Below are positions 1 to 33,809 of a DNA stretch of 33,809 nt, piece by piece. The notes beneath the pieces were generated by a model. The model worked only from the letters and a program-made list of their open reading frames with translations, did not search any database and was not told where the DNA came from. Source of the DNA: Lentisphaeria bacterium (GTDB lineage Bacteria > Verrucomicrobiota > Lentisphaeria > Oligosphaerales > PUNB01); contig SLSR01000032.1 in the NCBI GenBank assembly GCA_007130365.1, positions 1-33,809 on the forward strand, read 5' to 3'. The first letter of the stretch is position 1. The number at the start of each line of letters is the position of its first letter. The position numbers and the translations under genes are program-made.

Positions 1-180
1 GCACGCGACGTGGTCTTCCTCTACATGCCAACGCCGGTCGCTGACCGGAATTTTCTTTTCGAGCGTCTTCTCCAGACCATTGAGCATGCGTACACATTCC
101 TGGTAGCGATCTCTATACTGGTGCAAGGTTTCTTGCGATATGTATTTCTTGAGCATGGCCATATAGGTGCTTTCTGCCAT
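1..180 (-). CDS. hypothetical protein, 5' part only (continues past the left edge)
   Basis: ATG at 180-178 on the minus strand, with GGAGAG 4 nt upstream. The frame stays open to position 1 (MAESTYMAMLKKYISQETLHQYRDRYQECVRMLNGLEKTLEKK...). It is absent from the ORF track because there is no stop in the window. No family recognised. Confidence 0.3.
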   Translation of the reverse strand, partial: MAESTYMAMLKKYISQETLHQYRDRYQECVRMLNGLEKTLEKKIPVSDRRWHVEEDHVAC

Positions 181-188
181 TATTCTCT

Positions 189-225
189 CCTGACACCTGA
201 AACCTGACACCTAACACCTGAAACC
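189..225. repeat. short direct repeats: ACACCTGAAACC x2 and CCTGACACCT x2
   Basis: ACACCTGAAACC at 193-204 and 214-225. CCTGACACCT at 189-198 and 203-212. The repeats lie directly upstream of the RBS of the partial minus-strand ORF, so they may be operator sites. Confidence 0.5.
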
Positions 226-303
226 AAGCTGTTACCCACAAAATCTAAGAAAAAACTATTAACAACCCATTCGTTTTGAGAAAGAGCCTCCGTGAAGAGT
301 CCC

Positions 304-342
304 AAAAAAAGCAGATCCGACTCGAGGCCGAGCCGGATCTGC
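304..342 (-). terminator. rho-independent terminator downstream of gap
   Basis: Minus-strand RNA GCAGAUCCG-(14-nt loop with an inner CUCG/CGAG pairing)-CGGAUCUGC, followed by UUUUUUU (plus-strand A-run 304-310). It lies about 145 nt after the gap stop. Confidence 0.7.
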
Positions 343-487
343 AAAGACTGTCGAGAGTCAGATTATTAAACCCTCGAATCATTGGCGCGAGTTGTTGCAG
401 CGCCACATGTCGCGAGGCGAGAAATATCGATCGTCGGACAAGGGTTTGTGCCGACCCCAGCCTTCGACCGAACCGTTCTCCCGACTC

Positions 488-3683
<3,196 letters not shown>

Positions 3684-3698
3684 AATATACCGCTCTAC

Positions 3699-4212
3699 TT
3701 AATTAAGCAATTGATAGTTGCGACTGGCCTGCGCGGCCACCTCCAGAGCCTCCTCGCGATCCCATGGGCCGTCGATCACCAGACTGCGAACCCCGCCGCT
3801 CCGGGGCAGGGGGGGAACCGTCCAGACAAACAGAATGCGGCCATCGACCGCCAGCGCCAGCGGCCGGCCCATATACTCGGCCTGGGCCTGCGTCCAAAGC
3901 CGCTGCCCGCGATGGTCGAGATAAAGTCGCAAAGCCACCGGGGCGGAATGGCCGCGCACCACTTCCATGGCCTCGATCTGGCGCGAATGCAGAACCGGGA
4001 AACGGCGAACTCTGATCTCCACATCGGCCAAGTCCTGCGGAACCAGTACGGTCAGCCGCTCGCCGTCGATCGCCTGATAGACGATTTCATGCAGCGACAG
4101 CACCTTCTCCGGAGGCGCTTTGGCGAACCAGCCGCGCGCCGCACAGCCGAAGGTCGCAACCAATGGCGCCAAGGCCAGCGGCATCCACCATTTCCCTGTC
4201 CGAATCAAAAAC

Positions 4213-4220
<8 letters not shown>
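3699..4220 (-). CDS. putative lipoprotein with a SecD/SecF P1-head-like segment
   Basis: The track ORF 3699..4448 is over-extended into the upstream gene. The ATG at 4220 gives MRRFLIRTGKWWMPLALAPLVATFG|C, a signal peptide with a lipobox-like Cys. The pattern GRPLALAVDGRILF...VIDGPWDREEALEVAAQ resembles the SecD P1-head pattern (lAIvLDG...I.G.f...EA..LA); this is inference. The start overlaps the upstream stop by 8 nt. Confidence 0.65.
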
Positions 4221-5595
<1,375 letters not shown>

Positions 5596-5758
5596 TTGCA
5601 ATTTCCCGAAACAACAGGGTTGTCACTTTTTAAAAAAATCTGGTTTTGCCGTTTTTGTCCTGGTTCAATACCAGACTCCCCGGCAAAGCCTTATTATATT
5701 CTCAGACTCGCGAAATTGCAAGCCGGCATCCCGCTTGCTCGGATTTGATCGAAACCGC

Positions 5759-5787
5759 TTGACAAGCGACCGAAAGTGATTACTTTA
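5759..5787 (+). promoter_or_regulatory. candidate sigma-70 promoter for the DeoR/2-oxoacid dehydrogenase operon
   Basis: TTGACA at 5759-5764, a 16-nt spacer, then TACTTT at 5781-5786. GGAGG lies 7 nt before the ATG at 5821. The -10 element is weak. Confidence 0.3.
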
Positions 5788-5820
5788 CCGTTTCAAGCAA
5801 TCGTTGTCGGAGGTTTCGCA

Positions 5821-6636
5821 ATGAAACAGGGCGAGCCCAGGCTGTTGAATGCCGAACGCGAACAGCGAGTTCTGCATCTGCTGCGCCAAAACAATGTGAT
5901 GAGCGTCAACCAGCTGTGCCAGCGGCTCGGAGTTTCGCCGGCCACGATCCGGCGCGACTTGCAGGCCATGCACGAGCGCAAACTTCTGTTTCGGGTTCGC
6001 GGCGGCGCCACCCTGCAAGACATGAATCGGAAGGAGCCGCTGTTTCAGGACAAGCAGTCGCTGAACAGCGAGGCCAAAAGCCGCATCGCCGAAGCCGCTT
6101 TGCGGCTGGTCGGGGACAAGGAAAAAATCTATCTTGACGGCGGCAGCACCGTCCTGACCCTGGTGCGCCGGCTTGATCAGCGCCAGGATTTGACCGTGGT
6201 CACCAATTCTTTGATTGCGGCCGCCGAACTGATGAACTCGCCGCATCGCCTGATTTTGGTCGGCGGCGAATTTCGCCCGCTCAGCCGCACTTTGGTGGGG
6301 CCGCTGACCGCCTCGGTAATCGACAGCGTGCATGTCGACAAGGCGTTCATGGGAACCATCGGCTTCACCCTGGAAGACGGCATCACCACCACCGACGCCA
6401 GCGAAGCCTTCACCAAGGAACGCGCGATGCGGCGAGCCAATCAAGTGATCCTGCTGGCCGACAGCGGCAAACTGGGCGTACCGTCCTTCGCCCGCAGCGG
6501 CCGGCTTGAGGATATCGACATTCTGGTCACCGACCGGATCGACCCGGAATTGCGCGACGAATTGACCGCCCGCGGCCTCGAAGTCGTAGTCGCGGCAGAG
6601 ACCAACCCAGACAAGCGAGAGATTGACCATGAGTAA
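5821..6636 (+). CDS. DeoR-family transcriptional regulator
   Basis: N-terminal HTH (MSVNQLCQRLGVSPATIRRDLQAM) plus a DeoR C-terminal sensor domain (IYLDGGSTV, VVTNS, AFMGTIG, ILLADSGK). ATG at 5821 with a GGAGG RBS; the track start at 5776 is a GTG with no RBS. Confidence 0.9.
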   Translation: MKQGEPRLLNAEREQRVLHLLRQNNVMSVNQLCQRLGVSPATIRRDLQAMHERKLLFRVRGGATLQDMNRKEPLFQDKQSLNSEAKSRIAEAALRLVGDKEKIYLDGGSTVLTLVRRLDQRQDLTVVTNSLIAAAELMNSPHRLILVGGEFRPLSRTLVGPLTASVIDSVHVDKAFMGTIGFTLEDGITTTDASEAFTKERAMRRANQVILLADSGKLGVPSFARSGRLEDIDILVTDRIDPELRDELTARGLEVVVAAETNPDKREIDHE

Positions 6637-8929
6637 AAAGCAGAACTACTACAGCGATTCCACCCCGGAATTCACCCCCAAAACCCTGTCCTTCCCCGAT
6701 ATTCCCGCCTATGCCTACGCGGCCGACTTGGCCAAGGAGCTGAAAAGCGGCAACCTCGACAAAGCCGGCGCTCTCGCCCTCTACGAGAGCATGCTGACGA
6801 TTCGCGAATTCGAAGAGATGATCCTGAAAACCCGCACCGGAGCCTACGAAGCGCTCAGCGACTACGAATACCGCGGCCCCACCCATCTTTCGATCGGACA
6901 GGAGGCGACCGCCGCCGGCATCTGCTCGGAACTCGGAGTCGCAGACTACATCACCTCCACCCACCGCGGGCACGGCGAATCGATCGCCAAGGGAGTGGCG
7001 GCCATCCAGGCCATGGACATGACCGGCCTGCGCCGGCGCTGCCCGGAGTGCGCCGAGCTGAGCGGCGAGGCTCTGCGCGAAGCCGTGATGGAGGATCACG
7101 TGTTCCGCACCATCGCGGAGCTGTTCGGCAAGGAAGCCGGCTACGGCAAGGGGCGCGGCGGCGGCATGCATATCGCCGACTTCCGGGTCGGCCACCTCGG
7201 CGCCAACGCGATTGTCGGCGGCGGGGTTCCGATCGCCACCGGCGCCGCCATGACCCTGCGCCTGCGCGACCAGCGCGACCGCCTGGTCGCCTGCTTTGCC
7301 GGCGACGGCGCCTACGCCAACGGGGTCGTGCTCGAATCCCTGAACTGGGCCGCGCAGGAGCAGTTTACCGGCCCGATCGCCCAGCACCAATTCGGGCTGC
7401 CAATCATCTACTGCATCTGCAACAACCACTTCGGCATGACCGGTCGGGCCGAAGGCGAAGTCTTCGGTGTCGACTACCTGGCTCGGCGCGCCGCCGGCTT
7501 CAGCCTGAACAACATGCACGCGGAAGTGGTCAACGGCATGAACCCCCTGGCCGTGCGCGACGCGATTGCCCGGGCGCGCCGCCTGATTCAAGCCGGCGAC
7601 GGCCCGGTTCTGCTCGAATTCGACACCTATCGCTATTACGGCCATTCGCTCTCCGATCCGCGCAATGAATATCGCACGCGCGACGAAGAGGCGCGCTGGC
7701 GCCAGGTCGACCCCCTGCCCGTCTTCCGCAAGGCTCTGCTGGCCGCCAAAGCGGCCGGCGAGAAGGCATTGGCCGAACTTGAGGCCAAGGTGGCGGAGCG
7801 CAATGCGCGAGCCGCCCGAAGAGCCGCCGACTCGCCGGATCCCGAACCGGCCGAAGTGATCAAGTACCTGTACACCGACACCCGCTGCGACCAGGTTCCG
7901 GCGGAGTTCGCAAAGCCCCGGCAATTCGAAGAGGCGCCGAAGATCAAGCGCGACGAGGAAGACAACGTCACCTGCCGCGACGCCTTGAAGGAAGCCCTGA
8001 TCGAGGAAATGGCGCGCGATGCCCGCGTCGTCTGCTATGGCGAGGATGTGGCCGACTACGGCGGCGCCTTCAAGCTGACCAAGGGGCTGCTCGAAACCTT
8101 CGGTCGCGACCGCTGTTTCAACACTCCGATCTCCGAAGCCTGCATCTGCGGCACCGCCGTCGGCATGGCGATGACCGGCTATCGGCCGGTTGCCGAACTG
8201 ATGTATATGGACTTCGCCCTGATGGCCTCCGACCAGATCGCCAACCAGGCCGGCAAATGGCACTACATGGTCGGGGGCGCGGTCGAGGTGCCCCTGGTCT
8301 ATCGGGTCAGTGTCGGCGGCGGCAAGGGCTATGGCGGCCAGCATTCGCAATCCCTGGAATCGGTCTTCTGCCATATTCCCGGCCTGCGCGTGGTCTACCC
8401 CTCCAACGCCTACGACGCCAAGGGTCTGCTGAAAACCGCGATTCGCGACAACAATCCCGTGATGTTCGTGGAAAGCCAACTGCTGTACAACGAGAAGAGC
8501 CCGACCCCGGCCGAGGAATACCTGATTCCGTTCGGCGAAGCCGCGATCAAGCGCCGCGGCGACGATTTGACCATCGTCGCCTGGGGGCCGGCGGTCATTG
8601 ACGCCGTGCAGGCCGCCGACCAGTTGGCCGAAGCGGGCGCCAGCATCGAAGTGATCGACTTGCGCACTCTGGTGCCGCTCGACGAGACGGCGATCTACGA
8701 ATCGGTGCGCAAGACCGGCCGCTGCCTGGTCGTCAGCCAGGCGGTTGACATCGGCAGCTTCAGCGGCGAGATCGTGGCCAAAATCACGGCCGAATGCTTT
8801 GACTGGCTGGACGCGCCCCCGCTCAAGATCGGAGCCAAAAACGGCATCGCGCCACAGGCCCACTCGCTGGAAATGGCCTTTCTGCCGAGCCTCGACGACA
8901 TCGTCGAAGCGGCTCGGAGCCTGCTTTAA
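6629..8929 (+). CDS. 2-oxoacid (pyruvate/acetoin/branched-chain type) dehydrogenase E1 component, fused alpha and beta subunits
   Basis: The alpha half has STHRGHGESIAKG and the ThDP motif GDGAYANG...N. A linker follows at about residue 400-445. The beta half has RVVCYGEDVADYGGAFKLTKGL...FNTPISEACICGTAVGMAMTGYRPV. The ATG at 6629 overlaps the DeoR stop (6634-6636). Confidence 0.92.
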   Translation: MSKKQNYYSDSTPEFTPKTLSFPDIPAYAYAADLAKELKSGNLDKAGALALYESMLTIREFEEMILKTRTGAYEALSDYEYRGPTHLSIGQEATAAGICSELGVADYITSTHRGHGESIAKGVAAIQAMDMTGLRRRCPECAELSGEALREAVMEDHVFRTIAELFGKEAGYGKGRGGGMHIADFRVGHLGANAIVGGGVPIATGAAMTLRLRDQRDRLVACFAGDGAYANGVVLESLNWAAQEQFTGPIAQHQFGLPIIYCICNNHFGMTGRAEGEVFGVDYLARRAAGFSLNNMHAEVVNGMNPLAVRDAIARARRLIQAGDGPVLLEFDTYRYYGHSLSDPRNEYRTRDEEARWRQVDPLPVFRKALLAAKAAGEKALAELEAKVAERNARAARRAADSPDPEPAEVIKYLYTDTRCDQVPAEFAKPRQFEEAPKIKRDEEDNVTCRDALKEALIEEMARDARVVCYGEDVADYGGAFKLTKGLLETFGRDRCFNTPISEACICGTAVGMAMTGYRPVAELMYMDFALMASDQIANQAGKWHYMVGGAVEVPLVYRVSVGGGKGYGGQHSQSLESVFCHIPGLRVVYPSNAYDAKGLLKTAIRDNNPVMFVESQLLYNEKSPTPAEEYLIPFGEAAIKRRGDDLTIVAWGPAVIDAVQAADQLAEAGASIEVIDLRTLVPLDETAIYESVRKTGRCLVVSQAVDIGSFSGEIVAKITAECFDWLDAPPLKIGAKNGIAPQAHSLEMAFLPSLDDIVEAARSLL

Positions 8930-8959
8930 TTCCGACACCGGCAAGGAGAATCCTCTATC

Positions 8960-10354
8960 ATGGCAACGCAAGTACCGATCCCCAAGCTGGGACAGTCCGA
9001 AGAGACCGTGTCGATCGTCAAATGGCACAAGCAAGAGGGCGATCAAGTCGCCAAAGGCGACATTCTGTTCGAGGTGGAAACCGACAAGGCGGTGCTCGAA
9101 GTCGAATCGCAGTTCGAAGGCAGCCTGCTGAAAATAGTGGTGCCCGAGGGCAAAGAGGTGCCGGTGATGGCGATCGCCGCGGTGATCGGCGAGCCCGGCG
9201 AGAAAATTCCGGAAATCAAGGCCGCGCCCGAACCGGCCGGGGAGCCGCCGAAAAAGACTCCGCCCCCGCCTGCGACCGGCAAACCATCGGCGGCGGCCAA
9301 ACCGCCGGTCAAGAGCGCCGAGCCCCAGCCGGAGCCGCCGACATCCGCCGCCCCGCCAAAGACCGAAGCGTCCGCCCCCGCCCGCTTCAAGATCTCGCCG
9401 CGGGCGAAAAAGATTGCCGGCGAATATCTGATCGAGCCGCGCCAGGTCACCGGCAGCGGCCCCGGCGGCCGCGTAGTCGAGCGCGACGTTCGCGCCTACC
9501 TCAAGGAAATCGAGTATGACCGGATCGCGATCACCCCGGCCGCCCGCAATCTGGCCGCCCGGCACAAGCTTTCGATCGTTGGCCTGCGCGGCGGCGGAAC
9601 CGCCGGCAGAATCACCATCGACGACGTGCGCCGAGCCCTCGCCGAACAGCCCAGGCCAATGAGCAAAATGCGCCAGACCATCGCCCGCCGCCTGCAGCAG
9701 TCGAAACAGACCATCCCCCACTTCTATGTCACGGTCGCGGTCGACATGAGCGAGCTGAGCGCCTATCGCAAGCTTCTCAAAGAGCAGAGATTCGCCTTGA
9801 GCTTCAACGACTTCATCCTGCGAGCCAGCGCTCTGAGCCTGCGTGAATTTCCGGCCGTCAACAGCGTCGTCGAAGATCAGGTCAAAGTGCGCCGGCACAG
9901 CCGCGTCAACCTGGGCATGGCGGTCAATGTCGAACAAGGGCTGGTCGTGCCGGTGGTGCGCGATGCCGACCGCATAACCCTCGACGAACTGCACGACGAC
10001 GCCCGCCGCCTGGCCAACCTGGCTCGCGACCAGAAACTGAAGCCGGGGGATATGCAGGGCGGCACCTTCACGGTTTCCAACATGGGAATGGCCAGTGTCG
10101 AGAATTTCAGCGCGATCATCAATCCCGGCGAAAGTGCGATCCTCGCAGTCTCCTCGATTCAGCCGCAGGCGGTTGTCCTGGCGAATCGCGAGATCGCCGT
10201 CCGCGATATGATGAAAATCACGGTCAGCGCCGACCATCGCGTGGTCGACGGCATGACCGCCGCCCGCTTTGTCAACGCAATCAAGAACCGTTTGCAGAAC
10301 ATCTCGCTGTGGGAACGCGAAACCGGCATTCCCCGCGAAACAACCAGGGAGTAG
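8960..10354 (+). CDS. dihydrolipoamide acyltransferase E2 component
   Basis: Lipoyl domain (EVETDKAVLEVES), a Pro/Ala linker, two peripheral-subunit-binding-like segments (ISPRAKKIAGEY...GSGPGGRVVERDV and ITPAARNLAARH...GGGTAGRITIDDV), and a catalytic domain with DHRVVDG. AAGGAG RBS. Confidence 0.95.
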   Translation: MATQVPIPKLGQSEETVSIVKWHKQEGDQVAKGDILFEVETDKAVLEVESQFEGSLLKIVVPEGKEVPVMAIAAVIGEPGEKIPEIKAAPEPAGEPPKKTPPPPATGKPSAAAKPPVKSAEPQPEPPTSAAPPKTEASAPARFKISPRAKKIAGEYLIEPRQVTGSGPGGRVVERDVRAYLKEIEYDRIAITPAARNLAARHKLSIVGLRGGGTAGRITIDDVRRALAEQPRPMSKMRQTIARRLQQSKQTIPHFYVTVAVDMSELSAYRKLLKEQRFALSFNDFILRASALSLREFPAVNSVVEDQVKVRRHSRVNLGMAVNVEQGLVVPVVRDADRITLDELHDDARRLANLARDQKLKPGDMQGGTFTVSNMGMASVENFSAIINPGESAILAVSSIQPQAVVLANREIAVRDMMKITVSADHRVVDGMTAARFVNAIKNRLQNISLWERETGIPRETTRE

Positions 10355-10359
10355 CAACC

Positions 10360-11748
10360 ATGCAGAAATTCGATCTCGCAGTCATCGGCGGCGGCCCCGG
10401 CGGCTATGTCGCCGCCATCCGCGGCGCCCAGCTCGGAGCCAAAGTCGCCCTGGTCGAAAAGGCCGAACTTGGCGGCACCTGCTTGAATCGCGGCTGCATT
10501 CCGACCAAAAGCCTGATCGCGTCGGCGGAATTGCTGGAGCAAATGCGCCGCGCCGCCGACTTCGGAGTCAAGGCCGAGGGGGAAATCACCCCCGACTGGC
10601 CCGCCATGCTCAGTCGCAAAAACAAGATTGTCAAGGAACTGCGACAGGGAATCGCCGGCCTGCTCAAGGCCAATCAGGTAACCGTATTCAAGGGCATTGG
10701 CAGCTTCGACTCCAGGCGCCAGCTTCAGATAGCCGAAGCCCAGGTCGCCCAGACCATCGAAGCGGAACGGACAATTGTGGCCACCGGCAGCCGCAGCGCC
10801 AAGCCCGGATTTGTCCCGCAGGCCGACAATGTCCACTACTCGACCCAGGCGCTCAACCTGGCCGAACTGCCCGAAGACATGATCATTCTCGGCGGCGGCG
10901 TCATCGGCTGCGAATTCGCCTGCCTGCTGGCTCGCCTCGGAGTGCAGGTGACCCTGGTTGAAATGCTCCCCGAAATCCTGCCGATGGTCGATCCGGAAGC
11001 CGCCGCGGTCGTGCGCAAGTCGATGAAAAAACTCGGCATCAAGGTATTGACCGGACAACCCATGCGCGAACCCAAGGCGGACGGTCGAGAAGTCACCGGA
11101 AAAGTGGGTGGGCAAAACCTGCGCGCCGCCGCCATGCTGGTCTGCGTCGGCCGCCAGCCCTGTACGCAAGGACTGCAACCGGAAAAGGCCGGATTGCGGC
11201 TCGACGAACCGGGATTCCTGCCGGTCGACGGCCACTGTCGCACCGCCGTCGCCGGCATCTATGCGATTGGCGACTTGGTCGGCGGGGTGCAGTATGCCCA
11301 CCGAGCCAGCGCCCAGGCCATGGTCGCCGCCGAAAACGCCCTTGGCGGCAATTCCCGGCACAGCGACGCCCTGGTACCCGGCTGCATCTTCACCGCCCCC
11401 GAAATCGGGGCGGTCGGGCTGACCGAGGAGGAGTGCGAACAGAGGCAGCAACCCTGTCGGGTCGGCAAGTTCCCCTTCGCGGCTCTCGGCAAAGCCCGCA
11501 TTCACGGCGCCACCGAAGGCTTCTGCAAAATCATTGCCGACCGCGAGACCGACCAGGTGCTCGGAGTCCACATCGTCGGCCCGCACGCCACCGACCTGAT
11601 CGCGGAGGCCGCCACCGCCATGCACCTGGAAATCACGGCCGGCGAAATGGCCCGCGCCATGCACGCCCACCCCACCCTCGGCGAAGCGACCATGGAGGCC
11701 GCCCACGCCGTTCATGGCCAGTGCATCCACCTACCGCCGCCGCGGTAA
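10360..11748 (+). CDS. lpdA: dihydrolipoyl dehydrogenase E3 component
   Basis: FAD fold DLAVIGGGPGGYVAA, redox disulfide GGTCLNRGCIPTK, and a C-terminal dimerisation region with HAHPTLGE. ATG at 10360; the track start at 10309 overlaps E2. Confidence 0.95.
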   Translation: MQKFDLAVIGGGPGGYVAAIRGAQLGAKVALVEKAELGGTCLNRGCIPTKSLIASAELLEQMRRAADFGVKAEGEITPDWPAMLSRKNKIVKELRQGIAGLLKANQVTVFKGIGSFDSRRQLQIAEAQVAQTIEAERTIVATGSRSAKPGFVPQADNVHYSTQALNLAELPEDMIILGGGVIGCEFACLLARLGVQVTLVEMLPEILPMVDPEAAAVVRKSMKKLGIKVLTGQPMREPKADGREVTGKVGGQNLRAAAMLVCVGRQPCTQGLQPEKAGLRLDEPGFLPVDGHCRTAVAGIYAIGDLVGGVQYAHRASAQAMVAAENALGGNSRHSDALVPGCIFTAPEIGAVGLTEEECEQRQQPCRVGKFPFAALGKARIHGATEGFCKIIADRETDQVLGVHIVGPHATDLIAEAATAMHLEITAGEMARAMHAHPTLGEATMEAAHAVHGQCIHLPPPR

Positions 11749-11810
11749 GACCGTGCCGTATCTCACGTAATGCGTCAGTCGCAGGTGCAAAGTGCCCCCA
11801 GTTTCGATAC

Positions 11811-11883
11811 ACGACTACGGCGACGACCACGATCGACGATTGGGTACGCTCGAATCGTAGTCCGTAGTCGTCGCCGTGGTCGT
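11811..11883. other. long imperfect hairpin downstream of lpdA
   Basis: Arm 11811-11830 (ACGACTACGGCGACGACCAC) pairs with arm 11864-11883 (GTAGTCGTCGCCGTGGTCGT). That is 20 bp with one G:U pair and one mismatch, and a 33-nt loop. No U-tract follows, so it is not a canonical intrinsic terminator. Confidence 0.45.
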
Positions 11884-12022
11884 CAACCGGCACGATATTT
11901 CCACCTTTCACTTACGGCTTACTATCTCACGCGCCAACAAACTTTACGGCTAAAGCTTCCGGCATTATAGTGCCGCCATGGAATAGCGGCAAACAACAAA
12001 AAGGTGGAAGGAGAATTTGAGC

Positions 12023-12198
12023 ATGACGGGCGGGAAAGGCAAGAACTCCATCCGGACCTGGCCTGAAGGCGAGCGCCCACGGGAAAAGTCATGGAGGAGG
12101 CGAAGCGGCTCGAACGGCGAAGCATGATCCCCAGCGAGCAGGCAACCCGTCACGTCGAGCAGCTCATCCTCGGCACCCTGTCGGTGGAGGAACTCTAA
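12023..12198 (+). pseudogene. possible remnant of a RadC/JAB-family gene (N-terminus only, frame-broken)
   Basis: The ATG at 12023 gives MTGGKGKNSIRTWPEGERPREK, which matches the conserved RadC N-terminal motif (I+dlP..ERPREKL). That frame stops at 12127. A second frame (12091-12198) continues without any JAB domain. Both pieces are under 60 aa and are absent from the track. Confidence 0.3.
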
Positions 12199-12199
12199 C

Positions 12200-12847
12200 G
12201 TGTCCGACCTGATTCCCAAACACGGCGGCTATCGCAAGCTGAAGAGTTTTCAGGTGGCGCAGTTGTGTTATGATGTAACGGTACGATTTTGCGAACGCTA
12301 TGTGGATCGCTTCAGTCGGACAAAGGACCAGATGGTTCAGGCGGCGCGGAGCGGGGTGCAGAATATCGCCGAGGGGTCGCAGGCTTCGGCGACTTCGAAG
12401 AAAACCGAGTTGAAGCTGACGCAGGTGGCGCGGGCGAGTCTGGAAGAACTGAAACTGGACTACGAAGATTTTCTGCGGCAGCGGGGACTGGTGCAATGGG
12501 AGCGTGAAAACCCGCACCGGCAGGAATTGATTGACCGGCGATGTCAAACCGCCGATGAGGTGGCGGCCTGGATTGTGGACACGGTAAAAAAATGTGGACT
12601 CGATGGACAGAGTGGACGCAGTGGACAAGCCGATGCGCCGTCCACCCAGTCCACCAAGTCCTCCAAGTCCACACCGTCCATTTTGTCCACCAAAATCTAC
12701 CCGGAGTTTTCGGCCAACGCCGCATTGGTTTTGCTCGGGGTCGCCTGTTCCCTGCTCGACCGGCAGGTCGAACGCCTGGCGCGGGATTTTGAGAATGAAG
12801 GCGGTTTTACAGAACGGCTTTACCGGGTAAGAAGCCAAAACCGTTAA
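12200..12847 (+). CDS. four-helix-bundle protein (23S rRNA intervening-sequence protein family) with the 'four helix bundle suffix' domain
   Basis: HGGYRKLKSFQVAQLCYDVTVRFCERY...SRTKDQMVQAARSGVQNIAEGSQASATSKKTELKLTQVARASLEEL...DYEDFLRQRGL matches my recollection of this family. GTG start at 12200, with GGAGG 8 nt upstream. Confidence 0.85.
   Translation: MSDLIPKHGGYRKLKSFQVAQLCYDVTVRFCERYVDRFSRTKDQMVQAARSGVQNIAEGSQASATSKKTELKLTQVARASLEELKLDYEDFLRQRGLVQWERENPHRQELIDRRCQTADEVAAWIVDTVKKCGLDGQSGRSGQADAPSTQSTKSSKSTPSILSTKIYPEFSANAALVLLGVACSLLDRQVERLARDFENEGGFTERLYRVRSQNR
12594..12690. repeat. mirrored 9-nt-periodic hexamer array inside the CDS: GTGGAC x4, then GTCCAC x6
   Basis: GTGGAC-type units at 12594, 12603 (ATGGAC), 12612 and 12621. 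GTCCAC-type units at 12640, 12649, 12658 (GTCCTC), 12667, 12676 (GTCCAT) and 12685. Spacing is strictly 9 nt within each half. The array encodes the low-complexity linker GLDGQSGRSGQA...STQSTKSSKSTPSILSTK. Confidence 0.7.
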
Positions 12848-12904
12848 TGAACATACTGTGCCGCATATTCATCCAGAAGCCGTCTGATCATGCGCTGATA
12901 CGGC

Positions 12905-13052
12905 GTATTATAGTATATTATACTTTACTTCACTATAAATTACTGCACTATACTAGTATAAATCCGGGTCAGGCACCTGCCCAGTTCAACCGGCCGCCCT
13001 GTAGGAAAGAGAACCCCGACCGCTTGACACTGCAAAAAAGTATAGTATAGTA
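12905..13052. promoter_or_regulatory. AT-rich spacer with TAGTATA-type repeats (candidate iteron/operator array)
   Basis: TATAGTATA at 12909-12917 and 13041-13049. A perfect 12-bp palindrome, TATACTAGTATA, at 12949-12960. CACTATA at 12931-12937 and 12946-12952. The region is clearly AT-rich within a GC-rich window. Confidence 0.45.
13024..13051 (+). promoter_or_regulatory. candidate sigma-70 promoter of the wHTH/FtsZ-like operon
   Basis: TTGACA at 13024-13029, a 16-nt spacer, then TATAGT at 13046-13051. The AAGGA RBS and the GTG at 13081 follow about 25 nt downstream. The -10 element overlaps one TAGTATA repeat. Confidence 0.45.
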
Positions 13053-13080
13053 AAAACAAACGAGGAATCATAAGGACGCT

Positions 13081-13431
13081 GTGGGTGTGGAAAGAGATTT
13101 CGAGCACAAGCTGTTTCGCGAGCAGGTCGGGGGTCTGCTGGAGGCGCATTTTCTGATCCTCTACTGGGCGGCGCTGGCTGAAGATCGAAAGCGCCGCTAC
13201 AACATCACCAACTGCTTCGACGACCTGAAGGCGCAGACCATCACCCGCACCAAGCAAACCGCGACCGCTCTGGTCGAAGCCCTGCAGGCTCTGCGCTTTC
13301 TCGATATCCGCGACGAAGGCAACCGCAAAAACGTCTATATCACTCCGTACGGGGCGAAAGCCCTGGAATCAATGATCCTGAACCAAACCTATTCTCCGCA
13401 AAAATCGCAATTTCTGGAGGTGCAATCATGA
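13081..13431 (+). CDS. small winged-helix DNA-binding protein (MarR/ArsR-like fold); candidate adaptor for the downstream FtsZ-like GTPase
   Basis: 116 aa. It shows a helix-turn-helix plus wing pattern: ITRTKQTATALVEALQALRFLDIRDEGNRKNVYITPYGAKAL. GTG start; 13087 is an alternative. The stop overlaps the next start in ATGA (13428-13431). Confidence 0.65.
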   Translation: MGVERDFEHKLFREQVGGLLEAHFLILYWAALAEDRKRRYNITNCFDDLKAQTITRTKQTATALVEALQALRFLDIRDEGNRKNVYITPYGAKALESMILNQTYSPQKSQFLEVQS

Positions 13432-14525
13432 CAGTCGGAATCGGCGGCGGCGGCGGCAAGCTGGCTTATGAACTGGATCCCCAATGCACGGTGGTCAACG
13501 TCTCGGAAGCGGAACTGCGCAAGCTGCCGACCGAGTCGCGCATCCTGGCCACGGTCCATTCTGCGCGCGGCCAAATGCGCGGCTCGCGCAAGGATCCGCA
13601 AATCGGCAGGGACGCCTTTCTCTCGGTGCGCGAGGAGCTGCTGCATCTGGCGCAGGGCGAGCTGGTCTTCTGCTCGACCGGCGGCGGCACCGGCAACGGC
13701 ATCGCCTCCGGCCTGCTGGCGGAACTGAGCGGCCGCGATCATGTCGCGCCGGCCGAAAAGACCTCGTTCGCCCTGATTCTGCCCTATGCCAAGCTGGAGC
13801 CGGCGGAATTCGTCGACAACACCATTGCCTTTCTGCAAGGCCCGTTGAGCGAGGCGATCGACAGTGGCAACACCGGCAACATCTTTCTCTTTTCCAATCG
13901 TCTGAAGTTCGAGACCCGCAGCTCCGAGGCCGACTACAACCGCGCCCTGGTCGACACTCTGATTCAATATCGGGCGATTCCGCGCAAGGGCGACGAGTGC
14001 AGACTGCTGGACGGCCACATCGACTATGAAGACTTCGCCCTGTACAGCGCCAAGCCCTATTTCAACCATTACACCAGCTTCGCCTTCAACCCCGAGGAAG
14101 GCTATGAAAAGCAATTCCAGGCCAACCTCAATCCCTACCTCCTGCCGCCGGAGAACCCCATCGAGGCGCTGTTCCTGCTGGAGGCGCCGCCGAACGGCGC
14201 GGCAACTCCGTTCTACGACATTCTGGAACACTTCGCCAAAGAGAACGTGAGCCCGGTTTTCGGCGTGGTCGAGAACCCGCAGGTCGAGCAGTATCACCTG
14301 ACCGTTTCGGTGCTCTATTCGCGCAAGCCCATGGAGCTGGTCGAGGACTTCAACCAGGTTTCCCACCGGCACACTCAGGCCAGGGTGCGCAAGTCTCTTG
14401 AGCAGCATGTGCCGCTGCCCAGACTGCAAGTCAACCTGGAAAGCGAGGCCAAGCGGGCAGGGCGACAGCGCGGCGCGGCCGACGAGGATGTGCTCAAGGT
14501 TTTACGCCGACTCGGCAAACTGTAG
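13428..14525 (+). CDS. divergent FtsZ/tubulin-superfamily GTPase (not in a dcw context)
   Basis: T1 loop GIGGGGGK. T4 signature STGGGTGNG. T7 loop LLDGHIDYEDF. FtsZ-like blocks NVSEAELRKL, DPQIGRDAF and IFLFSNRL occur in the canonical order. GGAGG lies 7 nt upstream of the ATG. 365 aa. Confidence 0.85.
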   Translation: MTVGIGGGGGKLAYELDPQCTVVNVSEAELRKLPTESRILATVHSARGQMRGSRKDPQIGRDAFLSVREELLHLAQGELVFCSTGGGTGNGIASGLLAELSGRDHVAPAEKTSFALILPYAKLEPAEFVDNTIAFLQGPLSEAIDSGNTGNIFLFSNRLKFETRSSEADYNRALVDTLIQYRAIPRKGDECRLLDGHIDYEDFALYSAKPYFNHYTSFAFNPEEGYEKQFQANLNPYLLPPENPIEALFLLEAPPNGAATPFYDILEHFAKENVSPVFGVVENPQVEQYHLTVSVLYSRKPMELVEDFNQVSHRHTQARVRKSLEQHVPLPRLQVNLESEAKRAGRQRGAADEDVLKVLRRLGKL

Positions 14526-14530
14526 AACCC

Positions 14531-14555
14531 GCGCCCCTGCGGGGCGCCGTTTTCC
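14531..14555 (+). terminator. rho-independent terminator after the FtsZ-like gene
   Basis: GCGCCCC-TGC-GGGGCGC, a 7-bp GC stem, followed by CGTTTTCC. It begins 6 nt after the stop codon. Confidence 0.6.
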
Positions 14556-14649
14556 TGATTAATTCATGCGAATTCGGCCATGAATCATTCATGAGGGCTG
14601 AAAGCTGAAGTCGGAGGGTGCTGGGTTCCGAGGTTCTGAGTTTGAAACT

Positions 14650-14745
14650 GCGCCGAAGGCGCTTTGGAGTGCGGTGGCCTGGCCCCGCTTTTGTATAGCC
14701 TCTATCGGAAAGCGGCGCCAGGTCGCCGCACTCCAAAGATGCTTC
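14650..14745. repeat. long imperfect palindrome (REP-like element) between convergent genes
   Basis: The arms run about 14662-14699 and 14702-14738. Their core is CTTTGGAGTGCGGTGGCCTGGC (14662-14683) against GCCAGGTCGCCGCACTCCAAAG (14717-14738). Each arm is about 38 nt, with roughly 6 mismatches. The two mirror-image track ORFs (MECGGLAPL... on plus, MECGDLAPL... on minus) are translations of this palindrome. Confidence 0.7.
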
Positions 14746-14770
14746 GCATCAGCCACTGCAGCGGCGCGGG

Positions 14771-16756
14771 TCAGTCCAGGTATTGGGCCACTCGGTCGGC
14801 GATCCGGTCGGCGGTGAAGCCATATTCCTCGGCCAATTTCTTGGCCGGGGCAGAGGCGCCGAAGTGATCGATACCAAGCATCAGCCCCTGGTCGCCGGCA
14901 TACTTGTGCCAGCCGAAGGTAGTTCCGGCCTCGACCGTAATCCGTCGCTTGCAGGCGGTCGGCAAGACCGACTCCCGGTATTCCGGAGTCTGTTCCTCGA
15001 ACAATTCCCAGCTCGGCATTGAAACTACGCGTACCGCCCGACCGTTTTCGCGCAATTTTCGACCCGCCTGCAAGGCTTCCATGACTTCGGAACCGGTGGC
15101 GATCAGGATCGCTTCGAAATCGGGCGCGTCGTCGAGGATATAGGCGCCCTTGGCCAGATCGATGCGGTCGCGCCGGTCTTCGGGAATGTTCTCGATGTTT
15201 TGCCTGGTCAGGAAGATCGCGACCGGCCGCCGCAAGGTGAGAGCGGCGGCCCAGGCATGGGCGGTTTCGCAGGAGTCGGCAGGGCGGATCACGGTCATGC
15301 CGGGGATCCCCCGCAGCATGGCCAATTGCTCGATCGGCTGATGGGTCGGCCCGTCCTCGCCGACGAAAATCGAATCGTGGGTATAGACGAAGATCGCATG
15401 CACCCCCTGAATCGCGGCCAGACGCAAGGCCGGCTTCATGAAGTCGCTGAACACGGCGAAGGTCGCGACATAGGGAATAGCGGTGCCGGACAGGGCAAAG
15501 CCGTTGGCGCAAGCGCCCATGGCGAACTCGCGCACGCCAAAATGCAGATTGCGCCCGGCATAGTTGCCGGCGGCGAAGCCGGACTCCGCCTTGATCTCGG
15601 TCTTGGTCGAGGGCGCCAGGTCGGCGGCGCCGCCGATCAAGGCGGGAACCAAGGCCGAGGCCTTCTGCATGATGGCGCCGCCGGAGGCGCGCGTCGCCAT
15701 CGGCTTTGCCGGAACCGCCGCCAGCAGCTCCGCCAGAATATTGTCGGGAACCCGGCGTTCGCAGAGGTCGTCGAGCAGTCGTGCCGCCTCCGGCTTTGCC
15801 TGGCGGAATTCGGCCAGCCTGCGCTCCCAGTCGGCGGCGGCGGCGGCCAGCTCCTCAACCCGCTTGGCGCAAAGTTCCCGCACTTCCGGATCAACCCAGA
15901 ATGACTTGTCCGGATCCATCCCCACCGCCTGTTTGAAAGCCGCCACTTCGTCGGGTCCGAGCGGTTCTCCATGGGCGCTGGGCTGCCCTGCCTTGTTGGG
16001 GGCGCCAAAGCCGATCGTGGTACGCCCGATAATCAGGGTGGGGGCGCCGCGGTGGGCGACCGCATCGCTCAAGGCTGCGTCGATTTGCCGCAAATCCTGA
16101 CCGTCAATCTTAATCACGTGCCAGCCATAGGCGGCAAAGCGCTGGCCGACGTTCTCCGAGGAGAAGGCCAAATCGGTGGAGCCTTCGATGGTAATCTGAT
16201 TGTCGTCATAGAAGCAAACCACATTGTCGAGGCGATTGTGTCCGGCCAGAGAGGCGGCTTCGGAAGTCACTCCCTCCATCATGCAGCCGTCGCCGGCCAG
16301 CAAAAAGATGCGTTGATCGAACAGCTCTTCCGCACCGAGGCGTGCCGCCAGGTTTTTACTGGCCATCGCCATGCCGATACCGGACGCGAATCCGGTACCC
16401 AGAGGCCCGGTGGTAACCTCCACCCCCGGCACATGCCCGTACTCCGGGTGTCCCGGAGTGCGGCTGCCCCACTGCCGGAAATTGCGCAGGTCTTCAGTCG
16501 TCAACCCATACTCGAACAGGTGAAGCAGCGAATAGACCAGCATCGAGCCATGACCGGCCGACAGAACAAACCGGTCGCGACCCGGCCATTGCGGCTGCCG
16601 GGGATTGTGCCGCAGGTATTTGTACCACAGGGAGAAGGCGTAGTCGGCGCACCCCATGGGCAGGCCGGGATGGCCGGAATTGGCCTGCTGCACGCCGTCG
16701 GCGGCAAGCGCCCGCACCGTGTGTACCGCTTTACTGAAGACATTCTGATCGATCAT
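14771..16756 (-). CDS. tkt: transketolase
   Basis: ANSGHPGLPMGCAD ThDP-binding N-terminus, GDGCMMEG...N motif, and pyrimidine-binding and C-terminal domains. I prefer the ATG at 16756 (AAGGA 8 nt upstream); 16765 is an alternative. Confidence 0.96.
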   Translation of the reverse strand: MIDQNVFSKAVHTVRALAADGVQQANSGHPGLPMGCADYAFSLWYKYLRHNPRQPQWPGRDRFVLSAGHGSMLVYSLLHLFEYGLTTEDLRNFRQWGSRTPGHPEYGHVPGVEVTTGPLGTGFASGIGMAMASKNLAARLGAEELFDQRIFLLAGDGCMMEGVTSEAASLAGHNRLDNVVCFYDDNQITIEGSTDLAFSSENVGQRFAAYGWHVIKIDGQDLRQIDAALSDAVAHRGAPTLIIGRTTIGFGAPNKAGQPSAHGEPLGPDEVAAFKQAVGMDPDKSFWVDPEVRELCAKRVEELAAAAADWERRLAEFRQAKPEAARLLDDLCERRVPDNILAELLAAVPAKPMATRASGGAIMQKASALVPALIGGAADLAPSTKTEIKAESGFAAGNYAGRNLHFGVREFAMGACANGFALSGTAIPYVATFAVFSDFMKPALRLAAIQGVHAIFVYTHDSIFVGEDGPTHQPIEQLAMLRGIPGMTVIRPADSCETAHAWAAALTLRRPVAIFLTRQNIENIPEDRRDRIDLAKGAYILDDAPDFEAILIATGSEVMEALQAGRKLRENGRAVRVVSMPSWELFEEQTPEYRESVLPTACKRRITVEAGTTFGWHKYAGDQGLMLGIDHFGASAPAKKLAEEYGFTADRIADRVAQYLD

Positions 16757-16789
16757 GGCAAACATCCTTTTTTCCCATAGGCTTTCAGG

Positions 16790-17894
16790 TTATTTCTGAT
16801 GGCGCAGCATGGCCTCGATAAACAGATCTATTTCACCGTCGAGAACATTCCCGACATTCGAAGTCTGCACCTCGGTCCGTAGATCCTTGACCATTTGATA
16901 GGGGTGCAGGACATAGGAGCGGATCTGGTTGCCCCAGGCGTTTTCGCTCTTCTCGCCATATTCCGCATCGCGCTCCCGGTTTCTCTTCTCCTCTTCGCGC
17001 TCGTGCATTTTAGCCTTGAGGATCTTCATCGCCTTGGCCCGGTTCTTGTGCTGCGAGCGTTCCTGCTGACAGGCCACGACGATCCCGGTCGGCAGGTGGG
17101 TGATGCGCACCGCGCTGTCGGTGCGATTGACATGCTGGCCACCGGCGCCGCTGGAACGATAAGTGTCGATGCGCAAATCCGCCTCTTCGATGGCAATCTG
17201 AATGTCATCGTCGACTTCGGCCACCACATCGACCGCGGCGAACGAAGTATGACGGCGCTGGTTGCTGTCGAACGGCGAAATGCGCACCAGGCGATGAACC
17301 CCCCGTTCGTGCTTCAAATAGCCATAGGCGTACTCGCCGGAGACGATCATGGTGACGTTTTTTACGCCGGCTTCGTCGCCCGCCTGACAGTCCACGGTTT
17401 CGAGCGAGAATTCGTGCTTTTCAGCCCAGTGCGAATACATCCGCAGGAGCATCTCGGCCCAGTCGCAGGACTCGGTGCCGCCGGCTCCGGCGTGAATGGA
17501 AATAATCGCGTTGTTCGGGTCGCTGGAGCCGCCGAGGAAGCTGAGCAGTTCAAGTCGGTCCAAATCGCCGACTATGGCAGACCAGACACTGTCCGCTTCG
17601 CGCAGCAGCTCGGCCGACTCTTCCGCATCGCCTGCCGCCAACTCTCCGAGCACCTTGAAGTCTTCAAACCGGGCCGCCAGCTTTTCGAACGGCTGAACGA
17701 TAGAGCGCGCCTGCTTCAGGCGCGCCACCGTCTGCTGTGCCGCTTCCTGGTCGTTCCAGAAGTCGGGCTGGCTCATGGCCTCTTCGAGAGTGGTCAACTC
17801 CTGCCGCCGTTTGGCGAGGTCAAAGAAACCCCCTCAAGTCATCGAGCCGTCTCCTGCCCTGACTTTCATATTCCGTGAATTCTTCAATATTCAT
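16790..17894 (-). CDS. prfB: peptide chain release factor 2, with a programmed +1 frameshift
   Basis: The track shows only 16790..17797. The ATG at 17894 gives MNIEEFTEYESQGRRRLDDLRGFL, then an in-frame TGA at 17822-17820 within AGGGGGTTT CTT TGA C. A +1 shift joins it to DLAKRRQELTTLEEAMSQPDFW... Downstream are the SPF-equivalent region and GGQHVNRTDSAVRITH. Confidence 0.93.
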
Positions 17895-18031
17895 GATATT
17901 GAATATATCCAGGCTTGAAGAAATATCCAGGAACCGCAAGTCTATCAGGGTAATTCCCGGGAAAGTCGTCATCGAAATCGAACGTGTGCTGTCGTCGATC
18001 CCGATAGCGATTTCGAGGATGGAAAGATATC

Positions 18032-19588
18032 TTATTGCAGACTAAGCTCGTCCTCGCCGAGTCTGAAGATATCCACGGTCTCTTCGCGGGTCTCCGGATC
18101 CTGAAAGGTGGGCAGGAAACGGTAATAGACCATCAGGCTCATCGCATTGAGCGTCGTGGTCATAACGTCGCTGCCCTGCCATCCCCCGGCTTCGGGATCG
18201 GGAGAGCCCCAGCTTCCGTCGGTTCGCTGATTGTCGACCAGGGTCGGCGCCAAGACATTGTGCCAGGGACGGAAATAGCGGGTGCCGGCATGAAACATCG
18301 CCTGCACCTGATAGTAGGCTTCGTAGGCCAGGCGGTCAGTGGCCTGGCTCCATTCCAGATTGCGGTTCTGTCGATATTCATCGATCAGCTCGAGCCCGCG
18401 CTGCACTTCGCGACTGCGTCCTTCGCCGAACAACTGCAAAGCGAGAACCCCGGCCCCATGCACTGCCGGACGGTTGCCGCCCGGACTGCTATAGCCGAAG
18501 CCGCGCTGCGAATGAAAGGTCACATTCTTCAGGAAGCTGACCCCCTTCTCGATCGCCTCGGCCAAGCCCTCGACCTCGGCTCCGGCCAGATAGCCGGCCT
18601 TGAGCGCCTGAAACTGCCAGCCGGAAACCGACAAGTCCCAGCGGTCGCCCTTGCGGTAGCCATAGTCGAAGCCGCCGTTGTCCTGCTGCCCGTCGACAAT
18701 TCGGCGCAAGGCCTCCTCCATAGCCGGCTTGATCACCGGCATCCGAGTCATCGCATAGGCCTCGGACAGGGCATAGGCCACAATGCCATTGGTGTAGGCG
18801 CCGCCGTGCGGGGTTCCGGGGTTGTAGCCGTTCTCCAGCACTTGATTGACCAGATAGCGAATGGCGCGCTGCACAGTCTCGCCGTATTCGTCGGAATTGG
18901 CCGGGGTTTCATTGTGGGCGAGGAAGGTAAGCACGCCCAGGCCGGTCATGGCGGCTCTTCCCGGGCCTGGACCCGGCCATGAACCATCGGCATTCTGGTT
19001 GTTCTTCAGCCAATCCAGGGCTTTGATCACGGTCGCCTCGATCCGCCGCGCCATCGGCCCGGCGTGCCGCCGCAAGGCCGCCTCGCGCTCGCCTTCGCCA
19101 CGACTGGCCATGACCCCGGGCAGGACGATCGGGCTGCGGGTATCGCGCACGCTGATTTCGGTGGCGAAATCGAAATCCAGATCGACCGCCGCCATGTCGT
19201 CGGCAAAATCGTCCACCGCCTCGGCCTCCATGGCATCGGCCTGAATGTCCGGCGGCTGAATTGTCGGCACCGCTTCATGCACCAATTCGGTCTCCAGCTC
19301 GCGGTCGAGCCGGTCGAGCAGCTCTTCGTCGAAGGGCTCAACTTCGAGGTCGCGCACTTCAAACTCGATTTCGGTGGTGGTGGCGACGATCTCGCGGCCG
19401 GCGAGGAAGAAGGCGAACAGGGCGATGACCACAATATGCAAGACCAGCGAAATCACCGGCCCGGTCAGGTGTTCGATCATCTGGCGCCGCCGATATTCCT
19501 CCAGGATTTGCTCGTAGGTCAGGAATTCCTCTGCCGCCGCGGCTTCCCGATTTTCGACCGCATCAATTTGACCTGGTTTATTGTTCAT
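18032..19588 (-). CDS. membrane-anchored protein: TonB-like N-terminal SxxxH transmembrane helix, acidic linker, and a prenyltransferase/squalene-oxidase-repeat (terpene-cyclase-like alpha/alpha toroid) domain
   Basis: ATG at 19588 with a GGAGG RBS. The TM helix is GPVISLVLHIVVIALFAFFLAG. The acidic linker is EVEPFDEELLDRLDRELE...DFADDMAAVDLDFDF. The C-terminal repeats (NADGSWPG, GGFDYGY...WDLSVSGWQFQALK, TDGSWGSP) are typical of the prenyltransferase/squalene-hopene-cyclase repeat family. Confidence 0.85.
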   Translation of the reverse strand: MNNKPGQIDAVENREAAAAEEFLTYEQILEEYRRRQMIEHLTGPVISLVLHIVVIALFAFFLAGREIVATTTEIEFEVRDLEVEPFDEELLDRLDRELETELVHEAVPTIQPPDIQADAMEAEAVDDFADDMAAVDLDFDFATEISVRDTRSPIVLPGVMASRGEGEREAALRRHAGPMARRIEATVIKALDWLKNNQNADGSWPGPGPGRAAMTGLGVLTFLAHNETPANSDEYGETVQRAIRYLVNQVLENGYNPGTPHGGAYTNGIVAYALSEAYAMTRMPVIKPAMEEALRRIVDGQQDNGGFDYGYRKGDRWDLSVSGWQFQALKAGYLAGAEVEGLAEAIEKGVSFLKNVTFHSQRGFGYSSPGGNRPAVHGAGVLALQLFGEGRSREVQRGLELIDEYRQNRNLEWSQATDRLAYEAYYQVQAMFHAGTRYFRPWHNVLAPTLVDNQRTDGSWGSPDPEAGGWQGSDVMTTTLNAMSLMVYYRFLPTFQDPETREETVDIFRLGEDELSLQ

Positions 19589-19725
19589 GTCTTTACCTCC
19601 TGGCGCCAAATGTCTCGCCGCCGATGGTGGTTATATATATACGCAAGGCTTCTATCCGATTAAACACCTATGCCACAAGATTGTTCCGCCCAACGCTGCC
19701 CCGACATGGCTCTTTTGCTTGCGGG

Positions 19726-20139
19726 CTATTCGAGAGTCATCACGTTGAGATTGGTAATATTGACCGAGCGGCAAATGTCGAGGATGGTGACCAGATTGCG
19801 AGTGGGTGCGTTGACATGGGTTTTGATCAATACGGTAATGTTTTGCGGATCGTTTTCCGTGGTCAGGGTGAGCAGGGCCCTTTGAATGCCCTCGGCTCCC
19901 ATCGGCCAGTTGCGAAAGAGAAACTGCTCGGGCAGCACGGTCAGCTCCAGGGGCGGGGTCGGTTCGGTTTCCCGAGGCGCGGCGTCGGGCGCCGGGAGAT
20001 TGACCTGCAAATGAGCCTCCGGAATCTCCTGGCGATAGGTCACGATAAAATAGATCAGCAGCAGAAAGACCACATCGATCATCGCCGACATGGGGATTTC
20101 GATTTTGCCGCCGCTTCGTTTTCGGTTGCTCAAAGCCAT
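19726..20139 (-). CDS. exbD: biopolymer transport protein ExbD/TolR
   Basis: 137 aa. A single N-terminal TM helix carries the conserved Asp (PMSAMIDVVFLLLIYFIV), followed by the ExbD periplasmic domain. GGAGA RBS. Confidence 0.88.
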   Translation of the reverse strand: MALSNRKRSGGKIEIPMSAMIDVVFLLLIYFIVTYRQEIPEAHLQVNLPAPDAAPRETEPTPPLELTVLPEQFLFRNWPMGAEGIQRALLTLTTENDPQNITVLIKTHVNAPTRNLVTILDICRSVNITNLNVMTLE

Positions 20140-20157
20140 CTTCGATTCTCCGTTCCG

Positions 20158-20574
20158 TCAAGGTTGACCGATCGCCGCCAAGCGGACTTTGTAAAAGCCG
20201 ACATTGGTGATCACGTCCTGCAAATCGGCGACATGGCGATAGTCCGCCCGTCCGTCGGCCCGGATCAGAATCGGCACTTCACCACCGTATTTGGTCATCG
20301 TGCTGTAGAGGATATTGCGGATCTGCCGCAGACTCATCGGCTGCCGGGCAATGTTGTAGTTGCCCTGATCCGTGACGTTGATAATCACCATCAGCGGATG
20401 CCGCCGCTCTTCGGCTCGCACACTGCGGGCGCGAGCAAGCTGAATCGTCTCGTCGATGATTTCGCTTTCGACAGCGGCGGTGACGACGAAGAAGATGATC
20501 AGCAGGAAGACCACGTCGATCAGCGAGGCCACCGGCGTTTCCAGGGATTCGCCTTCGTTTCTTTTCATAAACAA
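20158..20574 (-). CDS. exbD: biopolymer transport protein ExbD/TolR
   Basis: 138 aa. PVASLIDVVFLLIIFFVV is a TM helix with the conserved Asp. ILIRADGRADYRHVADLQDVI is the typical ExbD C-terminal motif. Confidence 0.9.
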   Translation of the reverse strand: MFMKRNEGESLETPVASLIDVVFLLIIFFVVTAAVESEIIDETIQLARARSVRAEERRHPLMVIINVTDQGNYNIARQPMSLRQIRNILYSTMTKYGGEVPILIRADGRADYRHVADLQDVITNVGFYKVRLAAIGQP

Positions 20575-20664
20575 GCTTCCTTGTCGGCGGTGAGAGAGAG
20601 CCGGTCGTCCCCGTGATTCCGCGTCCGAATACGGACTTCCTGGCCGGGGATCGGCCGTTTTATC

Positions 20665-21426
20665 CTATTCTTCGACTTCCGCGGTACGCAGGACTTTAAT
20701 CAAGTCCAGGGTGGTCGATTCGATTTCAAGCACCACGCGAGTCGCGTAGTTTTTGGCCAGGGTATAGGCGACCAGAGCCGGCACCGCGATAATCAGGCCG
20801 ATGGCGGTAGTCCACAGCGCGGTTGAAATCGACATGGCCAGAATCGTGGCGCGGGCGGCGCCGGTGGCCTCCGCCAGACCGCCAAAGGCCCGCACCATGC
20901 CGACCACGGTTCCGAGCAGTCCGAGCATGGGCGAGATCTGACCGCAGAGATTAAGGTAGTTGACTCGCTGCATAAGTTTTTCATTCTCCATTTCACCGGC
21001 CGACCCGATCGCCTCCTTGATCACTTCATAGCCCTCTGTAATGTTGGCGAAGGCGGCCATCAGAATATTGGAAAGCGAACCCGGGTTGGCTTCGCAGGAC
21101 TCGATCGCCGCGTCGAGATCGCCGCCGTTCAACGACTCCCGCACGCCGTCGACCAATTCATCCGGAATCAGCTTGTCGCGCTTGATCGAGATGATCGCGT
21201 CGATGATCAAGGCGATAGTGGAAATTGAAACCAAAAAAATCAGGCACCAGATCAAAAGGTTGACCAGCGAATCGCCATAGACAATATCGATGAACCCGGG
21301 CGCCTGGGTAACGGTTTCCCCTTCTGCCGCAGCCATGGGTTCCTGGGCCAGGGCGACCCCGCTAAACAGCAGAACGACTCCGGCCGTCCAGGCCTTGGCA
21401 CTGACAGATCGCAGATATTCAGTCAT
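20665..21426 (-). CDS. exbB: MotA/TolQ/ExbB proton-channel protein
   Basis: The C-terminal half (ISPMLGLLGTVVGMVRAFG...AMSISTALWTTAIGLIIAVPALVAY) is the MotA/TolQ/ExbB channel signature. There is an N-terminal signal-like segment. I prefer the ATG at 21426 (AGGA RBS); the ORF is open up to 21510. Confidence 0.88.
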   Translation of the reverse strand: MTEYLRSVSAKAWTAGVVLLFSGVALAQEPMAAAEGETVTQAPGFIDIVYGDSLVNLLIWCLIFLVSISTIALIIDAIISIKRDKLIPDELVDGVRESLNGGDLDAAIESCEANPGSLSNILMAAFANITEGYEVIKEAIGSAGEMENEKLMQRVNYLNLCGQISPMLGLLGTVVGMVRAFGGLAEATGAARATILAMSISTALWTTAIGLIIAVPALVAYTLAKNYATRVVLEIESTTLDLIKVLRTAEVEE

Positions 21427-21535
21427 AATAGTTCCTATCCTTTCTTTCTTTCTTTGTTTCATTGTCGCTTGACAACCTGCTCCCTCGACCGCGCCGACCA
21501 AAGGGTTCAAAACTAAAAACTAACGAGCCATGGCC

Positions 21536-22288
21536 TCAATCAAGCTGCCTGATTCGGTCGTAGGCCGGATCGCCCCTTTCCTCGAGCAAGGCCAGCAGGC
21601 GTTGCTTGGCGTCTTCGCGAATCTCCCGCAGCTCGCCTTGCGGTTCAAACAGCAGGACGGCCTTGAGGAACTCGAGAATCGCTTCGTCGGCGCGCTGCTG
21701 GCGAGCCAGCATCCGCCCCTTGGCGGCAAAGGAGAAAGCCGCGATGCGCGGGCTGTCGGCCGTCTTCAGTTCGGCCAGGATTTCGCTCGCCTCCTGATCC
21801 CGGCGCAATTCCAGCAGAGCCTTTGTCTTGCCCATTTTAATTGACTCGCGCTCCTCTTCGCTGATCGCGAAACTTTCGGCCGTACTGAAGGAGGAAAGCG
21901 CGGCTTCCGGCTGTTCCCGACTCAGTTCGGCCTCGCCTTTCCAATAGTACAGCCTGCCGCCCCAGCCGAGATAGCGGTACTGGCTGAAGACCGGCTGCAC
22001 ATTGTCGAGAAAGCGGCCGTAATCGCCACGGTTGAACAATTCTTCGAGCGCGGCCACCCGGTCCGGCTTCGGCACGAAGGCGAAGCGATAGTCGTTGCGC
22101 CGAATCGTGCTGATCGCGCCATCGCCGAGTTCAACCCGCAAATCGCCCTGTTCATTGGCCGTGATGTTTTCAGCCTCGACCCTGCGGCCGCCGCGGTCGA
22201 CATAAAAAGGCCGCTGCTGGGCATGGCTCGCGAGCGCGGCCACAGTCAAGACTATGGCGAGCAATTTCCGGCAGATATTCTTTTTCAT
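21536..22288 (-). CDS. secreted protein with a TPR-like helical C-terminal half
   Basis: Signal peptide MKKNICRKLLAIVLTVAALASHA|QQ. ATG at 22288, with GGAG upstream. The helical repeats are not assigned to any family. Confidence 0.7.
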   Translation of the reverse strand: MKKNICRKLLAIVLTVAALASHAQQRPFYVDRGGRRVEAENITANEQGDLRVELGDGAISTIRRNDYRFAFVPKPDRVAALEELFNRGDYGRFLDNVQPVFSQYRYLGWGGRLYYWKGEAELSREQPEAALSSFSTAESFAISEEERESIKMGKTKALLELRRDQEASEILAELKTADSPRIAAFSFAAKGRMLARQQRADEAILEFLKAVLLFEPQGELREIREDAKQRLLALLEERGDPAYDRIRQLD

Positions 22289-22357
22289 GGATCCCACTCC
22301 GAGTGTCTGATTAAGATTTACACTACCGCCAATTCAGGCGAAAATTTCGCAACTGCT

Positions 22358-25300
22358 TCAATATCTTGGCGCGGGCAGGGTGTTGATCCGAGCCAGATAC
22401 TGACCTTGCGGAAAGAGCCGACGATATTCGTTGACCAGCAGATCCCGGCGCTCCTGATTGCCGAGCAAGGCATGACACAGGGCGCTGCGATAAATCGCCT
22501 CCTCGACAAACGGCCGAACCGCCGGATCGTCGAGGTCGGCCATAATCGTCACCTCCCCGCCACCGGCCATGACCAGCATGCTGAATTGAGACAAAGCTCG
22601 GCGCAGGCCGACCGCTCCCAGGGCTTCATTCATCATCAGGGTTTTGCCGAATTCAATCAAGGCCTCGTTCTTCAAGGCCTCGTCCTGCGCGAACCGGACA
22701 ATTTCGCCCAGGGCTCGTTCGGCCTTGCCGAAATCGGGCGGATCGGCGGCACGGGCCGCCTGCGCGATATTCATTTGAACCTGGAAGAAATATGCGGTGC
22801 GCTGGTTGGCCGCGAGCAGTTGCTCGGCAAGCTGCACCGCCTGTTGATACTCCTCTGCCTGCAAAGCGGCGGTCGAGGCGCGATAGAGCAGGCGCTCCCG
22901 GTAGCGTCCCTGTTCGCCAAGCAATTCAGGATAGTCCGGATGTTCTGGATCTTCGGCCCGCGCCAGCAATTCTCGATAGGCCTGCAAGCTTAATTGTGCG
23001 CCTTCCGCGACCAGGCTCTGGCGCGCGATATACTCCAGGTTGCCCGCGCTTTGCTCGGCAAACCGGTCCTCGATCCTTTGGAAAGTGGCGATCGCCTCGG
23101 CTCCCCGTCCAGCTTCGAACTGAGCCCGCCCCAAGTCGAAAATAGCGTTCGCGGTGGCTTCGTGGTCGGGGAAGCGCGAAGCCAGCCGATTCAAAAACTC
23201 GACCGCATTATCGTATTCCTCCAGTTCAAGGTAGATCGAACCGATGCGCGCCATGTGGCTTGGGACATAGTTGGAATTCGGATGGCTTTCCAGGAATTTC
23301 TTGAACTGCTCCAGGGCTTCTCTTTTCTTTTCCTTCAGTTCGGCAAACAATGGTTCGCGCCGGTCGGTCAGCTCGGCAATGCTCTCCTGCCAGCCCTCGA
23401 TCCTGTCGTTCGCACCCTGAATCTGGTCGGTCGCGCGCTCAGCCAAAAATTCAGCCTTCTCGGTTCGGCTGTCCCGAAGCCTGCCGAACTGCTCGTTCAC
23501 GGCCTGAACCAGGCCTTCATAGTCTTGGTCGGCCAGCTTTGCCTCGCGCTGTTCCGGGGCTTGCTCCAAAGCTTCGACTTGAGCTTGCAGCACCGCGATG
23601 CCGGCACCATAGGCGTCAAGCCTGTCTTCCACAATCTGCCGTTCGAATGCAAGCCGGCGTTTTTCCTCCTGCAGCCGCGGAATGGCCGCCGTGCTCTCCT
23701 CGACTTGCCGCTGGGCAATCTCCAGTCGTTCCCGCAGCTCCTCGATTCTCGGCGCCGCCTGCCGCCGCCGCTCCTCATATTCCTGCCGCCGATTTTGCAG
23801 ACTGCGATTGCGCTCGGTGATTCTTTGCTCCGCCAACTCCAGCAACTGTCGAGCCCGTTCACGAGCCGCCGGATCGGGATGGCCGCGAGCCGCCGCCGCC
23901 GCCTGCTCGCGCCGTTCTTGCAGTTCTTCGATTTCCCGCTCCAATTCTTCCAGACCCCGCCGCCGCTCGCGCAACGGCTCTTCCGCCTCCTCAAGCAAGG
24001 TTTGCGCCTGCTCCTCTTCCTCCTCGGCCTGCGCGAGTTGCTGCCGATGATTCTCGAGCCTCTCTTGCGTTGCCGCGATTTCCTCTTCGCTTTCAGCCAA
24101 CCGCCGCCGCTGCTGTCGCCGCTCTTCCTCCCAGTCCTCGATTTCACCTCGACGATTGTCCAGTTCGCGCTGCCGATACTGGCGACCCAGTTCACGGGCC
24201 CTTTGCCTGATCGGAGCCAGAGTTCGTTCGCGGTCTTCAGGGGAAAGCTCGCGCAATTCCGCTTCCGGCAGCATCAGTTCGTCCAAGGCCATGGCCTCCG
24301 GCTGCGGCAAGTCCGCCAGCAAAGTCTGCTGCAAGTTCGCGAAATCCTCGCGGGCTTCCGCGATTTCGCCTTCCGCCTGATCCTGGATGACTTGCGCCTC
24401 CCGGCTTTGCGCCCGGGCTGCGGCGATCAACTGCTCAAAGCGCTCGATTTCACGGTCGATCTCGCGCAATTGCGGCCGCCTGGTTTCCGCCACCAGGTCA
24501 TAGCTCCAGGCCAGGTAGTTGGCGGCGTCTTCCCGGATGCGCCGCGCGACCTCCGACTCCATATCAAGCCCGCCGGGGCTGCCTTGATACCACGCAAGCA
24601 ATTGCCGCAATTCCGGAATCGCCCGCTGCGGGCTGTCGGAGAGCATCCACTGTTCGCCGGCATGCAGTTTGGCACGCAATCGGTCGTCGCTGAAGGCGGG
24701 CGCGGTTTCCAGTTGGCTATAGCGGGAGAACAGCTCGGCGGCCTGCAGCCTTTCGTCGATATTGTAGTAGACCCAGCCCAGCTTGTAGAGCGAGCGAATG
24801 CCGTTGGGGGTGGCCGGAAAGCGCTCCAGCATGCGTTCGTAAAAGGGAATGCTGCGACGAAAGGCCTGACGCGCCAATTCATTCAGCTCCTCGCGTTCTG
24901 CCCGGGTCTCGCCGCCTCGGGCTTTCTGCACCAGATTCAGAGCCTGCGAATAGTAGTACTCGGCAACAAAAAAGGCTATGTCGGCGGCTCGGCCATGGCC
25001 GGGCGCAATGTCGACGAAGCGATCCCAGACGGACATGGCAAAGTCGGTCAGCATCGCCTTCTGCTCTTCGTCCTCTAGTTCGCGAGCATGCTGAAAAAGG
25101 AAACGCCCGGCCTGCAGCATGGCGTTGCCGGCCGCCTCGGCTTCGGGAAAGGCGTCGGCCAGGTAGGACGCGACGGCCATGGCCTCAAGAAAGCGCTGGC
25201 TTCTGCCATACGATATAACCAGGCGCTCGGCACTGTTGACCACGTTGCGATGGCGCCGCCCCAGCCGAAGAACCTCCAGATACAACGGTATCGCCTCTTC

Positions 25301-26494
25301 GAACCTTCCGGCATTGTACAATCGGTCGGCCTCCTGAATTTTCATCGGCAGCCCGGTGGCAACACCGGTGACCGGCGGCGGCAGGGAGCCGTCGAAATGC
25401 TCCTGCATCAAACGGTCGAGATGGCCATAGCGCATCAGGGCGCGGTCGGCAAGGGAGGAATCCGGATAGCGTTCCAGCAAGCGGCGATTGTAGAAGGCGG
25501 CGGCCCGCAACCAGGCTTGTCGCGCCTGATCCCGACGATTTCGCCGCATATGCTCGGCTCCAGTCAGTTCATAGGCGCGAGCGTAGTAGTAAAAGGCGGA
25601 AGGCACCGGCGACGGAGCGTCCGGCTGTCTTGACTCAAGCATGGCGGCGGCTTCACTGATCGACTGCAGTAACTCAATTGCCGACTGCGGCTCACCCAGC
25701 AGAATGCGGCCGCGGGCGGCCTGAATAAAGGCCTGCACGGTTATCCGCTGCTGACCGCCGTGCCGCCATTGAACATCCAGCAATTGCTCTATTTGCTGCT
25801 CGATCAATGGCCGGTCGATCGACCGTTCCGCCTCAAGCCGATTTTCCATCGCGGTAAAGATCGCGTCCGCCACCGTCACCGCCAACCCGTCCGGATCCGG
25901 CGCTTCGTCTTCCGGGAGGTTTCTCAACAGGCCAAGGATATTGCCGGCGGCCTGCGCCTCGCCCGTCTCAATCTTGGTTTGCGCATAGTAGAGGACGGCT
26001 TCGCGGAAGGCTTCTACGTCGGCCGGCTGACTGCTTACCGGGCGGTCGACTTCGTCGAAGTAGGCCTGATAGGCTTCGGCCGCCGTCGTCAAGTCGCCTC
26101 GCTGGATGGCCTGCTGCGCACGCAACAAGGCGGCGCCGTTATAAAACGGACTGCTTTCGGGAATCCTGGCCAAGGCCTCTTCCGCCTGCCGCCGCCTGCC
26201 GCGGGCAAAATTAAACCGGGCGGTCGCATAATGAATGTGATCGGCCTGGTCGGGATAGCGCTCGAGGAGCAGGTCGATATGCAGCAGGGCATAGTTGACC
26301 AAATCGACCCGGTTCAAGGCGTCGATCAATTGCAGGTCGTAGCTGAACTGGTCGATTTCAGCTTGCGCCCGGTAAATTGGCGTCAACCATAGAGCGGCCA
26401 CCAGCCCGAGCCAGCCAAGGCGGACAAGGCATGAAAAGAAAAAATGGTTGCGATGAGCCATCAGGATGCATTCCTGTTCTTGTCGCAGTCTCAT
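22358..26494 (-). CDS. giant TPR-repeat protein with a ~400-aa central E/R/Q-rich coiled coil
   Basis: About 1378 aa. It has an N-terminal signal or anchor ([28 protein letters not shown]|E) and TPR-like blocks on both sides of the coiled coil (about nt 23500-24450). The C-terminal blocks resemble YbgF/CpoB-type TPRs ([42 protein letters not shown]). The start is uncertain (26494 ATG, 26497 TTG or 26461 ATG). Confidence 0.85.
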
Positions 26495-26529
26495 CAATGG
26501 AACAAGGCTGAAACCAATTTGGCTTGTTT

Positions 26530-26550
26530 CCCATGTCAGTCTGACATGGG
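26530..26550. other. perfect 10-bp inverted repeat (CCCATGTCAG-T-CTGACATGGG)
   Basis: Read directly from the sequence. It lies between the 3' end of tRNA-Pro and the start of the giant TPR gene. It could be a tRNA 3' processing or terminator hairpin, or an operator. No U-tract follows. Confidence 0.4.
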
Positions 26551-26572
26551 GTTGAATCAGAAGGATGAAAAA

Positions 26573-26649
26573 TGGTCGGGGCGAGAGGATTTGAACCTCC
26601 GGCCTCTGCGTCCCGAACGCAGCGCTCTGCCAGACTGAGCCACGCCCCG
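26573..26649 (-). tRNA. tRNA-Pro (anticodon CGG), CCA encoded
   Basis: The reverse complement folds by hand as CGGGGCG-TG-GCTC-AGTCTGGCA-GAGC-G-CTGCG-TTCGGGA-CGCAG-AGGCC-GGAGG-TTCAAAT-CCTCT-CGCCCCG-A-CCA. 77 nt, with anticodon loop U-CGG-G (G37) and a GTTCAAAT T-loop. Confidence 0.93.
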
Positions 26650-26706
26650 CTTTTTTCCCATCGACTTCGACCGAGGAAAACTGTCTTGTTTCGACCTTGC
26701 TCGTCT

Positions 26707-26734
26707 AATATAGTTCCCGTGCCTGCCAATGCAA
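26707..26734 (-). promoter_or_regulatory. candidate sigma-70 promoter for tRNA-Pro
   Basis: Minus strand: TTGCAT (26734-26729), 16 nt, TATATT (26712-26707). It lies about 55 nt upstream of the tRNA 5' end. Confidence 0.35.
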
Positions 26735-26836
26735 GCAACTGCCGCCGCCGTCAAAGCGTCATCAAGGGATGAAGACACCATACCGATTGGAGAAGATTCG
26801 AGCCTGCGAGTATCGCAACGACCTGCGGAACCTGCC

Positions 26837-28102
26837 CTACACGCCGCCCAACTGATCGATCAAGCCGATCAGCGGCAGGAACATGGCGATCACAATCGTG
26901 CCCACGATAACCGCCAGAAACACAATCATGATCGGCTCCAGCAAAGAGGTGAGGGCGTCGACCGCGCGATCCACCTCCTCTTCATAGACGTCGGCGATTC
27001 GATTCAGCATTTCCGGCAGCGAGCCGGTTTCCTCGCCGACTTCGACCATGCTGAGAACAATTACCGGGAAAACCCCGGAAGCCTCCATCGGCCGGGTCAT
27101 GCTCTCGCCTTCCTTGACCGCATCATGAACCGACTGGGTGGCGCGCGCGATCACCTCGTTGCCGGAAGTTTCCTTGACAATCTGCAAGGCCTGCAACACC
27201 GAAACTCCGGAATTCATCAGCGTGCCCAGAGTACGGCAAAGACGAGCCACCGAAGCGCGCACCGTCAATTGATTGACCGGCGGCATTTTCAGCAGCAGCC
27301 AATCAAAGGCAAAAGAGCCGCTTTTGCTCTTTTTGATCATCTTAATCGCGACGAAAAGGAGAACCATCGCAATAATCACGATCAGCCCATGGTCGCGGAT
27401 CGCATAGCTGGCCGCCATCACCAATTGGGTCAGGCCGGGCAGCTCCGCGCCATCCAGCATTTCGGAGAAGATTTCGGCGAACTGCGGAACCACAAAGTAC
27501 ATCAGGCCGGTGGTAATCGCGCCGGCGATCACCAGAACCGCGATCGGATAGGCGAGGGCGGACTTGACCCGCCCCGCGATTCTCTGCGCCTTCTCCATGA
27601 AGGTGGCCAGCCTTTCCAGCGAGGTTTCCAGCTCGCCGGAGGCTTCGCCGGCCCGCACCATGTTGACGTAGAGCTTGTTGAAGGTCTTGGAATGCTTGGC
27701 CAGGGATTCGGAAAAGTTGGTGCCGCCCTCGACCGAGTCGGCGAGATCGCCGATCACCCGCATGGTGCCGACATCCTTCTTGGACTGCCTCTCGAGAGTG
27801 CGCAAAGCCCGCACCAGGGGCAGCCCGGAATGCAGCAGGGTGGCCAGTTGCCGCGTGAAGGTGCCCAGCTTCTTTTTCTTGATCACCGGAGTGCCCAGGA
27901 CCATGCCGCCGCCCTTTTTGGCGGAGCCGCGCCGGGTGGCGGCACGGCCGCGCCCGGTTTTGCCGGAGGATTGTTTGAGGTTGGTCGGCAGCATGCCCAT
28001 TTGCTTGAGCTTGGCCGCCGCCTCCTGCTGGTTCGGAGCCTCGATTCTCCCGCGCTTTTCGTTGCCCTGACCATCCATTGCTGTATAAAGAAAGACCGGC
28101 AT
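26837..28102 (-). CDS. pilC: type IV pilus / type II secretion platform protein (PilC/GspF family)
   Basis: N-terminus MPVFLYTAMDGQGNEKRGRIEA, and two GspF repeats (FTRQLATLLHSGLPLVRAL; LCRTLGTLMNSGVSVLQAL). ATG at 28102, with GGGAGA 6 nt upstream; the track start is 28129. Confidence 0.92.
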   Translation of the reverse strand: MPVFLYTAMDGQGNEKRGRIEAPNQQEAAAKLKQMGMLPTNLKQSSGKTGRGRAATRRGSAKKGGGMVLGTPVIKKKKLGTFTRQLATLLHSGLPLVRALRTLERQSKKDVGTMRVIGDLADSVEGGTNFSESLAKHSKTFNKLYVNMVRAGEASGELETSLERLATFMEKAQRIAGRVKSALAYPIAVLVIAGAITTGLMYFVVPQFAEIFSEMLDGAELPGLTQLVMAASYAIRDHGLIVIIAMVLLFVAIKMIKKSKSGSFAFDWLLLKMPPVNQLTVRASVARLCRTLGTLMNSGVSVLQALQIVKETSGNEVIARATQSVHDAVKEGESMTRPMEASGVFPVIVLSMVEVGEETGSLPEMLNRIADVYEEEVDRAVDALTSLLEPIMIVFLAVIVGTIVIAMFLPLIGLIDQLGGV

Positions 28103-28169
28103 TATTAATTCTCCCGAGAGTTTGTTCAAGCCATTGTTTTATTGGTTTTGATCTTCATCGACAATCAGG

Positions 28170-29237
28170 CTATCGCTTTCCCTGAATCTTCTGCATCACG
28201 CTTTCCGGATCCCGGCACTTGGTAATCATGTCGCCATAGGAAATCAATCCCTTTTCGTAGATCTGCATCAAATGCGAGTCGAGGGTGAACATGCCAAACT
28301 TGGCGCCGGTTTGAATATCCGAGGTTATGCGAAAGGTTTTATTGTCGCGAATCGAGGCGCGGATCGAGGGAGTGGAGATCATAATCTCGAAAGCGGCCAC
28401 CCGCCCGGGTTTGTCGTGCCGCTGCAGAAGCACCTGTGAAATGACTGCGATCAGGGTGGTGGCCAACTGCGTTCTGACCTGCTCCTGCTGGTCGGTGGGA
28501 AAGGCGTCGATAATCCGGTCGATGGTCTCGGCCGCGCCGGTGGTGTGCAAAGTGCCAAACACGAGATGGCCGGTTTCCGCCGCCGTCACCGCCGCCCGAA
28601 TCGTCTCCAGATCGCGCATCTCGCCGACCAGAATAATATCCGGATCCTGACGCAGGGCTCGCCGCAAAGCCTCGTCGAAACTGGGCACGTCGACTCCCAG
28701 CTCGCGCTGGGTCACTATGCTGTTCTTGTGTTCGTGATAGAATTCGATCGGATCTTCAACCGTGATAATATGGCAGCCCCTCTCCCGATTGATGATATCG
28801 ATCATTGAAGCGAGGGTCGTCGATTTGCCGCTGCCGGTCGGGCCGGTGACCAACACCATGCCTCGCGGCCGATAGAGCAGCTCTTTGACCGACGGGTTCA
28901 GCCCGATATCCTCAAGGCTCATCAGAGTGTTGGGAATCGTCCGCATGACTACGCCAATATCGCCTTTCTGGCGAAATACGCTGACCCTGAACCGCGCCTT
29001 GTCGTCAAAGGCAAAGCCGAAATCGGTGCCTCCCTCCTGTTGCACCTTTTGCTCGTTCTGTTCAGAGATGATGCTTTTCATCAACCGTTCGGTATCTTCC
29101 GGCGTCAAGGGATCGGCTTCGAGCGGGATCAGCTCGCCATGCACGCGCAAAACCGGAGCCGACCCTACAGCCAAGTGCAGATCGCTGGCTCCCTCTTCGA
29201 TCACCAAATCCAACAAATCGGTCATTTCAATCGACAT
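28170..29237 (-). CDS. pilT: type IV pilus retraction ATPase PilT
   Basis: [16 protein letters not shown], Walker [10 protein letters not shown], Asp box, Walker B ILVGEMRD, and [11 protein letters not shown] prefer the ATG at 29237; the track starts at a TTG at 29258. Confidence 0.93.
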
Positions 29238-29269
29238 GACAATACCTTGCTTAGTCAATATTTGTATTT

Positions 29270-30985
29270 TTAAGTATACTTCAAAACTTCCTCGGCCGTC
29301 GACAACCCGTCGAAAACCTTGCGTATCCCGCTTTGCCGCAACAGGGTCATTCCTTCCTGCACCCCTTGATTGCGAATAGATATCGTTGGCTTGCGCTGGG
29401 TGATCAGATCCTGGACTTTCGGAGTGATTCGCAACAGTTCGAAAATTCCGACTCGCCCTCTGTAACCCGTCTGATTGCAGTTGGAGCAGCCTTTTGCATA
29501 ATAGAATTTACGGTCGCCGATTTCCTCCCGCGTCAAGCCAAGCAATTCGATTTCGCGGTCTTCCGGCTCGTAGGTCGTCTTGCAGGAATTGCACAAGCGC
29601 CTGATCAGGCGCTGAGCCAAAATCCCGATCAGGGTCGAGCTGACCAAAAACGGCTCGACCCCCATATCGATCAGCCGGGTGATGGCGCCCGCCGCGTCGT
29701 TGGTATGCAAGGTGCTCAAAACCAAATGACCGGTCAGAGAGGCTTGAATCGCCATTGCGGCGGTTTCCAAATCGCGAATTTCACCGACCATGATCCGATC
29801 CGGATCCTGCCGCAAAAAAGCGCGCAGAGCAGAGGCGAAGGTCATGCCGACGCTTTCCCTTACTCCGAGTTGCATGATTCCCTCCAGGTCGTACTCCACC
29901 GGATCTTCGGCCGTCAGCAATTTTTCTTCGATCGTATTGATTTCTTTAAGACCGGAATACAGAGTGGTGGTTTTCCCGCTGCCAGTCGGGCCGGTGACAA
30001 TAAGGATCCCGTTCGGCCGATGAATCAGTTCGCGAATCGATTCCAGCATGGCATCGTCCATACCAATACGCTCCAGATCCAGTTCAACGATGCTCCGGTC
30101 GAGAACCCGCAGCACGACACTTTCGCCGTATTGCGTCGGCAAGGTCGAAATTCGCATATCGATCGGTCGTCCTGCAATGCGCAATTCGATTCTTCCATCC
30201 TGGGGCAGGCGCCTTTCCGCAATGTTAAGGTTGCTGATAACTTTAAGACGACTGATCACCGGCAAGGCCAGATGTTTGGGCGGGGGCACCATCTCGTAGA
30301 GCGCGCCGTCGATCCGGTAGCGAATTTTGAACTCGTCGGCAAAGGGCTCGAAATGAATATCGCTGGCCTGATCCTTGACCGCCTGATATAGAATGACATC
30401 GACAAAGCGCACGATGGGGGCGTTGGTCGCCATCTCCTGCAACGCTTCCTCATCCTGCTCGTCATCACTATCCTGTCCTTCCATCAGGTGGGTGCTTTCC
30501 AGTTCGGCCAGCACATCCCTGACGGAATCGACATCGCGCGGATAGTAAAAGTCGACAGCGTCGTCGAGATCGGTTGGCGAAGCGACCAGAATCCGACAAT
30601 CCTGGCCCAGCACATAGTGCAGCTCGTCGATCATTCGATAGTTCATCGGATCGCGAGCCGCCACCAGCAGCACTTCGTCCTCTTCGCGAACCGGAATAAT
30701 TCCGTACATGCGAGCGATCGCGGCACTGATTTTGCCGATGATTTCACGGGGAATGGTCAAATCTTTCAAGTTAACCACTTCCGTGGCCAAATCATCGGCA
30801 ATCAACTGCAGCAATTTCGGTTCGCTGATAATGTCATAGTTGTACAATACCGTGGTAAAGGCTTTGCCGGTGCGCTCATGCTCTTCATAGGCCTCGGCAA
30901 GCTGTTCTTCGGTGGCTTTTTTGTGATCCAGCAGCAAATGCCAGATCGCATTGCTGGTGGAGTCCAGTTCGATATGCTGTTCCAT
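29270..30985 (-). CDS. type IV pilus assembly / T2SS ATPase (PilB/GspE family), paralog 2
   Basis: N-terminal GSPII_E_N-type domain, Walker [10 protein letters not shown], Walker B IMVGEIRD, His box [10 protein letters not shown], and a tetracysteine motif CNSC...CSNC. Confidence 0.93.
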
Positions 30986-31041
30986 GTTTCAACCCTGCAA
31001 TGAGTTTGGTCGACTGTCCAACGGCCTGCCCGGCAGTCTGG

Positions 31042-32766
31042 TCAATATTCAATATCCGCTTCATCGGAAGCGGTCACCCGAACTATTTCCTCGAGCGAAG
31101 TCATGCCATTGGCCACTTTACGCAGTCCATCCTCGCGCAAAGTGCGCATTCCGGAGCTTCGCGCATGTTCGCGAATTCGACTTGACGAAACCCCCTCGTA
31201 GATCAAATCCTGGGTGGCGTTGTCAATCATGAAAATTTCAAAGATTCCCCAGCGGCCGCGGTATCCATTGTTGCATTCGCCACAGCCTTTCCCCTTCAGC
31301 AACTGCTTGCCCGCGAAAAAGTCCTCGGGCAGGCGCAGCGCCCGCATGTGTACCGGATCGGGCTCCACTTCCTCGGCACAGGATTTGCAAATTCTCCGCA
31401 CCAAGCGTTGCGCCATGATCGCCTTCACGGCGGAAGCAACCAAAAAGGGCTTAACTCCCATGTCGATCAGCCGGGTCACCGCGCTGGGCGCGTCATTGGT
31501 ATGCAAAGTGCTGAAGACCAAATGTCCGGTCAAAGCGGCGTTGATCGCGATATTGCCGGTTTCCATGTCGCGAATTTCACCGACCATGATAATATTCGGA
31601 GCCTGCCGCATCATCGCCCGCAGAGAAGCCGCAAAAGTCATTCCGATATTGGGGTTGACATGCACCTGGTTGATTCCCGGCAGTTCGTATTCCACCGGAT
31701 CTTCCACGGTAATGATTTTGGTGGTCGGTTCGTTGATCGTATTGAGAAAGGCGTAGAGAGAGGTGGTCTTTCCCGAACCGGTCGGGCCGGTCACCAAAAA
31801 CAATCCGTCCGGCATGGCTATGATCCGATTGATCGTCTCCTGGTCGTCACTCAAAAAACCCAGTTCGGCAATTCCGAGCAGCATGCTGGTCTTGTCGAGA
31901 ATCCGCATAACGATCGATTCCCCGTGGGTCGTTGGAATATCGGACACCCGCAAATCCAATTCACGCCCCATAGTGTTGATCTGGATTCTGCCATCCTGGG
32001 GAATGCGATGCTCGGAAATATCCATGCGCGACATGATCTTTACGCGGCTGAGGATATTGTTCTGCAAATAGCGCGGGGGACTTTCGACTTCACGCAAAAC
32101 GCCGTCAATGCGATAGCGAACCCGAAATCTTTTTTCCAAAGGCTCCAAATGAATATCGGAAGAGCGATTTTTGAAGGCTTCCAGGATGATTAGAGAAACC
32201 AGGCGAATAATCGGAGCGTCTTCATCGCCGCTGCTCTCGCCGTCATCCAAAAACGCATCGGCGGTTGTGGTGTCAAACGAAGATACCGCGCCCTCGGTCA
32301 TTTCATCAAGAAAGCTTTCAACGCTGGTCTCGGCATCCCCGTAATGATAGTCGAGAGCCTCCATGATTTGTTTGCGGCTGACCACTGCGGGCTCGATGTC
32401 CAAAGACAGAATATGGCGCAACGAATCCAAAGTCTCCAGGTCGGTGGGATCAGCCATTCCGACCACCAGCATCTCGTCATTCCTGGTCAACGGCACCACT
32501 TTATAGCGTCGCGCCACGGCCGCCGGGATTTCCTTGACTACCTCGGATGGTATTTTGTAGTCAGTCAAATCAAATGTGTCCATGCCGTATTCACTGGCCA
32601 CCATCATCAGAACCTGGTTTTCCGGCATGATTTCCAAATTGCTCAAAGCCTGAGTGACATCAACGTTCTTTTCGTCGACATAGGCCTTAACTTCGTCGGC
32701 CTGCTGATGCGAAATAAACTCGCGAGCCGTCAACAGGTCCAAAATCAATTCATCATTCGCAGTCAC
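31042..32766 (-). CDS. type IV pilus assembly / T2SS ATPase (PilB/GspE family), paralog 1
   Basis: Same architecture as paralog 2: [27 protein letters not shown] and CKSC...CGEC. I prefer the GTG at 32766 (AAGGAG 8 nt upstream); the track start at 32793 is a TTG. Confidence 0.92.
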   Translation of the reverse strand: MTANDELILDLLTAREFISHQQADEVKAYVDEKNVDVTQALSNLEIMPENQVLMMVASEYGMDTFDLTDYKIPSEVVKEIPAAVARRYKVVPLTRNDEMLVVGMADPTDLETLDSLRHILSLDIEPAVVSRKQIMEALDYHYGDAETSVESFLDEMTEGAVSSFDTTTADAFLDDGESSGDEDAPIIRLVSLIILEAFKNRSSDIHLEPLEKRFRVRYRIDGVLREVESPPRYLQNNILSRVKIMSRMDISEHRIPQDGRIQINTMGRELDLRVSDIPTTHGESIVMRILDKTSMLLGIAELGFLSDDQETINRIIAMPDGLFLVTGPTGSGKTTSLYAFLNTINEPTTKIITVEDPVEYELPGINQVHVNPNIGMTFAASLRAMMRQAPNIIMVGEIRDMETGNIAINAALTGHLVFSTLHTNDAPSAVTRLIDMGVKPFLVASAVKAIMAQRLVRRICKSCAEEVEPDPVHMRALRLPEDFFAGKQLLKGKGCGECNNGYRGRWGIFEIFMIDNATQDLIYEGVSSSRIREHARSSGMRTLREDGLRKVANGMTSLEEIVRVTASDEADIEY

Positions 32767-32830
32767 GGCACCGACTCCTTGAAAAAAGAACAAAAATCCG
32801 AAAATTTATATTTAAAAACACAATTTAGTT

Positions 32831-32858
32831 TATATATCACATAAAAAGAAACTGTCAA
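32831..32858 (-). promoter_or_regulatory. candidate sigma-70 promoter of the pilB-pilB-pilT-pilC operon
   Basis: Minus strand: TTGACA (32858-32853), 16 nt, TATATA (32836-32831). It sits in a very AT-rich 130-nt spacer. Confidence 0.4.
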
Positions 32859-32896
32859 CACATTGTCTGTCTGATCGATTCATGCGCCAGCCTGCA

Positions 32897-33571
32897 TTAA
32901 TCCGGCTGCACGAAAAAAATTTCCTCCAACGTGGCGCTCAAGGCATGATACAACGGCTGATGCAGCTCCTGGACCAAAAAGGTGGACGTTTCCGGGACTC
33001 CCAACCAAACGTCCGACCACTTTTTCAGCCTTCCCCCGCTCGCGCCAGTCAAACCAATCACCGAAGCCCGCTTGACCCGGGCAACTCGCGCCGCCAATTC
33101 GACATTGTCGGCATTGCCGGAAGTCGAAATCGCCAGCAGAACGTCGCCGGGACGGGCCCATACCGACAAAGGCTGGGCAAAAATCAAGGCCGCGTCATTG
33201 TCGTTGCTCAAAGCCGTGGTCAAAGCCGGATGCCCAACCAGCGACACGGCACGCAGGCCAAGCTGCAATCCATTGACCAGCAAATCGCTCTTTTCATCCT
33301 TGTCCAGTAAAGAAAAATAAACATTGCGCTCTGCCTGAGGCAACCTTCGAGATTGCAGAAAGCCCTTCATCAATTCTCCGACAATATGCTCCGCGTCAGC
33401 GGCGCTGCCGCCATTGCCGCATAAATATAGCGTGCCGCCATTGCGCAGAGACGCGACTAAAACTTCAACCGCCCGAAAAAAATCCGGACTCAAGCCGGAC
33501 AGCGCGGGACAGCGTGCAAAAAGTCGCGACAAATGAATTTCGACAATGGCTTTCTCGCAATCTTGCATCAT
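32897..33571 (-). CDS. SIS-domain protein, phosphoheptose isomerase GmhA / DiaA family
   Basis: LYLCGNGGSAADAEH and LLAISTSGNADNV resemble E. coli GmhA (SCGNGGSHCDAMH, LLGISTSGNSANV). ATG at 33571 (MMQDCEKAI...). The ORF is open to 33655, but that extension has no homologous counterpart. Confidence 0.85.
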   Translation of the reverse strand: MMQDCEKAIVEIHLSRLFARCPALSGLSPDFFRAVEVLVASLRNGGTLYLCGNGGSAADAEHIVGELMKGFLQSRRLPQAERNVYFSLLDKDEKSDLLVNGLQLGLRAVSLVGHPALTTALSNDNDAALIFAQPLSVWARPGDVLLAISTSGNADNVELAARVARVKRASVIGLTGASGGRLKKWSDVWLGVPETSTFLVQELHQPLYHALSATLEEIFFVQPD

Positions 33572-33606
33572 AGTATGAAACGTTGCCTTTCGCAAGCGTC
33601 CGGACA

Positions 33607-33732
33607 GTTGTCGACAGTGGCTGTTGACAACCTCCCCAGGCTGAATTGTGAACAACCGCTTAATAACTCTGTCAATTTTCCATTTTCAAGTTGCCAACAG
33701 TCTGTCCATTCGAAAAAGCTCCGGTTGTCAAC
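33607..33732. promoter_or_regulatory. three GTTGNCAAC palindromes upstream of the SIS gene
   Basis: GTTGACAAC at 33623-33631, GTTGCCAAC at 33690-33698 and GTTGTCAAC at 33724-33732, plus a related GTTGTCGAC at 33607-33615. Confidence 0.4.
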
Positions 33733-33809
33733 ATTTAAAATGGTCGTAAGCCAATATTAACCAGAACATTGCAAAGTTATTTGACTTATTCCAAGACATA
33801 TTAATATTA

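Follow-up and report, generated by a model that had tools for sequence, protein, structure and literature searches.

A TubR-like and FtsZ/tubulin-superfamily gene pair behind split pentamer repeats in Lentisphaerota, a candidate chromosomal counterpart of type III DNA-partition modules

Organization of the locus

The window, by which we mean the whole 33.8-kb stretch of DNA analyzed here, carries a two-gene operon in which a small winged-helix gene is followed by the gene of a very divergent GTPase of the FtsZ/tubulin superfamily. The operon is preceded by two blocks of short repeats and followed by a terminator-like hairpin, and its features are as follows.

12906–12960, no strand assigned: distal block of AGTRT-type pentamers, a tubC-like candidate centromere or operator
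13024–13051, forward strand: operon promoter of sigma-70 type (TTGACA and TATAGT, 16 nt apart)
13038–13053, forward strand: proximal pentamer array AGTATAGTATAGTAA, which runs over the −10 hexamer; with the distal block it makes up the split repeat element, and autorepression is predicted to act here
13081–13431, forward strand: TubR-like winged-helix gene, GTG start at 13081, 116 aa
13428–14525, forward strand: FtsZ/tubulin-superfamily GTPase gene, 365 aa; a new, isolated family, TubZ-like in context
14531–14557, forward strand: hairpin resembling an intrinsic terminator, with 7 G-C pairs ahead of a T-rich tail; it lies 6 nt past the stop codon and closes the operon

The GTPase reading frame opens with ATG, has a coding-type GC3 of 0.81 and is preceded by a GGAGG Shine-Dalgarno sequence 7 nt ahead of the start codon. 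Within the window the operon is flanked by housekeeping chromosomal genes, and the gene that follows it encodes a transketolase on the opposite strand. No known RNA was found by Rfam upstream of the operon, the only hit being a tRNA-Pro elsewhere, and PHROGs and PADLOC returned nothing meaningful.

A divergent FtsZ/tubulin-fold GTPase

An earlier note, made from the sequence alone, had read the product as a member of the FtsZ/tubulin superfamily on the basis of a series of motifs, every one of which is found at the residues it gave; the E. coli FtsZ strings that it quoted for comparison are likewise correct. These motifs, together with the C-terminal peptide, are:

Residues 4–11: GIGGGGGK (T1)
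Residues 24–33: NVSEAELRKL (T2)
Residues 56–64: DPQIGRDAF
Residues 83–91: STGGGTGNG (T4)
Residues 152–159: IFLFSNRL
Residues 193–203: LLDGHIDYEDF (T7)
Residues 352–365: C-terminal peptide DEDVLKVLRRLGKL

The resemblance to FtsZ and tubulin is beyond chance. The Pfam Tubulin model (PF00091) is the only one reported at E ≤ 1 and scores 24 bits (E 5e-5), under its gathering score of 33, and phmmer against the PDB finds FtsZ at E 5e-5. The AF2 model (pLDDT 86, pTM 0.81) retrieves FtsZ first from the PDB in Foldseek, at E 5e-17 over about 320 columns that span both domains (TMt 0.76), and matches TubZ 2xka at a TMq of 0.67. The protein can be taken as a genuine, though very divergent, FtsZ/tubulin-fold GTPase that combines the two-domain fold with a GGGxG T1, a GGGTGxG T4 and an acidic T7. 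Among 24 homologs of 53–77% identity, T1, T4 and the T7 aspartates are invariant (G4, G6, G7, G9, G86, G87, G89, G91, D199 and D202), which agrees with the earlier observation that both acidic positions of T7 are kept. The C-terminus consists of a variable linker (residues ~326–350) and then an invariant peptide that is basic and strongly amphipathic, its helical hydrophobic moment of 0.81–0.88 exceeding the value computed for the FtsA membrane-targeting sequence.

The winged-helix partner

The upstream gene encodes 116 aa from its GTG start, against 114 aa in the NCBI annotation of a 99%-identical genome. The 268 homologs found are typically about 108 aa long. In 77 of 79 related loci this gene lies directly upstream of the GTPase gene, and in 63 of 65 the junction falls between −4 and +10 nt, as in adjoining genes that are co-transcribed. 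In the window the TGA of the first gene overlaps the ATG of the second (ATGA); the earlier note had described the GTPase gene as translationally coupled to a small wHTH gene. The pair is also the only conserved neighborhood in the 79 loci, the flanks of which vary from one to the next.

A likeness to TubR, the DNA-binding adaptor of TubZRC systems, is indicated by both sequence and structure, and the small winged helix also shares with TubR its place directly upstream of a GTPase. In Foldseek the AF2 model of the partner (pLDDT 95) is nearest by TM-score to TubR 4asn_A (TMt 0.79, rmsd 2.9); TubR 3m8e_B is matched as well, and MarR-type regulators reach E-values similar to those of TubR. A profile search of the PDB has TubR as its sole match below E 0.01, at E 0.0056, a similarity that is weak in absolute terms, and hhalign aligns the partner with TubR over the full length at 91–94% probability and E 1e-6 to 1e-7. 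Identity to TubR is only about 20%. An invariant TRTKQ opens the recognition helix and an invariant N-R-x-N lies within the wing, so that conserved basic residues stand at the recognition-helix N-terminus and in the wing. Ni et al. (2010) reportedly placed the DNA contacts of TubR at these same two sites.

Upstream repeats and promoter

The promoter, which matches the consensus at 11 of 12 positions, is overlaid by the proximal array. In the distal block a pentamer-array scan placed arrays at 12907–12921 (+), 12910–12934 (−) and 12940–12954 (−), and the block as a whole repeats the proximal one, 84 nt away, imperfectly and in inverted orientation. An independent repeat search upstream of the winged-helix gene returned a repeat family of 4 copies (D1) and a 32-nt inverted repeat (I1). 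The same layout is common in the family, since many orthologous loci have a TTGAC-type −35 followed by a −10 region that contains the repeats.

Tandem (AGTRT)n arrays of 3–10 units occur within 450 bp upstream in 67 of 77 loci and within 800 bp in 70 of 77. They number 136 in total, compared with 2.1 ± 1.5 in dinucleotide shuffles and 0 in 354 GC-matched control windows, by which an AT-rich or promoter artefact is ruled out. The 8-mer AGTATAGT is found upstream of the winged-helix gene in 52 loci, in 84 copies where 0.8 are expected. In 39 loci the arrays form two or more blocks separated by 60 bp or more, which span 128 bp at the median and 690 bp at most. Within the 1.1 Mb examined, arrays occur nowhere but upstream of the operon itself. 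At the sequence level this is the layout of a tubC site, with split direct-repeat blocks upstream of the tubR-type gene and over the promoter.

The confinement of the arrays bears on one alternative, namely that the pair is a GTP-dependent transcriptional switch in which the GTPase modulates DNA binding by the winged helix, or the reverse, so as to regulate distant genes without generating force. The tight coupling of the two genes and a winged-helix fold typical of MarR/ArsR regulators fit such a switch, which is nevertheless very improbable, given that the arrays keep to the operon within the 1.1 Mb examined and that the T7 residues that serve hydrolysis only in a polymer do not vary.

Distribution and nearest relatives

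The GTPase belongs to a tight and isolated family of ~300 proteins, all ~365 aa long and all annotated as "hypothetical", whose hosts are Lentisphaerota and a few MAGs labelled Kiritimatiellota. Cultured carriers are Lentisphaera araneosa, L. profundi, L. marina and Oligosphaera ethanolica; the proteins of L. araneosa HTCC2155 and L. profundi are WP_007277112.1 and WP_274150351.1. No exact database record of the window protein was found, and a 99%-identical copy lies in the same synteny in GCA_003557425.1. The family is apparently single-copy and conserved across the phylum, with 47–77% identity and intact catalytic residues across Lentisphaera, Oligosphaera and Victivallales. The suspicion that it is undescribed has stood up, as no curated model reaches threshold, a curated TubZ model included, and two surveys of the tubulin superfamily do not mention Lentisphaerae.

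How isolated the family is became plain when 1.84 billion proteins were searched exhaustively with its profile, the E-value stepping from 1e-114 within it to 4e-6 outside. The remote matches are mostly TubZ-like, canonical FtsZ appearing only once, and in BLASTP these TubZ-like proteins match TubZ of pBM400 and B. velezensis at E 1e-12 to 1e-54. They share with the family a T2 signature, N-x-S-x-x-[DE]-L, and the style of the C-terminal tail. In the PDB the GTPase profile finds TubZ/RepX 4ei7 at E 2e-5 (residues 17–209), and tubulin chains reach only E about 0.1–0.5. In hhalign a TubZ-like profile aligns at 99.4% probability and E 7.5e-22, a value biased by the fact that the profile members are themselves matches of the query profile. 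Small two-sequence profiles slightly favor FtsZ (E 1e-8) over TubZ (90% probability, E 1.5e-6, 191 columns including T7), where the FtsZ pair included P0181, a remote match of the query profile, and the TubZ pair alone is selection-free. The earlier judgement that the sequence is FtsZ-like rather than TubZ-like is only partly borne out: the small profiles lean slightly towards FtsZ, while the remote matches, the T2 signature and the tail point to TubZ. At identities of 15–20% a phylogeny would not resolve the placement within the superfamily.

Relation to the divisome FtsZ

The protein shares with FtsZ the two-domain fold, recognizable T1, T4 and T7 loops, an identical T7 spacing (H-I-D-Y-E-D against N-V-D-F-A-D) and the arrangement of a flexible linker with a C-terminal peptide. 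It differs in T2 (N-V-S-E-x-E-L in place of N-T-D-A-Q-A-L), in a T3 without the GAGA motif and in the tail itself. It might then be asked whether this is the organism's real, highly divergent divisome FtsZ, as its apparently single-copy, phylum-wide occurrence would allow and as the marginal lead of FtsZ in the small profiles, with one member selected by the query profile, might suggest. This reading is close to refuted. Against the equivalog model TIGR00065 the GTPase scores 19.1 bits, far under the cut-off of 295.2, and FtsZ_C has no Pfam match at E ≤ 1. As the earlier note had remarked for its neighbors, there is no ftsA, ftsQ or mur gene anywhere in the window, and neither these nor other dcw genes adjoin the family in the 79 related loci. 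Moreover, two carriers of the family are reported to have division genes as well: a canonical FtsZ is credited to L. araneosa (PMC5147048), and a conserved dcw gene set with ftsZ among its members to Lentisphaerota, represented by L. profundi (PMC12283558). The GTPase as the sole divisome FtsZ was rejected on these grounds, in line with the earlier view that it stands outside the division machinery. In 1.13 Mb of Lentisphaerota DNA neither a canonical ftsZ nor parS was found, which is uninformative because this is a tiny fraction of each genome.

Other tubulin-superfamily paralogs that exist beside FtsZ offer a parallel, namely BtubA/B of Prosthecobacter, which come from the PVC group, and FtsZl-1 and FtsZl-2. 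The latter two form the Tubulin_2 family in a neighborhood of VWA, OmpA and GTPase genes (Makarova and Koonin, 2010; PMC2875224). Membership in that family was rejected for the present GTPase, which has no match to Pfam Tubulin_2 at E ≤ 1 and no VWA, OmpA or GTPase neighbors.

Comparison with TubZRC

The TubZRC systems of pBtoxis, pXO1 (RepX), B. megaterium pBM400 and the C. botulinum phage c-st have the same layout of split repeats, a winged helix of ~100 aa and a GTPase of ~370 aa. The junction of tubR and tubZ in pBM400 is a 4-bp overlap as it is here, and the proteins, of 101 and 374 aa, are similar in size. In known tubC sites, short direct repeats are grouped into separate blocks upstream of tubR and over the promoter, where TubR represses transcription (PMC6009700). 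The Lentisphaerota module agrees with these systems in that its genes overlap or abut, one repeat block covers the promoter, the partner is homologous to TubR by profile and the nearest remote relatives of the GTPase are TubZ-like; TubZ and the GTPase also share a variable linker that ends in a short conserved tail. The earlier note had compared the pair to a filament module of the TubZ/TubR type on the basis of gene order, and this comparison has gained from the survey of related loci, both in the constancy of the TubR-like gene and in the upstream arrays, which the note had not seen and which strengthen the TubZRC reading.

The differences are equally clear. A very large gap separates the GTPase from every TubZ (E about 1e-6), the repeats are built from a 5-bp unit, AGTRT, and no TubY-like conserved third gene was found in the 79 loci. 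The only recurrent third gene encodes a Ser/Thr kinase, present in 29 loci; an HMM built from it detected no divergent copies downstream in the remaining ones. In contrast to TubZRC, the module is chromosomal, lies amid housekeeping genes and is conserved across the phylum. Carriage by a low-copy plasmid or prophage, a mark of type III systems, was not found: the module sits on chromosome-sized records of 1.9–5.7 Mb, 72,556 plasmids and 50,697 phages searched by tblastn contained no match, and a scan of IMG/VR revealed no relative. In L. profundi, the one lead on a position relative to oriC, the module lies ~78 kb before the close of a 2.81-Mb record with an unconfirmed start point. A mobile-element origin was rejected from the empty plasmid, phage and IMG/VR searches.

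The characterised TubZRC systems are all found on mobile elements (PMC6009700), and one could suppose that the operon is a decaying or selfish remnant of a partition cassette from an integrated plasmid or prophage, with no host function. The remnant reading is unlikely, and we give it hardly any weight, for the GC3 of the gene matches the host, its surroundings are housekeeping genes that change from locus to locus, and the protein has kept its fixed length, its identity across genera and its catalytic residues.

Possible role of the module

To our knowledge, only a few plasmids and phages of Bacillus and Clostridium are known to segregate DNA by a tubulin-type (type III partition) system, and bacterial chromosomes are thought to depend on ParABS, SMC and entropic forces. 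Judging from the architecture, we favor, at about even odds, the reading that the Lentisphaerota module is a self-contained chromosomal counterpart of the type III (TubZRC) partition module; it is probably vertically inherited, and we infer for it a function in DNA positioning. Such a system would have three parts, which are the split (AGTRT)n arrays, the TubR-like winged-helix protein and the TubZ/FtsZ-like GTPase. The winged-helix protein would bind the pentamer arrays cooperatively upstream of its own gene and build a higher-order nucleoprotein complex; it may also repress the operon, a step proposed because the proximal array covers the −10 hexamer. The GTPase, of which the fold and catalytic residues are in place, would polymerise with GTP, the intact T7 loop effecting hydrolysis at the interface between subunits, and by analogy with the TubZ tail the invariant amphipathic peptide on its flexible linker could couple the filament to the complex of winged helix and DNA. 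The intact T7, the variable linker and the invariant tail are only indirect signs of GTP-dependent, treadmilling filaments whose tail engages that complex. By their dynamics the filaments might then move or place that chromosomal locus, which would help to segregate or position the chromosome, with the module working beside the canonical divisome FtsZ and not in its place. A chromosomal cargo for a type III system is an extrapolation by analogy, because the characterised systems all reside on plasmids or phages.

Repeats that occur only beside the operon are also what plain autoregulation would lead one to expect. It is accordingly possible, though on balance doubtful, that the filament, under autoregulation, handles something other than DNA, the winged helix being only the repressor of its operon and the GTPase forming filaments, perhaps tethered to the membrane by the amphipathic helix, for cell shape, envelope remodelling or accessory division. 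The single array over the −10, the basic, amphipathic peptide with its high hydrophobic moment and a chromosomal family conserved like a housekeeping gene are compatible with this, as is the Ser/Thr kinase that follows the GTPase in 29 loci and suggests cell-cycle or envelope signalling. A simple repressor, however, rarely needs up to 10 tandem units in 2–3 blocks over hundreds of bp, the best match of the partner is specifically TubR, a centromere-binding adaptor, and the tail resembles those of TubZ-like proteins.

Returning to the partition reading, we advance only tentatively its full form, in which Lentisphaerota, and perhaps some Kiritimatiellota, would segregate or position their chromosome by a tubulin-superfamily filament, as the first chromosomal and vertically inherited type III system, with a TubR-like adaptor on an (AGTRT)n centromere. 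If this is true, a TubZRC-like module conserved across a phylum of hosts extends tubulin-based DNA movement to chromosomes, and a spindle-like DNA-moving machine made from a tubulin relative is owned by the host rather than by a plasmid or phage. The PVC group, the cell biology of which is already atypical, would also gain a third lineage of the tubulin superfamily beside FtsZ and BtubA/B. Should the cargo not be DNA, the family would still be a new bacterial cytoskeletal protein with a dedicated regulator. In either case the three defined parts make up a cassette of ~1.7 kb that includes a predicted DNA site and is directly testable.

Organization and genomic setting of the module

The ORF encoding the divergent FtsZ/tubulin-superfamily protein (hereafter the GTPase) is real, starts with ATG and specifies 365 aa, with a GC3 of 0.81 in a genome of ~60% GC. 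It forms an operon with a small upstream gene whose TGA stop overlaps the GTPase ATG, and these two genes together with the repeat arrays preceding them constitute the module:

12906-12960: distal pentamer block, located by array scan and repeat search
13024-13051: near-consensus promoter TTGACA-N16-TATAGT, upstream of the small gene
13038-13053: proximal pentamer array, overlapping the -10 of the promoter
13081-13431, + strand: TubR-like winged-helix protein (the small protein)
13428-14525, + strand: GTPase
14531-14547: terminator-like hairpin that closes the operon

Scanning one genome per species yielded 79 loci with the GTPase family, among them those of Oligosphaera ethanolica DSM 24202 and Lentisphaera marina and two on complete MAG chromosomes. 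Directly upstream of the GTPase gene, 77 of them encode a homolog of the small protein, the other two being cut by contig ends, and the junction of the two genes ranges from -4 to +10 nt in 63 of the 65 loci where it could be measured. The winged-helix and GTPase pair proposed in the earlier note is thus a conserved neighborhood. No other window gene tested (GAPDH through the TPR protein) is conserved next to the module in the 79 loci. The gene order of the window recurs around a 99%-identical copy in MAG GCA_003557425.1, and the flanks in other genomes are completely different.

The window is ordinary chromosome. Its genes encode GAPDH, a GreA-domain protein, NtrC-type and DeoR-type regulators, 2-oxoacid dehydrogenase E1, E2 and E3, and a four-helix-bundle protein, followed by the module and then transketolase, RF2, ExbB, a large TPR protein and type II secretion/type IV pilus ATPases. 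Searches by tblastn against 72,556 plasmids and 50,697 phage records returned no match, a scan of IMG/VR found no relative, and PHROGs and PADLOC gave nothing meaningful. The L. profundi assembly comprises two replicons of ~2.8 and 2.65 Mb, and the module (within CP117811.1, 2719542-2740639) is situated ~78 kb before the end of the 2.81-Mb one, a position that would be near the origin should the record start at oriC.

The GTPase and its relatives

At the sequence level the similarity of the GTPase to the FtsZ/tubulin superfamily is weak but significant: Pfam Tubulin matches at E 5e-5 with 24 bits, short of the gathering score of 33, TIGR00065 ftsZ gives 19 bits against a cut-off of 295, and phmmer finds FtsZ chains in the PDB at E 5e-5 over residues 3-101 only. 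A confident AlphaFold2 model built with 24 homologs (pLDDT 86, pTM 0.81) is matched by Foldseek to the entire FtsZ core (E 5e-17, TMt as high as 0.76, ~320 aligned columns) and to TubZ 2xka (TMq 0.67, 395 columns), as well as to models of phage FtsZ and PhuZ. The protein thus has both domains of the fold. The superfamily assignment of the earlier note is supported by these weak profile matches and the full-core structural match; all seven motifs that it quoted occur at the residues it gave, and its E. coli FtsZ comparison strings are correct. The order H7, T7 (DGHIDxEDF, residues 195-203), H8 is kept as in FtsZ. Invariant in the 24-sequence alignment are the T1 glycines, T4 GGxG.G, N157, and D199 and D202 of T7, both acidic positions of this loop being retained as had been claimed. 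The C-terminal L..R.GK is also invariant, and residues ~326-350 form a linker that is variable in the alignment and of low confidence in the model.

A word-indexed search recovered 309 homologs, nearly all of 364-367 aa and 53-99% identical; those with a source name are a 'hypothetical protein' of Lentisphaeria, Lentisphaerae or Victivallales, occasionally Kiritimatiellota. When 1.84 billion representative proteins were searched exhaustively with an HMM, no more than three or four full-length clusters at 50% identity emerged (E down to 1e-114), and the next full-length matches begin at E 4e-6. These remote matches are almost all TubZ-like, with BLASTP E-values of 1e-12 to 1e-54 to the TubZ encoded on pBM400 or on a B. 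velezensis plasmid, and include one canonical FtsZ. The profile-profile comparisons do not all point the same way. Against two TubZ sequences from plasmids the GTPase scored 90% probability (E 1.5e-6, 191 columns including T7), and against E. coli FtsZ plus one other FtsZ (P0181, itself a remote match of the GTPase profile) 95.7% (E 1e-8, 193 columns). The 99.4% (E 7.5e-22) obtained with a 15-member TubZ-like profile is inflated, because most members were picked as matches of the GTPase profile. In the profile search of the PDB the top match is an FtsZ (E 7e-7, over the N-terminal 107 residues), followed by TubZ/RepX 4ei7 (E 2e-5, over residues 17-209). The earlier view that the sequence is FtsZ-like rather than TubZ-like accordingly holds for the lower FtsZ E-value and the first PDB rank, but not for the remote matches, nor for two TubZ-type traits, the T2-region N-x-S-x-x-[DE]-L (N-T-D-x-Q-x-L in FtsZ) and the short acidic-then-amphipathic C-terminal peptide. 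We read the GTPase as a separate deep lineage of insecure placement.

The cluster of the L. marina protein includes WP_007277112.1 (L. araneosa HTCC2155) and WP_274150351.1 (L. profundi). L. araneosa is reported to encode FtsZ (PMC5147048), and a 2025 survey, in which L. profundi is the genome of the phylum, found dcw genes including ftsZ conserved in Lentisphaerota (PMC12283558). The family thus coexists with a divisome FtsZ in these species, and by extension probably does so in the genome of the window. The family also has a member in a MAG labelled Pontiella sp. (Kiritimatiellota). The MAGs of P0334 (MEI6891215.1) and of loci L030, L077, L047, L062, L050 and L057 carry the labels Pontiella sp./Kiritimatiellota, Myxococcota, Bacteroidaceae or Anaerovoracaceae; members from Kiritimatiellota may be genuine, since this is a sister lineage, and the other three labels look like binning or labelling errors.

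The winged-helix partner

The small protein belongs to its own co-distributed family (268 matches, typically ~108 aa), and its AF2 model is a winged helix with pLDDT 95. Its Foldseek matches comprise regulators of the MarR, ArsR and PadR types as well as TubR, the best TM-scores being those of pBM400 TubR 4asn_A (TMq 0.62, TMt 0.79, rmsd 2.9 Å), with TubR 3m8e_B also among the matches. When its profile was compared with all PDB sequences, the single match below E 0.01 was again 4asn_A, near full length, and hhalign against TubR reached 91% (E 1e-6) for a single TubR sequence and 94% (E 1e-7) for a pair. As in the window, tubR and tubZ of pBM400 (101 and 374 aa) overlap by 4 bp. Two motifs of the small protein are invariant, TRTKQ at the N-terminal end of the recognition helix and N-R-x-N in the wing, and these are the two places where TubR reportedly touches DNA in the 2010 work of Ni and colleagues.

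Pentamer arrays upstream of the operon

The intergenic DNA upstream of the small gene, which is AT-rich and rich in TATAGT/ACTATA, contains a repeat element that the earlier note had missed. The 8-mer AGTATAGT occurs upstream in 52 loci (84 copies, 0.8 expected), and a position matrix of these regions has a 5-bp periodicity corresponding to tandem AGTRT pentamers. Counting three or more units as an array, 67 of 77 loci have at least one within 450 bp and 70 of 77 within 800 bp. The 35.7 kb of upstream DNA holds 135 arrays, versus 34 in the remaining 1.05 Mb, many of which sit just past the 450-bp limit; dinucleotide shuffles of the upstream regions contain 2.1 ± 1.5 compared with 136 observed, and none occurs in 354 GC-matched control windows elsewhere in the loci. 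Arrays reach 10 units. In 39 loci there are several blocks (two or more) separated by at least 60 bp, with a median span of 128 bp and a maximum of 690 bp, and in 16 loci head-to-head arrays diverge from a ACTATAGT palindrome. In the window the distal block and the proximal array, which lie 84 nt apart, together make up an imperfect inverted repeat of 32 nt.

All known tubC sites are located upstream of tubR, where each comprises several direct repeats arranged in separate blocks and extends over the promoter repressed by TubR; the iterons of phage c-st are only 4-5 bp and spread over >350 bp (PMC6009700). The array architecture described above agrees with this description point for point, as a likeness of sequence organization. 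Just upstream of tubR in pBM400 (L081:2920-2997), AAGTATCT/AGTATCTAT occurs three times, 30-38 bp apart, with a core resembling the AGTAT pentamer, which may be chance.

Proposed function and alternative readings

The best-supported reading, to which we give about an even chance, is that the module is a chromosomal type III-like system. The TubR-like protein would coat the pentamer arrays, both repressing the promoter and building a centromere-like complex, while the GTPase would polymerize and hydrolyze GTP through its intact T7 loop. The invariant amphipathic tail on its variable linker would couple the filament to the protein-DNA complex, and the module locus would thereby be moved or positioned. 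The analysis establishes the fold, the conservation of the catalytic residues, the partner's homology, the organization of the operon, the repeat element with its conservation, and a chromosomal location outside mobile elements; DNA binding, polymerization, contact between tail and adaptor, and the cargo are predictions. With the same anatomy, the winged helix could instead be a mere autorepressor and the filament serve shape, envelope or division, a possibility that we consider rather unlikely though serious: the tail is strongly amphipathic and basic (moment 0.81-0.88), and a Ser/Thr kinase gene directly follows in 29 loci, but the size and split organization of the arrays and the specific affinity of the partner to TubR fit a centromere better. 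The likelihood left by these two readings is shared by three others, namely that the module is a regulatory switch, that it is a selfish remnant, or that the GTPase is a divergent FtsZ of the divisome.

The downstream kinase, encoded on the same strand (~340-550 aa, Pfam Pkinase E 2.7e-29, e.g., L027:9327-10721(+); also L009, L019-L034 and others), is found in Oligosphaera and Victivallales clades and may phospho-regulate the module. The window lacks this kinase gene, the next gene after that of the GTPase being transketolase, on the opposite strand.

Type III systems are defined by a plasmid or phage location, which the module lacks. Since the GTPase also falls outside the recognized TubZ and FtsZ families, we would classify the module as one that would work like TubZRC yet belongs to no described family. 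The suggestion of an undescribed family agrees with the annotation, named homologs being 'hypothetical' or carrying the automatic UniRef label 'Tubulin/FtsZ GTPase domain-containing protein'. We found no description of the family in the literature on TubZ/TubR, chromosomal systems or Lentisphaerae, and no mention of Lentisphaerae in two tubulin-superfamily surveys.

Other features of the window

Directly upstream of the repeat block, 12200-12847(+) encodes a four-helix-bundle protein (23S rRNA intervening-sequence protein family) with a Ser/Thr/Lys-rich low-complexity insert and a TIGR04258 'four helix bundle suffix' domain. The GreA/GreB-domain protein at 1563-3683(-) has 706 aa with Gre domains only at residues 546-684 and no Pfam match in its 540-aa N-terminal extension; the same gene call recurs in GCA_003557425.1. 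The release factor 2 (prfB) ORF at 16790-17880(-) begins inside the PCRF domain; the N-terminal part should lie upstream in a different frame, as is classic for a programmed +1 frameshift. At 26837-32793(-) there are three consecutive GspE/PilB-type ATPase genes (362, 571 and 583 aa), adjoined by a GspF/PilC gene, and a tRNA-Pro(CGG) is located at 26573-26649.

Follow-up and report, generated by a model that had tools for sequence, protein, structure and literature searches.

A putative chromosomal TubZRC-like module in Lentisphaerota and Kiritimatiellota

In a 33.8-kb stretch of DNA from a Lentisphaeria bacterium (33,809 nucleotides; referred to here as the window), a small winged-helix protein, a coupled TubZ-like GTPase, and a split set of AGT(A/G)T repeats probably make up a self-contained chromosomal module of the TubZRC type. 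The initial annotation of this DNA had asked whether the small protein is a TubR-like adaptor. That reading is now supported by the fold of the protein, the co-occurrence of the two genes, reciprocal profile matches, the TubZ-like features and tail of the GTPase, and the location of the repeats at the promoter. Of the refuting conditions listed in that annotation, those open to computational analysis all came out in favor of the reading. DNA binding by the small protein and its contact with the GTPase are inferred and have no direct demonstration.

RESULTS

The TubR-like gene (positions 13081 to 13431, forward strand) encodes 116 amino acids (aa) when read from the GTG at 13081; a second possible GTG start, at 13087, would yield 114 aa, the length of the closest database homologue (P0001). 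The ORF of 116 aa that had been noted upstream of the GTPase gene is a real and strongly conserved gene, with 268 homologues and 26 invariant columns in an alignment of 53 sequences (A1). Its TGA stop codon (13429 to 13431) overlaps the ATG of the GTPase gene (13428 to 13430) in an ATGA, and the GGAGG Shine-Dalgarno sequence of the GTPase gene (13416 to 13420, forward strand; 7 nt ahead of the ATG) falls in the 3' end of the small gene, at its conserved ...FLE codons (CTGGAGG), both as the initial annotation had described. Since this geometry recurs across 78 homologous loci, it is not a chance feature of a single genome. The distance from stop codon to ATG is −4 nt at 39 of the 78 loci, −1 nt at 5, and +1 to +4 nt at 34, with no larger gap, and a Shine-Dalgarno-like motif is found inside the small gene's 3' end at 77 of them. 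The annotation had proposed examining whether the two genes co-occur across genomes; they are adjacent in every testable genome, whichever gene is used as the anchor (79/79 and 71/71). The overlapping stop and start codons would keep the synthesis of the small protein and the GTPase coupled, an inference drawn from the observed geometry. Six nucleotides past the GTPase stop codon, an intrinsic-terminator-like hairpin with 7 G-C pairs and a T-rich tail (14531 to 14557, forward strand) marks the end of the two-gene operon.

The operon is preceded by a sigma-70-type promoter (13024 to 13051, forward strand; TTGACA, 16 nt, TATAGT; 11 of 12 matches) and by two blocks of pentamer repeats. The distal, tubC-like block (12906 to 12960, no strand assigned), which was delineated by repeat analysis and has homologous blocks elsewhere, comprises about 11 pentamer units with a 5-bp period. 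It contains, in order, TAGTA/TATTA, six in-phase ACT units (at 12922, 12927, 12932, 12942, 12947, and 12952), and the palindromic CTATACTAGTATA. The proximal block (13039 to 13051, forward strand) consists of three in-phase units, AGTAT-AGTAT-AGT, runs in the opposite orientation to the distal block (inverted repeats I1 to I7), and overlaps the −10 hexamer; we regard it as a candidate operator, for which there are no binding data. The upstream repeats to which the initial annotation had alluded are thus borne out: AGTNNAGTNNAGT occurs three times in the 33.8-kb window, always within 12922 to 13051, against an expectation of 0.01.

Similar repeats recur at homologous loci. The 8-mer AGTATAGT is present in 43 of 76 upstream regions and in 14 of 2,440 control windows, and the triple-pentamer motif occurs at 3.39 per kb upstream of the operon versus 0.008 per kb elsewhere (i.e., an about 400-fold enrichment), every match counted as elsewhere being likewise located upstream of the operon. 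At 64 of the 76 loci, the operon is preceded by one or more blocks with a minimum of three in-phase units, and two blocks are common; the arrays comprise up to 8 units, are frequently divided into two blocks, and reach −350 bp. Promoters of the form TTGACA-16/17-TAnnnT adjoin or underlie the repeats at many loci. An overlap of repeats and promoter was found at 15 of the 47 loci with a detectable promoter and is characteristic of the window's clade, not universal. At AT-rich Victivallales loci, inspection by eye suggests that the blocks immediately precede the −35 box. The DNA ahead of tubR in pBM400 contains no motif similar to the AGTAT repeats, and an Rfam search of the locus in the window returned nothing.

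A helix-turn-helix followed by a wing had been guessed for the small protein from the peptide TRTKQTATALVEALQALRFLDIRDEGNRKNVYITPYG (residues 55 to 91). The AlphaFold2 model (pLDDT, 94.9) agrees with this guess and predicts a winged helix with the topology H-H-H-H-β-β-H. On the basis of the model and the alignment, the recognition helix comprises residues 58 to 70, with an invariant TRTKQ at its N terminus, and the β-hairpin wing comprises residues 74 to 87, with invariant N81 and R82 at its tip. The structural comparison with TubR, MarR, and ArsR that the initial annotation had suggested was performed with Foldseek, and it points to a predicted DNA-binding winged helix whose best global matches are TubR proteins. 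The TubR of pBM400 (4asn_A) superposes on the model with a TMt of 0.79 and an rmsd of 2.9 Å. Phage G gp137, the gene of which immediately precedes an FtsZ-like gene, gives a TMt of 0.79 and an rmsd of 2.2 Å, and phage c-st TubR holds rank 6, among the top viral matches. MarR structures match only at an rmsd of 9 to 11 Å, although the Foldseek E values of MarR and ArsR (about 3e-4 to 3e-3) are slightly better than those of TubR.

At the sequence level, the initial annotation saw no recognizable similarity to TubR, a statement that is contradicted by profile methods. When the family profile was compared with all PDB sequences, TubR 4asn was the sole match below an E value of 0.1 (E, 1.1e-3; full length), and hhalign comparisons of the family with Firmicute TubR alignments gave probabilities of 94.6% and 94.0% (E, about 1e-7). 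Conversely, with an HMM of five Firmicute TubRs as the query, all 80 small proteins ranked above every other of 3,659 ORFs (E, 4.4e-5 for the window protein and 0.24 for the best non-member). The similarity is weak (about 20% identity; 21 to 32 bits), and winged-helix-turn-helix proteins are all ultimately related. With the same moderate confidence that we attach to the module as a whole, we interpret the small protein from these profiles and its predicted fold as a distant yet genuine TubR homologue, the similarity being weak but specific and reciprocal.

Other searches gave no competing identity. A profile search of 1.84 billion representative proteins with the small protein yielded only 13 genuine clusters, none of them an intermediate toward Firmicute TubR; its top match (P0241) is spurious, being a 7,727-aa repeat surface protein with 58 copies of a TNTFDDL-like motif. 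Pfam and NCBIfam searches with the small protein returned nothing significant, and an HLH match (E, 0.006; 18 residues) was likewise rejected as spurious. DUF6293_C, another winged-helix Pfam family, matches half of the family members weakly; we did not adopt it as the identity of the protein, as only weak winged-helix similarity is involved. The gathering scores of the MarR and ArsR-SmtB family HMMs were not reached (MarR_2 appeared in 3 of 53 members at E values of at least 0.015), and Pfam detected no HTH_20/ArsR match among the family members.

The second gene (13428 to 14525, forward strand) encodes a tailed, TubZ-like GTPase of 365 aa belonging to the tubulin/FtsZ superfamily. Its STGGGTGNG G-box and T7-type D199-x-x-D202 motif are invariant in the family, and PF00091 was detected in 56 of the 57 members examined with Pfam. 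Among structures, the top Foldseek match of the GTPase model is Bacillus cereus TubZ 4ei7 (E, 6e-17; TMq, 0.71; 383 columns), whereas FtsZ structures reach a TMq of 0.53 to 0.63 over about 325 columns. Among PDB sequences, the GTPase profile gives equivalent bit scores for FtsZ (30.1) and TubZ (28.7); the longest match is TubZ/RepX, and the top matches for the N-terminal 105 residues are FtsZ chains. The hhalign probability against pBM400-type TubZ is 94%, for the N-terminal domain only. As far as profiles and a predicted model can tell, the GTPase stands equally far from FtsZ and TubZ in sequence, with its clade unresolved, and is TubZ-like by fold. Its assignment to FtsZl-1, of the Tubulin_2 family described by Makarova and Koonin in 2010 (PMC2875224), was considered and rejected; Pfam detected only PF00091, and no Tubulin_2, in the 57 members.

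The GTPase model contains a long C-terminal helix (residues 301 to 326) followed by a linker and tail of low pLDDT (residues 327 to 365), features that are known from the predicted model alone. The tail ends in a near-invariant, amphipathic, and basic peptide, ..(I/V)LxVL(R/K)RLGK(L/I), which forms a strongly amphipathic basic helix (µH, 0.83). This peptide could be a membrane anchor instead of a TubR-binding tail.

The module is chromosomal. Its genes map to complete chromosomes of 1.9 and 3.1 Mb as well as to contigs as long as 5.7 Mb, with a single copy in each locus recovered. More than 100 species-level genomes carry the pair; they belong to the sister lineages Lentisphaerota and Kiritimatiellota and include the cultured Oligosphaera ethanolica DSM 24202 (locus L009) and genomes of Lentisphaera and Pontiella. 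Each of the two proteins shows about 45% divergence; their rates are similar and their distances congruent (r = 0.76). This mirror-tree correlation shows co-inheritance; it cannot separate interaction from shared phylogeny, and we do not treat it as evidence of contact. The module appears to be vertically inherited. Firmicute TubZRC systems reside on plasmids and phages, whereas this module is chromosomal and extends across the Lentisphaerota and Kiritimatiellota. The chromosomal, lineage-wide nature of the module, which is its main difference from TubZRC, had been overlooked in the initial annotation.

The genes flanking the pair in the window are housekeeping genes, encoding 2-oxoacid dehydrogenase E1/E2/E3, transketolase, and RF2, and the upstream gene encodes a four-helix-bundle (23S rRNA IVP-type) protein. 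Conservation of the neighborhood is limited to the pair itself, without mobile genes that travel with it, and no conserved third gene (i.e., TubY-like) was found nearby in the neighborhoods compared. A Ser/Thr kinase gene follows the GTPase gene in a subset of 26 loci. At L009, the sole locus whose flanking genes were checked with Pfam, the upstream neighbor is a transposase. In a BLAST-level search for the GTPase, neither the 72,556 plasmids nor the 50,697 phages examined gave a match. Since the module is chromosomal, sits among housekeeping genes, and lacks any counterpart on known plasmids or phages, no separate replicon for it to partition is obvious; one defining trait of a partition system, namely, carriage by a low-copy plasmid or prophage that TubR partitions, is absent.

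DISCUSSION

In characterized systems, tubC always lies upstream of tubR, consists of blocks of direct or inverted repeats, and covers the promoter, and the TubR-tubC complex acts both as a repressor of tubRZ and as a ligand of the TubZ tail (PMC6009700, PMC7762940). The Bacillus plasmid systems (pBM400, also pBtoxis and pXO1-like) resemble the window in having a winged-helix protein gene of ~100 aa followed by that of a ~370-aa tubulin-like GTPase, upstream repeat blocks at the promoter, and a GTPase with a long C-terminal helix and a tail. Their small proteins are linked to ours by reciprocal profiles, and 4asn and B. cereus TubZ are among or are the best structural matches. The initial annotation had remarked that the size, gene order, coupling, and tailed GTPase echo type III logic, and the layout of pBM400 tubRZ in Priestia megaterium is indeed identical (101 aa and 374 aa; 4-nt overlap; the same order and sizes as the window pair). 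The differences are that the window repeats are 5-bp-periodic AGTAT, unlike the pBM400 upstream region; that identity to pBM400 is only about 20%; that the tail terminates in an amphipathic peptide that is nearly invariant, whereas that of Bacillus TubZ is merely basic and disordered; that no TubY-like gene lies near the window module; and that the small-protein family is far more conserved than the plasmid TubR proteins.

Phage systems provide a second comparison. The tubC of phage c-st is a split centromere of 5-bp iterons over part of the promoter (PMC6009700), and with this iteron organization the c-st TubZRC(Y) system comes closest to the pentamer-periodic blocks in the window. The TubR of c-st and gp137 of Bacillus phage G (gp137/gp138) are among the top structural matches of the small protein. 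These systems are, however, phage-borne, and their iterons differ (TTGAC and A/TGAA); the small protein modeled here has two N-terminal helices that distinguish it from their TubRs, and the GTPase has no sequence-level match to phage records. A precedent for a chromosome-encoded TubZ-type GTPase exists in the TubZ/TubY of some Clostridia (PMC7762940), but these loci have TubY and lack TubR, and DNA segregation by them is considered unlikely, whereas the window has TubR-like and tubC-like elements and no TubY. The MarR and ArsR-SmtB autorepressors have the winged-helix fold in common with the small protein and, as is likely here, an autoregulatory site at their own promoter. They differ in having no linkage to a cytoskeletal GTPase and in using palindromic operators in place of multi-unit arrays.

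The initial annotation had offered, as an alternative, that the small protein is simply an autoregulator of the operon; this does not exclude an adaptor role, because TubR is both. A stricter form remains possible, although we are inclined to doubt it: the small protein would be a dedicated winged-helix autorepressor without adaptor function, the repeats would be its operator, and the GTPase would act independently of DNA, e.g., as a filament tethered to the membrane through the amphipathic helix at its C terminus, with a part in division, cell shape, or organization of the envelope. The proximal block does overlap the −10 box in the window and its closest relatives, and a chromosomal, apparently vertically inherited module has no separate replicon to partition. 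The amphipathic and basic GTPase tail resembles membrane-targeting helices, with the peptides of MinD and FtsA as the comparison, and a role in the cell cycle or cytoskeleton is hinted at by the Ser/Thr kinase gene that follows the GTPase gene at 26 loci. The chromosomal TubZ and TubY of some Clostridia are also thought not to segregate DNA (PMC7762940). However, a simple operator would not require repeat arrays that reach 8 units and are commonly divided into two blocks extending to −350 bp; the specific, reciprocal similarity points to TubR and not to regulator families; and the absolute linkage and near-universal stop/start overlap suggest that the two proteins are stoichiometric partners. 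In bona fide TubZRC, moreover, autoregulation and adaptor function coexist (PMC6009700).

It is very unlikely that the GTPase is a cell-division FtsZ or a divisome paralogue accompanied by an MraZ-like regulator. The weak matches to the Pfam Tubulin/FtsZ and TIGR ftsZ models and the FtsZ chains that head the PDB matches of the N-terminal 105 residues would fit such an identity, but the protein scores only 19.1 bits against the TIGR00065 (ftsZ) cut-off of 295, Pfam found no FtsZ_C domain in any of the 57 members, the genes lie outside any dcw cluster, and the best fold match, long C-terminal helix included, is TubZ; a canonical FtsZ has been reported in Lentisphaera araneosa (PMC5147048). We consider it extremely unlikely that an integrated plasmid or prophage left the pair behind as a partition cassette without host function. 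Such an origin could be suspected from the plasmid- or phage-borne nature of classical TubZRC (PMC6009700, PMC9871819), the transposase upstream at L009, and the four-helix-bundle protein gene upstream in the window. It is difficult to reconcile with the spread of the pair over two sister lineages (more than 100 species-level genomes) with congruent divergence of both proteins, with the 26 invariant columns among 53 small proteins, or with the absence of mobile genes conserved alongside the pair. The dehydrogenase, transketolase, and RF2 genes that flank the pair in the window, and the lack of any match on the plasmids and phages searched, also speak against it.

If the TubZRC-like explanation holds, dimers of the small protein would bind the repeat blocks cooperatively, an inference based on homology, on the conserved residues, and on where the motif lies, and would contact DNA through two invariant elements, the TRTKQ that caps the recognition helix and the NR at the wing tip. 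The resulting nucleoprotein complex would cover the −10 box or flank the promoter and so autoregulate the operon; this step is also inferred, and it is the most secure of the functional steps. By analogy only, polymerizing or treadmilling GTPase filaments might then capture the complex through the conserved C-terminal tail, and this capture, on the same analogy, might couple a chromosomal locus to a cytomotive filament. Going further, one could envisage a native, vertically inherited, tubulin-based machine for positioning chromosomal DNA in Lentisphaerota and Kiritimatiellota, in which the AGTAT array is a centromere moved by treadmilling TubZ-like filaments; we put this forward as a tentative proposal that may well prove wrong.

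TubZ was described as "plasmidic, Firmicutes" in a 2023 survey of the FtsZ/tubulin family (PMC9871819), and the literature that we searched contained no link of TubZ or TubR to Lentisphaerota or Kiritimatiellota. A complete chromosomal TubR-TubZ-repeat module in two sister PVC lineages would widen the phylogenetic range of the system, and names are now available for about 270 and 310 database clusters annotated as "hypothetical protein." The chromosome-positioning machine proposed above, if true, would be the first type III (i.e., tubulin-driven) system dedicated to a bacterial chromosome and not to a plasmid or phage. The module would raise the question of what role a tubulin-type cytomotive filament plays at a chromosomal locus in free-living bacteria. 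Since cultured hosts exist, and since the cis site, the candidate DNA-binding protein, and the tail peptide are precisely defined, this question is directly testable.

Organization of the two-gene operon

The open reading frame (ORF) proposed in the initial annotation as a TubR-like adaptor gene is present at 13081-13431 (+) and encodes 116 aa from GTG 13081; an alternative GTG at 13087 would yield 114 aa, the length of the closest database homologue. Its reported coupling to the 365-aa tubulin/FtsZ-superfamily GTPase ORF (13428-14525, +) was also borne out: the TGA at 13429-13431 overlaps the GTPase ATG at 13428-13430 as ATGA, and GGAGG (13416-13420) lies 7 nt ahead of that ATG. Since a near-consensus sigma-70 promoter (TTGACA, 16 nt, TATAGT; 13024-13051) precedes the pair and a G+C-rich hairpin with a T-rich tail (14531-14547) follows it, the two genes constitute their own operon. 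The flanks are housekeeping genes (i.e., 2-oxoacid dehydrogenase E1/E2/E3 upstream; transketolase and RF2, convergent, downstream). Directly upstream of the operon, a gene at 12200-12847 (+) encodes a four-helix-bundle protein of the 23S rRNA intervening-sequence type with a TIGR04258 "suffix" domain and a Ser/Thr/Lys-rich insert; this gene is not conserved beside the pair in other genomes.

The window contains several other features. The RF2 gene (prfB; 16790-17797, -) has a canonical programmed +1 frameshift site (AGGGGG TTT CTT TGA C), with a short upstream frame starting from an ATG near 17894 (frameshift region, 17816-17896, -). The stretch bounded by the operon terminator and the transketolase 3' end contains an imperfect 45-nt inverted repeat (14654-14746; 80% complementary, 3-nt loop). 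In spurious ORFs, each of its arms encodes an ECGxLAPL...RRTPK-like peptide, and the element could represent a repeated extragenic palindrome or terminate transcription in both directions. The sole Rfam match in the window is a single tRNA gene (26576-26649, -).

Linkage of the gene pair across genomes

Pattern scanning across 185,579 species genomes yielded 103 loci. Judging from their record titles, the 80 that were retrieved comprise 57 Lentisphaerota-type, 10 Kiritimatiellota-type, and 6 "Verrucomicrobia" loci and a few probably mis-binned MAGs; among them are Oligosphaera ethanolica DSM 24202, a cultured organism, and two complete chromosomes (1.9 and 3.1 Mb). Co-occurrence of the two genes, on which the initial annotation had made the partnership depend, held throughout: the small gene immediately precedes that of the GTPase in all 79 testable loci, and a scan anchored on the small gene instead gave adjacency in 71 of 71. 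The two genes are spaced, stop to start, by -4 nt in 39 loci, by -1 nt in 5, and by +1 to +4 nt in 34, and a Shine-Dalgarno-like motif lies inside the final codons of the small gene in 77 of 78 loci; the conserved C-terminal ...FLE of the small protein is partly explained by the embedded CTGGAGG. One locus (L095; CAIXRA010000067.1) is the only one with a gap of ~160 nt, versus ≤4 nt elsewhere.

Nothing further is conserved in the neighborhood of the pair, except for a Hanks-type Ser/Thr kinase gene directly 3' of the GTPase gene on the same strand in 26 of the 80 loci (e.g., L009:7190-8218, +, in O. ethanolica; Pfam Pkinase, E 2e-28). The kinase-bearing loci belong to a subclade containing O. 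ethanolica, and the kinase, absent from the window, may regulate the filament system. No GTPase relatives were detected at the BLAST level on 72,556 plasmids or 50,697 phages.

The pair also occurs in a few bins labelled as unrelated phyla, i.e., MAGs labelled Myxococcota or Deltaproteobacteria (L048, L063, and L078) and bins labelled Bacteroidaceae, Anaerovoracaceae, and Blautia (L051, L066, and L124). Gut "cleanbin" contigs are near-identical to the Lentisphaeraceae locus L068 at the gene junction and therefore probably mis-binned; the Myxococcota-labelled contigs could reflect mis-binning or horizontal transfer.

The small protein and TubR

The 268 homologues of the small protein come from Lentisphaerae, Victivallales, Kiritimatiellaeota, and Verrucomicrobiota MAGs and are without exception unnamed ("hypothetical"); the majority are ~108 aa, with 57-74% identity to the window protein. 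An alignment of 53 sequences contains 26 invariant columns, including YNITNxFDDLK, TRTKQ, and an NR pair. The AlphaFold2 model from this alignment (pLDDT 94.9; H-H-H-H-β-β-H) agrees with the earlier guess of a helix-turn-helix plus wing: the recognition helix (58-70) is capped at its N terminus by TRTKQ, and the tip of the β-hairpin wing carries N81 and R82. The protein is thus real, conserved, and a winged helix.

No recognizable similarity to TubR had been seen initially, but profile methods do detect it. The family profile gave a single match below E 0.1 among all 177,635 distinct PDB sequences, i.e., TubR of Bacillus megaterium pBM400 (4asn_A; E 1.1e-3, aligned end to end). With an alignment of pBM400 TubR and three plasmid relatives recovered by tblastn, hhalign returned 94.6% probability (E 7e-8; 90 columns), and 94.0% after addition of phage G gp137. 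A reciprocal HMM of these five Firmicute proteins only, run without filters against 3,659 ORFs (all of at least 60 aa in the window and 80 related loci), placed exactly the 80 small proteins on top (E 2e-8 to 0.19; window protein, 4.4e-5; best unrelated ORF, 0.24).

In the proposed Foldseek comparison with TubR, MarR, and ArsR, TubR 4asn had the highest TM-scores among the matches listed (TMq 0.62, TMt 0.79, rmsd 2.9 Å, 20% identity) and ranked with the best global fits. E-values were marginally better for MarR and ArsR proteins, but MarR superpositions were poor (rmsd 9-11 Å). In a viral structure library, the best match was Bacillus phage G gp137 (E 1.7e-4, TMt 0.79, rmsd 2.2 Å), with phage c-st TubR at rank 6. 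Since gp137, an unannotated 98-aa protein, directly abuts gp138, a "putative FtsZ-like" gene, the blind search had reached another protein in the TubR position. This megaphage region (L086:5390-6817; JN638751.1 78389-79816) looks like an unannotated TubR/TubZ pair.

These similarities carry the caveat that identity to TubR is only about 20%. To our knowledge, all winged-helix domains are related to one another, and half of the small-protein members weakly match an unrelated winged-helix Pfam family. A profile search of 1.84 billion representative proteins found no intermediates; the family stands as a tight island, comprising 13 clusters at 50% identity. A 7,727-aa protein in that library (P0241; E 5e-99) was rejected, as this giant Thr/Val/Ser-rich repeat protein owes its score solely to repeats (58 copies of a short TVTNTFDDLN motif); summed repeat scores can look like homology.

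The partner GTPase

The GTPase has 309 homologues of near-constant length (~365 aa) in the same taxa. Its family matches only Tubulin/FtsZ PF00091 in Pfam (56 of 57 members), without FtsZ_C or Tubulin_2 domains in any of the 57; the G-box STGGGTGNG and a T7-type D199-x-x-D202 are invariant. The AlphaFold2 model (pLDDT 86.4) has a two-domain core, a 26-residue helix (301-326), and a low-confidence tail. Its best Foldseek match is Bacillus cereus TubZ (4ei7; E 6e-17, TMq 0.71, 383 aligned columns); Bacillus thuringiensis TubZ reaches TMq 0.67-0.69, and FtsZ structures reach 0.53-0.63 over ~325 columns. The sequence is equidistant from FtsZ and TubZ, but the longest match is to TubZ; we therefore describe the GTPase as TubZ-like in its modelled fold without assigning it to a clade. 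The C-terminal 12 residues, (D/E)(I/V)LxVL(R/K)RLGK(L/I), are near-invariant and make up a basic helix with strong amphipathicity (µH 0.83).

A division FtsZ is disfavored by scores far under the FtsZ equivalog cut-off, the missing FtsZ_C, and the housekeeping flanks; a canonical FtsZ has been reported in L. araneosa (PMC5147048). FtsZl-1 is disfavored by the missing Tubulin_2 domain.

Conserved upstream repeats

The upstream repeats suspected as a binding site are real and form two blocks of 5-bp period 5' of the small gene. The distal block (12906-12960) is built of ~11 pentamers, six of them in-phase ACT units; its proximal counterpart (13039-13051; AGTAT-AGTAT-AGT), in the opposite orientation, overlaps the -10 hexamer. 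All three copies of AGTNNAGTNNAGT in the 33.8-kb window lie inside these blocks (0.01 expected), and an unbiased 8-mer count across loci recovered the same motif. AGTATAGT occurs in 43 of 76 upstream regions versus 14 of 2,440 control windows. The density of triple pentamers is 3.39 per kb in the upstream 400 bp versus 0.008 per kb elsewhere, and the six hits elsewhere all precede this operon too, at a greater distance. Blocks of at least three in-phase units (one or more per locus) are found in 64 of 76 loci, many having a longer distal block (4-8 units) and a promoter-proximal one. The overlap with the -10 box belongs to the window's clade; in AT-rich Victivallales loci with a recognizable promoter, the blocks apparently lie (by eye) just 5' of the -35 box.

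This architecture is the same as that reported for tubC, which is invariably 5' of tubR and divided into direct- or inverted-repeat blocks, with 5-bp iterons in phage c-st. The TubR complex partly covers the promoter, acts as a repressor of tubRZ, and binds the TubZ tail (PMC6009700, PMC7762940).

Interpretation

Given the observed homology and fold of the small protein, the TubZ-like fold of its partner, their obligate adjacency and coupling geometry, and the conserved promoter-associated repeats, the most economical interpretation is a complete TubZRC-like module, which we consider probable. The small protein would bind the upstream repeats, this binding would autoregulate the operon, and the GTPase tail would capture the nucleoprotein complex. 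That the small protein is a TubR homologue with these binding and regulatory roles, both inferred, we hold with good confidence; for the adaptor step, also an inference, the balance tips only slightly in favor. The main rival, in which the small protein is a regulator and the GTPase a DNA-independent, possibly membrane-anchored filament, seems unlikely to us, although it is consistent with the amphipathic tail and the location on the chromosome, and chromosomal TubZ/TubY pairs of Clostridia offer a precedent (PMC7762940). A decaying mobile-element remnant is disfavored, since both proteins are ~45% diverged with congruent distances (r = 0.76) and no mobile genes accompany the pair.

The module is distantly homologous to TubZRC and would work alike, but it fails one defining feature, residence on a partitioned plasmid or phage. 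Further differences are the sequence of the iterons, the chemistry of the tail, the lack of TubY, and a far higher conservation. A 2023 family-wide survey described TubZ as plasmidic and Firmicute only, with PVC lineages unmentioned (PMC9871819), and the literature searched contained nothing tying TubZ or TubR to Lentisphaerota or Kiritimatiellota. A native system in which a tubulin-type filament drives the positioning or segregation of a chromosomal locus, while doubtful, is not excluded.
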